NCBI GenBank assembly: GCA_050014495.1
Contig: JBEKDF010000002.1
Coordinates: 96,001-160,000, forward strand
Origin: Candidatus Bathyarchaeia archaeon
Lineage (GTDB): Archaea > Thermoproteota > Bathyarchaeia > TCS64
Direction of reading: 5' to 3'
Length of the DNA stretch: 64,000 bases
How positions within the stretch are numbered: the first letter of the stretch is position 1; every line of letters starts with the position of its first letter. Shown piece after piece: positions 1 through 64,000 of this stretch. The notes under the pieces were generated by a model. It did not search any database and was not told the DNA's origin. It saw only the letters and a list, made by a program, of their open reading frames with translations. Both the position numbers and the translations under genes were made by a program.

Positions 1-1124
1 CTGCGCAGGATCATCCCCACGATCACATCCTGCTCATCATCAGATATCCCGCTGAGGAAGATGTCGCTCATGTGCTGGGGGGCGAAGAACTCCCTGACTG
101 GAAGCTCCCCCTCACTGAAGATGTTTCGCTCAGCGAGGCCCTCAAGGTACTCTATAAGTCGGGCGACGCGTGTCGCATCCTGCTTCGCACCACTCCTTTT
201 CTTCTTAACCTCCAGCTCCTCCTCTTCCTCACCCTCGTCGAGTTGTTCGTAGAGGACATCGACGATGTCCTCTAGTCCGTAGAACTTCTTATGCGCCTTA
301 GCCTCCTTCACCGCCTTGCCGAGTATTATCCTCTGGAGGCTGCCCGTGACGTGGGCTAGCCTGCACAGCTCCCCTGTGGTGCACTCGCTGACGCTTATGT
401 GGAGTGGCTTAACCTGTGGGGCGTCGAATGCCTCTGCCGTCTCGGGGCGGTAGACCGTGACCTTATCGCGGAAGTACTCATGCTCGGCACCGCCAGGGTC
501 CTGCGTCATATTAGCGTAGTCCCCATGGGCATCTATGACGAGGATGGAGGCACCCTGACGGAGAAGCTGCTCCATGATGCGCCCCGCGAAGTAGCTCTTC
601 CCATACCGAGTCATCGCGAGTATCGCGGTGTGCCTGTGAAGCTCCTTGCCGCTGACGGGGACCCTTATCCCCTCCCTATACAACAGGCTGCCCACCATCA
701 GCGGTATCTCTCCCTCACCCAGGGTAAAGAGCCTCTGGAGTAACTCGTCACTGGCCCTGTATACGGGGCTCCCCGGCATAGGTGGGCTCCTTGGCCTGTG
801 TACCTCACTTCTCCCATCCTCCTCGTGGAGGTAACCGAGGACTTTGGCGTGGGCGAAGACCTGTATGAGGTCATCGTCGATGCCTAACTCACTCATCTTC
901 CTGGCAGCGTCTGGGGTAGTCCTCTCATCGTAGAAGGGGTGGCGGCTCGTGATCGTCTTCACCTGCCCCAGAACCCTGATGCTCCTCATGGAGCCGTCTG
1001 GCTGGGGCTCCTCAACCTCTACCTCGACGTACTCGTAGCTCACTGGCCTGTTCTTCGTGTCGACTATGTTGAACTCGAACCACGTCGGGTCGCTCTGCCC
1101 AATGATGCTGCCGTACTCCTTCAT
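1..1124 (-). CDS. herA: HerA-family bipolar DNA helicase/ATPase; N-terminal part, runs off the window edge
   Basis: Not in the ORF track; translated by hand from ATG at 1124, which overlaps the NurA stop (ATGA). MKEYGSIIGQSDPTWFEF (HAS-barrel-like), then RHTAILAMTRYGKSY (Walker A variant) and ILVIDAHGDY, typical of HerA. The frame stays open to position 1. Confidence 0.9.
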   Translation of the reverse strand, partial: MKEYGSIIGQSDPTWFEFNIVDTKNRPVSYEYVEVEVEEPQPDGSMRSIRVLGQVKTITSRHPFYDERTTPDAARKMSELGIDDDLIQVFAHAKVLGYLHEEDGRSEVHRPRSPPMPGSPVYRASDELLQRLFTLGEGEIPLMVGSLLYREGIRVPVSGKELHRHTAILAMTRYGKSYFAGRIMEQLLRQGASILVIDAHGDYANMTQDPGGAEHEYFRDKVTVYRPETAEAFDAPQVKPLHISVSECTTGELCRLAHVTGSLQRIILGKAVKEAKAHKKFYGLEDIVDVLYEQLDEGEEEEELEVKKKRSGAKQDATRVARLIEYLEGLAERNIFSEGELPVREFFAPQHMSDIFLSGISDDEQDVIVGMILR

Positions 1125-2407
1125 CCAAACTCCCTCTTCGACCTGCGCTTGCCCTCCACATCGAGACCCGCCTCCTCGAGGCGGTGGATTATGAAGGGCT
1201 CATACTTCCTATGGTATAAGTCCCTGTCGAAGCGGGCGAGCATATCCGCCTGCTTCAGCGGGATGTTGTACTCGACCTCATTACAGAACCAGTGTCCGAG
1301 GTGGTTTAATACCTTCTCAAGGTTTGGGTTAGGGTCGAGGAACATGTTACGAGTGTGTCTGTTCCACGCCTCTGGGCGCCCGAGGAGGTTCGCGAGGACG
1401 TCGACTCGGAAGGGGCGCGCATCAGGGCCTGGCTTCCAGTAGATGGCTGCAACACCTGGTGCAGTGAAAAACCCCTTCATAGCCTCCTTGACGCGTGTCG
1501 CTATTCCGGGTTCAAGGTGCTTGTCCACCTGCCTGTATAGATTTGGGGCATCGTTATCCGTGTAGTAGATTGATGGTGAGAGGTAAAGTGGAGTCGTGTA
1601 GCCCGCAGTCTCCGTGGATTCCCTGACGAGGAGTGGGTCGCAGAGGGGCCGAGCCTCGATCCATGGCTCGATCTGCCTACACTCCTCCTCGCTCCAATTC
1701 TCCATCTTCCCCCTGAGGTCTAGGGGAGACGAAGCCTCATCAAGCTTCTTGACTAGGCTCCCGAGCCCCGCTCGGGTGACCGCGGTCTTAAGCAGCTGCA
1801 TGTATAAGAAGAAGACACTGGAGTCCTTCGCGACCCCTACTAGAGGGAACCCGTTATCCCTGGCGAGCGTGCGTAGCCGTGCTATTGATTCGAAGAAATC
1901 TGCAAGCAGCTTGGGGTGGTGTCGATACTCCCTGATGGCGTAAGGGAGCCTACCGATGTAGAGACTCCCATCCATAAGGACGATGGGGGCTCCCCCCTCG
2001 TCTAGAACCCTATTCGCCGCCGCGTAGGCGGCGTCGTATTCACAAATGGTGCGCACATAGCCGGGGATGAAGCTCTTATCCCTGTCCTCGTAGACCTGGC
2101 CAACGTAGAGGCGTACACGCTTCTCCATGCGCCTCCCTTCACCGGGCTTGTGGATGAGGGCGATGGCACGCCCCGCTGCTACGAAGTCGCCGTATGCGAA
2201 TTCGCTCCGTTGGATGCCCCCATCGACGCTGATTAGAGTACCCTCCCTCTCGTCGGAGTCATGTGTGTATGGAACCCACTTGGCCCTCACCTCATCCGCG
2301 AGGATCGACTGCCTTGACTCCTCCTCATCCTTCGCTGCAATCTCCCCCGCAACCCTCTCCAGCTCCGAGTAGAAGTCATCGAAGAAGAGGTCCTTTACCC
2401 CACTCAA
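1121..2407 (-). CDS. nurA: NurA-family 5'-3' nuclease
   Basis: Acidic motifs ISVDGG and VLMDGSL, plus GVAKDS and C-terminal YNIPLKQADMLAR; translationally coupled to herA. Confidence 0.85.
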   Translation of the reverse strand: MSGVKDLFFDDFYSELERVAGEIAAKDEEESRQSILADEVRAKWVPYTHDSDEREGTLISVDGGIQRSEFAYGDFVAAGRAIALIHKPGEGRRMEKRVRLYVGQVYEDRDKSFIPGYVRTICEYDAAYAAANRVLDEGGAPIVLMDGSLYIGRLPYAIREYRHHPKLLADFFESIARLRTLARDNGFPLVGVAKDSSVFFLYMQLLKTAVTRAGLGSLVKKLDEASSPLDLRGKMENWSEEECRQIEPWIEARPLCDPLLVRESTETAGYTTPLYLSPSIYYTDNDAPNLYRQVDKHLEPGIATRVKEAMKGFFTAPGVAAIYWKPGPDARPFRVDVLANLLGRPEAWNRHTRNMFLDPNPNLEKVLNHLGHWFCNEVEYNIPLKQADMLARFDRDLYHRKYEPFIIHRLEEAGLDVEGKRRSKREFG

Positions 2408-2464
2408 ACCCCGTCAGAGAAGATTAGCCTCGTCAACATATATGTTGAAGAGGTGGGAGAAAGT

Positions 2465-2792
2465 GGGTGCAGCGGTGGCTCCTATGGGCAATCGGGCTGG
2501 CGTGACGCAGGTCCGCGTCACCCCCCTCCGTCCCGAATTCCCGCGAGCGCCCAACGTTCAGACTTAGGTTGCTCCCTCCCGGGCCTGGCCAGGTTCGCCC
2601 GTCGAATGCACACGCGCCCCCCTACGAGGGCGTGCCTTGCAACCGCCGGCCCCGCGGGGCAGGACATCTCCGGAGGGCTCCGCGCCTTACGCCACGCTTC
2701 CTCCGGCCACCCAAGAGGTTACTGACCCCCCTTGTAGCCCATTAGAGGTGCGGGGCAGGGCTGGCTCCCCGATCCTACCCACCACTGCATCC
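2465..2792 (-). ncRNA. ffs: Archaeal signal recognition particle (7S) RNA
   Basis: The minus strand has the helix-8 motif CCAGGCCCGGGAGGGAGCAACC, helix 6 CGCCCUC-GUAG-GGGGGCG (GNAR loop) and a terminal helix GGAUGCAGUGGUGG/CCACCGCUGCACCC. About 330 nt, GC-rich, intergenic. Confidence 0.93.
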
Positions 2793-2922
2793 TAACTCAC
2801 GGAGCCTCGCTGTAAAAGCATTATGCACACCGCGATGATTTCAATAAAACGTATAAAAAGATGAATACGGAGGGTTCACAGATCTTCGCGCGAAAGGAAT
2901 ATATTCTATCAGGTAGCCGGAG

Positions 2923-4170
2923 TTGAGCTATATGCCCTCTGAGATTACTCCACAAATGCGGAAGAACTTCAACATAACTATCGCTTGCACCATAGTGATG
3001 CAGATAACTTCATCAACAATCTACATGGTTCTACCGCTATTCTTCGAAAGCGTTGGACTGAATAACGCTGATAATGGTGTACTTATCTCAATAGGCACCT
3101 TTGCAGGAATCATAAGTGGTCTGGTTGCTGGTGCCCTATCAAACAGGTATGGAAGGAAAAATATACTTATTTTAAGCGGATTCATCTATTCTTCAACCTT
3201 CTTCATGCTTGTCTTCATGGGGCATGATTTCACATCCCTTATGATCTCGAGATTCATCGCGGGTATTGGCTTCTACATGATGCCTGTTGCAGTGACGACG
3301 ATGGCAGCTGACATTTTCCCAACGAGAGAACGTGGAAGGGCCATGGCACTTTACGGAGTAGCCGGTGGTATCGGGGCGTTAATCGGTCCCCTGATAACCC
3401 CCTTCTTGGTTTTTGGAACCGATTATACCTGGTATTTCCTCTTCTCGGCTATCTCGATTTTTCTAAGCTCAATTGCAATGATATTTTTGGTAAAGGAGAC
3501 GCTCCCTGATGACATAAGGTCAATAACAATAGCTTCTACGGGGAAGAGAATAGATGTCCGGGGTTTCCTGATCTCGGTGAAGGGTCTTGGCGCTGTCGTT
3601 GCGATATTTCTCATCGCTGTTCTCATTTACCGTGCCGGTTACACGATGATTGATCCATTCCTCAGTCTTTACCTGAATGAGGTTCTCCATCTTGACCTCG
3701 GATCAGTTAGTTACATCTTTGCCCTCAGGGCATTCTGTACGATCATCTTTTCCCAAATCTCTGGGTGGCTCACCGATAAGTATGGTAGGAAGTCAATGTT
3801 CATGATCGGGCTCGGAATGACCGTTCTTACCACCTTTAGTTACACGATCACATCGACGTTTGTTCAGATGCTGTTTTTAAGGGCTTTCGATGCAGCTGGC
3901 TCCGCGATTACCCTTACAGCTGTCAGGACTATGGTAGCAGATCTTCTCAGCCCCGAGATGCGTGCCTTCGGAATGGGTCTTTACTCCGCACTCACTCAAC
4001 AGAGCTCCACCGTTGGCTCCATCTTCAGCGGCTTCATAATCGACGCATTCGGCTTCAACGCAACTTTCTACTCAGCAACCTTCCTGTGTGCAATCGCCTT
4101 CATCATAGTTGTAATCTGGGTTCCAGAGCCTGTAAACTTGATGGATAAAATAAATCCTAAGAAAGCTTAG
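2923..4170 (+). CDS. MFS transporter (about 12 TM, DHA1-like)
   Basis: Motif A in both halves (GALSNRYGRK, GWLTDKYGRK); hydrophobic helices throughout. Start may be ATG 2932. Confidence 0.9.
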   Translation: MSYMPSEITPQMRKNFNITIACTIVMQITSSTIYMVLPLFFESVGLNNADNGVLISIGTFAGIISGLVAGALSNRYGRKNILILSGFIYSSTFFMLVFMGHDFTSLMISRFIAGIGFYMMPVAVTTMAADIFPTRERGRAMALYGVAGGIGALIGPLITPFLVFGTDYTWYFLFSAISIFLSSIAMIFLVKETLPDDIRSITIASTGKRIDVRGFLISVKGLGAVVAIFLIAVLIYRAGYTMIDPFLSLYLNEVLHLDLGSVSYIFALRAFCTIIFSQISGWLTDKYGRKSMFMIGLGMTVLTTFSYTITSTFVQMLFLRAFDAAGSAITLTAVRTMVADLLSPEMRAFGMGLYSALTQQSSTVGSIFSGFIIDAFGFNATFYSATFLCAIAFIIVVIWVPEPVNLMDKINPKKA

Positions 4171-4435
4171 AGATAGACAGGGTACGCTCAATATTTCGCG
4201 CGCATCCTCAGCACTGAGAAGCAGCTTTGATATGAGGATTCGAGCCACAATTAAACTAAGCTCAATGATAGATCTCTATTCAGCAGTTTCCTCTTCGATA
4301 TCTTACAATTAGGATTTTATCTTCTAGATTGCCCCTCTGTTTTTGTAGTTTTAGCCTAGTTGAAGTTGCGAATACCAATGCTAGGAAAGTAACTAAATTG
4401 AGTCGCGGACTATGCCTTAGAACTGTATTATATGA

Positions 4436-5293
4436 TTATAGCGGTTTGAGCCCAAACATACTAAAGCTAAAGATGATGTTCCCAATTATTAGGGCAAGGA
4501 AACCGTAGGTCGCGGCCGTCTGCAATAACTTGCCACCTGATTTCATCCCCGTTGCAGCCTTCCACATCTGTCCACCGTCAAGTGGGCCTATAGGGAGCAT
4601 GTTCATTATTGCGAGGTTTATCGAGACGAAGTAGAGCCAACTAAGGAATATGGCCAAGGCCCCTGGCATGATACCCCCAAACGCAATCATTAGTGGGATT
4701 ATTAAAAGTCCTGTTATGAGGTTAACTATGCTACCTGAGGCGAAGACTCTCATCCTACTGAGGAGCGACGCCTTCTGGAGATCTTCTTCATCAGGCTCAA
4801 CGGCACCACCAAAAGTAATGACGGCAACCAAAACCGCTGCGGATTTCACTTTAATCCCCCCTATTACGCACTGAATGCCATGACTGAGTTCGTGCGTGAG
4901 AATGACAATGCCAGCCGCAAGCATGAACCATGGTAGACTTGATGCCCCTATGGTGACTCCTGGGATGAGTGGCTGGACCGGGGTCGCTTGCTCTGGTACG
5001 AAGAAGAACTTGAAGAGGTTATTGATAAGGAGCCAGGAGGCAAAGGCACCTTGCCCCACGGATGCGACTACGCCCACATTACCGAGTATGCGCCACATCT
5101 CGGGGTGCCACCCCGCGAGTCTGGATATGAAGCCATTGAGCCTAGTCGACTTGTATAAGACATAGATAGGGCTTACCTCGAGGTCGTCCCTCTTCACCTT
5201 GAATAGAGTAATGACAGCGTAGAAGGTGAACCATACGGCGACAATTATCCCAAGCGTTGTGAGGGAGTCCAACCTCTTAACCTCCATTTCCAC
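4436..5293 (-). CDS. Site-2 protease (peptidase M50), membrane zinc metalloprotease
   Basis: HELSH (HExxH) and NMLPIGPLDGG motifs within TM segments. Confidence 0.92.
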   Translation of the reverse strand: MEMEVKRLDSLTTLGIIVAVWFTFYAVITLFKVKRDDLEVSPIYVLYKSTRLNGFISRLAGWHPEMWRILGNVGVVASVGQGAFASWLLINNLFKFFFVPEQATPVQPLIPGVTIGASSLPWFMLAAGIVILTHELSHGIQCVIGGIKVKSAAVLVAVITFGGAVEPDEEDLQKASLLSRMRVFASGSIVNLITGLLIIPLMIAFGGIMPGALAIFLSWLYFVSINLAIMNMLPIGPLDGGQMWKAATGMKSGGKLLQTAATYGFLALIIGNIIFSFSMFGLKPL

Positions 5294-5340
5294 GTGTAGG
5301 CTGTAGATATAAGGAGAACGCTATTCTATCCTTTTGGTGA

Positions 5341-6027
5341 ATCGGGGCGTCGGATCGAGTCGAGGTTAGCTACAGGGAGGAGAGGTGGATCCTCCTAAGG
5401 TCGCTCAGAGGTGAGGCATCCTCCCTAATTCGCCCCCTTAGTAATGCACACATAAACTGCTTCGCTTATGGTAGCCTTGCGAGGGGTGACGTTAAGTCAA
5501 CGAGCGATGTCGACATCTTCATCCCTAATCCTCCAGCCCCTGAGCTCATCGAAGCAGCCCTCGAAAGAACGGGGATACGCGCTTCTGAGAGGGAAATAAT
5601 ACAGGCGACCCCCGGGTACGCCGCGAAGGGATACATATATGTTGCTGAGAGAAGGGGCTACAGTTTCCCCTTAGTTCCCCTCTTAGCTGCAGAACGCGAC
5701 TTCTACTCATTCGCCGGCTCCATAGACCTGAGTCAGCTGGAGGTAGGTACTCGGGTATCTGGAGTTGACAAGAGGTTGATGCTCATCGAGCCTACCTTGA
5801 AGGGACACATCGAGTCCCCCGTGGCTGGCAGAGAGGGGGAAGTCGCCCGCCTACTCGGTGTGAACTCCAGAATAGTGATGGAGAGAGTGAGAACACTGGA
5901 ACGCAGACGCGCAGTTGGTCGCACCGGGGTCTACCTGAAGCATATTCTTGAGCCCGATGAGGGATTTGGCGAGGCTCTACATAGGCTCAGCCTTAATAGG
6001 CCTGCCCTAAGAAAAAGGCTTGTTTAA
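5341..6027 (+). CDS. Predicted DNA-polymerase-beta-type nucleotidyltransferase (archaeal COG2413-like); start codon unclear
   Basis: The frame is open from 5341 (right after TGA 5338-5340) through AYGSLARGDVKSTSDVDIF (GS...DxD) into the track ORF 5776..6027. No in-frame ATG/GTG/TTG precedes the catalytic motif. Confidence 0.8.
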   Translation: MGASDRVEVSYREERWILLRSLRGEASSLIRPLSNAHINCFAYGSLARGDVKSTSDVDIFIPNPPAPELIEAALERTGIRASEREIIQATPGYAAKGYIYVAERRGYSFPLVPLLAAERDFYSFAGSIDLSQLEVGTRVSGVDKRLMLIEPTLKGHIESPVAGREGEVARLLGVNSRIVMERVRTLERRRAVGRTGVYLKHILEPDEGFGEALHRLSLNRPALRKRLV

Positions 6028-6037
6028 AAAAGGTTGG

Positions 6038-7309
6038 TTACTGAGTAAGGTCCTTGAAGGCCTTGATCTCCATCCCCTGCGGGATTTTGACTCCCTCAGC
6101 GATCCTGTCACCGACGACCGCCTTCACTCCCTTCGATGCTGCTGCGTCTATCAGGCGTCCTGTCACAATACCGTCGAAGATCACGGCCTTAACCGCTTCA
6201 GCTGCCTTGAGTTTCTCGACGAGTTCAGCGACTGGGAATCTATCCAACTGGGCGTCGTCCTTCCCTATTAGGACGGCCTCGAGGGTTCCCTTTAGCCCAT
6301 CGGTGAGTTTGGCGTACTCGTTCGCGAGACTTGGGGGTTGGACCACTACGGGTGGTGGTGGCCTCTGGCGTTGGACGCGCGGGGGTCTCGCGTGTGGTCT
6401 TTGACGCTCTGGCACGATCTCAGGTAAACGCTCTGGAGGACGTTCCTCAACTTGTGGTGGGGCCTCTACCTGTGTCTGTAGCGCTGCGAAGGCTTCTTCG
6501 ACCGGCATCTTCGCCTCAAGAGCTGCCTTTATCTGATCGGGGTCGAGTTCCTCGACCTCTGAGCCACGAGGAGCACGCGCCACATACTTCGGTTTCGCAA
6601 CCTGCATTAACTCTCTCAGGATGAGGTCGCCGCCACGATCACCGTCCAAGAAGGCTGTTACTTCCTTCTTCCTTGCGAGTTCGCGGATCGTGTTTGGTAT
6701 CTTAACGCCCTCGACCGCTATGGAGCCGCTTATCCCCGCTCTGAGGAGGTTGATTACGTCTGCCCTCCCTTCGACGAGTATTATGTCGTTGCGTTGGCTG
6801 ATATCGGGGGTGGCAGTGAGCCTCTCGCGCCCGTAGTGAACGGGTTCAATCTTCTTGCCTTCCTGACCCACCTGTTCGAGCATGACTTCGATGTCGTGGT
6901 GCTCCTTGACATGCCAGTCACGCATCAACTCCTTAGCGCGTTCTTGTATGCGCTTGAGTTTGTCGGCACGGACGTCGTGTATGCTCTCGATGTTTATCTT
7001 AGCATCGCATGGGCCTACCCTATCGACAGTTTCCATGGCCGCTGCTATTATGGCGGTCTCGGGTCTATCTAGACTCGATGGGACAACGAGGGTACCCGTC
7101 GTCTTGTCGTTTGCGGACTTAAGTTCAATGTCGATCCTGCCGATCTTGCCTGTGCGTTGTAACTCGCGAAGCTCGAAGTCTTTTGGGAATAATCCCTCTG
7201 TCTGTCCAAAGATGGCTCCGATCACGTCGTGTCGCTCAACTACGCCCTCAATTGAGAAGCGTGCCTGTATCGTGTACTTTACGCCTGTGTAGATTTCCTT
7301 ATCTCCCAT
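6038..7309 (-). CDS. dnaG: Archaeal DnaG (TOPRIM; exosome-associated primase-like protein)
   Basis: GVVERHDVIGAIFGQTEGL, LRELQRTGKIGRI, and TOPRIM motifs ILVEGRADV and FLDGDRGG. Confidence 0.96.
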   Translation of the reverse strand: MGDKEIYTGVKYTIQARFSIEGVVERHDVIGAIFGQTEGLFPKDFELRELQRTGKIGRIDIELKSANDKTTGTLVVPSSLDRPETAIIAAAMETVDRVGPCDAKINIESIHDVRADKLKRIQERAKELMRDWHVKEHHDIEVMLEQVGQEGKKIEPVHYGRERLTATPDISQRNDIILVEGRADVINLLRAGISGSIAVEGVKIPNTIRELARKKEVTAFLDGDRGGDLILRELMQVAKPKYVARAPRGSEVEELDPDQIKAALEAKMPVEEAFAALQTQVEAPPQVEERPPERLPEIVPERQRPHARPPRVQRQRPPPPVVVQPPSLANEYAKLTDGLKGTLEAVLIGKDDAQLDRFPVAELVEKLKAAEAVKAVIFDGIVTGRLIDAAASKGVKAVVGDRIAEGVKIPQGMEIKAFKDLTQ

Positions 7310-7339
7310 TGCTTATTTCAACTCTGTTTGTTGTTTTCT

Positions 7340-7500
7340 TGATTCACTCTGCCCGCGGGGCGGCTCCTCTTTTCCGCTTGGGGCTTTAGCCTGGGTCCGA
7401 GAACTCGTACCCTGGGGTTAGCTTCCATCCGGTGATAGCGGGGCTCTTGTCGTCTTCGACCTTTACACCCGCGGTGATTGTGAATCACGCCTTATTGGCG
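7340..7500 (-). promoter_or_regulatory. Structured 5' leader of dnaG (candidate cis-regulatory RNA)
   Basis: TATA-like TTTTTATT on the minus strand at about 7524-7531. Nested complementary segments: 7480-7487/7340-7347, 7468-7474/7353-7359 and 7437-7441/7374-7378; hairpin at 7393-7412. Confidence 0.55.
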
Positions 7501-7608
7501 CGTCTAGGATACTTTCATCTAGGAATAAAAACGTTGTCGATCGCCAGTCTTTAGGCAGCGTCGTAGTTTTAAGAGGGTTTCACCGACACTTATCTGAGGT
7601 TCGTCCCC

Positions 7609-8610
7609 ATGGTTAAGGTCGCAATTAATGGATTCGGTAGGACGGGCCGCCTCGCGCTTAGGGCGGCGTTAGAGAGGGGCTCAGAGCTCGAGTTCGTCGC
7701 GGTTAATCGTGGCGACGCTAAGCTTTTGGGGCATCTGCTGAAGTATGATAGCATCCATGGGAGGACACCCTTCCCCGTTGAGGTGGATGGGGACACCATA
7801 GTGGCCGCGGGGAAGAGGATCAAAGTCCTGAATGAGTCGGATGCTGAAAAGCTTCCATGGAGGGACCTGGGTGTCTGGCTGGTCATCGATGCATCGGACA
7901 AGTATAGGGATAGGGACGGCGCTAGCAAGCACCTGAAGGCCGGTGCTAGTAAGGTCCTCGTTGGCGCGCCTGGGAAGAAACTTGATGCCACTATAGTCCT
8001 CGGAGTCAATGATGACACATACGATTCATCGAAGCATAACCTCGTCAGTAACGCGAGCTGCACCACAAACTGCGTCGCGCCCGTTGTCAAGGTACTCAAC
8101 GACCGCTTCGGTATCGAGTCAGCGATGGTCTCAACTATCCACGCTTACACAGGGAGCCAGATGCTCCTCGACCGTGCGGATAAGGATCTCCGAAGAGCGC
8201 GCGCAGCAGCGATGAGTATAATCCCAACAACCACGGGCATGACTAGCGCTATCGGGGAAGTTCTCCCAGAGTTGAAGGGGAAAATTGACGGCACGGCCTT
8301 CCGTGTTCCGACCCCGGATGTGAGCTTAATCGATGTCTCTGCTGTCCTTAAGTCAAAGCAAAGCGTTGAAGATATCAATGCCGCCTTCAAGGAGGCTGCA
8401 ACTGGCAATATGAAGGGCATACTCGCATACGACACCGAGCCCCTCGTATCAGTCGACTATATTCACACCCCATACAGTGCAATAGTTGACGGCACTTCTA
8501 CGATCTCGAACGGTAGCATGGTCAAGGTTGTGGCTTGGTATGATAACGAGTACGGGTATAGCTGCAGGATGATAGAGCTGGCCGAGAAGATGGCCAGTTA
8601 CGCCAAGTAG
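7609..8610 (+). CDS. gap: Type I (bacterial-type) glyceraldehyde-3-phosphate dehydrogenase
   Basis: VAINGFGRTGR, NASCTTNC (catalytic Cys), WYDNEYGYS. Confidence 0.93.
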   Translation: MVKVAINGFGRTGRLALRAALERGSELEFVAVNRGDAKLLGHLLKYDSIHGRTPFPVEVDGDTIVAAGKRIKVLNESDAEKLPWRDLGVWLVIDASDKYRDRDGASKHLKAGASKVLVGAPGKKLDATIVLGVNDDTYDSSKHNLVSNASCTTNCVAPVVKVLNDRFGIESAMVSTIHAYTGSQMLLDRADKDLRRARAAAMSIIPTTTGMTSAIGEVLPELKGKIDGTAFRVPTPDVSLIDVSAVLKSKQSVEDINAAFKEAATGNMKGILAYDTEPLVSVDYIHTPYSAIVDGTSTISNGSMVKVVAWYDNEYGYSCRMIELAEKMASYAK

Positions 8611-8613
8611 TAT

Positions 8614-9696
8614 TTATCGTGTGATCCTAAGCCTCTTCATTTTCTCGAGGTTTTCGGGTTTCTTCTCGAAATATGTTCTTACTGGTTCAAGGAGTTTGAC
8701 CATAGCCTCTGCAGTAGCGGTTTTGAGGTCCATAGGATGTAATTTTCCCTCGGAGTAAGTCTTGGCGAGTTCTTCATAGCTACCGAATGAGATGTCTCCG
8801 CCGAACTTAGCTGGGCGTATAACCTCTAGTTTCCCGAGTTGGGGAAAGACTATCATTCGGGTATGCTCGAGGACTGGGTTGCCCTCAACCTGCTTCGGTG
8901 GGCAGAATGCCTCCTTATACTTGGCTCTTATGTCTGCAGGTTCGTCGTTCACCCAGATGGCACCCTTGGCAACGCTCTTTGACATCTTCATGGAGATCGT
9001 TTTGTTAATTTCCTCGTCCTCATCGAAAGCACCCTTGATTGTAGTGTCCTGGAGTCCGGGGAGTAGCGAATTGTGGAGGCATACGGGGACTTTGAAGCCT
9101 AGTTTTGGCGCAATCTCCCTAGCAAGCATGTGAACTTTCCGTTGGTCCATTCCTGAGCAAGCAGCGTCGAGATTCATTTGGAATATATCACTCGTCTGGA
9201 GAGCAGGGTAGAGAACCCAACTCGACTCAACATCATCTGCATCGGCGCTCCGCCCCATTATGGGCATCGCTCTTAGAGCCCTCTTCATGGTCGTAGCCTT
9301 CATGACGCGGACAACCTTTTCCCAGTAGTCCTTATGGCTCACTATGTCAGAGGCCCAAAGATACTCGACCTTACCTGGGGGAAGTCCGAGAGCAGTGAAG
9401 CAGTCCTTGAAGTACTCAGCACCAGCACGTATGTTGTCAAGGTCGCCGCCAAGTTTGTTGTTGATCCAGCCATGCCACTCAGCGAGATAGATTATAAAGT
9501 GAAAACCCGCGTCGGCGTAGTCCTTCATCTTTTTCCCCACGATGAGGCCTGTGCCTGCATGCATCATACCACTCGGTTCGAATCCAACGTATCCGCGGGG
9601 GTGATCATTAGTCTCAAGAAGGGTTCGTAACTCCGCGGGAGTGATAATCTCCTGCAGGTTCTGGGTAACTAGCCTGAAGCGGGTCTCGGTGTCCAT
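8614..9696 (-). CDS. tyrS: Tyrosyl-tRNA synthetase (archaeal type)
   Basis: YVGFEPSGMMHAG (HIGH-like), YPALQTSD, GMDQRKVH, KMSKS, LHPMDLK. Probable start ATG 9696 after GGCGAG. Confidence 0.95.
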   Translation of the reverse strand: MDTETRFRLVTQNLQEIITPAELRTLLETNDHPRGYVGFEPSGMMHAGTGLIVGKKMKDYADAGFHFIIYLAEWHGWINNKLGGDLDNIRAGAEYFKDCFTALGLPPGKVEYLWASDIVSHKDYWEKVVRVMKATTMKRALRAMPIMGRSADADDVESSWVLYPALQTSDIFQMNLDAACSGMDQRKVHMLAREIAPKLGFKVPVCLHNSLLPGLQDTTIKGAFDEDEEINKTISMKMSKSVAKGAIWVNDEPADIRAKYKEAFCPPKQVEGNPVLEHTRMIVFPQLGKLEVIRPAKFGGDISFGSYEELAKTYSEGKLHPMDLKTATAEAMVKLLEPVRTYFEKKPENLEKMKRLRITR

Positions 9697-9803
9697 CTTC
9701 TCGCCTTTGGAATCTCTCCGAGGCTCTGCTATTAAGGTTTGAGGGCAGCAGCCGATACCCACTCGGGTAAAGAGATAAGTGACATTGGTAGAGCATCAAT
9801 GAG

Positions 9804-11291
9804 TTGTCTAGGAGAACATCCGGCAAAAAGATGCTAGATCCAGCCTCCCTAGTATATGCACCCGCATCAGTCATGGCTAAAGCCATCGCGAAGGGTAGTA
9901 TCACATCGCTTGCAATAACCAAGGAAATTTTGCATCGGGTCGATGTTTACAACCCAAGGCTCAACGCGATAGTCACCCTTCGAACAGAAGATGCTCTAAG
10001 GGAAGCGAATGAAGCCGATGAGGTCTTCAAGACAGGTGGTCCAATCGGTCCTCTCCAGGGGGTACCAATCACAATCAAGGACTGCTTCGAGATGAAAGGG
10101 GTTAGGACCACTGCAGGAACTAAGACCCTCGCGGACTACATCCCCGATAGAGACGCTGCAGTGGTCGAAAGAATGAAGACAACGGGTGCCATTATCATAG
10201 GCCACACGAACGTTCCAGAGTTAGCTGCAGACTGGCAGACATACAATTCAGTGTTCGGAACAACCAACAATCCGTGGGATCTGATGCGAACTCCCGGTGG
10301 ATCAACGGGGGGAGGTGCTGCCGCCCTCGCTGCTGGAATGACCTTCCTCGAGATTGGCAGCGACATCGGTGGTTCGATTAGGGTTCCCTCCCATTTCTGT
10401 GGCCTTTACGGACATAAACCAAGTCTAGATGTGGTCTCAACCAGAGGACATATACCACCATTACCTGGTGCATCTTCGAGCTACCCTGCTTTCAGCGTCG
10501 CTGGTCCACTTGCGAGGAGCGCATGTGACCTAAGGCTCGCTCTGGAAGTTTTGGGCGGACCAGACTATGGTCTCGAGAAGGCCCTAAAATGGAGACTCCC
10601 GCCTCAGAGGAAGCACACACTCAGGGAGTATCGCCTTGGATGCGTGATAGATGACCCATTGTGTCGTACCTCATCTGAGGTTAGGGGGCCCTTGGAGAAG
10701 TTAGTGAGAGGGTTAAAGGAGGAGGGAATCGATATCGCGACTGGTTGGCCTGAAGGCATCGAACCTAAGCGTCTCTTCGATGATTATCGATATATGCGCT
10801 ACGCCTCTGGGGCAGGGGGACTCAGTAGCGACCAGATAAACGAGCGCCTTAAGGCGGAGCCAATAAATGATGGCTCTGACGAGTATGCGGCGGCACAAGC
10901 CTACGCGTCGACGGTAAAGGAGTTCCAAGATGTGATGGCGAGGACAGCGCAGGCAAAGGATGCTTGGCGCGACTACTTCAAGGGAGTGGATGCCCTTCTC
11001 GTCCCCGTAGCGTTCGTCCCAGCCTTCCCCCACGATCACAGAATGCCCCTGAAGAATAGGGTCCTCCAGCTATCCGAAGGTCCGAGGAGGTATCAAGAGC
11101 TGCGTTTCTGGATTTGCTTCGCTACACTCTGCGGACTGCCGTCGACAGTAGCTCCAATAGGCTTAACGAGCACTGGATTGCCTGTTGGGATACAGATTAT
11201 AGGGCCCTTCATGGAGGACGCTACATCTATCGATATAGCTGAGAAGCTCGGGGATATCGTAGGTGGATTCAGACCGCCTCCTGGCTTCTAA
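9804..11291 (+). CDS. Amidase signature family enzyme
   Basis: GVPITIKD, TPGGSTGG and GSDIGGSIRVP (Lys-Ser-Ser triad motifs). Confidence 0.93.
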   Translation: MSRRTSGKKMLDPASLVYAPASVMAKAIAKGSITSLAITKEILHRVDVYNPRLNAIVTLRTEDALREANEADEVFKTGGPIGPLQGVPITIKDCFEMKGVRTTAGTKTLADYIPDRDAAVVERMKTTGAIIIGHTNVPELAADWQTYNSVFGTTNNPWDLMRTPGGSTGGGAAALAAGMTFLEIGSDIGGSIRVPSHFCGLYGHKPSLDVVSTRGHIPPLPGASSSYPAFSVAGPLARSACDLRLALEVLGGPDYGLEKALKWRLPPQRKHTLREYRLGCVIDDPLCRTSSEVRGPLEKLVRGLKEEGIDIATGWPEGIEPKRLFDDYRYMRYASGAGGLSSDQINERLKAEPINDGSDEYAAAQAYASTVKEFQDVMARTAQAKDAWRDYFKGVDALLVPVAFVPAFPHDHRMPLKNRVLQLSEGPRRYQELRFWICFATLCGLPSTVAPIGLTSTGLPVGIQIIGPFMEDATSIDIAEKLGDIVGGFRPPPGF

Positions 11292-11371
11292 CGAATAATT
11301 AGCTGAACAGCGATTTTGGTTCCTTTTTTCTTAGCACATTTTGATGTTGTCTTATAATTTAATGGCGTGAT

Positions 11372-11570
11372 GGTGGGCGGGGCGTCCCTGTCCCTCACGA
11401 CAAACACACAGCATCACGGCATGGAGCCAACGCTCCGCTCAGCTGAGCTCTCTCAAATCGTGAGGAGTCCGACGCCCGAGCCCTGCCCGCCTGTCCCATG
11501 ACTGGGTAACCCCGTCTTCACAGGTGACCCTCCGCGGAGTCCGTCTGCATGGTGCGTCGTCTCTGCGGGC
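11372..11570 (-). ncRNA. Putative two-hairpin box H/ACA pseudouridylation guide RNA
   Basis: TATA-like GATATAAG at 11600-11593. Two hairpins, each with lower stem, pocket, upper stem and K-turn, followed by ACA (11494-11492 and 11391-11389). Confidence 0.72.
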
Positions 11571-11759
11571 AACCACTACTCGATCCCGGGGGCTTATATC
11601 CTTACATATTCTCCGAAGCTGGGTGTTACAACTTTGTAAGCACCCCTGTTAATTGAAAAAGAAGTGGAAAAATGGATTTTTTGATTTTTATGTCGATTAT
11701 TGACCTATTTTATAGGTTTAAAGCAATTATTTTTAATATAAAAACGGTATTTTTAACTC

Positions 11760-14291
11760 ATGTCTACTAAGATTCCTTCTCCTGAGGAGTTTTTCGGTCA
11801 TGAAGTAGGTGCTGATAGAAAACTCCTGCGTTGGGATCGGATTGTTGAGTACTTCAACGCACTCGGAAAATCACCTTGTGTGCGGGTAACGGAGCTAGGA
11901 AAATCTACTGAGGGAAACCCGTTCATCCTCGTAGTAATCACCGCTCAGGAGAACCTGAAAAGGCTCGAAAAGATTAGGGAGATGAGCTGGCGGGTCGCAC
12001 ACCCAAGGGGCGTCCCCGCAGAGGAAATCGCTGGCATCATCACTGAGGGAAAATCCGTTGTGGCGATGACGATGAGTATACACGCCACGGAGGTGGGCGG
12101 CACCCAGATGGCTCCCGAGCTCGCTTACGAGGTTGCTACAAGCCCAACTTTCGAGGAGGTGCGCCAAAACGTCGTACTTCTCCTATTCCCCTGCTTCAAC
12201 CCAGATGGGCAGATCATGGTCACGGACTGGTACAACAAGTACCTCGATACGGAGTACGAGGGGAGTAGTCCGCCTTGGCTCTACCACAAATATGCTGGTC
12301 ACGACAACAATCGAGACGCAATCAACCTCAGCATGGTGGAGAGTCAAATGGTGGCCCGTGTCCTCTACGGAGATTGGTACCCACAGGCATACATAGACTA
12401 TCACCACATGGGGAGCTACGGTGCTAGGTTCTATATTCCTCCCTTCAGCAACCCCATCGACGATCAGGTTGACCCCCTGGTATGGACGGAGCAGGAACTC
12501 TATGGGGGAATCATGCACGTAATGCTGGAGGTCGCTGGAAAGACGGGAGTAGAGTCCGCAGCCACTTACCCTGGAGAATTCATGCCCACATTCAACTACG
12601 TCCCCTGTTGGCATAACATCTGCGGCATGCTCACCGAGTCCGCGAGCGCTGGAATAGCAACTCCCATTTGGATCCATTACCACCAACTCAAGCCAAGTAG
12701 TCGTGGGCGACCAGAATATAGGACTCAGATGGGCTTCCCACACCCCTGGCCTGGAGGATGGTGGAGGCTCCGTGACGTGGTCGAGCAGCAGAAGATAAGT
12801 GCATTTGCTACTCTGATTGCAGCCTCCAGGTTCAGAGAGACCCTCCTAAGGGACATGCATATGAAGTCGACCCACGCTTTGGAAAGGGGACTCAGCGAGG
12901 CACCATACGCATTTATCGTTAAGACCGAGCAGCACGACGAGCTGACAACTTACAAGCTACTCAAGACTCTTATGGACATGGGGGTAGAGGTCCAGAGGAG
13001 CCAGAGGGAGTTCAACGCCGACGGCGTCACCTACCCCCGTGGCACCCACGTCGTCTTCGCATCTCAGTCCTGCAGACCATATATAATCAGCCTACTGAAG
13101 AGAACCTTTTATCACTTAGGTCCTTGGACGCGGAAGCCCGATGGGACCCCACTAACACCATATGACCTCGCCACCTATACTATACCCGAGTTCATGGGTG
13201 TGAGGCTTCACGAAGTTGAGAAGCCCTTTGATGGTGCATTCGAGGCTGTACCGAGCCTCAGGTTCCCACGGGGTGATGTCGCCATCCAGGCTCCTAATGG
13301 CTGGCTACTCGATACACGGATCAACGATGGCTACGCTGCCGTGAACAGGTTGCTAAGGCGCGGCGTGAATGTTAGGAGGCTAACTGCTGACGTGCAAATA
13401 GGGGAGCGCATGCATCCGGCTGGGACGTGGCATATAGTGGGTGAGGATGCACGCGAGGAGCTGGAGAAGATATCGAAGCGTTACCACTTAGTCTTCGAAG
13501 CTGCCCCAGAGATCGAGTTGAATGAGAGGCCCATACACCAGCTCAGGATAGGGATCTATCAGCGATTCTATGGCGGAAACACAGATGAGGGATGGACACG
13601 GTGGCTTCTAGAGCAGTACAGGTTCCCGTACAAAACTCTGATTGACAAGGACATCAAGAGGGGTAGACTAGCAGACAAGTTCGACGTCATCATCCTTCCC
13701 TCCGACCACAAGAGTATGATAACGGGCGACGGCATAGAGGAGTTCTACGAGAAGAGGTGGCAGGGCTTCATGACAATGCCGAAGTACCCACCTGAGTATA
13801 GGAGCGGAATCGGGAAGGATGGGGTTGAGAAGCTAAGGGACTTCGCTGAAGCTGGAGGAACCCTCCTGTGTCTAGGGGAATCGAGCGACTTTGCCATAGA
13901 GGAGTTGAAGGTCCCCGTAAAGAACGTGCTCGCAGACATCAAGCTCACCGACTTCGTCTGCCCCGGCTCGACGCTTCACGTCAATGTCGATTCTACCAAC
14001 TCATTAGCATGGGGTGTGCAGGAAGACCTACTCATCATCTTCCGTAGCCATGGCGCCTTTGAGGTGAAGCCTGGGAGCCGAAACGATGAGTACGGCGTAG
14101 TACTCAGTTACCCCGAAGATCATATAATGGAAAGCGGATGGCTGCAAGGGGAAGATAGGCTTTCGCGGAAAGCCGCGATGGTGGAAGCGAAGATGGGTAG
14201 GGGGCGCGTCATTCTGTATGGATTTGCCCCCCAGTACAGGGCGCAGACTGATGCAGCCTTCAAGCTCTTCTTCAACCCCCTTGTCGGCTGA
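11760..14291 (+). CDS. M14 family zinc carboxypeptidase with C-terminal GATase-like domain
   Basis: SIHATEVGG (HxxE), HDNNRD, DYHHMG; C-terminal GWTRWLLEQY and GRVILYGFAPQYR. Confidence 0.88.
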   Translation: MSTKIPSPEEFFGHEVGADRKLLRWDRIVEYFNALGKSPCVRVTELGKSTEGNPFILVVITAQENLKRLEKIREMSWRVAHPRGVPAEEIAGIITEGKSVVAMTMSIHATEVGGTQMAPELAYEVATSPTFEEVRQNVVLLLFPCFNPDGQIMVTDWYNKYLDTEYEGSSPPWLYHKYAGHDNNRDAINLSMVESQMVARVLYGDWYPQAYIDYHHMGSYGARFYIPPFSNPIDDQVDPLVWTEQELYGGIMHVMLEVAGKTGVESAATYPGEFMPTFNYVPCWHNICGMLTESASAGIATPIWIHYHQLKPSSRGRPEYRTQMGFPHPWPGGWWRLRDVVEQQKISAFATLIAASRFRETLLRDMHMKSTHALERGLSEAPYAFIVKTEQHDELTTYKLLKTLMDMGVEVQRSQREFNADGVTYPRGTHVVFASQSCRPYIISLLKRTFYHLGPWTRKPDGTPLTPYDLATYTIPEFMGVRLHEVEKPFDGAFEAVPSLRFPRGDVAIQAPNGWLLDTRINDGYAAVNRLLRRGVNVRRLTADVQIGERMHPAGTWHIVGEDAREELEKISKRYHLVFEAAPEIELNERPIHQLRIGIYQRFYGGNTDEGWTRWLLEQYRFPYKTLIDKDIKRGRLADKFDVIILPSDHKSMITGDGIEEFYEKRWQGFMTMPKYPPEYRSGIGKDGVEKLRDFAEAGGTLLCLGESSDFAIEELKVPVKNVLADIKLTDFVCPGSTLHVNVDSTNSLAWGVQEDLLIIFRSHGAFEVKPGSRNDEYGVVLSYPEDHIMESGWLQGEDRLSRKAAMVEAKMGRGRVILYGFAPQYRAQTDAAFKLFFNPLVG

Positions 14292-14385
14292 TCACTATAT
14301 ACCTCAATACATTTTCTCCAATCATCATAACTTTCATTCGCATCGAAGACGTTTTATAGGAATACCCTCTTTGCTTCAAGGATAA

Positions 14386-15564
14386 GTGGTTAATATGAAT
14401 GTAAACAAATTCGCGAAGAAGGAGTTGCTCGCAATGGCAGCCGGCTCCTCTACTCGTGTGAACGTCGCCTTTGATCCTAAACTCATAAATCTTGGTGCCG
14501 GTGACCCCGACTTCAACCAGCCCAACATAATCAACAAGGCTGTATTCAATGCGATGAAGGAGGGTCACACTCACTACGAGTTCACTGGTGTCCCCGAGTT
14601 CAAGAAGGCTATCGCCAAGTACTATGGGAAGTATGGAGTGAAGATCGACCCTGATACCCAGCTCTGTATCGAGTCAGGTGGTAGCCAGGCTATCTTCCGC
14701 GCCTTCGGAGCCCTCCTCAACCCCGGTGACGAGATAATACTTCTCGACCCAGCGTATCAGGGATACTTCTCCCCCGCCTCCTACTTCGGCGCTACGATGG
14801 TTCGTGCTCCTATGAAGAAGGATAAGAAGGGCATCTTCAGGCCAGATGTCAACGCCATTGCCAAGGCGTGCACACCCAAGACGAAGGCGGTGATGATATG
14901 CAGTCCTGATAACCCGACTGGCGCAGTTTACACGGAGAAGGAACTCAAGGCTCTCGCAGAGGTCTGCGTCCAAAAGGACATCATTTGCATCAGCGACGAG
15001 ATCTACACCGAGTTCATCTGGGGTAGAAAGCCCTTCATCCCGACGATGAAGATCCCCGGCATGGAAGACAGGACCCTCGCACTCATGAGCTTCAGCAAGA
15101 CCTTCGCATGGACTGGCTGCAGGGCTGGCTACATCATCGCGAGCCCGGAGCTCATGAAGTTGATACAGGAGGTACCGATTGGTATCATCGGTATGCCGGT
15201 TCCTTTCCAATATGCTGGTGCTGTTGCCCTTGAGAAAGGTTGGGGCTTCGTCAAGAAGATGAGGAAGGAGTACAAGAAGAGGATTGACTTCAGCGTAAAG
15301 AGGCTGAACGAGATCAAGGGTATTACGTGTCCATATCCTGAGGGTACCTTCTACGTCTTCCCAGACATCAGTGCCATCGGTATGCCCAGTGTAAAGTTCG
15401 GTCAGGAGCTCTTCCTACAGGAGAAGCTCCGTGGCGCACCTGGTACTGGTTACGGACAAGCCGCTGAGGGACACATAAGATTCGCCCTCGTTGACAATAT
15501 GGAGCGCCTAGAGGACGCTTGGAACAGGGTAGAGCACTTCGTCAAGAAGAACGGGAAGAAGTAA
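14386..15564 (+). CDS. PLP-dependent aminotransferase class I/II
   Basis: INLGAGDPDF, SPDNPTG, ISDEIY, SFSKTFAWTGCRAG. Start may be ATG 14395. Confidence 0.93.
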   Translation: MVNMNVNKFAKKELLAMAAGSSTRVNVAFDPKLINLGAGDPDFNQPNIINKAVFNAMKEGHTHYEFTGVPEFKKAIAKYYGKYGVKIDPDTQLCIESGGSQAIFRAFGALLNPGDEIILLDPAYQGYFSPASYFGATMVRAPMKKDKKGIFRPDVNAIAKACTPKTKAVMICSPDNPTGAVYTEKELKALAEVCVQKDIICISDEIYTEFIWGRKPFIPTMKIPGMEDRTLALMSFSKTFAWTGCRAGYIIASPELMKLIQEVPIGIIGMPVPFQYAGAVALEKGWGFVKKMRKEYKKRIDFSVKRLNEIKGITCPYPEGTFYVFPDISAIGMPSVKFGQELFLQEKLRGAPGTGYGQAAEGHIRFALVDNMERLEDAWNRVEHFVKKNGKK

Positions 15565-15609
15565 TCTTCCCATCCTCATTTAATTGGATTCTAAGTACGG
15601 ATCTTAGGT

Positions 15610-15897
15610 TTGGTAAGGTATTTATTTTCATTTATTAATCTATCAAAGATGGATCCGAATCCGCCGAGACCTGCTTTTCAAATATTAATTTTACTTCTAA
15701 TTTCCATAGAAGTTTTTGCGGTAGCTTTAGGGAACGATGTTCTGCTGGTAGCTGTTTTAGTGCTGATTATTATCGTGGCCTTCTATTGGTTTAGATATAC
15801 TAGATCTCATTCGCTCAAGTCTAAATATCGTCCTAAGAATGCGACTCCCAAGGAGGATTGGAGGGGGACGACGGATAAGAATAATAATCCCCTTTGA
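15610..15897 (+). CDS. Small membrane protein (2 TM)
   Basis: Two hydrophobic helices followed by a basic tail; start may be ATG 15649. Confidence 0.5.
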   Translation: MVRYLFSFINLSKMDPNPPRPAFQILILLLISIEVFAVALGNDVLLVAVLVLIIIVAFYWFRYTRSHSLKSKYRPKNATPKEDWRGTTDKNNNPL

Positions 15898-15936
15898 GGC
15901 CTTCGTAATGGTTTTTAGGAAAAACTAGCTCGCGGG

Positions 15937-17385
15937 CTAGTCCTTGCCCCTGTTCTTTTCAGCGTAGGCCTTCGCTAACTCGAGTGGGGGCTGAATCTCG
16001 TTAGGGATGGGGGAAATGTATTTCTTCCCTGTTAAGCGTTTAGCGTGTTCCTCATTCGCCTTTTTCACAATCTCGGGTTTAGTGAGAAGATCGAGTACTG
16101 TACCAGCAGTTACCTTACTGCCGAAGATGAGGCTCTTATGGCCAAGGCCCATGGCGCCACAGGCGACCCACTGCCAGCTGTGAGCGGGACTACCTAGAGG
16201 GTATGCAGCAGTGTTGTACTCGACGGCGGGAACGACCCAACTCACGTCGCCTACGTCAGTTGAGCCAGCGCTACAGTAGTCCTCGCCGTAGGGGTCGAGG
16301 ACGTCGTCCGCCATCTCCATGTCGGCATATCTTTCCCAGGTCGGTACCTTCTGCCTCTTCATGTCGTCGATCTTAACCTGTCTGTCTAGGTCGGCGTTGA
16401 TCTTCTTGGCGAATGCAAGCTCCTCAGCAGTGTGCTGGGGAGCTCCAATCTCCTTCATGTTCGCCGTGATAGTCTCGGCTACCGTCTTGTTTGGAATGAG
16501 GTTGTAGAGGCCCATTATGAACTCGACCTTTAGAGTGGTTTCGGTCATCAGCGCGGCTCCCTCGGCGATCTTTATTATCCTCTTGTAGATCGAGTCCAGC
16601 TGATCTCTCTGAGGGGCGCGGATGTAATACCAGCTCCGCGCGTAGTCTGGGACGACGTTTGGCTGACCTCCCCCCTCTTCGATGACGTAGTGGAATCGGG
16701 CTTCCTGGATGACGTGCTCGCGGAGGTAGTTGACGCCTACGTTCATCAGCTCGATTGCGTCGAGAGCGCTCCTACCTTGCTCGGGTGAACCGGCAGCGTG
16801 GCTGGTCTTCCCGTAGTAGTGGAACTTGACTCCGTTGACTGCGGTACTGCTGCCAATCGTCGCTGCATTGATTGAGTCTGGGTGGTGGCTGATGACAGCG
16901 TCGACGCCATCGAATAGTCCGGCACGGACCATGTAGACCTTGCCGACGAAGTTCTCTTCAGCGGGGGTACCATAGAACTTGATTGTGCCATTGATATTGG
17001 CCTTTTCCATCGCGTAGCGCGTGGCAATCGCCCCAGCTACACCGCTAGTTCCATGGATGTGGTGCCCACAGCCATGCCCCGGAGCCCCCTCTATTAGAGG
17101 CACCTTCTCGGGGACGACCTTGTTGCTGATCCCCGGTAGCGCGTCGAATTCACCCATTATGCCGATTACGGGTTTTCCGCTCCCCCAGGTGGCTATGAAG
17201 GCGGTGGGCATACCCGCCACACCTGACTCAACCTTGAAGCCGTGCCTCCTCAGCTCATCCTGGAGTAGCTTAGAACTATTCGTCTCGGTTAGCCCGAGCT
17301 CCGCGTAACCCCAAATCGTGTCTGCTACCTCTATTATCCTCTTCTGGTTCTGGTCTATCCAGTTCCACGCAGTTTCCTTGACCAT
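15937..17385 (-). CDS. M20 amidohydrolase, AbgB (aminobenzoyl-glutamate hydrolase subunit B)-like
   Basis: EFDALPG, GHGCGH, GTPAEE, GSTDVGDVSW, HSWQ. Confidence 0.9.
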   Translation of the reverse strand: MVKETAWNWIDQNQKRIIEVADTIWGYAELGLTETNSSKLLQDELRRHGFKVESGVAGMPTAFIATWGSGKPVIGIMGEFDALPGISNKVVPEKVPLIEGAPGHGCGHHIHGTSGVAGAIATRYAMEKANINGTIKFYGTPAEENFVGKVYMVRAGLFDGVDAVISHHPDSINAATIGSSTAVNGVKFHYYGKTSHAAGSPEQGRSALDAIELMNVGVNYLREHVIQEARFHYVIEEGGGQPNVVPDYARSWYYIRAPQRDQLDSIYKRIIKIAEGAALMTETTLKVEFIMGLYNLIPNKTVAETITANMKEIGAPQHTAEELAFAKKINADLDRQVKIDDMKRQKVPTWERYADMEMADDVLDPYGEDYCSAGSTDVGDVSWVVPAVEYNTAAYPLGSPAHSWQWVACGAMGLGHKSLIFGSKVTAGTVLDLLTKPEIVKKANEEHAKRLTGKKYISPIPNEIQPPLELAKAYAEKNRGKD

Positions 17386-17626
17386 GGGTGAAAGGAAAGG
17401 GCATCGAATCTATAAGATCAACTAATCGAAAGCGCTGTCGACGGTAAGGGTTTCACCAAATCGAAACGAATAAGCTTCTGGTACTTCCCAGGGTGCCATC
17501 CATTCACGTTTGAGGTTTTTAAATACTGGATTTTATTAACCAAGTTTCGCAGCAGCGTTCTTAGCGCGCGCGCAATTTTGAGTCATCGGAAAAGGCTTAA
17601 GTTCGGCTATCTATGTGCTGGGCTAA

Positions 17627-18196
17627 GTGAGCCAATTGGGTGAGGTGGACCTCGTTTCACTGCTGCTCCTCTCTGTTGGGCTTTCTATGGATGTGCTCTC
17701 GGTATCGGCAGTTACGGGTTTTGGGATGGGGCGGATGAACCGGGATCAGATGCTTCGTCTCGCAGGTGCATTCGGGGTCTTCCATGTCTTCATGCCCATT
17801 TTGGGGTGGTTAGCCGGGGGTACGATAGAGAGCCTCATCTCGGGGTACGGCCATTGGATAGCATTTATCCTACTAGCATTCGTGGGAGGTAGAATTCTAA
17901 TCGAAGGTGTGCGTGAAGGAGGGAATGCGGATCCATCGAATATTCTAGAACTGAGAAGTCTACTTCTCTTCAGCATAGCTGTCAGTGTAGACAGCATTGT
18001 AGTGGGGGTGAGCTTCGGCCTCAACGGGGTCCCCATAGTCTTCCCCGCTTTGATGATTGGGTCGATGGCTTTTCTCTTCACTCTCATCGGGGTTGCCGTC
18101 GGGAGTAACACTGGGCATTGGTTGGGGCGGTGGTCTCAGATTGCTGGTGGGTTGATTCTCATCCTAATTGGGTTGAGGGTTTTATTCAGTCAGTGA
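17627..18196 (+). CDS. mntP: Manganese efflux pump MntP family
   Basis: GLSMDVLSVS, FGVFHVFMP and AVSVDS motifs; about 6 TM. Confidence 0.88.
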   Translation: MSQLGEVDLVSLLLLSVGLSMDVLSVSAVTGFGMGRMNRDQMLRLAGAFGVFHVFMPILGWLAGGTIESLISGYGHWIAFILLAFVGGRILIEGVREGGNADPSNILELRSLLLFSIAVSVDSIVVGVSFGLNGVPIVFPALMIGSMAFLFTLIGVAVGSNTGHWLGRWSQIAGGLILILIGLRVLFSQ

Positions 18197-18213
18197 TTTG
18201 GGGTCTGACTCGG

Positions 18214-19653
18214 CTACACTTGGGCTCTGTCGGCCGCGACCTTTGCTGTCTCCAGTGGAGGAACACAATCCACTGGAATGGGGGTCTTATAGATCCTACC
18301 CTTGAGGCGATCTGTGTACTCGGCTTTAGCCTTCTTGAGGAGTTCTGGCTGGGTGATGAGGTCGAGGGCGGTGCCAGCGATAGTCTTAGCCGCGAATACT
18401 AGACTCTTATGGGCTACTGTGCTTCCACTCATGGCTACGAACTGCCAACTGTGACCTGGGGCGCCTAGGACATTTAATGTTGTGCCAAACTCGACGGTTG
18501 GGCATTTCCAGCTGACATCGCCGACGTCGCTGCTCCCAGCCATGACCTCTCCCTCGCCTGTTGGGTCGAGGATGTCAGTTAGAAGGTCGATGTCGACGTA
18601 CTTCTCCCAGCCGGGTATCTTGGATTTGCGCAGGCTGTCTACCTTCTGCTCCTTTGGGGTACTCTTAGCAATCTCTGCAGCGAATTCTAACTCCTTCTCG
18701 CTGTAAGTTGGTGAACCGACTTCACGCATGTTCTTGACGACCGTTTCAGCGACCACCTTGTTGGGGATAATATTGTAGAGGCCGTCGATGAACTCGACTT
18801 TGAGCGTTGTCTCTGTCATGAGGGCTGCGCCTTCGGCGATTTTGAGGATTCTGGAGTAGATTGGTTCTAGTTGGTCGCGTTCGGGTGCGCGTATGTAGTA
18901 CCAGCTTCGAGCATAGTCTGGGACGACGTTGGGTTGTCCTCCTCCGGCCTCGATGATGTAGTGGAACCTAGCCTCCTGAATCACGTGTTCGCGGAGGTAG
19001 TTTACTCCGATGTTCATGAGTTCTATGGCGTCGAGGGCGCTTCTTCCCTGCTCTGGGTTTGCGGCAGCGTGGCTCGTTTTCCCGTAGTAGTGGAACTTGA
19101 CGCCGTTAACTGCGGTGCTACTGGTCAAGCGTGCTGTGTTCATGCTGCCGGGGTGATGGCTGAGGCAGGCATCCACATCGTCGTAGTGGCCTTCCTTTAC
19201 CATGAAGACCTTGCCCGCGTAGTTCTCCTCGGCGGGGGTTCCGAAGAACTTGATACGCGCATTGATGTTGTCAGCTTCTAACTCGTAGCGTAAGGCTATG
19301 GCACCAGCCATGCCACTGACGCCATGAACATTGTGACCACAGCCGTGGCCAGCGTGGCCAGGTGTGAGTGGCTCCTTCTGTGTGGTTACCTTCTGACTTA
19401 TGCCGGGCAGGGCGTCGAATTCACCCTGTATACCTATGCATGTTTGGCCCTTGCCGTATTCGGCGACGAATGCGGTTGGCATGCCTGCAACGCCGCGTTT
19501 GACTTTGAAGGCGTTTTTCTCGAGCTCGTCTGCTATTAGCTTAGATGATCTGGTCTCCCAGAGACCGAGTTCAGCGTAGCCCCAGATCTTGTCGCTCATC
19601 TCGGCAAGGTGCTCTCTATTTTCGTCTATCCACTTCCATGCAGTCTGTTTCAT
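18214..19653 (-). CDS. M20 amidohydrolase, AbgB-like (close paralogue of 15937..17385)
   Basis: Same motifs (GHGCGH, GTPAEE, GSSDVGDVSW) and long near-identical stretches shared with the neighbouring paralogue. Confidence 0.9.
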   Translation of the reverse strand: MKQTAWKWIDENREHLAEMSDKIWGYAELGLWETRSSKLIADELEKNAFKVKRGVAGMPTAFVAEYGKGQTCIGIQGEFDALPGISQKVTTQKEPLTPGHAGHGCGHNVHGVSGMAGAIALRYELEADNINARIKFFGTPAEENYAGKVFMVKEGHYDDVDACLSHHPGSMNTARLTSSTAVNGVKFHYYGKTSHAAANPEQGRSALDAIELMNIGVNYLREHVIQEARFHYIIEAGGGQPNVVPDYARSWYYIRAPERDQLEPIYSRILKIAEGAALMTETTLKVEFIDGLYNIIPNKVVAETVVKNMREVGSPTYSEKELEFAAEIAKSTPKEQKVDSLRKSKIPGWEKYVDIDLLTDILDPTGEGEVMAGSSDVGDVSWKCPTVEFGTTLNVLGAPGHSWQFVAMSGSTVAHKSLVFAAKTIAGTALDLITQPELLKKAKAEYTDRLKGRIYKTPIPVDCVPPLETAKVAADRAQV

Positions 19654-19745
19654 GGTTACAATTGATATGATATTGTTGGTTAAGTTTTGGGTGGACGAGA
19701 CTATAGAGGAACTGCTTTAGTGGGAGAAAAATGCCCCTTTTGGAA

Positions 19746-19970
19746 TCACTGGCTGGAGTGTTTTGTCCACTTCTCGTAGTGTTTACGTATAACTTCCATG
19801 ACCTTTTCGGTCTCTTCCTTAGTGTGGACCTTTTGGAATGTGATGCTGTGTTCCCAAGATTTTGTCTTCGGATCCACCTTGTTGATCTTGAAGTAGACCT
19901 GTATGCCTAGTTTTCTGAGTTCTGCTACTATCTCAGTCTCTTGCTGCTTTACCTCTCCGGGCAGTGACGT
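19746..19970 (-). CDS. Hypothetical protein of about 74 aa; non-canonical start (ACG or CTG)
   Basis: Hand translation: (M)SLPGEVKQQETEIVAELRKLGIQVYFKINKVDPKTKSWEHSITFQKVHTKEETEKVMEVIRKHYEKWTKHSSQ. GGTGA lies 6 nt upstream of the ACG. Confidence 0.5.
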   Translation of the reverse strand, partial: TSLPGEVKQQETEIVAELRKLGIQVYFKINKVDPKTKSWEHSITFQKVHTKEETEKVMEVIRKHYEKWTKHSSQ

Positions 19971-20019
19971 TTTGCTTCACCTGTGTGTATTGAGTGGCTG
20001 AGGTGTTATTAATGGTGGT

Positions 20020-20154
20020 CTATTTCTTGTGTTTGTAGCCCGCCGGTAGTGTGACCGCTTTCCGTTCCTTGGTGGCCTTCTTCTTGGCTCTGACTAGTTC
20101 GTTGTGTTTCTTGACGCCTTCGATCTTCTCTGCTTTGCTCTTGCTTGTTGGCAC
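20020..20154 (-). CDS. Small, highly basic 44-aa protein
   Basis: Hand translation: MPTSKSKAEKIEGVKKHNELVRAKKKATKERKAVTLPAGYKHKK, with AGGTGG upstream. Below the ORF-track length cutoff. Confidence 0.5.
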   Translation of the reverse strand: MPTSKSKAEKIEGVKKHNELVRAKKKATKERKAVTLPAGYKHKK

Positions 20155-20314
20155 GTTGAGAACTTCCACCTAACATGTGATGTTGGTGCGCCTTATAGCT
20201 ATGTATTTTTAATAAAAATATTCGTCACGCGCAAATGGGGCCATAGTCTTATCCCCAAAACCCAACTGCTTATACTTACTACGTACTAACCCTAACATTC
20301 CCTACTCCCACACG

Positions 20315-20731
20315 CTATTCAGAAATCAGAATGTTATTTTCTTTAGCTAACCGATAAGCGTCGACTATAATTTCTTCAGGGGGCATTCCAGCGAGATTTG
20401 CTAAAAAACCCAAATTCACTGCATTTGTGCGACTATCTTTTAGATCCTTAAATATTTTCTCTAATAAGGTGGTCTTACTTTCATAGTTCCAAAGAGCGTA
20501 TTTTCCGTCGATTATCTTTATAACATTCTCATCTAATAATGTTGGCTCATCACGAGAGAATGTTGAGGGGCTAATGCTAGCTTCCTTAATTAGTTGATTC
20601 TTTTCTAATGGCTGTTCCTTGATTAGCGCTACTATAATAGCTGCATCGGAGCTTAAGCCGTGTTTTTGACTGATTCTCTTCCGAGGATCCTTATGTTTCA
20701 TTTTTGCAAACTCACTATAACGTCTTTGCAT
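20315..20731 (-). CDS. Hypothetical winged-helix-like DNA-binding protein
   Basis: PLEKNQLIKEASISPSTFSRDEPTLLDENVIKIIDGKYAL resembles an HTH plus wing; AT-rich. Confidence 0.55.
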   Translation of the reverse strand: MQRRYSEFAKMKHKDPRKRISQKHGLSSDAAIIVALIKEQPLEKNQLIKEASISPSTFSRDEPTLLDENVIKIIDGKYALWNYESKTTLLEKIFKDLKDSRTNAVNLGFLANLAGMPPEEIIVDAYRLAKENNILISE

Positions 20732-20783
20732 TTTTGCATAATAAATGTTTTTTGAAATTTTAACTTCATATTAGGTGAAGAAA

Positions 20784-21221
20784 ATGTCTAGAAAACGTAC
20801 ACAAAAAAGTATAGGACTAGATGAACTTCCCCAAAAAGTACGAAGCTGTCTCATCAAGTTGATGACCGAGTTTCATATCGATGATGTCGAGGAAGCACTG
20901 GTGAAGATGGCTGCGCTCGCTGATAGTAACAGTCACGAGTTTTGGAGTATGGTGGGGGATCAGGGTGAGATGAAATATAAGTCTCGACACTTTAAGGAAA
21001 TGAATCGAACAGTGGCTACCATTAAGAAGACCGCTGAGGAAAAGACTAAAACGGAATATGAAAGGGGATGGGGTGTCGCCTATCAGAGCTATGCAATAAT
21101 GTACCCATGTAGTATCTGTGGGGGCATGATTCCCCTTACACCCAACAGCGAGGCGCATAAGGCAATCGTTAACTATCTTCAAGAGAAGGGTTGGGCACAT
21201 TTTGAGTGTATGAACAGGTAG
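20784..21221 (+). CDS. Hypothetical protein with C-terminal Zn-binding motif (CxxC...HxxC)
   Basis: YPCSICGG...GWAHFEC; GGTGA precedes ATG 20784. Confidence 0.65.
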   Translation: MSRKRTQKSIGLDELPQKVRSCLIKLMTEFHIDDVEEALVKMAALADSNSHEFWSMVGDQGEMKYKSRHFKEMNRTVATIKKTAEEKTKTEYERGWGVAYQSYAIMYPCSICGGMIPLTPNSEAHKAIVNYLQEKGWAHFECMNR

Positions 21222-21874
21222 TATCGATAGAGTTATGGAGATCTGACAATTATGCTTCGAGGGTCTTAAGATAAAACAACGAATTATCCACGGTCTTATG
21301 TCGGTGAAGTCACGGGGTTTATAGGTGGTAATAATGAGATTTATTGATGGGATTACGGAGGAGAAATAGGCATCTTCGATTTTTTCAGTTAATGAGTCTT
21401 CCTGACATCTCTATGAATGGCTATAGTATTTCTGGAGAAGTAGAATGTTTAAGACAGGAGTGTGGATGTTTGTGTTCGTACAATCGCGCGTGTAATCTAT
21501 TGTATAGCGTCTCGCGTGCGCCGATGTGTGTGGGGCGCATGGGATTTTGAGTTCATTTATTTGTGGTTTTCTGCTTGCGTGACTTGGGCTTGTCGCGATG
21601 TTCATTTTGGCAGTCTGTTCATTTTGGACAACTATGATGCTATAGTGTGTTCATCATGATGCGTAGTTGGAGTTTTGGAGTTATTGGTTGTCTCTAGTGT
21701 TTTTTTTATTGGGCTTAATTTTCACCTGTTTTTTTTTGATTTTTGTTTGCAGAATCGCAAAAGATGCTCTCTTAGCTTTTTCTCCACCTTAGTTTTTGTC
21801 TCTGGTTAGGTTTCCTTCGTAACAAGTTTTTTGAGGAAGGTGTGTGTGCGCGCAGTTTACCTTAGTGGAAGTGT

Positions 21875-22789
21875 CTAGAAGATCCTGACCCCGCTGCGCC
21901 TAGCATCTTTGAGCTCCTCCTCATCCCAGCCCCCAAATATAGACGCGGCTAACTTGAGGTAACCAATCTTGTTAGGGTCTTTTCCCTCGAGGGTCGCTAC
22001 GAAGGCGTCCAGCCTCACCGAGTCCTCGCATCCGAGGAGTAGCCCCTGGTTCTTCGCAGTGTTCGGCTTGATCGCCTCCTCCGCGGTTTTCCCGATGGAG
22101 GCCGTCAGCACTCCGTCCACCATTCCCTTCACGTCGAAGATGGAGTGGTACACCTTGTTGATGTCAATGATGCACTGATCCAGCTTACAATCAAGCTCTC
22201 CGTGATACTTGCTTCGCCCTGGCCCAGGTATCATACCGAACAGGTTCTTCAGTGTGAGGCTTAACACGATGGGCTCGTGGTTCAGCCTGTACTTGGCTAG
22301 GCTCAGGAAGGTGCCTCCCCTCATCTCGAAGAGGCACGTTGGGACCTGCGCGTACATCTCATCGAAGAGTACCGGTGGGTATTTGTCCGCCATCTTTTTG
22401 ATCACCCCCGGCTCCACGACGCGTTTCGCCCAAACCTCCTCAGTCACGTTCAGATACTCCACATCGTGCTTCTTCAGCACGTCGCCGACACCCGAGTACT
22501 TGAGGAACCACTCGTCACTCTTCTTCAGGTCACTCCTCTTCTGGGATCCAATTCCCTTCCCATTCAGAGCGTCCTCCGTCCTCGCCCACCCGTAGCTCTC
22601 AACGACCAGCGCCTCCCCGCCGATCTCAGACAGCACGCCGTCTAGCACAGCCGCTTCCGTGAAGTTGTTGATGGTCCCCCAATTCGGTTTGATGATAACG
22701 GGTGGCCTCAGATTCAGCTCAGAGACAATGTTATGGTATATCGAAGGATCCGTTGACTGCTCCATAATGACTTTACCATATCTCAACAA
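21875..22789 (-). CDS. DUF362 domain protein
   Basis: VIIKPNW, VVES and LTLKNLFGMIP...KYH motifs. Confidence 0.8.
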   Translation of the reverse strand: MLRYGKVIMEQSTDPSIYHNIVSELNLRPPVIIKPNWGTINNFTEAAVLDGVLSEIGGEALVVESYGWARTEDALNGKGIGSQKRSDLKKSDEWFLKYSGVGDVLKKHDVEYLNVTEEVWAKRVVEPGVIKKMADKYPPVLFDEMYAQVPTCLFEMRGGTFLSLAKYRLNHEPIVLSLTLKNLFGMIPGPGRSKYHGELDCKLDQCIIDINKVYHSIFDVKGMVDGVLTASIGKTAEEAIKPNTAKNQGLLLGCEDSVRLDAFVATLEGKDPNKIGYLKLAASIFGGWDEEELKDARRSGVRIF

Positions 22790-22824
22790 CTCTTCCCCCG
22801 AAAATAGGATCTCAGGTTAGGGGA

Positions 22825-24009
22825 CTACGCGAAGACTTCCTCAAACCTCTTCACGAGCTCCTTCTCCTGGCCGGGTAGCAGCATCAGAGTGTTGACTATG
22901 AAGTTGTTGCTGTCCCCCCAATAGCGGACCCAGACCTCCGGGTCTCCCTCCCTAAGCTTCTTCACGATCACCCCAACCTCGTCGATCCCCTTGTCGAGGA
23001 AGTGCACATCGAGGCCCAGGGTGTTGTACGCTGTCCCTGTACCGCTCTTGGGAATGAAGTTGATACGCGCCTCCTTGAGGCCGGGGAGCTTCCTGATCCT
23101 CTTCTCGATGTAGCGAGCCCTCTCCCACGCCGGTGCTATCCTCTCCGCCTCGTGGTCGAGCGCCATCCACCTCTTGAATGCCACAACTAGTCCAACTATC
23201 TCCTGCCGGTCGAGTTTGTAACCCCGACCGATGCCGCGCCACTTCCCCGGCGTCTCATCCGGCCCTGACTCTACCCCGATGAAGCTATGTAGAGCCATCG
23301 CCTCCATGAGGTCCCTCCGCCCGATGGCGAAGCCGGTGCTATTCGGCCCATGCACGTACTTCCCACCGAAGGCAATAATATCCGCCTTCATGTCCGTGAA
23401 CATCTTGAAGTTGCTAGTCGGATAAGTCATGCCCGCCGCGTCGACGATGACTGGCACACCATGATTATGAGCCATCTTGAGCAGATCCTTCAACTGGGGC
23501 ACCCCCCTCTTCGGCACTATTGGGTAAGCGTAGTGGATCGCCGCAGTCCTATCCGTTATCGCGGCCTCGAACTCATCCACACCACAGCCCCAGTTCTCGT
23601 CCCCAACGAAGACGAACTTGCCGCCTGCCACCTCCATGGCGCGGTCATAGACGTAGAGCCTATTGTTTCTCCCGATGATGAACTCATTCCTCATCCCCGT
23701 CGAGTCGGGGAGGCGCCTCATCTTCTCGGGGTCCTTCCCAGCCATGCATGCGGCAGCGCCTAGGACGAGGGCCGCGAATCCCCCGCTAGTTATCCAGGCG
23801 GCTTCCGCGCCAGTCCCCTTAGCAATGATTGCGCTCCCCTTCTCAAGCAGCTCCCACATGTTACAGTAGCTCTCATTCGCCCTATCCATCGCCTCTTGCA
23901 CCTCCCTTGGTACGGTGCTACCACCCAATCGAGTAAGGGCGAAAGCCGCATTCACCACTCTCTTGCAACCAAGCTCAGAATAAACACTCATGGAAGGGAA
24001 GAAAGCCAC
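22825..24009 (-). CDS. SelA-like PLP-dependent enzyme (DgaE / D-glucosaminate-6-phosphate ammonia-lyase-like)
   Basis: VVNAAFALTRLGGS, VIVDAA, FGGKYVHGP, GIGRGYKLDRQEIVG. Confidence 0.8.
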   Translation of the reverse strand: MAFFPSMSVYSELGCKRVVNAAFALTRLGGSTVPREVQEAMDRANESYCNMWELLEKGSAIIAKGTGAEAAWITSGGFAALVLGAAACMAGKDPEKMRRLPDSTGMRNEFIIGRNNRLYVYDRAMEVAGGKFVFVGDENWGCGVDEFEAAITDRTAAIHYAYPIVPKRGVPQLKDLLKMAHNHGVPVIVDAAGMTYPTSNFKMFTDMKADIIAFGGKYVHGPNSTGFAIGRRDLMEAMALHSFIGVESGPDETPGKWRGIGRGYKLDRQEIVGLVVAFKRWMALDHEAERIAPAWERARYIEKRIRKLPGLKEARINFIPKSGTGTAYNTLGLDVHFLDKGIDEVGVIVKKLREGDPEVWVRYWGDSNNFIVNTLMLLPGQEKELVKRFEEVFA

Positions 24010-24033
24010 GACGCGATAAAACAGTTTGCAGAA

Positions 24034-24501
24034 TCAGCGGTACTCCTCGATCCCCCGCTCCCTGCGGAGAAAGTCGCCCAGATCGAAGACATTCTTGAGC
24101 ATCATCTTCTCGTCACTAATCTCAATCTTCCCATAGCCGAGGCAGTCCCCCCCGAGCATCACGAGGAAACATGCACCCTCAACGAAATCGCCCTCAGACT
24201 TTAGTATGCTCTCTGCGAAGACGTCTCTTCCACAGGCGAAGAGCCACCCAACCCGCTCATCCACCCACACCTTGTTGGGTCCCTCCAACCTACCCAGCTC
24301 ACGGAGCAGTATGGCGCTTGGAATGAAATCCCCTCTGGTTCTCCCGAGGAGTTTCCCAGCGTAGACCATCCTACCCCTGTCAAAGATCTCTGCTGCGACA
24401 TCCGACCCCGCGGCGAAGCGCCTATCGTTGAGGTTTACACGCGCCCCAGCGGGCTCGTAGACGGCACCAATAGCCACTAGGAAATCCTTGAGTTCCCTCA
24501 T
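24034..24501 (-). CDS. Nip7-like PUA-domain ribosome biogenesis protein
   Basis: YAGKLLG, LFACGRDVF, CLGYG and KNVFDLGDFLRRE; coupled to the upstream methyltransferase. Confidence 0.75.
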   Translation of the reverse strand: MRELKDFLVAIGAVYEPAGARVNLNDRRFAAGSDVAAEIFDRGRMVYAGKLLGRTRGDFIPSAILLRELGRLEGPNKVWVDERVGWLFACGRDVFAESILKSEGDFVEGACFLVMLGGDCLGYGKIEISDEKMMLKNVFDLGDFLRRERGIEEYR

Positions 24502-25382
24502 GGCTTCACCACCTTCGCGACGAAGAATCCCTGAGTCCCAGTCTCATCTGGCCAGAACCTCCTGCACCTCGCCAACTCTGAGCTCAGGCTCCTGCCCAGA
24601 ACCTCCGTCAACGCGTGGCTACCTGGTCCTACTACCTCCTCCAGCATGATGTCATGATTATCCATGAGCCACTGCACGTTTAGCTCATCCTCCTCAGGCT
24701 CGAGGCTACACGTGGTGTAGACGAGAGTTCCCCCATGCCTGAGCTGCCCCACAGCGGCCCCTAGTAGCCTCCTCTGCTCCGCCGCGTTACCCTCAACATC
24801 TCCTATGCTACGTTTGCTGAACCAAGATCTATCTGTCACGTAATTCCCGGAGCAGGGTGCGTCGAGTAGAATCTTGTCGAAGAGGGTGCCCCCGTAGTCG
24901 AGCCCCACCGCATCGGCATGGTATGCGACGCAGTTCTCCACCCCTGTACGCTCAAGGTTGTTCTCCAGGGCGTATAGGCGGTCCCTGCGTACATCGACGG
25001 CGACTATGGCTCCCCTGTTCTCCATCCACGCTGCCATCTGCGTCGTCTTACCCCCTGGGGCTGCACACATGTCTAGCACCACCTCTCCTTCACCAGGCCT
25101 GAGCACCTCCACGGGGAACTGAGCCGCCGCCTCCTGGATCGAGTATAGGCCTAGGAGGTACTCGAAGCTCGCGCCGAAGCTCGCCTCACCCCCCTCGACA
25201 TAGAATCCATTCCTCAGCCACGGTATACCTGTAAGCCTCGCCCCCCGCGCCTCGAGTCTACCCACGACCTCCTCCCTACCAGATAGGAGAGTGTTGACCC
25301 TTATCGCCCTCTTCGTCCTCTCGTCGCCCCTAAGCTCATGTCCCATCGCGCTGTAGCGTTCGAGGAAGAAGCCGGCGCCCAT
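24498..25382 (-). CDS. RsmB/Nop2/Sun family RNA m5C methyltransferase
   Basis: VLDMCAAPGGKT, ILLDAPCSG, YTTCSL. Confidence 0.93.
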   Translation of the reverse strand: MGAGFFLERYSAMGHELRGDERTKRAIRVNTLLSGREEVVGRLEARGARLTGIPWLRNGFYVEGGEASFGASFEYLLGLYSIQEAAAQFPVEVLRPGEGEVVLDMCAAPGGKTTQMAAWMENRGAIVAVDVRRDRLYALENNLERTGVENCVAYHADAVGLDYGGTLFDKILLDAPCSGNYVTDRSWFSKRSIGDVEGNAAEQRRLLGAAVGQLRHGGTLVYTTCSLEPEEDELNVQWLMDNHDIMLEEVVGPGSHALTEVLGRSLSSELARCRRFWPDETGTQGFFVAKVVKP

Positions 25383-25474
25383 GGGACGCTTCTACTCAGG
25401 AAGCGATTTAACCATTCCCACGGACCTACCCAGGTTTATAGCCTCGACGCAGACTCATTTTCAAGGTGAGCTAA

Positions 25475-26512
25475 TTGGCTAGACCTAGGGCAAGGGAATT
25501 TGGCATCCAGCTGGGCTCGATGGAGGCTGGTAAGCTGAACACTATCACAGATGTCGAAGGCGTCGGAGTCGGTCACTCAACCCTCATCGAGGGTGACTCA
25601 ATCAGGACCGGCGTCACCGCCATAACACCCCACTCTGGGGACCTCACCGAGGATAAGGTCGTAGCCGCCGTCGACCTATTCAATGCTTACGGGAAATCCA
25701 CCGGCCTACCCCAGATAATCTACGAGGGAGTCCTTGAAACACCAATAATGCTCACTGAGACCCTGAACACGTGGAGGGTCGCTGATGCAGTAATCGACTA
25801 CCACCGAGACAAGATGGGACTCGAACTCGGCTCTCTAAACGTCGTCGTTGGGGAGACGAACGGTGGCTACCTCACCGACAACCTCGGCAGGCAAGTAGGC
25901 GTAGAGAATGTTTTCGCAGCCCTTGATCTTGCCAGAAGCTACAAGGGCAGAAGTAAGGTTCCCGAGGGCAACGTCGGTGGGGGCACCCCGATGACCGGCT
26001 ATGGCTTCAAGGGAGGTATAGGCACCGCCAGCCGACTCAGCGACGGCTTCACAGTCGGAGTACTCGTCCAGCTCAACTGCGGCAGCAAGGAGGACCTCAC
26101 CATCGCCGGTGTCCCCGTCGGAAGTGAGGTCAAACTGCCGAGCAAGCCAGTTGCAAGCCCAGGAAACAGCATAATGATGATAGTCGCGACAGACCTCGCC
26201 CTGGATTCGAGGCAGCTCTGGAAGGTAGCGAAGAGGGCAGCCCTCGGCCTGGCACGCACCGGCACCTACAGTGGCAATGGAAGCGGCGACTTCACAATAG
26301 CTTTCACCACTGGGAAGATGCCTCCCACTGTCCACGGGGACGAGTCACTAAACCCCGTTTACAAGGCAACTGTGGAGGCGACGGAGGAGGCGGTCGTCAA
26401 CGCCCTATTCGCAGCGGAGACCATGACTGGCTACAAAGGCCATATGAGGTACGCCCTCCCCCTCGACCAGGTCAGGGAGATATTCGCCCATTACGGGCGT
26501 GACCTACCCTAG
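25475..26512 (+). CDS. P1/S58 family peptidase (DmpA/BapA-like)
   Basis: NTITDVEGVGVGH, EGNVGGGT, FKGGIGTASR, autoprocessing site GN/SIMMIVATD, GSGDFTIAF. Confidence 0.9.
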   Translation: MARPRAREFGIQLGSMEAGKLNTITDVEGVGVGHSTLIEGDSIRTGVTAITPHSGDLTEDKVVAAVDLFNAYGKSTGLPQIIYEGVLETPIMLTETLNTWRVADAVIDYHRDKMGLELGSLNVVVGETNGGYLTDNLGRQVGVENVFAALDLARSYKGRSKVPEGNVGGGTPMTGYGFKGGIGTASRLSDGFTVGVLVQLNCGSKEDLTIAGVPVGSEVKLPSKPVASPGNSIMMIVATDLALDSRQLWKVAKRAALGLARTGTYSGNGSGDFTIAFTTGKMPPTVHGDESLNPVYKATVEATEEAVVNALFAAETMTGYKGHMRYALPLDQVREIFAHYGRDLP

Positions 26513-26561
26513 CTGGTAAACGTTAAACCCCCTCGAGCGCCAAATATCTCGGTGCATCTTC

Positions 26562-27893
26562 TTGCCTAGCCTCCAAGGTCCAAAAATAGTCGCGGGACCA
26601 CCAGGCCCACGAGTCACCAAGCTCCTCACCGACTCTGGCTTGGACCCATCCTCTTACTCGAGCCCCATAGTCGACGAGGCGAGGGGCATCTACGTCAAGG
26701 ACCTCGACGGGAACATCTTCTTAGACCTCATCTCGGGGCGCTGCGTCGCCAACACTGGCTACAACCATCCCAGGGTCGTTGAGGCTGTGAAGGCACAAGT
26801 CGAAAGGAGCATTCACTGGCAGACTGAACAGTCCTACACACTCATCTCTAGACTCGAGGCGATGTTAGCCTCGGGACCGAAGCAGGTCTACTGGAGCCAA
26901 TCAGGGAGCCTCGCCAACGACCACGCAATCAAGGCCGTTCGAAGAGCCACGGGGAGGCCACTGATCCTGAGCTTCACGGGGAGCTACCACGGGAGCAGCA
27001 TGGGAGCCATCAGCCTCAGCGGCTACGACCCAAGCATGAAGAGGCACTACGGTCCCCTCCTCCCTGGCATCATCCACGTCCCATACGCCTCATGCTACAG
27101 GTGTCCCCTGAAGATGAAGCACCCCGATTGTAGTCTCGCATGCCTCAGCTACATAGAGGACGTAGCCTTCAAGAGCTACATACCCTCAGACGAAGTCGCG
27201 GCCATCTTCGTTGAGCCAGTCCAGGGGGACGCCGGATGGCATGTCCCCCCACCTGGGTGGCACGATGGATTAAAGAGACTCTGCGAAAGGCATGGTATCC
27301 TCCACGTGGCGGATGAGGTTCAGACTGGCTTTGGAAGAACGGGGACATGGCTAGGGATGGACCACTGGGGCGTCAAACCCGACGTCGTGATACTTGGGAA
27401 GGCGATGGGGAGCGGCGTTCCAATCAGCGCAGTCGTCCTCGGCAGGGACTTACTCGAGTCGACAGACCCCGAGCCAATCCCCATACACGCCCAGAGCTTC
27501 AGCGCCACACCCCTCGGCACCGCCGCGGCACACGCCACAATGGATGTAATCCGTGACGAGAAACTCTGTGAAAACTCGGAGAAGATTGGGGTATACATGA
27601 GAAAGAGACTAATCGAGCTCATGGATGAGCACCCGAGCATCGGCGACGTAAGGGGAATAGGCCTGCTGATAGGCATAGAGATAGTCAAAGACAGGGAGAA
27701 AAAAATCCCAGACCCCGGAACCGCCAACGCGATCTGCTCGGAGGCATTCAAGAGGGGCGTATACACACTCAACATGGGTAGCTACGGTGGCAGAGCCATC
27801 CGAGTCGCCCCACCCCTAATAATCGACGAGGCACAGGCTGACACCGCCATAGATCTACTCGAGGAATCCATAGGAAAGGCGGAGACTGGTTAG
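26562..27893 (+). CDS. Class III PLP enzyme (GABA-aminotransferase fold; possibly an amino-acid racemase)
   Basis: SYHGSS, EPVQGDAG, DEVQTGFGRTG, ILGKAMGSG. Confidence 0.85.
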   Translation: MPSLQGPKIVAGPPGPRVTKLLTDSGLDPSSYSSPIVDEARGIYVKDLDGNIFLDLISGRCVANTGYNHPRVVEAVKAQVERSIHWQTEQSYTLISRLEAMLASGPKQVYWSQSGSLANDHAIKAVRRATGRPLILSFTGSYHGSSMGAISLSGYDPSMKRHYGPLLPGIIHVPYASCYRCPLKMKHPDCSLACLSYIEDVAFKSYIPSDEVAAIFVEPVQGDAGWHVPPPGWHDGLKRLCERHGILHVADEVQTGFGRTGTWLGMDHWGVKPDVVILGKAMGSGVPISAVVLGRDLLESTDPEPIPIHAQSFSATPLGTAAAHATMDVIRDEKLCENSEKIGVYMRKRLIELMDEHPSIGDVRGIGLLIGIEIVKDREKKIPDPGTANAICSEAFKRGVYTLNMGSYGGRAIRVAPPLIIDEAQADTAIDLLEESIGKAETG

Positions 27894-29188
27894 GGTCTGT
27901 AGCTCCTCACGAAGTCCTCGGTCGCGAATAGGTAATTGTCGACATCCTCAGTTGTGTGGGGGCTGCTTATCCAGCAGTGGCTCACGTTCGGGTTGAGGAA
28001 GACTATACCCTTATCAAGCATGTTTGTGAAGTACGCCTTCGTGGCGGCCAAATCGTTTTTGGATGTGTCCGAGGCGTTGCGGGGGATCTTCGCCTGGAAG
28101 TGGATGGCGAAGGTTGAGCCGACGCCTGTAACCGTTGCGGGCAGCTTTCCTCTCTCAAAGACGTCTTCGAGTCCGTCTCTCATTCGCCTCCCCAGCTTGT
28201 CGATGCTGATGTAGATCTTCCCATCCTTGAGGAGATCTAGAGTCATACAGCCCGCGATCATGCTCACGGGATTGCCCGTGAATGTGCCACCGTGGGCGAC
28301 GCGTTCCTCCGTCTTCGGATACTTTCTCTGGTCTATGAGTTCCATTATATCGGCTGGGCCGCAGAAGGCTCCGATGGGGAAACCCCCCCCTATGATCTTG
28401 CCGAGGATGGTCAGATCGGGTTTGACTCCGTAGAGCTCCTGGGCTCCCCCCGGGGCTAGGCGGAACCCCGTCACCACCTCGTCGAAGACTAGTAGGGTCC
28501 CGGTCTCGTCGCAGACTTCCCGTAACCCCTGTAGGTAGCCTGGCTCTGGTGTGATGAAGCCCGCGGCTGCCATCACCGGCTCTAGAATAATGCATGCATA
28601 TTCCCTGGTTCTGATGCGTTTTTTAGCTGCCTCTAGGTCGTTGAAGGGAACCGCATCTGTATCCTCGGTCGTCTTCGGGTTCAACCCCGCTGACTCCGAT
28701 TTCGTGTATGGATAGGTCACCGCTTTGTGGAGGCTATCATATCCCCCATGCCATCCCCCCTCTACCTTGAGCATCTTCATCCTGTTAGCGTATGCTCGGG
28801 CAAGGCGGGTCCCATACATGTTAGCCTCAGTCCCGCTCGTGCAGTATCTCACCATCTCCGCCGAGGGGACGTTTCTCACGATCCTCTCCGCCAGCTCGAT
28901 CTCAAGCTCGTGGCTGAATCCTATGTGGGTCCCTTTGGGTAGCTGCTTCTTCACGGCGTCCATCACCCTCCGTGGGCTGTGACCCAGGATCAGCGCGCCG
29001 TGGCCCACCCAGTAGTCCGTGTACTCGTTCCCATCCACGTCTCTGAGCTTTACGCCCTGGGCTTCCTCAACGAAGAATGGGTATGGAGGAAGTGCACGTA
29101 TCCCATAGCTAACACCGGAAGGTAGAACCTTGCAGGCCCTATCAAACAACTCCTTTGACTTCAGTGTCTTCCTAGCGAAACCGCTCAT
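27890..29188 (-). CDS. Glutamate-1-semialdehyde aminomutase-like class III PLP enzyme
   Basis: SGTEANM, GGWHGGYD, FDEVVTGFR, GKIIGGGFPIGA, GTFTGNPVSM. Confidence 0.85.
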   Translation of the reverse strand: MSGFARKTLKSKELFDRACKVLPSGVSYGIRALPPYPFFVEEAQGVKLRDVDGNEYTDYWVGHGALILGHSPRRVMDAVKKQLPKGTHIGFSHELEIELAERIVRNVPSAEMVRYCTSGTEANMYGTRLARAYANRMKMLKVEGGWHGGYDSLHKAVTYPYTKSESAGLNPKTTEDTDAVPFNDLEAAKKRIRTREYACIILEPVMAAAGFITPEPGYLQGLREVCDETGTLLVFDEVVTGFRLAPGGAQELYGVKPDLTILGKIIGGGFPIGAFCGPADIMELIDQRKYPKTEERVAHGGTFTGNPVSMIAGCMTLDLLKDGKIYISIDKLGRRMRDGLEDVFERGKLPATVTGVGSTFAIHFQAKIPRNASDTSKNDLAATKAYFTNMLDKGIVFLNPNVSHCWISSPHTTEDVDNYLFATEDFVRSYRP

Positions 29189-29599
29189 CAGGTACCCCAG
29201 CCATGGGATACGGGTCTCACGTATTAATTATTTTTAACGGGATTTTTAATTGATTTAATGGGGAATGACTTTCGGGGTCGTTTATAAACGTCATTATGTT
29301 TGGTGATGTGGTTTTCACCTTTTGATCTTAGAAATTTTTAAACTATTACGAATGAAAGCAAAGCTAATGATTTCGTCACAAGCTGTGCGTGTATAATGAC
29401 CAAATTACCCTTCAACACCGATACTATCGGTAGTTATAATCTATTTACCTAAACCAACCGATATTTCTGCCGGATTGGATACTGATATACTGATCATGCA
29501 AGGATCGAAGGCGACATAGAGCTGTTCTAAATACTAGCATTCGCGCACTCGAGATTAGATGTGTATACTATCAAATAACTGAGAATCGTTAGGGTATAA

Positions 29600-30490
29600 G
29601 TGGTGACTACCCTGCAATTGAGCTCCAAGATAGCTGTCGTCGCCGCTCTCTCTCTCGGCGCAATCATGCTAGCCGCCCTAACCATAATGCAGACACCAAA
29701 CTTCAACACAAGAACAATCCAAGTTGAATACGTCGGGTACAAAGATTTCAAGGAACTAGCCGAATCCGCCAAAGTGATCGTGACGGGAACCGTCGAATCG
29801 ATCAAGTCCACAAGCAACGCCAGCGCCCAGATCCCGTCCACAACCTTCGAGGTGAAGATCGAGAGAATATCCAAGCTCTCCCCAGACGGGGGAATGGGAA
29901 CAGTCATGGTTCAACAGTTCGGCTCCAAGAGTGGAAGATTCACGGTGGAGGAAGCCGATAACCCCTTGATGAAGATGGGCGACGAGTACGTGTTCTTCCT
30001 CGTAGGCGGAGAGGATAATGGCTGGCAAGTTCCCTACGGAACAACCGGGCCATACGGGAAATTCCAAGTCATCTCAGGCACCATTTACCCACTCAGCCAA
30101 AGCTGGTCACGGTATCAGGGGATGAGCCTGTATCAGTTCCTCGGCGAGGTGGATTCCGCACTCGGAGTCAAGACGACCTACTCGTCCCTCTGGGAGGCCA
30201 AACCTGAGATAGTGAATCAGACCGAATGGAAGATCCTACCTCCATCGGAGTATCCCGCCCCCGTTTGGCTTCTGGAGACGTGGATCGGGAAGATCGGTCT
30301 CCATTGGGATGAGCTGTCGAAGAAGGGTGTCATCCTCTGGTCCTGTGGTCGTGTGGGGAATGGGAAGCTACTGGTAAGCATGGATGTTGTCTCAAATGAG
30401 ACCGTGAGTACCTTCATGGAAACGATTCAGGGCGAGGTCCCACCCGGAATACTTATGATAGCAAAGGGTTCGCCAGCTATAGCGGTCTAG
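29600..30490 (+). CDS. Membrane-anchored/secreted hypothetical protein
   Basis: N-terminal hydrophobic helix; ELAESAKVIVTGTV...GDEYVFFL extracellular domain; C-terminal domain shared with 34521..35138. Confidence 0.75.
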   Translation: MVTTLQLSSKIAVVAALSLGAIMLAALTIMQTPNFNTRTIQVEYVGYKDFKELAESAKVIVTGTVESIKSTSNASAQIPSTTFEVKIERISKLSPDGGMGTVMVQQFGSKSGRFTVEEADNPLMKMGDEYVFFLVGGEDNGWQVPYGTTGPYGKFQVISGTIYPLSQSWSRYQGMSLYQFLGEVDSALGVKTTYSSLWEAKPEIVNQTEWKILPPSEYPAPVWLLETWIGKIGLHWDELSKKGVILWSCGRVGNGKLLVSMDVVSNETVSTFMETIQGEVPPGILMIAKGSPAIAV

Positions 30491-30505
30491 ATTACATTCT
30501 ATGCT

Positions 30506-30910
30506 TTAGTTGAAGACATTCGTGTGCAGTGCGCGAGATATGTTGAGATAAGTTGGATTGCTAGATGCGACTTCAATTATTAACGCGTCGTAGCCCGCGT
30601 TTCTTATTCCGTCTGCGAACCAACCTGAACAGTTACCCTCACCCCATATTTGGGTCAGTGGCGATTTGCCGGCCACTACGAATCTCGTGTCTCCTGGTAT
30701 CCCCGTTTTATTGATGGGGCCCAGGGCGAAGACGAGTTTATTTTTTGGGCCAAGTGGATCTATCCTTGGTTTCAACTCTTTATAGAGTAGATCGATGGCT
30801 AGTCCTTTTCCGCCGACGAAGAATCTTGCATCTTTTTCATTAAATTTTTCGTTAATAGTCTTCCCATTTGTTAGGTTAACTCTCAAAATTTTCCCATGCA
30901 TTCCAAACAT
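30506..30910 (-). pseudogene. N-terminal fragment of an aldehyde:ferredoxin oxidoreductase (AOR family)
   Basis: GKILRVNLT, FVGGKGLA, DPLGPKNKL, KSPLT, AGYDALII. Similarity ends at PTYLNI (about 30536), far short of a full AOR. Confidence 0.85.
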
Positions 30911-31043
30911 TTATCTGCCAAACTTTTCATCCCAAAAATGATTATTTAACATTATGCGCCAGTTCTTGTTTTAATGTTCTGAGCTGTAACCCTGAATGGC
31001 TTGCGCATGAGAAAAAACCTGCGCGCGCGAAAAAATGAGTAAT

Positions 31044-32633
31044 TTATGCCTTATATACGACTAACCCGTCAAGGATCGTTATCCAGGCCTTGCTCCGCTT
31101 CATCATTCTCTCCATCTTCTCAACCGTCTCAGGCTTAGTGTCTTTGAGCTTGAACCAATCACCGGTAATATCCCCATCAAAGATCGCGATATCCGCCAAC
31201 TTCCCACGTTCAATCGTGCCCCTTATGGCCTCCTCACGCGCGACGTAAGCACCCTCGTACGTGAAGCAGCGAACAGCCTCCTCAACGGATATTCTGCTGC
31301 CGGGCTGGGGATGGTTAACTGCGGACCAGATCCCATAAAGCGGGTGGAATGGCATCCCATCTGAGCCAAATGGCATATGAAAGCCTAGGTCAAGGAGACA
31401 CCTGTATGGGTTTCCCCTCGCCAGCCTCTTCCTACCGATCCTCATTTCATACATCCCACCAGGCCAGCCCCACTCACCAACGAAGTTGGGCTGCATCGAC
31501 GCGACGACCCCGAGACGCTGCGCCCTCTCAATGTCATCATCGGTTGGGTACTCGAAGTGCTCTATCCGGTACCGATGATCTGGGCGTGGGTCAAACTTTA
31601 GTGCTTCCTCTATCCTATCGATAGCCTCAGTGCAAGCGCGGTCGCCAATCGCGTGAATCGCCACTTCACCTTTCTTTGCGTGCTGCTCAAGGACCACCCT
31701 CTTATTCCTCTCCTGGTCGCCCACGTATACTCCGCAGGTCGAGGGGTTGTCGGCGTATGGCTCATACATCAGAGCAGTTTGGGCCCCAGCTGAACCATCG
31801 ATGCCTATCTTCAGGGTGCCAAATGTGAGCCACTGATCACCCGACCACTCACGAGGGTACCATGTCATGACGTGGCAGCGGAGGTGAAGGTCATTCTCCT
31901 TTCGCGCATCAACGTAGGGCTTAGTGGAGAGATGAGGCGCAGATTCATCGGGTCGGCTGCAGTCGGTGATACCCGTGCAGCCTAAGCTGTGAGCGAGGGC
32001 AGATGCGTCGCGGAGGCCTTTCCTCAATTCCTCGTTGGTGGGAGGAGGTATATACGGCGTGACGAGGTCCCTAGCGTCTCTTAAGACACCGGTGGGCTTA
32101 CCCAATTCATCCTTATCAACGACGCCTCCGGGGGGGTTGTGTGTGTCCCTTGTAATTCCGCATACCTCCAGGGCTCTGGTGTTTAGGACAATCATGTGAC
32201 CGCAGATGCGCGTCAACGCGACCGGATTGTCAGGTGACGCCTGGTCGAGGTCGTGCCTAGTGGGGTACCTTCTCTCTCTAAGGTTCTGGTCGTCCCACTG
32301 TCGTCCCTGGACCCATTTGTCTCTGGGTACACCCCTAGTTGAGATGTAGTCTCTTAGTCCCTCTACAATTTCTCTAATGGATGTGGCATCCCGGAGTTGG
32401 AGGTGGGTTAGGGAGTATCCCATTCCGAGGAAGTGGGTGTGGGAGTCGATTAGGCCAGGCACAACGGTCTTCTCGGCCGCGTCAATGACCTCCGCACCTG
32501 CAGGGATCTTGACATCATTTCTTCTCCCGACGGCTATAATCCTGTTACCCTCGAGGATGACTGTCGCGTCATTGAGGGCGGGTCTACCAGTGCCATCTAT
32601 TAGGCACCCACATAGAATGGCTTTCGTTCCGAT
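31044..32633 (-). CDS. Amidohydrolase (YtcJ / amidohydrolase_3 family); start codon unclear
   Basis: PGLIDSHTH, HAIGDRA, RIEH, GSDG. The frame extends 57 codons upstream of the track start (GTKAILCGCLIDGTG...VIDAAEKTVV) to ATC 32633; an in-frame stop lies a few codons further upstream. Confidence 0.88.
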   Translation of the reverse strand: MGTKAILCGCLIDGTGRPALNDATVILEGNRIIAVGRRNDVKIPAGAEVIDAAEKTVVPGLIDSHTHFLGMGYSLTHLQLRDATSIREIVEGLRDYISTRGVPRDKWVQGRQWDDQNLRERRYPTRHDLDQASPDNPVALTRICGHMIVLNTRALEVCGITRDTHNPPGGVVDKDELGKPTGVLRDARDLVTPYIPPPTNEELRKGLRDASALAHSLGCTGITDCSRPDESAPHLSTKPYVDARKENDLHLRCHVMTWYPREWSGDQWLTFGTLKIGIDGSAGAQTALMYEPYADNPSTCGVYVGDQERNKRVVLEQHAKKGEVAIHAIGDRACTEAIDRIEEALKFDPRPDHRYRIEHFEYPTDDDIERAQRLGVVASMQPNFVGEWGWPGGMYEMRIGRKRLARGNPYRCLLDLGFHMPFGSDGMPFHPLYGIWSAVNHPQPGSRISVEEAVRCFTYEGAYVAREEAIRGTIERGKLADIAIFDGDITGDWFKLKDTKPETVEKMERMMKRSKAWITILDGLVVYKA

Positions 32634-32735
32634 GGTTTGTCGCCATATTTTTTATGGTTACTAATGTTTTTAATGCTTCGTACAATTTTTAGTCGCGCGC
32701 GGATATATTGATCGCATCTTCCCTAAAAAAAGGCC

Positions 32736-32912
32736 TCATTGGGTTAGAGTTCCATCATACATCTAGTGCATCAGCTCCCTCGTATTCTCGAGGGTCAGTT
32801 TCCTGGGGTTGAATCTGGGGAGGCTGTAGAGTTGCTGGCGTTCTTTGAAGATGTACTCTGCGAACTCATCGATCTCGCTTTCGGAGATGCCGAGTTGTTT
32901 CAGATTGGCAGG
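32736..32912 (-). pseudogene. C-terminal remnant of an iron-containing alcohol dehydrogenase-like gene
   Basis: Hand translation PANLKQLGISESEIDEFAEYIFKERQQLYSLPRFNPRKLTLENTRELMH*MYDG matches the PxxLxxLG...NPR C-terminal signature. No start codon; begins at a GCGCGCGCGC tract. Confidence 0.7.
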
Positions 32913-33006
32913 CGCGCGCGCAAGTGAGGCAACATGAATGCTCAGATTGCGAGATATCTAAAATGGGCAGCTCGGAATATTCTCTGGTATCTTCTTCTAC
33001 TGCATT

Positions 33007-33255
33007 TTGATTCCCGTCTATCAATTCATATTATGGCTATCTCCCTTAATCGAGTTCACAATAATCGTCATGATCATAGGACTCATAGTATCCTTTGACA
33101 AAGAAAATAGAGATGAAAATCTAGGCAAAATTCTCACCATAGGAGCAGTTTTGGCTTCCATAGGTGCAGTTTTGTACTTTATTTGGAGTTTAGTGAAGAA
33201 GAAGCAGAGCGATGGAAGAAGAAATGTCAATGCTGATTATAGAGTGAAAGAATAA
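33007..33255 (+). CDS. Small membrane protein, possibly a degraded gene
   Basis: Two hydrophobic helices; the hydrophobic frame continues upstream to a stop, so the start is uncertain. Confidence 0.45.
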   Translation: MIPVYQFILWLSPLIEFTIIVMIIGLIVSFDKENRDENLGKILTIGAVLASIGAVLYFIWSLVKKKQSDGRRNVNADYRVKE

Positions 33256-33429
33256 GCTCTACGCTTCGATGAAGAAAACATCAGTCGTAATAGTCGCGGA
33301 TCTTCTTTCCCTCCCCACAATCTGCTCACACGCAGAGTCGTTATTGAGAGCCACACATCCCTTGAATAGACCCAGACTAGGACTCTCGTAGGATTGCCGA
33401 TAAAACGTATCAGCAAGAAAACTTGTACA

Positions 33430-33966
33430 ATGAGTGATCGAACCATGAAAACCGACGTCGAGTACCTAGAGTATGCTTGGCCCATGAGACAGTTCCTCAT
33501 CACGACTGGAAGTATCAAGGGAAAATCAAATATAATTACGGTCAGCTTCTGCATGCCGGTATCTAAGCAACCACCCCTCCTTGTCTGCGCAATAGGAACC
33601 GGGTTCTGCTCAGCCAAGCTAATAAACGAAAACCGCGAGTTCGTCGTGAACGTGCCTCCCCCGGAGCTGAAACGGCAGATATACTACTGCGGCTACCACT
33701 CAGGATACGATGTCGACAAGTTCAAGGAGACGGGTCTGACTCCAAAACCCGCCCGCCTCGTGAATGCACCCATCATCGATGAGTGCGTGGCGCACATGGA
33801 GTGTAAGGTCAGACAGGAAGTAGAGACTGGTGACAAGACGCTGTTCGTCGGTGAGGTAGTAGAAGCCTACGCTGACGTGGCTCTTGTAAGAGGGGAACGT
33901 GGGTTCGAGCACGGGAAAGGCGAGTTCCCGAGGGCCAGGTATGCCACTAGGTTCAACCTGAAATAG
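33430..33966 (+). CDS. Flavin reductase-like protein
   Basis: PVSKQPPLL, EFVVNVP, SGYDVDKF, APIIDECVAHMECKV, GDKTLFVGEV. Start at ATG 33430 or 33445. Confidence 0.9.
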   Translation: MSDRTMKTDVEYLEYAWPMRQFLITTGSIKGKSNIITVSFCMPVSKQPPLLVCAIGTGFCSAKLINENREFVVNVPPPELKRQIYYCGYHSGYDVDKFKETGLTPKPARLVNAPIIDECVAHMECKVRQEVETGDKTLFVGEVVEAYADVALVRGERGFEHGKGEFPRARYATRFNLK

Positions 33967-34520
33967 AATGCCCTCAGAACATGAGATCTCTTTTAGCGCG
34001 CGCAAGTGATAAGATGTGCACCTAATCTAAAACGCTCACTTCTCTTCCCTCTTCTCTAATCCCAACACTAATCGAGGCGGCCTTATGCTCCGCGTTGAAA
34101 CCTATCTTACAATTTCGCGCGCGCGGAGTGGATTCTACACATTCGCCTTTAGAAGGATCAGACCAGTCATAAGTGCAAGTTTTGAGACTGCCATCATGTG
34201 GGGGCCAAGGAGATGGGAACCTGGGATGATTTAGTCTTAATGGTTAGAACACCATAGCGCGTGCATAATAATTATAGATAATAAATTCAACATCCCATAC
34301 AATTGAGTCTCGTGCGCAAAATGATATAGGCTGTAACTCTTTGAACATTCTTCAATTCAGACCAGACCATCCTGAGCCTTATGGCTTAACAGAGCGATAC
34401 TTGAGCCAAATTTGTATATGGCATATCTTAACTCTAGGGCACTGTACAGAATATTCAAACCACATCTCTAAAAACCCAGAGAGCTAGATCAGAGCAGGAG
34501 ATTCGACAACGTCAAAACCG

Positions 34521-35138
34521 ATGTGGATCACTGTTTGCGTCCTCGTAGCAATCATAATTACAGGAGCCACCTCGCCCCACTCCCCCCATCCATCGCCTTC
34601 CCCCGAGAACTCTTACGGTACCCAGATGAACGTGAAGGATGTGCCACCAAACACGTTATGGTGGATGAAAGGATCAACTACCAACGATAACGGACCGGAG
34701 CTAAACTACGCCGAGAAGCTTCTATCACTTGTAAATAATGAGTCTCGCTCAGACCTTCGAGCCGTCTATGGGAATTGTTTCGTAAACCCAGGTAACACGA
34801 CACTGTTCATCGTCTTGACGCGGTGCGATTCGGAGACAACCGCATTGTTCAATAAGGCCCTTGATCCTCTGCAGGATGTCCACATAGTCTACAGGACGGG
34901 CCCAGCGACTCACGTGGAGCTTGAGCGATACATGGAGGAGCTTGGGAGTGTCGTTTCGAGGCTTCCGAGAGACGTGGTTGAGATCAACTCCTACAGCATC
35001 TCTGAGAATGCAACGATCCTCGTCGGTATGGGTAAGATCTCGCAGTCGTCAGTGACTGCTTTCGCAGATGCCATAAGGGGCATCATCCCGGAGGAGTTGA
35101 TCGTAATTAGACACATGGATATGGCCGTGTTAGTGTAA
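34521..35138 (+). CDS. Membrane-anchored/secreted hypothetical protein
   Basis: N-terminal hydrophobic segment and Pro/Ser linker; the C-terminal ~78 aa align without gaps to the C-terminus of 29600..30490. Confidence 0.7.
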   Translation: MWITVCVLVAIIITGATSPHSPHPSPSPENSYGTQMNVKDVPPNTLWWMKGSTTNDNGPELNYAEKLLSLVNNESRSDLRAVYGNCFVNPGNTTLFIVLTRCDSETTALFNKALDPLQDVHIVYRTGPATHVELERYMEELGSVVSRLPRDVVEINSYSISENATILVGMGKISQSSVTAFADAIRGIIPEELIVIRHMDMAVLV

Positions 35139-35306
35139 ACGGAAAAGGGCGTGCATGCGGATTCGGTTTAAAAAAACTTAGCGCGAGCACGCGCTCTATT
35201 ATAGAGGGGTGCGCGCACGCACGTGTATGAGCTTCTTGCGCAATCGCAATGATATAACCGGATGATCTCTTAGTAGCGAACTCGCATTATTGTTTTCAGG
35301 AACCAT

Positions 35307-35462
35307 TTAGCCACGATGGAATGTCTCATGACATTTAAGACATACAAGAACTTGTGTTCTATGGTCGGCTAAATCGATTCCAGCAACGATTGATTTGATT
35401 GCCCCGCATGCTGGGCAGTTATCTCCCCACCTAACTTTCTTTTCAGTATTTGAATTATCCAT
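35307..35462 (-). CDS. Small zinc-ribbon protein (51 aa)
   Basis: Hand translation: MDNSNTEKKVRWGDNCPACGAIKSIVAGIDLADHRTQVLVCLKCHETFHRG (two CxxC). Confidence 0.6.
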   Translation of the reverse strand: MDNSNTEKKVRWGDNCPACGAIKSIVAGIDLADHRTQVLVCLKCHETFHRG

Positions 35463-35649
35463 CAAAAAGGCCTCGATTAGGTTGAGAAAAGCCTTACATT
35501 GCTGTTTATAAAACCAAGCATTCTGTTGTGGAAGTGTATAAACAGGCAGGAAGACCTATGAATTTACTGCCACATTAAATAAATGATAACCTACATGAAA
35601 TGCTCATGAACACTGCTTCACTTCAAGAGGATCATCATTGCGCGCGCGG

Positions 35650-35926
35650 GTCAAGAACGACCACCTAGGCTTCGAGATCCATTACGTGCACGGAGGCGTT
35701 CACCACAAGTATCGACCTGACTATATTATTCACTTTAACAAATGGTACCTACTTTATCTTAGAAGTGAAAGGCCAGCCAACCCAACAGGACCGCAGCAAG
35801 GAAATTGCATTGCAGGAGTGGATAGAGGCCGTGAATACACATGGTGGCTTCGGAAAATGGCTATACGCCCAATTCACTCATCCTAAAGATATCACGGATA
35901 TCATTACAAACTCGATAATAGCTTGA
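35650..35926 (+). pseudogene. C-terminal PD-(D/E)xK nuclease remnant of a type III restriction Res subunit, frameshifted
   Basis: VKNDHLGFEIHY...YRPDYIIH, then (frameshift at about 35735) LTNGTYFILEVKG...EWIEAVNTHGGFGKW. Begins at TGCGCGCGCG 35639-35648. Confidence 0.8.
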
Positions 35927-36029
35927 CACTAACTCGTGGTGTGACAGTCATTCTTTAAACCGCTTTTCAAGCTCCCATTTGACTGCTCTACCGAGTTGGG
36001 TTTTATAAAATCTTGAAGGTGGATTTTTT

Positions 36030-37484
36030 TTAGACATCCATGACCGCTTCGCTGGGTGAAAGTGGCGTATTATTGTTTGGCCTCCTCCCACGGAGAACAG
36101 AGGGTATGATGGCGATTGTGTTCAGTACTGCGAGATAGAGGTATGTTCTCTGGAGTGCCTCGACGAAGAGTAATTTGTCTGCGGCTGTTACATCCACTGG
36201 GCCTAGAGAGGTTATAATTTGGCTGAGTAGAGGATATGGGACTATTAGTGTCAACAAGATTATGGCGAGGTTTAGACTTATCGTGAAGCCGACGTTGAAC
36301 ATCGTATTTCTGAATGCGGATGCTACACCTCTCCTATCGGCTGGGACGGCACCCATAATGGAGCTCATGTTAGGCGAGCCGAATAGGCCTGTGCCTACAC
36401 CGAAGATCATCATGTAAACTAGAACCGTCAAATATGGGGTTGAGGCGTCCACGGTCGAGAAGAGGTAGAGTGAGAGGCTGGTAATGGCCAGTCCGCCCGT
36501 TGTGAAGAGGAAGGGCCCGAATTTATCTGAGAGTTTCCCGCTGAGTGCCCCGAAGGCGAGGCTTGCTAACTCGAATGGGATCAGCCTTATTCCAGCATCG
36601 AAGGGGCTGAGGCCAATAACTAGTTGTAGGTATAGGCTTAGGAGAAGTAGGACTGCTCCCCATGCTGCTGCATTGATTAGTTGGGCCGTGACGCCCCCGG
36701 TGAATTCCCTTATCCCGAGTAGGCGGAGGTCGAGGAGTGGGTGTTCCTGGCGTCTCTCGTAACTCACGAATGCGGCTATGCTTAGGATTGCGATGACGAG
36801 GAGTATGTATACGATGTCGCGGTCCACCATCCCGTAGGCATCGTACGTTAAGGCGAAGAGAAATGCGGTTATTGAGACGGTGAAGGTCAAGAAACCCACC
36901 CAATCGATCGGAGAACTTTTTTCGAGTATGCCAACTTCTTTGAGTCGTTTCCAAGCCCAGAAGATGCCGAAGATGCCGATGGGAACGTTGATGTAGAAGA
37001 GGGCTCTCCAGTCGAGGAGGGCGAGAAGGACCCCGCTGAGTGTGAGGCCAGCCATGGCTCCAAACCTGAAGGAGCTAAAGTTTAGGCCAAGGGCGAAGCC
37101 AAGCTCTTTGACAGGGGTGGCGTCCACTATCATCGCGACGCTGTTGACGCTGAGAATCCCCGATCCGACTCCTTGAAGGAACCTAAAAAAGATAACTTGT
37201 GTAGGGGTTCCTGAGAGACTGATTAGGGCTGATCCTAATGTGAAGAGGAAGAAACCTGAGATGTAGATCTTGACTCTTCCGAAGATGTCCGTTACTCTAC
37301 CGACTAGGAGAAGGATGATAGTGCTGCCGAGTGTGTATGACTGCGTAAACCAGATGGCTTGCTCGGCGTCTGCGCCGAGGGCTGCAGCGACCTGGGGGAG
37401 GCCGACGATGATTATTCGGGAGTCTATGCCAGCCATTAGCACCCCAATGGTGGTGACGGTGAGTACTGTCCACTTATAGTTCAA
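36030..37484 (-). CDS. MFS transporter, DHA2 (EmrB/QacA)-like, about 14 TM
   Basis: GRVTDIFGR, DWRALFYINVPIG, HPLLDLRL. Confidence 0.92.
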   Translation of the reverse strand: MNYKWTVLTVTTIGVLMAGIDSRIIIVGLPQVAAALGADAEQAIWFTQSYTLGSTIILLLVGRVTDIFGRVKIYISGFFLFTLGSALISLSGTPTQVIFFRFLQGVGSGILSVNSVAMIVDATPVKELGFALGLNFSSFRFGAMAGLTLSGVLLALLDWRALFYINVPIGIFGIFWAWKRLKEVGILEKSSPIDWVGFLTFTVSITAFLFALTYDAYGMVDRDIVYILLVIAILSIAAFVSYERRQEHPLLDLRLLGIREFTGGVTAQLINAAAWGAVLLLLSLYLQLVIGLSPFDAGIRLIPFELASLAFGALSGKLSDKFGPFLFTTGGLAITSLSLYLFSTVDASTPYLTVLVYMMIFGVGTGLFGSPNMSSIMGAVPADRRGVASAFRNTMFNVGFTISLNLAIILLTLIVPYPLLSQIITSLGPVDVTAADKLLFVEALQRTYLYLAVLNTIAIIPSVLRGRRPNNNTPLSPSEAVMDV

Positions 37485-37768
37485 ATCATATGCCTTCTGG
37501 GTTGACGAATAGGGTTCACGAGGTTGAACTTAAATCAGTATCATTGTCGCTGCATCGATCTGGTTTGTATTAGTGTCTTTGAGCTTCATTGATTTCGTTC
37601 TTAGAGGTTTTCCAGAGTTGTGGGAAATAGGGTAATGTGCTAATGAGGATCATATCATAAATTGATATTAACTATTTATTGGGATAGTAATCGCATTTCT
37701 TCGTGCGCGCAAAGTGATACTGTTCTAAACAGTAGCATTAAGTCACCGATGCCAAGGAGTAATCACTA

Positions 37769-38572
37769 ATGTCCACCAACTCAAACACAACCTTAACGGT
37801 GCTAATCTCCATCATCCTAGCCACATCTGCCTTCCTAGCTGTAGCAATAAGTCAACCCGTACCCCAAATAAAGGTGAGTGAGGAGCAGGCAATCAGCATA
37901 CTCAGGGAATACGATAACACTGATAACAGAATCGTAAACGGAACCATCAGGACCCTAAGCGCTAACTTGGAGTACATCTCACTCAACTGGACAACTTACC
38001 TGAGCAACACTGGCGATGAACCCCACAGCCGCATATACATCTCAGATACCCCCGTGGGCGAATACAAGCCGTACTGGTTCATCCACATCGAATCGGTCTG
38101 GGATTACGGTTGGAGTGGCGGTTCTGGAAGCTACATCGTTGACGCGCAGAGTGGGGAGATCGTGCTCTCACTCGAGAGAGTCGGCGGAGGAATCAGCGTA
38201 ATCGGTCCTGACTACCTGATTTTCCTTCAACCTGAGGCGTGGGATTATAATAATCCGGTTGAGGCAAAGCTGGGTGCGTTCACCCCCATCACACTGACTC
38301 TGACCGCTGAACCCGACTACCACGCCTCGCTTCCCGTGTCGATGAAGATTGCTAACGTTCCATTGGGCTACTGTGTTGGACCGAGTAATTCGTCTGCGGT
38401 CCTGAAAACGGGTGGGTATGTGTCATTCATTCTTGAGGTCTTCACTCCAGTTGCTTACCCGGCTGATTTTCTGCCGCCTCCGGCTGACCCTCATCCTCAT
38501 TTTGATGTTGGGATCAGCTTCCTCGGGCACTCCTACTCTTATCCTGTGTACATTATTCCTTCTAACAAGTGA
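37769..38572 (+). CDS. Membrane-anchored/secreted hypothetical protein with PepSY-like motif
   Basis: Signal/anchor helix, VSEEQAISI and YIVDAQSGEIV motifs, beta-rich C-terminus. Confidence 0.7.
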   Translation: MSTNSNTTLTVLISIILATSAFLAVAISQPVPQIKVSEEQAISILREYDNTDNRIVNGTIRTLSANLEYISLNWTTYLSNTGDEPHSRIYISDTPVGEYKPYWFIHIESVWDYGWSGGSGSYIVDAQSGEIVLSLERVGGGISVIGPDYLIFLQPEAWDYNNPVEAKLGAFTPITLTLTAEPDYHASLPVSMKIANVPLGYCVGPSNSSAVLKTGGYVSFILEVFTPVAYPADFLPPPADPHPHFDVGISFLGHSYSYPVYIIPSNK

Positions 38573-38753
38573 ACAATCTGGTTGTGATTCAGTTTACCGC
38601 GCGCGCATATGGAGGGCTATTACAATTACAGCTAACGCGATTGAAATCAACTCAATGAACCAACCCTGCACCCAGAAGGGGTTCTCCACCTTCTGTGGGA
38701 ACACCAGTAAGATGTGCGCGCGCAATTAGCATCCAGTTAATAGCACGTGTATT

Positions 38754-38918
38754 CTATTCATCAAACCACTCGATAGCCCAGGCATTCAGTTGGTCGATCG
38801 TTTTGATTCTTTTTAGTTGTATTTTTGCCTTATTCAATGACTCGATGATGTCCGGTGAATAATCTTTGTCAAGATCGACTGTAATGGACTTGTATAATTT
38901 TCCTCTCTCAGTTGTCAT
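38754..38918 (-). CDS. Small hypothetical protein (54 aa)
   Basis: Hand translation: MTTERGKLYKSITVDLDKDYSPDIIESLNKAKIQLKRIKTIDQLNAWAIEWFDE, with AAGGTG upstream. Confidence 0.5.
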   Translation of the reverse strand: MTTERGKLYKSITVDLDKDYSPDIIESLNKAKIQLKRIKTIDQLNAWAIEWFDE

Positions 38919-39137
38919 TTCCTAACACCTTAAGCGGGCGACAAAATCAAATTAACTTAGGTTTCTAAAATAATTATTCTTATTTGGCTTAATCTAGATT
39001 TGTTACTCGTGCGAGAGATCATCATCCTTTTCGAAATAATCCTAGAGAGATATGGTTCCAATTGGCTTTAGTTTTGATCTTATGAGCGCGCGCATGCTGA
39101 TGCGGTTACGCGCGCGCACCTCGATCCTACATCCTTC

Positions 39138-41009
39138 TTAAATGAAGACTATAGGGGGCAGGGAGTCTTTACCCGTTCGAACCTTGAGCTCCTGTAGCTC
39201 CCTCTTCTGCTGGTTTAAGACATCCCAGAACTCCCTCGGCATGTTCGGTTCGTCTCTATAAAGCTGCTCCATCCTGGCGATCTTCTCAAGGTACTTGGAG
39301 ACTCGTATGCTGAACTGCTGGATGTACTCCTCCTCCGTGTAGTCCCTCTTGAAGACGACTTTGAATAGCTGTTTGAGATCCTTATAATGCGGGATCAGCC
39401 CTATCGGCGTCTTGATGGCCTCGTAGTCTCCTTTTACACGTCCCTCAGCCCAGATGACCCAGATCTTCTTATCGACTTTCGTATTCGTGTATTTGCCCTC
39501 GTGGCGGAGGAAGTAGTTGGTAGCGTAGACCCGCGGTTTGTTCTTGAGCTTCTTCCCGAACTTGTAGTGATTTGCTAAATAGGTGGAGAGGGGAACGACT
39601 ACGAAATCGATGTTGGCCATGGGGTCCTGTCTCCTGACCCCAGTCTTGCCTATAGTGGCGGTGGTCGTCTCCGACTCGAGGGTTGCCCCGAGATACACAC
39701 CATGCTCCCAGCTCAACGCTTCCGCAATAGGGACGTTCGTATCTGAATCTCTTCCTCCATAAAATATTCCCTCTACAATCACGCCCTCGGGGTCATTGTA
39801 GTGTGGGTCCACGTTCTCAAGCTCGCTTAGGCGCATAGTGTATCTTGCGTTTCCGTGGGCGAATGGTATCTCATTTCCGTCCTTGTCCTTCTTCCCCTTG
39901 AACCACTCCCCACTGAAGTTCGTCCCCTTCTCGGGGATGTCACTCCTCCCCATACCGAGCCAGTAGGGGACACCATCCGAAACGAGAACGTTGCTAAAGA
40001 TTAGCTCCCTCGGCGTTGTAAGGCTCTTGTAGATCAGGGGGTCGTCAATCGGGTTTACGTCCTGTATGATGCCGAAGATCCCCTGCTCTATATTGACACC
40101 CCTACAGTAACCCTCAGTGTCTCCCTTAAGATAGGCAATGTCGTCTCCAACTATGCTCTGCCCTGGGATCATTGCTGTGCTCGTCTTTCCGCAGGCAGAA
40201 GGGTACGCACCAGCGAAATATGTGACTCTATCCTTCCCCGGTGGGTGAATTCCCATCAGAAGCATATGCTCCGCGAGCCAGTCCTCGTGGTTCGCCTTGT
40301 AGACGGCGAGACGTAGCGCCAACTTTTTCAACCCAACGCTGTTCCCCGCGTACTGGTTGTTGACCGAGTATACCTTTCCATCTTTCACATCTATGTAGAT
40401 GCGTCGATTCCCATAGTTTTTCGTGACCTTTCTATCATCGAGCTCCCCCGCCGAGTGGAGGAAGGTAAAGAAATCCCCCTCACCACTGAGCCTCTTGAAT
40501 TGCTCGTACCCCTGTCTGTAGAGAAGGTCCTCGCTATGGGAGACATAGGCGGAATCCGTCACCTGCATTGCGCAGAGACTGAAGCGGCTGTTGGTTGGGC
40601 CGAGGCTATAAAATTTTACAATCATATCCCTCCCCACCATTGAGCCATCCATAAGGCCTAGGATCTCCCTTAGTCCCTCCTCTCGGCCAATTGTGTTAAT
40701 GTTCTTGCTCAACCGCATTCCCTGTGGTGTGAGAACCTTGGTGCTCCCAGTGTCACGAGCCAGGTCATAGTATCCATCGAAGTGTATTGTGTGCCCCTTC
40801 ATCCTCAGGGGCTTCTCCTCCCCCGTCTTATTAGCGAGTTCACGGATGCGATCAACATCGGACTGGGCCTCGCCGAGAACGATAACCCTCGACGGCTTAC
40901 AAAGTCTGTTGAATGAGTGGAGTTGGTCAATCACATGCTGATTACCGAGGGCCTCAAGGCTCTCTCGGCTCTCCTTATCCAGGACCTTAACAAGTACGTC
41001 CGGGATCAT
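39138..41009 (-). CDS. pckG: Phosphoenolpyruvate carboxykinase (GTP)
   Basis: YAGNSVGLKKLALRLA, WLAEHM, AYPSACGKTSTAM, VGDDIAY, GGRDSD. Confidence 0.96.
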   Translation of the reverse strand: MIPDVLVKVLDKESRESLEALGNQHVIDQLHSFNRLCKPSRVIVLGEAQSDVDRIRELANKTGEEKPLRMKGHTIHFDGYYDLARDTGSTKVLTPQGMRLSKNINTIGREEGLREILGLMDGSMVGRDMIVKFYSLGPTNSRFSLCAMQVTDSAYVSHSEDLLYRQGYEQFKRLSGEGDFFTFLHSAGELDDRKVTKNYGNRRIYIDVKDGKVYSVNNQYAGNSVGLKKLALRLAVYKANHEDWLAEHMLLMGIHPPGKDRVTYFAGAYPSACGKTSTAMIPGQSIVGDDIAYLKGDTEGYCRGVNIEQGIFGIIQDVNPIDDPLIYKSLTTPRELIFSNVLVSDGVPYWLGMGRSDIPEKGTNFSGEWFKGKKDKDGNEIPFAHGNARYTMRLSELENVDPHYNDPEGVIVEGIFYGGRDSDTNVPIAEALSWEHGVYLGATLESETTTATIGKTGVRRQDPMANIDFVVVPLSTYLANHYKFGKKLKNKPRVYATNYFLRHEGKYTNTKVDKKIWVIWAEGRVKGDYEAIKTPIGLIPHYKDLKQLFKVVFKRDYTEEEYIQQFSIRVSKYLEKIARMEQLYRDEPNMPREFWDVLNQQKRELQELKVRTGKDSLPPIVFI

Positions 41010-41236
41010 AAACCATCAATTGATGTACGGTGCTCTCCCGATAAGTGTAACGGTGAAATCAAAATTTCGAGGAAAATCCCCCAATGATGAATCCGCTTCA
41101 TTCCAACCTTATGCAAGATGAAATTTCAACCCAAATGACCACAACCATAAATGCTATTACAATAATGGGCCGAGGCAAATCTAGCTAGGAAGGAAATTAT
41201 CATAAGGCTGACGAGGTTCAATTTTCCCAGATCATC

Positions 41237-42172
41237 ATGAGTGAAAACGGTTTATTATCCAGGTTTTGGCTCTGGGAGCTGACTCGTCCAGCCTTCGAGG
41301 ATTGGCTCGTTAAAGACCCGGCTCCGACGGTCATAATAGGCATCGGCGCAATTGAACAGCATGCGGTCCACCTACCATTAGGGTGCGACAGTATAGGGGT
41401 AGCAAAGTTCATTCACGACGTAGCAGAGAAGACCAACAGCGTCTGCCTCCACCCCACCTGGGCAGGGTATAGTCCCCATCACATGGAGTTCGCGGGGACC
41501 ATCACATACAGCCACGAGACCCTTCTAAACATCCTGCTTGACACAATCAGAAGCCTATCGTATCATGGCGTGAAGCGCTTCGTCCTCATCAATTACCATG
41601 GCGGAAACGAGAATATAATGAACCTCGCAGCCCAGATCGCGAAGAGAGAGTACCGCGTCATGGTGGCGACCCCTCATGGGCCGAACAACACTGAGCTCTC
41701 AAAGAAGATCAGATACAGGATGCAGAGGTATCTTGAGGTCCACAGCTGCGCCCGTGAGACCAGCTACGCCCTACATTACTTCCCCGAGCTAGTCGAAATG
41801 TGGCGTCTTGAGGACTGGGAGAACCCCACCCTCATCCCTGAGTATCTCCTAGAGTTCCTAGACCCAGATCGCCTGGACTACGAGATAGTCAGCCAGATAT
41901 TCGACGCCAGCATCGGTCCCGACACCAACGACATAACTAAGACCGGGCAGTACAGCATCAACGATCCGCGCACCGCAACGAAGGAGGAGGGTGACGCCAT
42001 GGCTGCTGAGTCAACCCAATTCCTCATCGACTTCATAAACACATGGAAGAAATTGCCCACCCCACCGGCCTATAGCGACGAGAGCGGTTGTGGTGACACC
42101 AATTGCCACCAGGAGCACGAAGACTGCGACTGCGGAGAAGTCGGACACAACCCTGAAAACAAAAAACGATGA
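41237..42172 (+). CDS. Creatininase family protein with Cys/His-rich C-terminal tail
   Basis: GAIEQHAVHLPLGCD, YSPHHMEFAGT, NYHGGN. Confidence 0.88.
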   Translation: MSENGLLSRFWLWELTRPAFEDWLVKDPAPTVIIGIGAIEQHAVHLPLGCDSIGVAKFIHDVAEKTNSVCLHPTWAGYSPHHMEFAGTITYSHETLLNILLDTIRSLSYHGVKRFVLINYHGGNENIMNLAAQIAKREYRVMVATPHGPNNTELSKKIRYRMQRYLEVHSCARETSYALHYFPELVEMWRLEDWENPTLIPEYLLEFLDPDRLDYEIVSQIFDASIGPDTNDITKTGQYSINDPRTATKEEGDAMAAESTQFLIDFINTWKKLPTPPAYSDESGCGDTNCHQEHEDCDCGEVGHNPENKKR

Positions 42173-42430
42173 TATTTGAGAAGCTCACTTGGCTCTTTGT
42201 GGAGCGTACGCATAGCTGAACCTGTCATCATCGGCCCTTGACGAATAATTGCCAGAGGAAGGGATTGTAAAGTAGTCACCTTTACAGAGTACGGGGAACC
42301 TCAGACCTCCAGGGGGGAGGCAGGGAACTGATTATTGAAAGATCACAGACCTTTACCTGCGTGCGCTAGAATAATCTCCGCCGAAGTCGTCAAGTAACTC
42401 CTAATAGGTACATACACCCTAAAAGTTGCA

Positions 42431-43729
42431 ATGGACTACACGGAGGCATCCAAATGGTTCCTCGACTTGGAACGCCTCGGTTCAAAACCCGGGCTTGAGG
42501 TGGTGTCAGCCCTTCTTGAAAGCCTCGGCTCGCCACATAGGCGATTCAAATCTGTCCACGTCACAGGCACCAATGGGAAGGGTAGCACCTCCGCGATGAT
42601 AGCCAGTATCCTCAGAGCTGCAGGATACCGAGTCGGTCTATTCACGAGCCCCCACCTTAGCACATGGAGAGAGAGCATCGTCATCGATGGCGAGAAGATT
42701 AGCCAAAACGATGCAGCCACAATCATGGGGCTGATCAGAGTCGAGTGCATGAAGACAGCGAAGAAACCAGGCCTCCGCCACCCTACGCAATTCGAGACAC
42801 TTACTGTCGCAGCCTTCCAGTATTTCGCCTGGAAGGAGGTCGACTTCGCTGTCGTGGAAGTCGGGATGGGGGGAAGACTCGACGCCACAAACGTCATCAT
42901 GCCAGAGGTCGCCGTAATCACAAATGTGAGCCTTGAACACACAGCCTGGCTCGGGGATACGGTTCTCAAAATAGCCCGAGAGAAGTCTGGTATAATAAAG
43001 CCTGGCTGTTCCGTCGTAACAGCAACGACTAACGACGAGGTCTATAATCTTCTCCGTGAAAGGAGCCGATACGAGAGTGCCAAAATTACCCGCGTAGGAA
43101 CCGAAGTCACATACGCGACACAGGAACAAAGTATTGAAGGGCAGAACTTTCGAGTAGAAGGTCGGCTTGCCACTTACAACCTCTCGACCAGGCTCCTAGG
43201 AGAGTACCAAGTCGTGAACGGGGCGACCGCAGTCGCAGTAGCCGAGGCTCTGATCGACCGTGGATTTAACATATCTCCGCAGTCCATAGTCGGGGGGATG
43301 AGAGCCACTGCTTGGCCTGGGCGGCTTGAGGTCGTTCAGAAGAACCCACTTGTCCTGCTCGATGGCGCAAAGGACGCCGAGGCAGCAATAGCCCTAAGCC
43401 GCTTCCTAAATAATCTCCCCCGGAGGCGACTAATCGCCGTTATTGCAATCAGTAGTGACAAGGACATACCCGCTATGGTCCATGAGATAGCTGGAGCAGC
43501 AGACTATGTCATAGCGACTAGCCACCGCATCAGTTCGAGGACCGGTGATCCTAGCCTGATAGTCGGGGAGGCTGCAAAGCTTGGGAAGCCATCAGAGGCT
43601 CAGCCGAACGTTGCATCTGCTGTGAAGAGAGCGCTTGAGATCGCCGAGCCAGTGGACGCCGTCCTTGTAGCTGGCTCCGTTTTCCTCGTAGGCGAAGCCC
43701 GTGAACTCTGGTACCCACCTGAACTATAA
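42431..43729 (+). CDS. folC: Folylpolyglutamate/dihydrofolate synthase
   Basis: HVTGTNGKGS, FTSPHL, EVGMGGRLDATN, WPGRLE, AGSVFLVGEAR. Confidence 0.93.
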   Translation: MDYTEASKWFLDLERLGSKPGLEVVSALLESLGSPHRRFKSVHVTGTNGKGSTSAMIASILRAAGYRVGLFTSPHLSTWRESIVIDGEKISQNDAATIMGLIRVECMKTAKKPGLRHPTQFETLTVAAFQYFAWKEVDFAVVEVGMGGRLDATNVIMPEVAVITNVSLEHTAWLGDTVLKIAREKSGIIKPGCSVVTATTNDEVYNLLRERSRYESAKITRVGTEVTYATQEQSIEGQNFRVEGRLATYNLSTRLLGEYQVVNGATAVAVAEALIDRGFNISPQSIVGGMRATAWPGRLEVVQKNPLVLLDGAKDAEAAIALSRFLNNLPRRRLIAVIAISSDKDIPAMVHEIAGAADYVIATSHRISSRTGDPSLIVGEAAKLGKPSEAQPNVASAVKRALEIAEPVDAVLVAGSVFLVGEARELWYPPEL

Positions 43730-43986
43730 ATGCTTGAAACCCTTCACGAACCTGTACTTTCATAGATTGTGGGAGTTTTAACAACAAAGCCCACCTATTC
43801 ACTCAAACTTATTAGTCCTTAATCCATGGGGAGAATCGACGTACTGCTATGAACACACGCCATCTAAATTTGATTGGATGATCAGATTAACCCCATATTA
43901 ACAAAGATTAAAGGGCTCTCTTAGAGATTCAACTCCATTTTCTTCGTCTCGACGGCGTGATAAACTTCGCGCTCTCTCACATTCTT

Positions 43987-44367
43987 CTAACTCTCATGTC
44001 TTGCTCGCAGGAACATTGCTCCTATTATAGAGCCTATCAGCAGACTCAACAGGGCATATATATCGGTTGTCGTACTTTCGACCACTAAGTTGTAAACGAA
44101 CTCGAAGATGTATGCTATAATGGCTGTAATCGTACCCGTCTGGATATAATTCCTCCTCCTAACCCTGGCTACTAGGTATCCTCCTAGAAAACCCCCAATA
44201 AGATGCGCCGCAAGGTAGACACTCATCACCAAATTATAGACGGACTCACGATCTGCGAGGGAAAGCCCACCGAACATGATTTGTAAAACCTGCGAGACTA
44301 AAAGGACCACGCCGAAGGCTAACGCTGCCCCCGCGAGGTAATTCCTGAAGTCGCGCTCACTTTTCAA
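43987..44367 (-). CDS. Small membrane protein (4 TM)
   Basis: Four hydrophobic helices with GxxxG patterns. Confidence 0.7.
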   Translation of the reverse strand: MKSERDFRNYLAGAALAFGVVLLVSQVLQIMFGGLSLADRESVYNLVMSVYLAAHLIGGFLGGYLVARVRRRNYIQTGTITAIIAYIFEFVYNLVVESTTTDIYALLSLLIGSIIGAMFLRARHES

Positions 44368-44684
44368 GACGTTTCAATATGTTAGGGTTACACTCCAATA
44401 TTTAACCCTCCGCGAAGGGTACGGATGGGGCGACAAATTCGCAATGATGATTTTCCCCTAAACCCCGGTTAGGAATATCCACCAGCCATACTCTAACGAA
44501 CAGGATGGTAGACAAACTCAATATTGAGATCTAGGCGATTGAGTCTGTAAAAATATAGGTCCTCACAGGCAATCTCAGGCAAACTTGAGACAATTTATGA
44601 GTAACCCTCCTTAACCTCTACCATTTTCTTCTTACACGACATCACTTCGATAAAGTAGTTAACCTTCCAGCCGATGCTTGTATC

Positions 44685-45257
44685 ATGAAGAAGTCACTCG
44701 GAATAGGGACATTCGCTCTACCCTCCCCCGTATGGGTCGTAGGCACCTACGATGCGGCCGGGAAGCCGAATCTCATGACAGCCGCCTGGGGTGGAATATG
44801 TAACTCCCGCCCCCCATCGATCTACGTCAGCCTACGTAAGGCGACATACAGCCATGGAAATATAATGGCGAGGAGAGCCTACACCGTAAGTATCCCTTCA
44901 GAGAAGTACGTTAAAGAGACGGATTGGATAGGCATCGCCACAGGTCGTGAACTGGACAAGTTCGTCACCGCCAAGCTCACCCCTGTAAGGGGGTCAGTCG
45001 TGGATGCCCCTTATGTGGATGAGTTCCCTGTTGTGCTCGAATGTCGTGTGAGGGAAGTTTTCGAGCTCGGTCTACACACCCAGTTTGTTGGCGAGATCTT
45101 GGATGTGAAGGCCGAGGTAGACGTCCTTAACGAGAAAGGAGCTATCGACATCGAGAAGGTCAGACCCATTATCTTCGCCGCGGGCACAGGTACTTACCAT
45201 GGTGTCGGGAAGAAAATACAGGACGCTTTCACTATAAGGGAGCTGAAGAAGGACTAG
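44685..45257 (+). CDS. Flavoredoxin / flavin reductase family protein
   Basis: PNLMTAAWGG, APYVDEFPVVLEC, GLHTQFVGEI. Confidence 0.92.
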   Translation: MKKSLGIGTFALPSPVWVVGTYDAAGKPNLMTAAWGGICNSRPPSIYVSLRKATYSHGNIMARRAYTVSIPSEKYVKETDWIGIATGRELDKFVTAKLTPVRGSVVDAPYVDEFPVVLECRVREVFELGLHTQFVGEILDVKAEVDVLNEKGAIDIEKVRPIIFAAGTGTYHGVGKKIQDAFTIRELKKD

Positions 45258-47764
45258 GCTCCGCTTGCACAATAGTAGATTGCGTTGAAAAGCATCCTAA
45301 AGCTACCGCGTGCCTGATTCCTGAAGTGGGGAGGGAACCCAAATAAGATCACCCTACCCCTTCCAACTCTGTGATCTGATATTGCCGCGAGCCCCCTTAA
45401 CTGCTTCTCCCCCAAGATCCAGCCGCTAAGCAAAGCATTCGCCTCCGGGTACTTCGCCACCTCGTATCCCTCCTTCACCTTGAAAGCGGGGCCTGAAATG
45501 AAGTAGACCGAAGCCTCACGTGGGTAACCGAACGCAACCGGATGTGTCTCGTCAAGTGTAACACTGAGTATGCTGCCGGGAATGTAGAACTCTTGCTCTT
45601 TTAGACCTTCCAGCGGATTCTCAGCTGCAACCATCAAGTCCTTGATGGCGTAGCTCGACGCCTTGTTGAGAGCGATTACGCTCCCCCCCTTATCTAGGAA
45701 TTCGAGGACAGCCTTCGTCCCCTCCTCTCCGAGGCCTATCCTATACATGGCCTCGTAACTACCCGGATTGGAGCCCTTAACCGCCTTCATCCCATTCAAT
45801 ATTTGGTCCCTCCCGAGATCTGGAAAGATCAACACATCTAACTTCTCTGCCAAGCCGCCTTGCCTTATGCTCTGCGGGTTTAGCGATTCGAAGCCAAAGC
45901 CATACTCCTCAAGCACCATCCTGAGCCAAGCCTCGTCAGCGTTGGGCAACCACGCCTTGTAGACGCCGATCCTTGGCAAAATGACTTGGAAGGCAATATC
46001 CGGAAGGTCATCCATTCCATAGAAATCAACGCCGATATGAGTCGCCTCCTCCATCAGCTTATCCGTGTTCTCACCGGATTCGAGGATGAATGCCCCCGGC
46101 CTAAGCCCAATTGATTGGGCCTCCACCCAGTCCTGCGTCCTCCACAGATTGATACCCTTCTGAAGGAGCATGTTAGCGGCACTCGTCGAAGCTAGATGCT
46201 CTGATGGGAACAGGTAAAACTTCTTCCCAGCACCATGAATGTTCCCCATAGGCTTTCTGGGCCTCAATAACTCAGTTTCACAATCAAATCTATCTTGGAC
46301 TGAGACTATATTGACCCCCATCTGGAGCCCAAGAGTCTGGGCGGTGACGTCATAGGGTACCTCCGGAGGGTCGCTTGGGTTTCTCCTCAAATCCGGGTAG
46401 ACTTGCTTCTCTAGAAGAGTCTTTGCGAAGCGTCCATAAGGCTGGGCGAATGGCACCACGACGCTGCTTTTTGGGTACTTAATGCCATCAGCTGTAAATG
46501 GTTCTAATGCTTCGTACAGCTTTACGTCGCCCCTTCTAAGGACCTCAAACAACTCATAAACTGCACCTGGGTCCGCCTGTTCCATCGGTATGATAAATGC
46601 ATATGGGCCACCAGGGGGATTAAGGGCCCTCCTACCAATCTCTAAGCTGCCTCTCAACCAACGCTCCCTATGCTTTGCGGCGTTTCCCAGCAGAGCCATA
46701 GCCGCAGTAAATTCGTATTCAACGATGTCTCGGAGACTCCATCTCCCCCCGACCCAAGGCATAACATGGTTCCATCTTGCCTCCCGAGGCTTGAAACCCC
46801 TCTCCCCCTCGAGCTCCTCTATTTTGACATTGACTGGGCTGGCTATGTCGACACTCGCTACCTCACTGAGGATCCGAATCCCACCATGGTAGTGCTGGTA
46901 GGCTCTCGCGGGGGTCCAGCCATCGAACTCCCAGTTGGTGCTTACACCCTCTTTTCCGGCAATCGTTAACGCATCGGCCATGGTCAAACCCATGAAACTT
47001 GTCCCACTAACAATCACAGGATCCACATTTGGATCGATCGGGTCGATGTAAGGTGGGACAAATATGCGGGGTCCCCTCTGGCCCATCTGGTGGAGATCGT
47101 AGACTATCTGAGGGTGCCAGAGGTTGTGGATCTTCTCCACTGTTAGCCTGGTCTCTTTGAGGCTAAACATGAACCAATCCCGGTTGTTGTCGTGACCAGC
47201 ATATCTGTGGTATACCATTGGGGGGGCTGTTCCCTCGTATTTTGTGCCTAGGTAGCGCCTGTACCATTCGCAGACCAGTCTATTTCCATCAGGGTTCAGA
47301 GAGGGGACAAGGAGGAGGATGGTGTCCTGAAGTATTTCTCTGACGTCAGGATCATCCCCGGTTGCGAGTCTGTGGAGAAGCTCCATGCTCATCTGGCTCC
47401 CCCCTACCTCTGTTGAGTGGATGCTGCATGTGATTAAAACGACCGTCTTTCCAGATCTTATGAGTCTCTCTGCTTCCTCCGTTGTGACTCCCTCAGGCTC
47501 GCAGAGTCGAAGTTGAATCCGTCTTAGCTCCTCTAGGTTCCTAAGGTTCTCCGGTGAAGTCACGGTCGCTAGTAGGAATTGGTTTCCTTCGGTCGTCTTG
47601 CCCAGCTCTTCAAGCTTAACTCTATCCGAAGTCTCAGCTACTTTCGAGAAGTAAGCAACGATCTCCGGCCAATCCGCGAGTCTACGGTCCTCCCCAACTT
47701 TAAAGCCAAGATAGTCCTCAGGGGAGGGGACATCCTTCATAACCATGATCAAAGTAGCAAACAC
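45254..47764 (-). CDS. M14 family zinc carboxypeptidase (paralogue of 11760..14291)
   Basis: SIHSTEVGG, HDNNRD, DLHQMG, PYDVTA, GRVILFGFPPHFR. Confidence 0.88.
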   Translation of the reverse strand: MFATLIMVMKDVPSPEDYLGFKVGEDRRLADWPEIVAYFSKVAETSDRVKLEELGKTTEGNQFLLATVTSPENLRNLEELRRIQLRLCEPEGVTTEEAERLIRSGKTVVLITCSIHSTEVGGSQMSMELLHRLATGDDPDVREILQDTILLLVPSLNPDGNRLVCEWYRRYLGTKYEGTAPPMVYHRYAGHDNNRDWFMFSLKETRLTVEKIHNLWHPQIVYDLHQMGQRGPRIFVPPYIDPIDPNVDPVIVSGTSFMGLTMADALTIAGKEGVSTNWEFDGWTPARAYQHYHGGIRILSEVASVDIASPVNVKIEELEGERGFKPREARWNHVMPWVGGRWSLRDIVEYEFTAAMALLGNAAKHRERWLRGSLEIGRRALNPPGGPYAFIIPMEQADPGAVYELFEVLRRGDVKLYEALEPFTADGIKYPKSSVVVPFAQPYGRFAKTLLEKQVYPDLRRNPSDPPEVPYDVTAQTLGLQMGVNIVSVQDRFDCETELLRPRKPMGNIHGAGKKFYLFPSEHLASTSAANMLLQKGINLWRTQDWVEAQSIGLRPGAFILESGENTDKLMEEATHIGVDFYGMDDLPDIAFQVILPRIGVYKAWLPNADEAWLRMVLEEYGFGFESLNPQSIRQGGLAEKLDVLIFPDLGRDQILNGMKAVKGSNPGSYEAMYRIGLGEEGTKAVLEFLDKGGSVIALNKASSYAIKDLMVAAENPLEGLKEQEFYIPGSILSVTLDETHPVAFGYPREASVYFISGPAFKVKEGYEVAKYPEANALLSGWILGEKQLRGLAAISDHRVGRGRVILFGFPPHFRNQARGSFRMLFNAIYYCASGA

Positions 47765-48056
47765 GGAGCATAAAAGCCGAGTGAAGACATACGAGAAATT
47801 GGATAGAATATCCGATAGTAGTGGAACTCGGATAGTTTCATATTAGGATTATCATTCGATATACAAGGTGAAAAAAAAGTTTCGATATTATCCCCGATGA
47901 TGACTAACGAGAAAATTCTTCTCCCCATTTTAACAAGAAAACTAAGATTTTTTTACTGGGAAATATTAAATACACATCTAAATCGCCCGCCTAATAAAAG
48001 GAAACGCGGTTGCACCCCTGGAATAATCGGTGAACACTTGAGTAGAAGATGAATGG

Positions 48057-48401
48057 CTAACTCTTCTTCAGAGGGATTTCACCCTGTTTAACTGGTTTCC
48101 TCTCAACCTTGAAAGTTACAGGGCGTTCTGAGTCGGGGCAGCTGAAGTACTTTATCTTATCTATGTAGTCCCAGGGCTCTGTGACGTTTCTCTCCATCGC
48201 GGATGTGAGGGGGAGAATGGCGCTGAAGGCTGCTAAGCAGACGCTGTCGGTCTCCTCGAGGACAAGTCTTCCGGGGTTGCTAGTGATGGTTATCTTGTCA
48301 CCGACCTTGTATATCTTGCATGGTCCCTTAACATGCGTTGGACCCCCGTCAATGCTCTTCGGATCTTGTACGTCGACGACTGTGAAAACTACCTTGTACA
48401 T
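48057..48401 (-). CDS. TIGR04076-like small Cys-containing protein
   Basis: CKIYKVGD...VCLAAF...CPD...VTFKVER pattern. Confidence 0.7.
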   Translation of the reverse strand: MYKVVFTVVDVQDPKSIDGGPTHVKGPCKIYKVGDKITITSNPGRLVLEETDSVCLAAFSAILPLTSAMERNVTEPWDYIDKIKYFSCPDSERPVTFKVERKPVKQGEIPLKKS

Positions 48402-48439
48402 TACTATCTCACATCCCTGAGATTCAACGCGTAAAAGAA

Positions 48440-49237
48440 TTAGCCTCCCCTATATACCCCCCAGAAGTGGCGGACGTTGACGTCTTCCGGACTATCAGTA
48501 CCATGCGCGCCTTTGCCTGTGTCTGGGTCAATATGAGTGCCGTGGTCGGGTGTGAATGCGACGACCCTATTCGAAGACTTGTACCTCGCGTTAAAGGCCG
48601 AGGCCAGAGTCTCAAAGCTTCTCAGGTGCCGCTTAAATGCTTCTATAGCATTCGGGTCCCTCGGCGTCGAGGCATGCATAAGATCATCATACTCCTGGTG
48701 GTAAACGAGGATGAAGTCGTAGTCAGCGACATCGAGTATCTTCAGGGTGCTCGCCTCGACCTGCGGGTCATACTCCTCGGTGAAATAGTCAATCTTACGA
48801 TTCCTGAAGACAAGATCAATGCTACTATTCTTTACGGCAATGATCGCAGCCTCCTTTCCCTCCCTAAGGAGGGCGTCAAATATTGTGTCACAGGTAAGTA
48901 CAGGTTTCTCATACTTTCGTATCCCATGAACCTCTGGTTGCGCTCCCGTGAACATGCTACTAAAACATACAGGCGTATAGGTTGGGAGAACCGACTTCAT
49001 TTCAACCTCTATTGGAGCAGCCTTCTCAACTCCAGCGAAGAGATTCGCATAGTCTCGGCGGATGCCGAGACCAATGGCATCTGGAGCGTACACTAGGGCC
49101 TTCTCGGCAAGTCCACCCCTGAGTATCTTGGAAGCGTATGAGACAACCACGTCTATAGTCGGTGCAGTTGACTCAATCGGGGCTTTGATGCCCATCAAGG
49201 AGCAGATCGTCGGTGTGACCGAGGTTATGCTGTACAT
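48440..49237 (-). CDS. Alkaline phosphatase superfamily protein
   Basis: PDAIG, PTYTPVCFSSMFTG, YDDLMH, TPDHG metal-binding motifs. Confidence 0.82.
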   Translation of the reverse strand: MYSITSVTPTICSLMGIKAPIESTAPTIDVVVSYASKILRGGLAEKALVYAPDAIGLGIRRDYANLFAGVEKAAPIEVEMKSVLPTYTPVCFSSMFTGAQPEVHGIRKYEKPVLTCDTIFDALLREGKEAAIIAVKNSSIDLVFRNRKIDYFTEEYDPQVEASTLKILDVADYDFILVYHQEYDDLMHASTPRDPNAIEAFKRHLRSFETLASAFNARYKSSNRVVAFTPDHGTHIDPDTGKGAHGTDSPEDVNVRHFWGVYRGG

Positions 49238-49304
49238 GGCCCCAATTAATCTCAGATGGTAAAAATACTTTACTTGTAAAGAGGGTTAAAAGAGGAAGAG
49301 TCGA

Positions 49305-50159
49305 CTACTCGATGAGGTAGACGATGTTAAGCGTCACTGATACGCTCAGGTTCCCAGACAGAACCGGTGTTGAAGGCGTCAAGGCTCCGGCCCCGGCGGT
49401 GACTGAGCTTCTATAGTCAAGCACGGGGTAGTATCCACTCTCACTCACACTCTGGACTCCCGCGATATGTATGCCCAATCCGTTGGTTATCACGTCGCTC
49501 TTTGCCTTCGCGTCTGCTATGGCAGCAGTGTACGCCTGGAGCTTTATGGCGGAAGCGGTTTCGTCGGTGATTCCGAAGCTGATCGAGTCAACCCTGTTGG
49601 CACCAGCGGAGGTCGCAGCATCAATGGCTGGGCCTACCTTAGAGAGATCCTTGATTTTGATCTGTATCATGTTCGTGACTTGGTACCCGATCACCTGGTG
49701 GATGTCGTAGTTGTAGTTGGGATTCACGGTGTACGTTGTGGTCTGAATGTCATCATTGGTGAATCCGAGCTGCTTTAGGGCGGCGATTACAGCAGTCATT
49801 GTTGCGGCGTTCTGGTCGATGGCTGTGCTCGCGAGCTTGTCCTCGCTGTATACGCCGAGGGAGACAGTCGCTTGATTGGCCTTAACATATATGACACCAG
49901 TGCCTGAGATGGTCAGTGTTTTAGGGTTTGTTCCCGTGTCTGTGGCGGTGACTGAGCTGAATCCTGTAGCCCCGACGGAGGGTGGCACACCTGTTGATGA
50001 AACTGGTTGGTTAACTTCGGCGATCGTACCTGGTTTATACGCGATTATCATTCCTGCTAGAAGAATGGATGCACATACTGCCAGAATTGTCGCGGCTTGT
50101 CTCGTCTTATCCATAATCATTACCGATAGGAAGACCTCTCGCGGACCTATTATACCCAT
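49305..50159 (-). CDS. SIMPL (DUF541) domain secreted protein
   Basis: Signal helix; TISGTG, IQTTTYTVNPNY, GYQVTN, AGANRVDSISF, AIADAKAK. The true start may be further downstream (MDKTRQ). Confidence 0.88.
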   Translation of the reverse strand: MGIIGPREVFLSVMIMDKTRQAATILAVCASILLAGMIIAYKPGTIAEVNQPVSSTGVPPSVGATGFSSVTATDTGTNPKTLTISGTGVIYVKANQATVSLGVYSEDKLASTAIDQNAATMTAVIAALKQLGFTNDDIQTTTYTVNPNYNYDIHQVIGYQVTNMIQIKIKDLSKVGPAIDAATSAGANRVDSISFGITDETASAIKLQAYTAAIADAKAKSDVITNGLGIHIAGVQSVSESGYYPVLDYRSSVTAGAGALTPSTPVLSGNLSVSVTLNIVYLIE

Positions 50160-50203
50160 AGATTAGAACGGGTGTACGAAATAGTAGAACAGGGGTTTAG
50201 GGA

Positions 50204-51727
50204 TTATACCTTGAAGGGGGGTATGTGCCACTCCCTACCCCTCTGGGTTGTGATGTATTCAGGCCATGGCAGATCAACAGGGGGCTCCATATCGGGTGAT
50301 AGGAGGGGCTTCTCAAGATACTTGGCTGTCCTCTCTTTCCATTCGTCTTTGCAGGCATTCAACCTATTGGGCTCGGTTACTAAATCAATCATCGTTCCAC
50401 TGATAGCTTTCCCCGCGGTGTTGATACTCTTGTCTATGACCCCCTTCATGCCGCAGAGTGCGTATCTTGTCCAGGCGGGGAGCCTCACCCCAGGGATGCT
50501 GACGCTTGGGACATAAACCTGTATCCACACCGTTGGGCAGTGCCAGGTGAACTCGACATAGTCGTCGCTCCCGTTATGTGTTTGGTGGTTGGGGATGGGT
50601 CTCCGCCACATTCTCTCCCACTCGTCAGGTGGTGTGAGTTCCTCGTTGTATGGTTCCTGGGGCGGCTTGTAGCCTAGCTTCCACACTATCTCACGAGCCT
50701 TCTCTTTGTCGTCCTCCGAGAATTTTGGGGCTCCGATTAGCTCAAGGTTCTCGTATGCGAGGTCTGCAAGGGCCTTGTTGAAGAGCCCGGTTCGGGTCTT
50801 TGCGACCCATTTTATCCCCAGCTTACATCCAGTGACTTTCGCTACCGACTCGGCGTTGTTGAGGAGCACCTTGTATATTTGCTCCTGTTGCAGGAGGCTA
50901 GGGCTTCTGAAGGCATAGGTGATCACCCCCACTCTCGGCGGCAGGTTGTCCGCTGTGGCCTGACCTGCGACGAGGATGGCCTCATTTATGGTCCATAGAC
51001 CGGTGCGTGGGAGCATACTCTCTTTAGTGTACTTAGTGGTCGTGTACATGAGGCAGACAGCGTCCAATGCCCCTGGTGCACGAGTCTGTGAAGGGAGATC
51101 GGGGGCATAGCTCATCCAGTTCTCGGGTTCATCGCAGTCGAATATGAAGGCGACGCACCAATAGCTCCCCCACTGGGTCTCATACATGACCGTCGTAGAA
51201 CCCCTGGGGTGCCAAGCGACAGTAGCATCGAGTCCATCAAAGTAACCCCTCGCCGCCTCATAGGGCTTGGAGATGCATATCTTCTCCCCGGGGGCACCGA
51301 ATATCTTTATGGTGCCCTTGAGACCGTGCTTCTCCATCGCACGCTTAGTAGCGTGTGCACCAGCTGCGGCCGCGACGCCAAGTGCGCTGTGGGGGTCTGT
51401 GTGCCCCGCCTGCCACGGATTATCCGTTTCACGATGGGTAACGGGCTCCTGCGCGGTCTCAGGCACCGCATCGTACTCAGTGTAAGTGCTGATGATAGGT
51501 CTGCCTCTCCCCCATCTTGCGAGGTAGGCTGTGGGCATCCCAGCGATTCCCTCCTCTACCTCGAAGCCTTCATCTCGGTGCCACCTCACAAGTGCGTCGT
51601 AGCTCTTATACTCCCGCAGAGCTGGCTCAGCGTACCTCCAGATCAACTGATGAAAATCACTGATCTTCTCCGAGTTCTCCTCGAAGTATTCGAAAGCCGT
51701 CTTCTTCTCCTTAGTCAGCTTCGCCAT
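50204..51727 (-). CDS. M20 amidohydrolase, divergent AbgB-like subfamily
   Basis: GMPTAY, EYDAVP, GHTDPH (in place of GHGCGH), GSDDYVEFTWHCPT. Confidence 0.82.
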   Translation of the reverse strand: MAKLTKEKKTAFEYFEENSEKISDFHQLIWRYAEPALREYKSYDALVRWHRDEGFEVEEGIAGMPTAYLARWGRGRPIISTYTEYDAVPETAQEPVTHRETDNPWQAGHTDPHSALGVAAAAGAHATKRAMEKHGLKGTIKIFGAPGEKICISKPYEAARGYFDGLDATVAWHPRGSTTVMYETQWGSYWCVAFIFDCDEPENWMSYAPDLPSQTRAPGALDAVCLMYTTTKYTKESMLPRTGLWTINEAILVAGQATADNLPPRVGVITYAFRSPSLLQQEQIYKVLLNNAESVAKVTGCKLGIKWVAKTRTGLFNKALADLAYENLELIGAPKFSEDDKEKAREIVWKLGYKPPQEPYNEELTPPDEWERMWRRPIPNHQTHNGSDDYVEFTWHCPTVWIQVYVPSVSIPGVRLPAWTRYALCGMKGVIDKSINTAGKAISGTMIDLVTEPNRLNACKDEWKERTAKYLEKPLLSPDMEPPVDLPWPEYITTQRGREWHIPPFKV

Positions 51728-51825
51728 GATAAGTCGTAGAAAATAAACTCCAAGTCTTTATAACATGTAGGCATACCAAGAATCTCTTGTTCCACTGGGT
51801 TGTAGAAGTAAAATAAAGGAGAGTT

Positions 51826-52197
51826 CTACTTGACCTTCTTTATGGCTTCCTTGGTCTCTGCTGGGAAGTCACGCATAAGATTCTTGAGGACTACCTCGGC
51901 CACATACTGCTTGAACTGGGCCTCATCGAGCTTCGTGGAATAGATGCGGCGATGTCCACCCTTACCAGTTATCTCAGTGTAGTTGAGCACTCCCTCGTCA
52001 ACCATAGCATTAAGGAAGTTGATTATGGAAGCTCGACTGATACTCCTCGTCTTAAGGGTCTTATTCACCATGCTCCAGACATCCCGAGAGCTAGCGCCCT
52101 CCCCCTTCTTCCCCCAAATGTAGTGGAGCGCCTCCTCTTGGTAGTCCTTAAGCACCATGGCAAGACCGTTTCCGGCGGTATCAATAGTTAGTGTCAA
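51826..52197 (-). CDS. Winged-helix transcriptional regulator (BlaI/CopY-like)
   Basis: ASSRDVW...SISRASIINFLNAMVDEGVL...GKGGHRRIY. Confidence 0.75.
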   Translation of the reverse strand: MTLTIDTAGNGLAMVLKDYQEEALHYIWGKKGEGASSRDVWSMVNKTLKTRSISRASIINFLNAMVDEGVLNYTEITGKGGHRRIYSTKLDEAQFKQYVAEVVLKNLMRDFPAETKEAIKKVK

Positions 52198-52310
52198 TTC
52201 TTATTCACTTGCTTGACGGTAATCCGAGTATGTCCGATAATATAAACATTAACTTTTCTTTAATTGCTCACGCCCATTAACTCGATAAGGTTTAAATATT
52301 TATGTCCCAT

Positions 52311-52334
52311 TTTTCATATGAAAAGATTTTCATA
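52311..52334. promoter_or_regulatory. Inverted-repeat operator upstream of the ArsR-hcp genes
   Basis: TATGAAAA-GA-TTTTCATA (52317-52334) overlaps a second palindrome TTTTCATATGAAAA (52311-52324), just downstream of TATA box TTTAAATA (52291-52298). Confidence 0.7.
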
Positions 52335-52344
52335 CGTGATCTGA

Positions 52345-52662
52345 ATGAAGAAAGGACTCTCGGAGATATGCTATGGATTTTTCTCCACTCTAGCAAATCC
52401 AACTCGCCTCTCGATTCTTGAGAAACTTAGGGCCAATCCAATGAATGTCACTAGCCTCGCCGATGCCATTGGACAGGAGCAGAGCATGGTCAGCCATAAC
52501 CTGAAGGCTCTCGAAAGGTGTAACCTGATTCACGGCGAGCGGAAGGGGAAGGAGAAGATTTACAGCATCAACACCGAGACCGTCGAGGGATTATTCAGGG
52601 TCGTGGAGAACCATGCAGCGAATCACTGCCCATTCCACGGATCCTGTGCGGACTCAAAGTAA
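52345..52662 (+). CDS. ArsR/SmtB family transcriptional regulator
   Basis: LANPTRLSIL, QSMVSHNLKAL, RKGKEKIYS; C-terminal HCPFHGSC. Confidence 0.92.
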   Translation: MKKGLSEICYGFFSTLANPTRLSILEKLRANPMNVTSLADAIGQEQSMVSHNLKALERCNLIHGERKGKEKIYSINTETVEGLFRVVENHAANHCPFHGSCADSK

Positions 52663-52676
52663 AGAGTGAATAAACT

Positions 52677-54335
52677 ATGCATGAATCTAATGCTGAGATA
52701 GTGAAAGCCCCCGAGTTCCCAATGTTCTGTTTCCAGTGCGAGCAGACGGCTCAGGGGAGAGCATGTACCCAGATTGGTGTATGCGGTAAGAATCCGGAAG
52801 TGGCGGCCCTGCAGGACCTCCTAATTTACTCCCTTAAGGGATTGTCAATAGTAGCCTCCGAGGGGCGTAAGAGGGGCATATACGACAGGGAGATCGATAG
52901 GTTCGTCTGTGAGGCCGCATTCTCCACTCTTACAAACGTTAACTTTGACCCCGAGAGAATCGCGGGTCTCGTAAGGAAGACTATTACCTACCGAGATAGA
53001 TTGAACAAGCTTGTTAAGGTGAAACTTCCGGACGAAGTGGTGAATTTTGTCCCATCCGACGACATAGTTGAGATGGTGGAACAGGGAGAGAAGGTCGGTA
53101 TCAAGGCGGAGCCGGACGCGGGCAGTGATGTCCATAGCCTGCGTTGGACGCTCATCTACGGGCTTAAGGGTATATGCGCCTACGCTGATCACGCCGCCAT
53201 ACTCGGGAAGGAGGATGAGGGTCTATATGCCTTCATTGAGAGAGGCTTTGCAGCAGCGGCCAACTCTTCACTGGGGTTAAACGATTACCTTGGCCTTGTC
53301 ATGGAAACTGGGAAGATGAACCTCCGTGCAATGGAGTTGCTCGATGCCGCTAATACAGGTGTGTATGGCAATCCCGTTCCCACCACCGTGCCTCTCGGCC
53401 ATAAGAAGGGCAAGGCGATCCTAGTGTCAGGGCACGACTTGAGGGACTTGGAGCTCTTGCTCCAGCAGACGGAGGGGAAGGGCGTCTATGTCTACACTCA
53501 CAGCGAGATGCTGCCCACTCATGGTTATCCGAATCTGAAGAAGTACAAACACTTCTACGGTCACTATGGCACTGCTTGGCAGAACCAGATAAAGGAGTTT
53601 TACACGTTCCCAGGCGCTATTCTCATGACGACGAACTGCATTCAGCGCCCAGCCCCTGCATACAGCGCCAACATATTCACAACGGGGTTAGTTGGATGGC
53701 CCGGCGTCACTCACATCGCTGATAAGAACTTCACACCCGTAATCAAGAGGGCCCTCGAGCTTCAAGGCTTCCAGGAGGATAAGGAAGCGGGAACTGTGAC
53801 TGTGGGCTTTGGACACGAGGCCGTCATGAGTGTCGCCCCCAAGATCATAGAGCTGATAAAGGCCAAGAAAATTAGACACTTCTTCCTCGTCGCGGGCTGC
53901 GACGGAGCAAAGCTGGGGCGTAACTATTACACTGAGTTCGTTGAGAAGGTTCCCAAGGACTGCGTGGTCCTAACCCTCGCATGCGGTAAGTTCAGATTCT
54001 TCGACAAGGATCTCGGCAGTATCGACGGGATACCGAGGCTCCTCGACATAGGGCAGTGTAATGATGCCTACTCCGCGATCCAGATCGCGATTGCTTTGAG
54101 CAAAGCCTTCGGCGTCGGCGTCAATGATCTCCCTCTTAGCATGATCCTCAGTTGGTATGAGCAGAAGGCGGTGGCGATCCTCTTGACACTTCTGAGTCTA
54201 GGAATAAGGAACATACGTCTTGGACCAAGCCTCCCCGCATTCCTCACACCGAACGTCCTCAAGGTGCTTGTGGACAATTACAACATCATGCCCATCTCTA
54301 CCCCAGACGCTGACTTGAAGGCCATCCTCGGATAG
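52677..54335 (+). CDS. hcp: Hybrid cluster protein (hydroxylamine reductase)
   Basis: MFCFQCEQT...C...GVCGK, SGHDL, YTHSEMLP, TTNC, GCDG, LACGK, GQCND, SWYEQKA. Confidence 0.97.
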   Translation: MHESNAEIVKAPEFPMFCFQCEQTAQGRACTQIGVCGKNPEVAALQDLLIYSLKGLSIVASEGRKRGIYDREIDRFVCEAAFSTLTNVNFDPERIAGLVRKTITYRDRLNKLVKVKLPDEVVNFVPSDDIVEMVEQGEKVGIKAEPDAGSDVHSLRWTLIYGLKGICAYADHAAILGKEDEGLYAFIERGFAAAANSSLGLNDYLGLVMETGKMNLRAMELLDAANTGVYGNPVPTTVPLGHKKGKAILVSGHDLRDLELLLQQTEGKGVYVYTHSEMLPTHGYPNLKKYKHFYGHYGTAWQNQIKEFYTFPGAILMTTNCIQRPAPAYSANIFTTGLVGWPGVTHIADKNFTPVIKRALELQGFQEDKEAGTVTVGFGHEAVMSVAPKIIELIKAKKIRHFFLVAGCDGAKLGRNYYTEFVEKVPKDCVVLTLACGKFRFFDKDLGSIDGIPRLLDIGQCNDAYSAIQIAIALSKAFGVGVNDLPLSMILSWYEQKAVAILLTLLSLGIRNIRLGPSLPAFLTPNVLKVLVDNYNIMPISTPDADLKAILG

Positions 54336-54421
54336 ACTTAGATAATAATACTTAATCAAACGGAACCCGTGAAAGCACTCTAGCGTTTATCTTTCACGCT
54401 TCACTTTTCCAGACGATTCAG

Positions 54422-54871
54422 ATGACTGAGATAAAGGTGGGGGGTGTAGTCCCTGACTTCACCTTGCCTGATCAGGATGGTAAGCCGTTGACGCTCTCCT
54501 CCTTCAGGGGGAAGGTCGTCGTCCTCTATTTCTACCCTAAGGACTTCACATCGGGATGCACAAAGGAGGCATGCCACTTCAGGGACGCTTATGAGGACTT
54601 CACCGAAGCGGGGGCTGTGGTCATCGGCGTTAGTGGAGATAGCCCGGAGTCCCACAGAAGGTTCAGGGACACTAACCTACTCCCATTCTCCTTGCTAAGT
54701 GACCAGAAAGGAGAGGTTAAGAAGCTGTACGGGGTCTCTGGCCATTTGCTCCCAGCGAGGATCACCTTCGTCATCGATAAGGCTGGCGTGGTCCGCAATG
54801 TATTCAGCTCAAAAATAGATATGAAAGCCCACGTCGACGAGGCGATGAAGACCCTGAAGACGCTGAGCTAG
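54422..54871 (+). CDS. bcp: Peroxiredoxin Bcp/PrxQ
   Basis: [21 protein letters not shown]. Confidence 0.93.
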
Positions 54872-55293
54872 GTATCAAAAACTACCCTGACGACCCATTC
54901 GCCAACCTTATTCTCAATGCTCATCATATGGTATGTTACAGCCTTTACCGCTATGCCAACCTCATGGGTCGCGGCGGAGAAGCGTTCCCCCCACCCTTCA
55001 GCCCTTGCCCTCAGGCTCTTCTCGTCTATCTCAACACTTAGCCTCTTCGCGGTTAGCCCCTCGGAATCGTTACGGTAGAGCAACTCGTCTAAGAGGTTGA
55101 AGATGAGGCTCTGAAGGTCAATACCCCCCACCTCTACCGAGTAGATTTCCTTCTCTCTTATCCCTTCGAGGGGGGTGATAGCGTTTAGCATCCCTAGAGC
55201 CACGTTTGCCACGGCCTCGGATAGGGTCTTTCCCCTCCCTTCGACCAATAGATCTCCGGGCGGACCCCCTGGCGGATAGCTGTATCCAGACAT
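54868..55293 (-). CDS. Archease
   Basis: GKTLSEA, LLDELLY, WGERF, VKAVTYH, terminal VVFDT; atypical N-terminus. Confidence 0.85.
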
Positions 55294-55294
55294 T

Positions 55295-56851
55295 TTACTC
55301 CCACTCTATGGTGCTCGGAGGCTTGTTGGTGATGTCGTAGACGACTCGGGTGACCTGGGGAATGCTGTTGGTTATGCCATTGCTTATTCGTTCAAGGAGA
55401 TCCCATGGTACGCGTGTGAAGTTGGCGGTCATGGCGTCGACGCTATCTACGACTCGGACCGCGATAGTCCACCCGTAGGCTCGCTCATCCCCTTTCACAC
55501 CCGTGCTCTTCGTGTCGGTGAGGACAGCGAAGTACTGCCACGGGAGGCCCGCTATCTCGGACCCCTCTACCTCCCTCGTCACGACAGCGTCTGCTCTGCG
55601 TAGGGCCTCAGCCTTCTCCTCCGTAACCTCCCCCACTATACGGACAGCGAGCCCCGGGCCAGGGAATGGCTGTCGCCAGACGAGCTCCCTCGGGAGACCG
55701 AGCTTCGCACCTAGAACCCTAACCTCGTCCTTATAGAGGTCCTTAAGTGGCTCAACTATCCCTTTAAACTCCATATGCAGGGGGAGACCGCCGACGTTGT
55801 GGTGAGTCTTAATTGTGTCAGCGTGGCGAGTTATCCCCGACTCGATTCTATCGGGATAGATAGTGCCTTGAACGAGAAACTCAGCGCCAAAATCACGGGC
55901 CTCCTCCTCGAAGACCCTGATGAACTCCTCCCCTATGATCTTCCTCTTTGTCTCCGGGTCGACGACGCCCTTAAGCCTATTGAAGAACCTGTCCTTCGCA
56001 TCGACGATCTTCACATTGACACCTATGCGCTCCATCGCCTCCTTAACCTGCTCGGATTCGCCCATGCGCATGAGACCGTGGTCAACATGGACTGCAATTA
56101 TGCGGTCGCCTAGGGCTCTCCCAACGATGGCCGCAGCGACGCTTGAGTCTACACCACCACTTAGGGCTATGACTGCCTTCCCGCCTCCGACTTGGGCCTT
56201 AACAGTCTTTATACCCTCCTCAACCGCATCCGTGGGATGCCAGTTGGGCTTGCATTTGCAAATGTCGAAGACGAAATTGTGTAGCATACGGTCTCCATGG
56301 ACCGTGTGTTTGACCTCAGGGTGCCACTGCAGGCCATATATTCCTTTCTCAGGGTTACTGAAGGCTGCGACAGGAGCGGAGTCAGTGTGCGCTAGTACCC
56401 TGAAGCAGCTTGGCATGCTATAAACTGTGTCGCCGTGGCTCATCCAAACGGGTTCCTCGATCTCCATTCCTTCAAGTATCCCCTCTGCCCTCTCTATGTA
56501 AGCGGTCCTTGAACCATACTCCTTGACCTCCCCCTTCCGAACATCGCCCCTGTGAATCTGGGCAAGGAGCTGATGACCGTAGCAGAGGCCGAGGACAGGG
56601 ACACCGAGGTCAAGAATCCTCTCATCCAGCCTCAGTGAGTCCCTAGCGTTTACGCTGCTGGGGCTCCCGGAGAGAATGATCCCCTTAACACTCATCACTT
56701 TATTCAGGCCCTTGACATCCTCAACATTTGCGTCGCTGGGCAGAATCTCTGAGTAGACACTCATTTCCCTGACTCTTCGGGCGATAAGGTGACAATACTG
56801 GCCACCGAAATCGAAGATCACGATCCCGTCTGGAAGCAGATCGGGGGACAT
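55295..56851 (-). CDS. guaA: GMP synthase, fused glutaminase and synthetase domains
   Basis: DFGGQY, GLCYGHQ, QWHPEV, SGGVDS, IKTHHNVGGLP, PFPGPGLAVR, KPPSTIEWE. Confidence 0.97.
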   Translation of the reverse strand: MSPDLLPDGIVIFDFGGQYCHLIARRVREMSVYSEILPSDANVEDVKGLNKVMSVKGIILSGSPSSVNARDSLRLDERILDLGVPVLGLCYGHQLLAQIHRGDVRKGEVKEYGSRTAYIERAEGILEGMEIEEPVWMSHGDTVYSMPSCFRVLAHTDSAPVAAFSNPEKGIYGLQWHPEVKHTVHGDRMLHNFVFDICKCKPNWHPTDAVEEGIKTVKAQVGGGKAVIALSGGVDSSVAAAIVGRALGDRIIAVHVDHGLMRMGESEQVKEAMERIGVNVKIVDAKDRFFNRLKGVVDPETKRKIIGEEFIRVFEEEARDFGAEFLVQGTIYPDRIESGITRHADTIKTHHNVGGLPLHMEFKGIVEPLKDLYKDEVRVLGAKLGLPRELVWRQPFPGPGLAVRIVGEVTEEKAEALRRADAVVTREVEGSEIAGLPWQYFAVLTDTKSTGVKGDERAYGWTIAVRVVDSVDAMTANFTRVPWDLLERISNGITNSIPQVTRVVYDITNKPPSTIEWE

Positions 56852-56914
56852 TGATCAACACAACCCCAATGTCTCTATATGGGTTTTGTTGCACTGATTT
56901 GCAAGAAGCGCTAG

Positions 56915-57739
56915 TTACTTCGCGTACGCCTCTACAAGGTCCCTCGCCGTGATGATGCCGACCAGCTCCTCTTCCTCCACTAGTGGGAGCCTCCGGATGT
57001 GCTTATCCGCCATGATGTAGGCTGCCTCATAAACACTGATCCAGGCCGGGGCGACGATTAGAGGTGTGGACGCGTAGTTTTTCACCGAGGCTTCGAGGGA
57101 TTTTCCCTCCTTTAGGAAAGTTGTTAGGAGGTCCCGCTCAGTAAATATACCCTTAGGCTTACCACCCGAAGAGACGATGACACTTCCGATCCTTTCTTTT
57201 CCCATCGTGACAGCGATATCTGCTACAGACGCTTCCTCGTCCACAGTTATTACATCTGGCGTCATGTAATCTTCAACTTTAACCAGCGTCTCAGGCACAT
57301 CGGGCAGACTCCGAATGAAGTCAGAGGCCGATACTATTCCCACAAGCTTCTCCTTCTCCATTACGCCGAGTCTACCCTTCCTCTTCATCATGATTCTTGC
57401 CGCATCCTTGATGGGAGCATCGGATCCTATAGTAAGCAGTGGCCATGACATCGCGGCACCGACCTTCGACTTCGCAGGATCCCTCCTTATGGCGAGGATA
57501 CCACTGAGCAGGTCCCTCTCGGTCACGATCCCCTTCGGTATAGTGTCCTGTACAACGACGAGGCTCCCGATGTGCTTCTCACCCATAATGAGTGCCGCAT
57601 CAGCCATTGTCTTATCCTCTGTGATTGTGATGACCCTGGGTGTCATTATGTCTCTTACAAGGCGGAATTTCTTCATCTGCTCGTACGCCCTATCATAGAT
57701 TCCCGGGAACTCTCTCCTCAGGTCCTTGGGGTACTCCAA
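56915..57739 (-). CDS. CBS domain protein (4 CBS)
   Basis: Repeated GIVTERD / GIFTERD / GIITARD CBS motifs. Confidence 0.9.
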   Translation of the reverse strand: MEYPKDLRREFPGIYDRAYEQMKKFRLVRDIMTPRVITITEDKTMADAALIMGEKHIGSLVVVQDTIPKGIVTERDLLSGILAIRRDPAKSKVGAAMSWPLLTIGSDAPIKDAARIMMKRKGRLGVMEKEKLVGIVSASDFIRSLPDVPETLVKVEDYMTPDVITVDEEASVADIAVTMGKERIGSVIVSSGGKPKGIFTERDLLTTFLKEGKSLEASVKNYASTPLIVAPAWISVYEAAYIMADKHIRRLPLVEEEELVGIITARDLVEAYAK

Positions 57740-57849
57740 TCACATCACCAAATAAGCCTCTGAATCTGTGTTGATATCTGTAACGGTCAGCTATAATATC
57801 GGCCAATAGTGGGATTAGGTCTTTAACAGAGGTGGGTTGTGGTCTTACC

Positions 57850-59082
57850 ATGAAGTACATCAATGTACCAGCATGGGAGTGGTACGGATGGAAACCTGAG
57901 CGCCTCTCCTTCCCCGAGGACTGGGACGTCAGTGTCCAGAAGATGAAGGGACATGACGCCAAGGCCCTGAACCAAGAAAAGATCAAAGATAAGATAATTC
58001 ATCCATTCGGCACGAAACCCCTTAGCGAACTCGCCAGGGGAAAGAGAAAATGCATCATCCTATTCGACGATATGACCCGCCCAACGAAGACGACTCAGAT
58101 GCTCCCAGTCGTCCTCGATGAGCTTCATCAGGGTGGCTTATCCGACGAACAGATTGTCTTCATGATGGCCTCTGGTGCTCACACTGGACGAATGCTCTTC
58201 GACTTCCAGAAGAAACTCGGAGAAGACATATGTGCTAGACACCTCGTCTTCAACCACAATCCCTACGATAGCTTCGTAGACCTCGGTAAGACGAGCTGGG
58301 GAACACCCATACTCATCAACAAGGAGGTCATGAGTTGCGACCTCAAAGTTGCGGTCAGCAGCATCATGCCCCATTTTGGCTTTGGCTTCGGCGGTGGAAG
58401 CAAGATGATCCTCCCCGGCGTCTCCGCGGTTGAGTCAATAAGCCCCAATCATGCTATAAAGAAGGGCACAGACCCTGGGAGGGTGAACAGTAACGAGCGA
58501 CGCCTCGACTCCGAGGAGGCAGCAAGAAAGGTTGGCGTTGACTTCGTCGTCCACTCCCTACTCAACGCTGCTTCTGATGTTTGTGACCTAGTCTCAGGGG
58601 ACATAATAGTCGCACATAGGGAGGGAGTCAGGCGCGCACGCGCCCATTATGTCACAAAGGTCGTTCCTGACGCTGATGTGAGCATAGGAAACACCTACCC
58701 CATGGCCAACGAAGGCTACAAGTCCTATCATATAGCCCTAGAGTCCGTCAGGAAGGGTGGTGATCTCGTCTATCTCCTTTACACTCCAGAGGGGTGTCGT
58801 GTCCACTTCTACAATGGTCGCTTCGGAACCGATTACGGAGGCGAGGGATGGAACCCGGAGGTCTACACAAAGAAGCCATGGAAGATGGGACGCGTTATCT
58901 GCGTCAGCCCGAGTGGATTAATGAAAGCGGATGAGCAATACTACGGCGAGGGATCAAAGTGGGTGAGAAAGTGGAGTGAGGCCAGGAGGCTCATGGAAGA
59001 GGCTCACGGCTCAAGCGCGAAAGTAGCCATCTATCCCACCGCCTCCATGCAGATTAGTGAAAAGAACGCTGGCTACGATTAG
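57850..59082 (+). CDS. LarA-family (nickel-pincer-nucleotide-dependent) racemase/epimerase
   Basis: DDMTRPT, ASGAH, NHN, TSWGTP, PHFGFGFGGGSKMILPG. Confidence 0.85.
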   Translation: MKYINVPAWEWYGWKPERLSFPEDWDVSVQKMKGHDAKALNQEKIKDKIIHPFGTKPLSELARGKRKCIILFDDMTRPTKTTQMLPVVLDELHQGGLSDEQIVFMMASGAHTGRMLFDFQKKLGEDICARHLVFNHNPYDSFVDLGKTSWGTPILINKEVMSCDLKVAVSSIMPHFGFGFGGGSKMILPGVSAVESISPNHAIKKGTDPGRVNSNERRLDSEEAARKVGVDFVVHSLLNAASDVCDLVSGDIIVAHREGVRRARAHYVTKVVPDADVSIGNTYPMANEGYKSYHIALESVRKGGDLVYLLYTPEGCRVHFYNGRFGTDYGGEGWNPEVYTKKPWKMGRVICVSPSGLMKADEQYYGEGSKWVRKWSEARRLMEEAHGSSAKVAIYPTASMQISEKNAGYD

Positions 59083-59238
59083 CAAAATAGTTCGCTAAAT
59101 ATCAGATAGAGATCAAACACGTCAGCAAACCATTAAAACGACTATTTCTCATGACACCGATAAATGTGACCAAGTCACCTAATCTTAAACTTCAAATTCC
59201 ACCGAACCAATCGATCTAATGCCCTTATCGGTGATTCT

Positions 59239-59658
59239 ATGAGCGGAATAATTCTAGTCCGAGACATCATGGCGAAGAACGTCAAGACTGTCCGCACCGA
59301 CGATAGCGTCCACGACGCCGTCGTTAAGATGAACAAATTCGACGTGGGAAGCGTAATAGTCACAAACAACAACCGCCCTGTAGGCATAATCACGAGTAAA
59401 AATATCCTAAGTAGGGTTGTCGAACCTCGCCTCGACGCCGGCACAGTCAGAGCCAAGGACATAATGAACAGCCCCCTTATCACCATCGAGCCGGACGCTT
59501 CGCTAGAGGATGCGGCAAAAATCATGTCCCAGAGGAGAATCAAGAAACTCGTTGTCATGGATAAGGACAAGATACTCGGCATCCTGAGTACAAGCGATAT
59601 AGTCAGAGCAAACCCCACACAATTAGGCATCCTCCAGGAGCTCCTCAAGATCAGCTGA
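59239..59658 (+). CDS. CBS domain protein (2 CBS)
   Basis: VRDIM, VGIITSKNIL, GILSTSDIV; GGTGA RBS. Confidence 0.9.
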   Translation: MSGIILVRDIMAKNVKTVRTDDSVHDAVVKMNKFDVGSVIVTNNNRPVGIITSKNILSRVVEPRLDAGTVRAKDIMNSPLITIEPDASLEDAAKIMSQRRIKKLVVMDKDKILGILSTSDIVRANPTQLGILQELLKIS

Positions 59659-59739
59659 GACGGGGTTTCAACACCTCTTACGCCGTCGCTTCACTCGCAC
59701 CCGTTAAACCTTTTACGTGTATGAGATGAGGTTACTCCG

Positions 59740-60291
59740 GTGTTTATGACCACAAGAATGAAGGACCCATGGGAGCGTCCAGCAACCAAACCAACGGATT
59801 ATCACTGCGTGGAGGCACGTAGAGGAAGAGAGTTCATAATCAGGATGACGACGGGAACCGACGTCTACAAAGCTCTCCAGCAGTTCGCTAAGGACAAGAA
59901 TATAAGATTCGGAAAAATACACGCCGCCTTCATGGGAGGCTTCGCTCCCGCCAAGATGTTCATGTGGACACCTGACACGAGGGACCGTTCAAATTGGCAC
60001 AACGAGACAGCGGCCAGCTTCGAGAACCTCAGCATGCTCATCAGCATGAACGGTATGATTCACACCCGCATAGTCGACGGCAAACCCGAACCATTCCCGG
60101 CCATTCACTATTGTGTTGGTGGCGCATGGGACGTGCCGACGGTCGGAGGCCATCTCGTTGAGGGGTCGATTGTGAGGGGCGTGGTCGAGGTCTTTGTAAC
60201 CGAGATACTGGGAATAGAGGAGATGCTTCCCTCTAACTACGATCCAGCAGTGGATGGAGCTCCAGAAGAGTGGTATAAAGAAATAAAATAG
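59740..60291 (+). CDS. DUF296/PPC domain protein
   Basis: LISMNGMI, IHYCVG, VGGHLVEG, EVFVTE. Confidence 0.75.
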   Translation: MFMTTRMKDPWERPATKPTDYHCVEARRGREFIIRMTTGTDVYKALQQFAKDKNIRFGKIHAAFMGGFAPAKMFMWTPDTRDRSNWHNETAASFENLSMLISMNGMIHTRIVDGKPEPFPAIHYCVGGAWDVPTVGGHLVEGSIVRGVVEVFVTEILGIEEMLPSNYDPAVDGAPEEWYKEIK

Positions 60292-60543
60292 ATCTAATCC
60301 CGTTTTTTTATTTAACTAAACAGTCATTTTATGTATCAATACATTGATAGTTTTTGACATATTTTTTACAATGTTTTAAATACTTTCAAAATATTAAACG
60401 TATATAAATTATTTGTATAGTAATTATCAAAAACAATATTAATCCCATTGCTTATTTACGCGTTTAAATTTAAGAATACCATTTCTTTAGGCTACAGAAG
60501 GGTTTCAGGTGCTGAGGGAAATCCCTCCATATTGGTGAACAAG

Positions 60544-60744
60544 ATGCCTGAATGTGAAATCTGCGGTGAAGAATCCGACAAGCTCATCAAATGCAAGTCC
60601 TGCGGTGCAAAGTTCTGTGAGGACTGTGGCTCTCCCATTGAGAAGCTCTGCGAGTTCTGTGCAGAGGAAGAAGAATTCGATGAGGAAGACCTGGAAGACG
60701 TCGATGAGGAGTCTGGTGTAGAGACCAAGGACGACGACAAGTAA
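60544..60744 (+). CDS. Small zinc-finger protein (4x CxxC) with acidic tail
   Basis: ATG 60544 after GGTGA; CEIC, CKSC, CEDC, CEFC, then an E/D-rich tail. Confidence 0.8.
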   Translation: MPECEICGEESDKLIKCKSCGAKFCEDCGSPIEKLCEFCAEEEEFDEEDLEDVDEESGVETKDDDK

Positions 60745-60830
60745 AATTCCCCGTCCATAAGAGGGAACACCCTTTTTAGTTGAAACCGAACCACAAAGCG
60801 TATCTCTATAGCCTCAAGGTTCTTTTAGAA

Positions 60831-61490
60831 ATGTCCGAGGAAAAGGTGAAGTTCTGCCCTTACTGTGGAACTCAAATTGACTATAAATACGCAGTATGCC
60901 CTTCCTGTGGGAAGCCTCAACCCGTTATTGAAGGGATCGTGGGAGCCAAATCCAAACCAAAAAAGAATCCGTTAATTGCACTTATTCTATCCTTGCTCCT
61001 AACTGGTGCGGGGCAGATATATCTTGGACGCTTACGTAGAGGCTTGCTTTTCCTTTTCTCAGTAATCCTCATAGTTATCATCTATAATGCTGGAATGACA
61101 TCGTTTCCTGGTTTGGCACCAACTCTAAACGATAACAATACCCTCGCAATCACTAAGGGTGCTACCATGAAATTCAACGGAACCACAATCAATTACCCGA
61201 TTGAGCCGGGGACCTTCAAACCTAGCGTTGGCAAGGATAATACCGTCCTTGAGACTATGACCGATTTTGGTAACGGCGTTCTTAACAATACAGCTGGTGG
61301 TACGGGCACCATTGACTACTCCACAGGTGATTTTAGTATTACATTTCATAACATTGCCCCTGCCAATGATGTTGTTTATGCAACTTACACTTACTACACT
61401 GACGATTACATGGTGGTGATAGGTTTGGTTTTCTCGATAATCTCCGCTTGGGACGCATACAGGTTAGCAAAGAAGATTAACCAGAGCTAG
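60831..61490 (+). CDS. Zinc-ribbon plus TM2-like membrane protein with an inserted extracellular beta domain
   Basis: FCPYCG...VCPSCG, KNPLIALILSLLLTGAGQIYLG, C-terminal AWDAYRLAKKIN. Confidence 0.8.
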   Translation: MSEEKVKFCPYCGTQIDYKYAVCPSCGKPQPVIEGIVGAKSKPKKNPLIALILSLLLTGAGQIYLGRLRRGLLFLFSVILIVIIYNAGMTSFPGLAPTLNDNNTLAITKGATMKFNGTTINYPIEPGTFKPSVGKDNTVLETMTDFGNGVLNNTAGGTGTIDYSTGDFSITFHNIAPANDVVYATYTYYTDDYMVVIGLVFSIISAWDAYRLAKKINQS

Positions 61491-61562
61491 TCCTACTCGC
61501 TGAGTAGTTTTTTCGACTGATTAAGTTTAAGAGGGGATGGAGAATACAGAGTTCGTCTCACC

Positions 61563-62687
61563 TTGGATAAAGTCGACGCTGTCATAATCGGCGCGGGTGC
61601 AGTAGGACTCGCAATAGCCGCGGAGATCACTCGAAAGAACCGTGACGTTTTCATCCTCGAGAAGGAGTCAGCGACGGGCCAGGGTGCAAGTAGCCGAAAC
61701 AGCGAGGTCATACACGCCGGCATCTACTATGCGACCGGGACCTTGAAGGCAAAGGTCTGCGTGGAATCCAATCCAATGATCTACCAAATCTGCGCCGAGA
61801 ACAAGGTGCCATACAAGCGACTCGGAAAGATGATTGTGGGGAACGGAGAGGACGAGATAAAGCAGCTTGAGGGCCTCATGAAGCAGGGGATAGATAACGG
61901 AGTCAACGACCTCGAACTAATCGACTCGGACAGGATAAAGCAGCTCGAACCAAGGGTCAAGGGGGATATGGCCGTACTAAGCCCCAGCACCGGAATCATG
62001 GACGCACACGGGCTCATGAACTACTACCTGCATAAGGCGCGTCGACAAAGTGGATCTGACCCACTTGTTCTCGACACCGAAGTAAGGGGCATTAAGCAAA
62101 CAATAGATGGCTATGAAGTCGAAACGATGAGCGGCGGGGATCCTTTCACCATTGAGGCGAGGGTCGTTGTAAACGCCGCGGGCCTCTTCTGCGATAAGGT
62201 TGCGGCGATGGCTGGAATCGATATCGAGAAGGCAAAGTACAGGCTTCACTGGTGCAAGGGTGATTACTACAGCTTGGTCGGGAAGCCCCCAGCCACGATG
62301 CTTGTCTACCCCCCGCCGTTGAAGGATACCTTAGGCCTAGGCATCCACACCGTACCGGACCTCACGGGTCGCCTAAAATTCGGGCCAAACGCCTACTATG
62401 TCGATAAAATCGACTATAAGGTGGAGTCTCCGGTTGAACCCTTCCTAAGTGACATAGTTACGTATCTACCCAGCATACGTAGAGAGGATCTCGGACCTGA
62501 TATGTCGGGGATACGCGCCAAGCTCCAGGGTCCGGGTGAGAAGGCTAGAGACTTCGTAATAGAGCATGAAGAAAATCGTGGCCTCCTGGGCTTCATCGAC
62601 CTAATAGGGATAGAGTCCCCGGGTCTAACCTCCTCGCCCGCCATCGCTAGGATGGTCTCGGCTATGTTGGATGAACTGCTCGATTAG
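61563..62687 (+). CDS. FAD-dependent oxidoreductase, L-2-hydroxyglutarate oxidase (LhgO)-like
   Basis: IIGAGAVG, SSRNSEVIHAGIYY, GIESPGLTSSPAIA. Confidence 0.9.
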   Translation: MDKVDAVIIGAGAVGLAIAAEITRKNRDVFILEKESATGQGASSRNSEVIHAGIYYATGTLKAKVCVESNPMIYQICAENKVPYKRLGKMIVGNGEDEIKQLEGLMKQGIDNGVNDLELIDSDRIKQLEPRVKGDMAVLSPSTGIMDAHGLMNYYLHKARRQSGSDPLVLDTEVRGIKQTIDGYEVETMSGGDPFTIEARVVVNAAGLFCDKVAAMAGIDIEKAKYRLHWCKGDYYSLVGKPPATMLVYPPPLKDTLGLGIHTVPDLTGRLKFGPNAYYVDKIDYKVESPVEPFLSDIVTYLPSIRREDLGPDMSGIRAKLQGPGEKARDFVIEHEENRGLLGFIDLIGIESPGLTSSPAIARMVSAMLDELLD

Positions 62688-62793
62688 AGTAGCATCGGAA
62701 ATCTCAGCTTTGTTGTCCCAATCCTTTAATATTCACGATTAGTAATCCTAAATACGTCGGTTTACAAATCCGTATCGTATTAGGTGCTATACT

Positions 62794-63108
62794 GTGCGGT
62801 TCTGCGATAAATGTGGCTCATTTATGGAAAAGTCTCCAAAGGGGTATCATTGCCAAAAATGTGGCTATGAGGTGAACCCCGGCGTCGTGGAGGTTACGCG
62901 CGATGATGAGCAGAAGGCGGAGCCTGTTTATGTCGTTAGGGGAGAGGAGGAGTCTGTGAAGGTGAACCAGATATGTCCTCAATGTGGGCATAGTGAGGCC
63001 TACCACCAGGTCCGTGTCGCCCTCGGTGAGCATGCTGGGGTTAACAGTGACAGGTATGTTGAGAGGTTCAAGTGTACCTCTTGTGGCCATGTCTGGGTTA
63101 CGAACTAG
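62794..63108 (+). CDS. TFS/RpoM-like double zinc-ribbon protein with atypical catalytic loop
   Basis: MRFCDKCGS...CQKCGY and CPQCGHSEAY...FKCTSCGHVW; lacks QTRSADE. Confidence 0.8.
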   Translation: MRFCDKCGSFMEKSPKGYHCQKCGYEVNPGVVEVTRDDEQKAEPVYVVRGEEESVKVNQICPQCGHSEAYHQVRVALGEHAGVNSDRYVERFKCTSCGHVWVTN

Positions 63109-63569
63109 GCCCAGTTCACTTTTACTTTAAATGGGATCCCCTGCTCGACACTCTTAGATACGATGCAGAATTCCTCGAAGAGGGCAACGCATCTCTCCAT
63201 TTGACTAGTATACTCCTTATCGACCTTCGCGTTGAGTTCTACGTCCATCTCGGTTATCCTCCATCGTCCCTTATCGTTACGAGTCATCCTCGCTTTGACA
63301 CTAGTTTTAATACCCTTTACATCCGCCCTCGCTTTCACTAAGCAGAATAGTAGGCTTGAGCTGAGGCAATTGCCCATAGCAGCGGCGAGGAGCATGGATG
63401 GGTTTGGACCTACACCCTTACCAAGAGGCACCTCCTCATCCGTGATGAGTGCCTCCATCCCAGCATGTCCGAAGTCTACCTTGAAAGAGTAATCCTGTAG
63501 TCTCTCCAACTCAACGGTGAGAGTCTTTTCTTCGCTCAACTCGATCTCTTTGACTGTTAGTTCTGCCAT
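63105..63569 (-). CDS. OsmC family protein
   Basis: DEEVPLGKGVGPNPSMLLAAAMGNCL...FCIVSKSV. Confidence 0.88.
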   Translation of the reverse strand: MAELTVKEIELSEEKTLTVELERLQDYSFKVDFGHAGMEALITDEEVPLGKGVGPNPSMLLAAAMGNCLSSSLLFCLVKARADVKGIKTSVKARMTRNDKGRWRITEMDVELNAKVDKEYTSQMERCVALFEEFCIVSKSVEQGIPFKVKVNWA

Positions 63570-63571
63570 GT

Positions 63572-63817
63572 TTAAGTCGATTTTGGATTGTCTTCACTTG
63601 GTTGTGATTGTTCAATATGTTCACTATTATGCTTACTCTCGGAGAGGAACCCGTAGCCAAAGAGGCAGAACCCAAGTATGACCCCTATATCGATGATCCA
63701 CTCGTTAGAGGGGTCATTTGTTTTAACAATCTGGTAAACCGTTGCGACGCAGAAGAGTGCGCATATGATAGCAGCGAGATACATGATGTTCCAGGAATTG
63801 ATCTTAAGTTTGACCAT
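63572..63817 (-). CDS. Small membrane protein (2 TM)
   Basis: Two hydrophobic helices; directly upstream of the OsmC gene on the same strand. Confidence 0.55.
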   Translation of the reverse strand: MVKLKINSWNIMYLAAIICALFCVATVYQIVKTNDPSNEWIIDIGVILGFCLFGYGFLSESKHNSEHIEQSQPSEDNPKST

Positions 63818-63897
63818 CGGTGTTCAACCAGATACCGTTTTTAGCGGGATTTAACCTTCCCGATATGGTTAAAGGTGCTGCACACCCCTCGTGTGAC

Positions 63898-64000
63898 ATG
63901 CCTGGCATGAGGAGAAAGGAGAAGGAGATAGTTGAGAGGAAGGTAATCGAGGAGATCCTCAAGGAGCAGGAAGTCGGCAGGCTCGCAACCTCGGTCGGTG
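63898..64000 (+). CDS. Pyridoxamine 5'-phosphate oxidase-like (NimA-like) protein; 5' part only
   Basis: MPGMRRKEKEIVERKVIEEILKEQEVGRLATS matches the MRRxxxEI...I..IL....GRLA N-terminus; runs off the window edge. Confidence 0.7.
   Translation, partial: MPGMRRKEKEIVERKVIEEILKEQEVGRLATSVG

Follow-up and report, generated by a model that had tools for sequence, protein, structure and literature searches.

Alternating GC tracts as newly written junction scars in a bathyarchaeial gene island, and a candidate RNA-templated end-joining system that may write them

The window analysed here is a stretch of 64,000 nucleotides from a Candidatus Bathyarchaeia archaeon, in which an island of about 10 kb lies between an aminotransferase gene and a PEPCK gene. 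The two genes are 65-110 bp apart in 5/7 relatives compared here, and 360 and 890 bp apart in the other two, so that the alignment with relatives proposed in the original prediction identifies the island as an insertion. Its features, numbered from the first letter of the window, are as follows.

29238-39137: insertion between the aminotransferase and PEPCK genes, made up of whole genes and gene fragments with GC tracts at the joins
29542-29548: degenerate tract; a repeat shared with contig C19 stops 8 bp before it
29600-30490, forward strand: 296-aa protein without a Pfam family, matching a paralogue on contig C53 at 49%
30521-30535: degenerate tract cutting the gene of the next entry; homology to full-length proteins ends at 30530-30545
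30530-30910, reverse strand: N-terminal fragment of aldehyde:ferredoxin oxidoreductase (AOR; PF02730), about 125 of 620 aa
31021-31029: perfect 9-bp scar
31044-32650, reverse strand: amidohydrolase, located elsewhere in three relatives, at the place equivalent to 22.8 kb of the window
32694-32701: perfect 8-bp scar
32742-32911, reverse strand: scar-bounded last 57 codons of a 412-aa protein, matching the whole gene on contig C25 at 82%
32912-32921: perfect 10-bp scar; GCGC is lacking at the break in the intact homologue
33394-33966, forward strand: flavin reductase-like gene (PF01613)
33996-34003: perfect 8-bp scar
34028-34115, reverse strand: final 30 codons of a 329-aa protein, which the following scar cuts
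34116-34125: perfect 10-bp scar, with only CG common to the parent
34257-34318: two degenerate tracts, 54 bp apart
34521-35138, forward strand: 205-aa protein without a Pfam family
35149-35229: three clustered degenerate tracts
35640-35648: perfect 9-bp scar overwriting a Trp codon, with one base common to the parent
35648-35926, forward strand: C-terminal fragment of a 928-aa protein that is whole on contig C22 (85% DNA identity)
36030-37484, reverse strand: MFS transporter (PF07690)
37702-37711: degenerate tract with a perfect core of 6 bp
37769-38572, forward strand: 267-aa protein without a Pfam family, with paralogues on contigs C43 and C7
38598-38606: perfect 9-bp scar
38716-38723: perfect 8-bp scar
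39086-39093: perfect 8-bp scar
39109-39117: perfect 9-bp scar, 15 bp from the preceding one, at the right end of the insertion
17564-17573: perfect 10-bp tract, intergenic, outside the island

The alternating tracts described in the original prediction are real. The interval 29384-39119 contains ten perfect alternating C/G runs of 8-10 bp, compared with two in the other 54 kb of the window, and the remaining reported tracts are about nine degenerate purine-pyrimidine runs. Genome-wide there are 459 alternating C/G runs of at least 8 bp, clustered along the genome, and 447 of these are 8-10 bp long. Under an order-2 Markov model the 8-mer GCGCGCGC was observed 512 times against 29 expected (18-fold), unlike AT and GT repeats, which stood near their expected counts in the same comparison; with ORFs crudely called, 403/459 runs fall between them or at their margins, in a genome that is 82% coding. 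The same scars are present in nine Bathyarchaeia families. The perfect runs of the island are not assembly chimeras, because all ten are bridged by contigs of other sequencing runs (X3, X4 and X9), which may share one sampling campaign; several are also spanned in X12, a strain 95-99% alike. The tract at 17564 was considered as the native site of the amidohydrolase gene and ruled out, given its position at 22.8 kb in the relatives.

Among the units between the tracts, the AOR fragment had been recognised correctly. The units at 32742-32912 and 35648-35926, put down as ADH and Res fragments, are indeed fragments, namely C-terminal pieces of a 412-aa and a 928-aa protein that are whole on other contigs. 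What had been taken for a spacer at 34028-34117 is a gene fragment instead, and a Zn ribbon between 35229 and 35639 was not confirmed. The window contains no tRNA, and the Rfam search of it returned nothing besides SRP RNA; no recombinase family occurs among the island ORFs.

Parental sequences were traced on both sides for 18 joints, eight of which are plain deletions of 9-1470 bp within one parent. GCGC was absent from both parents at 16/18 and present in both at none, and the joints hold 5-10 bases that come from neither parent. Among joints traced on one side, GCGC near the break was missing in 101/115; parents with 96-99% identity lack the tract. Because neither parent has GCGC at 16/18 joints, the tracts are junction scars, a new linker written where DNA was rejoined, and not recombination sites. 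The units are not cassettes, as had been proposed, because the tracts share no flank motif beyond the two outer bases and four sequencing runs showed no alternative joins at them. Mirror symmetry of the two outer flanks was at chance (103 vs 102.5). At the break the next parental base was G in 24/38 cases against a background of 24%, and the parent ended in AT at 8/34 breaks (background 7%) and in TA at 2/34.

The original prediction correctly saw in the tracts the junctions of a recurrent process, and it was also right about a catalyst in trans and the involvement of end joining. It was wrong in the three mechanisms it offered, as they were worded: site-specific recombination, breakage at Z-DNA-prone (CG)n and cutting at GCGCGC all require GCGC in the parents at the break. 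Tracts do coincide with breakpoints: of 243 ends of 95% repeats, 83 have a tract where 3 would be expected, IS ends making up many of them, and GCGC occurs near the break in 14/115 parents, above the 3% background. However, parental GCGC is lacking at nearly all two-sided joints, no common site motif exists, and GCGC is not avoided in the genome (ratio 0.99), as it might be under restriction cutting. Pre-existing GC runs are refuted as a general origin by the parent sequences, and we regard them as an extremely improbable source of the joints. In the single-contig genome G074, where 800 of 1,976 kb were covered, repeat ends were not enriched at tracts (5/154 vs 2.1), and five joints have parents that lack the tract.

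Insertion sequences were weighed at greater length. IS5/IS1182-like elements might carry GCGCGC flanks into breaks accompanied by deletion and then excise, the joined flanks remaining as 6-10-bp footprints. Around IS ends the flanking GCGCGC reaches 90-99% at each position; among about 14 IS-end flanks with a homologue, none has GCGC in the intact gene; in genome G016 a MITE flanked by tracts has taken the place of about 250 bp in a 99% duplicate; a transposase is found in 16/35 scar-rich genomes vs 39/186 others; and one report (10.1101/2024.06.02.596822) describes IS insertion into breaks without duplication. Against this, 14/35 scar-rich genomes, G074 included, show neither an IS5-type transposase nor DUF772 nor Ku, and G158, G064 and G182 have several IS copies but few scars. 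Flanks differ among identical IS copies and follow the scar edge of the host, and two insertions plus two excisions would be required for every fragment of 89-330 bp scarred at both ends and for scars only 15 bp from one another. The duplication or footprint test found no target sequence in the parent at the break, four sequencing runs held no empty IS allele on contig C67, and no matched gene halves were found at IS ends. We therefore consider an IS origin improbable; the IS5/IS1182-like and IS110 elements located in scars probably do no more than exploit them. In G104, flanks of 6+6 bp against free scars of 8 bp suggest a 4-bp duplication, which the 8+10 flanks of the present genome fit less well. 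The transposase tree was a quick tree only, and IS110 was rejected as a cause, being found in only 1/5 genomes.

A profile built from gene tails of three other genomes retrieved an RNA-like element of about 100 nt in eight copies in this genome, two of them 2.3-2.7 kb downstream of an extra primase-family gene on contig C53; another copy is at C21:35671-35797. The same element forms the 3' tail of members of this gene's family in four other genomes; it has no Rfam match. Its helices P1 and P3 cross, giving a predicted pseudoknot, and over 16 copies they form 222/256 pairs against 184 (maximum 198) in 200 shuffles. P1 is altered on both strands across genomes, P3 is imperfect in the copies of this genome, and covariation within its seven copies did not exceed that of shuffles (31/500). 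A hand-made structure descriptor gave 23 hits, which included only 6 known copies and missed others.

The loop of 7/8 copies in this genome carries the word GGCGCAU, the complement of the commonest scar edge, ATGCGC. Of 604 scar edges here, 159 have AT before G and 37 TA before G, although AT precedes only 26% of G-start edges (2/12 in the island). G016 has GCAU in 3/3 copies, and AT before G at 10 edges vs TA before G at 3, of 69. In G104 two words occur, CGCGCUA and GCGCGUA, and the edges of this genome read TA before G 14 vs 1 of 29 and TA before C 9 vs 0 of 21. The match of word and edge thus covers three genomes (this one, G016 and G104) from two families. The single copy in G098 predicts TA before C, but its loci show TA before G (5/8) and no C-start edge. 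When 150 candidates per genome were scored with models from few lineages, no copy of the RNA turned up in four scar-bearing genomes, namely G074 (one contig, 144 scars), G151 (one contig, 41 scars), G015 and G007; the candidates in G151 were noise. The loop holds just four alternating bases, and longer runs assume slippage.

The present genome has one intact extra primase-family gene (C53:7049-7861; PF01896), whose unbroken frame encodes the motifs DxD and SGxxGxH as well as a third Asp. The enzyme or its wrecks were found in 10/35 scar-rich vs 10/186 other genomes, on one reading of the search and with kin that are not independent; G135, G133 and G102 have the gene and few scars. An archaeal primase-family domain with reverse transcriptase activity, that of PolpTN2, is described in PMC5862659. 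RVT_1 had no match, and so no reverse transcriptase was found, in any of five genomes, this one included. A 439-aa primase-like gene on contig C20 was set aside, with close homologues in just 6/221 genomes and none in G016, G011 or G009. Among other polymerases, PolX occurs in 25/31 genomes including scar-free ones, PolB in all five examined, and PolY was not found in this genome; solo Cas1, present here in six pieces, was not found in scar-rich G175.

The reading that best accommodates these observations, to which we assign a probability of about 0.55 from sequence comparisons, is a telomerase-like, RNA-templated end joining by the primase-family polymerase, whose activity is predicted. The RNA loop would be copied onto each broken end by the extra enzyme. 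Between one and four bases at a 3' end (T, AT, G, GC) would pair with the loop 5'-GGCGCAU-3', ATGCGC would be added by the enzyme, and a two-base slip would then add further GC. Two such self-complementary tails would anneal and be sealed; an overlap of 2-6 bases would yield mostly 8-10-bp runs with a sharp upper limit. The 10-kb mosaic would have been built by repeated breakage, loss and fragment capture. The gene and its RNA are probably mobile and transient, with scars that outlast both, and IS5/IS1182-like and IS110 elements would land in the scars later. The chances seem evenly balanced that this is a mobile telomerase-like RNP which can put a programmable self-complementary linker on any DNA end and so join unrelated DNA, that much of the deletion, gene capture and island building in Bathyarchaeia is driven by it, and that two unrelated IS families have evolved to land in its scars.

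The replicative primase of the host, PriSL, or another core polymerase might instead write the linker without RNA, through G/C tails, annealing over 2-4 G:C pairs and a slip, with the RNA match a matter of chance or secondary. In G074 and G151 no primase-family gene other than PriS was seen, and an overlap of 2-4 fits the run-length peak at 8-10. In published work, breaks repaired by PriSL in vivo gain C insertions next to G (PMC12019639), and annealing by the enzyme once terminal transfer has occurred works best over 2-4 G:C pairs (PMC3333859). The products described there, however, consist of G runs or of single bases and lack an alternating GC sequence between constant outer bases. Although PriS is universal, scars are few in most genomes; no feature of ten PriS sequences tracks scars, and PriSL would leave unexplained the lineage-specific AT or TA edges that match an RNA word. 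We find this account rather unlikely. Ku-LigD end joining is a very improbable writer: its operon (C3:64209-67466; Ku, Pol and ligase-phosphoesterase) is complete in this genome and Ku is confined to the same family among 31 relatives, but Ku occurs in only 12/35 scar-rich genomes and in 51/186 others, and scar-free G001 and G010 have intact operons. Ku-LigD is largely refuted as writer and may seal joints where present. Clade-specific residues of the LigD polymerase merely track kinship.

Telomerase, composed of TERT and telomerase RNA, also adds repeats de novo at internal breaks. The candidate system would resemble it in having a short, single-stranded putative template flanked by a hairpin and a predicted pseudoknot, in priming by 1-4 paired bases and in repeat addition by realignment. 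It would differ in using a primase-family enzyme rather than a TERT-type reverse transcriptase (no RVT_1 match), an RNA of about 100 nt, and a self-complementary product whose role is to connect two ends and not to cap a single one. Integrons and shufflons share the array of small units with a repeated junction, whereas here there is no recombinase and no attC-like fold or common site, the units are random fragments and the junction is absent from the donors. We know of no fixed linker in prokaryotic NHEJ. That pathway (Ku and LigD polymerase; closest solved relative PDB 5dmu) likewise relies on fill-in by a primase-family polymerase and its operon is present here, but it does not track scars across 221 genomes. 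Microhomology end joining by PriSL in Saccharolobus (PMC12019639 and PMC3333859) has in common an archaeal primase-family enzyme, terminal addition, annealing over few G:C pairs and error-prone joints; it inserts mostly 1-2 bp or G runs, whereas the linker here alternates over 6-10 bp and has edges specific to the lineage, and an additional gene comes with an RNA of its own. Palindrome-targeting IS such as IS1272 (PMC5678879) share DUF772 with a DDE transposase, terminal inverted repeats and a palindromic target; the present elements fall below all NCBIfam cut-offs, target a GC run with a likely 4-bp duplication, and appear to use scars.

A literature search, which did not cover subscription papers and supplements, returned no report of GC linkers, or of a primase templated by RNA, in these archaea. 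The firmly established part is already unusual: a constant linker, written anew at joints that number in the hundreds per genome in a very widespread archaeal class, dates and maps every rearrangement. If the RNA-templated reading is true, a telomerase-like enzyme built from a primase would bear on the origin of telomerase-type repeat addition and on break repair in archaea without Ku, and would be a candidate programmable tool for chosen DNA overhangs. A 270-aa protein and a 100-nt RNA would suffice for a direct test.

The 3.1-Mb genome under study (G000, 92 contigs) was best matched by sequencing runs from peat metagenomes, and the window covers C2:96001-160000 of it. An insertion occupies window positions 29238-39137: in five of the seven relatives read there, the aminotransferase and PEPCK genes on its two sides are separated by 65-110 bp. 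Perfect alternating C/G runs of at least 8 bp occur 12 times in the window, 10 of them inside the insertion, and 459 times genome-wide (192 of 8 bp, 144 of 9 bp, 111 of 10 bp and just 12 longer), with 403 of the 459 lying outside ORFs or at an ORF edge. The alternating C/G 8-mer was observed 512 times genome-wide where 29 were expected; repeats of AT and of GT were near expectation, and no avoidance of GCGC was found in G000. At the tract positions first listed for the island, the perfect runs were confirmed and degenerate runs are present at the remaining places. Some degenerate variants reflect decay, because one of them has a perfect counterpart, within DNA that is 99% identical, from which it differs by a single C-to-T change. 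The proposal of a recurrent process looked to independent reads both to span the junctions and to reveal alternative joins; contigs from other runs bridged all ten island runs and held no alternative join at any tract. Two non-coding features were recorded in the window:

29315-29534: left end of the island, a 100-220-bp non-coding stretch matching contigs C19, C21 and C22 and the compared genome G002 at 83-90%
2473-2784, minus strand: archaeal SRP RNA gene

The original inference that tracts are junctions was borne out by repeat ends that fall there and by traced homologues, most of which break there. Ends of 95% repeats fell at tracts in 83 of 243 cases against about 3 expected, many being IS ends. 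Homologues were traced at ≥80% identity for G000, 779 kb of a compared genome (G016) and fetched loci; 29 of 144 traceable flanks continued through the tract and 115 broke there, with GCGC near the break in the homologue at just 14. The parents (intact homologues) of the window fragments at 32912, 34116 and 35640 are without GCGC at the break. Among 18 joints traced on both sides, GCGC was present in neither parent at 16 and in both at none, and 5-10 tract bases derive from neither parent. At eight of these joints a single parent has lost 9-1470 bp; one of the eight, at contig C3:76677, lies within an open reading frame and swaps sequence there without shifting the frame. Some fragments, 160-330 bp long, are bounded by tracts on both sides. 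Breaks are not random: the base following the break in the parent was G in 24 of 38 cases (GC in 11), and the parent ended in AT in 8 of 34. The tracts are very probably new 6-10-bp linkers added at joints and not pre-existing sites. Because parents lack GCGC at most of the traced joints, we rejected all models that need a site beforehand, and site-specific recombination, Z-DNA breakage and GCGCGC cutting, the sources first proposed, are highly improbable.

Across 221 genomes of the class, 35 genomes from nine families were scar-rich (at least 20 WGCGCGCGCW), a distribution patchy even inside genera. For the two flank bases outside the tract, other families show TA (TAGCGCGCGCTA) where G000 shows AT; tracts in the TA families also cut genes, at 9 of 273 flanks. 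An extra primase-family gene, intact once in G000 (C53) and accompanied by five broken copies, was present whole or broken in 10 of 35 scar-rich genomes versus 10 of 186 other genomes, by a hand count in which kin are not independent; scars are few in some of the genomes that carry it. Its homologues in G104, G098, G135 and G133 carry an RNA-like 3' tail, and the C53 gene's own 3' end has none. A profile built from the primase-gene tails of other genomes retrieved eight copies in G000 (seven full, one half), including two that lie downstream of the C53 gene at a distance of 2.3-2.7 kb, as well as three copies in G016 and one in G005; G104 holds a second copy close to a gene fragment. The element starts with CCCTGAG, which often holds a stop codon, followed by a hairpin, a predicted single-stranded loop and two crossing helices, and has no match in Rfam. 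Both strands of helix P1 change between genomes, and pairing in P1 and P3 was 222 of 256 versus 184 in shuffles.

The loop word GGCGCAU, present in 7 of 8 G000 copies, would be copied as ATGCGC, and this is the edge seen most often at scars (AT at 159 and TA at 37 of 604 edges). Edges agreed with the loop word in G016 (10 versus 3) and in G104, where CGCGCUA and GCGCGUA accompany TA before G (14 versus 1) and TA before C (9 versus 0). For the single copy in G098 the predicted phase is wrong, and the island's 12 edges are T-rich in 9 and AT in just 2. Parent ends in AT, G or GC were in register with the loop in 26 of 34 cases, a bias that priming on the loop would give. With 150 candidates scored per genome, the element was not found in scar-bearing G074, G151, G015 and G007 or in scar-free G001 and G100; for the scar-bearing genomes, RNA templating would require a transient system or search models that are too narrow.

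We favor, at a probability of about 0.55 for the whole reading, RNA-templated addition: the extra primase-family enzyme would add bases to a DNA end with the candidate RNA as template, slippage on the template would extend the GC run, and two such tails would anneal with each other and be sealed. If this holds, the system would work like telomerase, but it is not a telomerase member since there is no TERT here. One primase-family domain from an archaeon is reported to act as a reverse transcriptase (PMC5862659). A literature search, supplements aside, on GC linkers or RNA-templated primases in these archaea found nothing. Three small ORFs without a family (143, 93 and 98 aa) separate the extra primase gene from the copies of the candidate RNA (C53:9520-10621). 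The 93- and 98-aa ORFs have homologues ahead of the candidate RNA on C56 and C40 too, so the ORFs may belong to the system.

Tailing by the host PriSL is a less probable writer, though the strongest of the rivals (PMC12019639 and PMC3333859); in scar-bearing G074 and G151, PriS alone was found among primase-family genes. That IS elements carry the linker into joints is somewhat more doubtful still (10.1101/2024.06.02.596822 and PMC5678879). About 45 tracts adjoin inverted repeats of DUF772-DDE elements, which score under the IS5 and IS1182 cut-offs, and of their MITEs. Flanks of nine copies in G104 are about 6+6 and free scars there mostly 8 bp, the pattern expected from a 4-bp duplication; G000 flanks of 8+10 fit more poorly. 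Flanks differ between identical copies and match the host's scar edge, no empty allele was found on C67 in four sequencing runs, and the transposase of these elements was present in 16, DUF772 in 15, Ku in 12 and none of the three in 14 of the 35 scar-rich genomes. Single-contig G074, one of the 14, has 184 tracts in the 800 kb read and no transposase there. We read these elements as users of scars. Linker writing by Ku-LigD is very improbable, as its presence does not track scars (Ku in 63 of 221 genomes); PolX, RT, PolY, PolB, Cas1 and a primase-like gene on C20 were rejected on the same ground. A literature search on NHEJ and LigD in Bathyarchaeia found no paper.

Further loci were noted, all in G000 unless stated:

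C3:64209-67466: complete operon of Ku, LigD polymerase and ligase-phosphoesterase, adjoining a 281-aa gene
C80:1669-2646, and on C18, C46, C6, C24 and C79: solo Cas1, six genes or gene pieces with no visible array or other cas genes; GC scars interrupt four of them
C20 (fetched locus L223, about 1330-1450; also L359-L363): 439-aa primase-like gene in which, across six genomes, a conserved foldable 110-nt in-frame stretch directly follows the primase domain; it has no GC word, and Rfam gave no match at the gathering score
C79:7080-7543 and C48:7091: elements of MITE size that share the inverted repeats of the DUF772-DDE elements and have, in place of a transposase, a small HTH gene of ArsR/MarR type
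C17:57458-58775 and C48:5831-7091 (also fetched loci L028, L170 and L198): IS110-family element (PF01548, PF02371) whose insertion point, with AG as the 2-base core, is exactly between an IS5-like inverted repeat and the adjoining GC run

The upstream non-coding part of the IS110 element conserves CCAAGCGCGCG, which probably serves a bridge-type RNA as its target-binding segment. A repeated 40-60-bp element with the core CTTATCCTCACTT has 113 copies in G000 (for example on C24, C50, C53, C74, C75, C77 and C90); it precedes small membrane-protein genes of one family, often in arrays on small contigs, and resembles a cassette system distinct from the GC scars.
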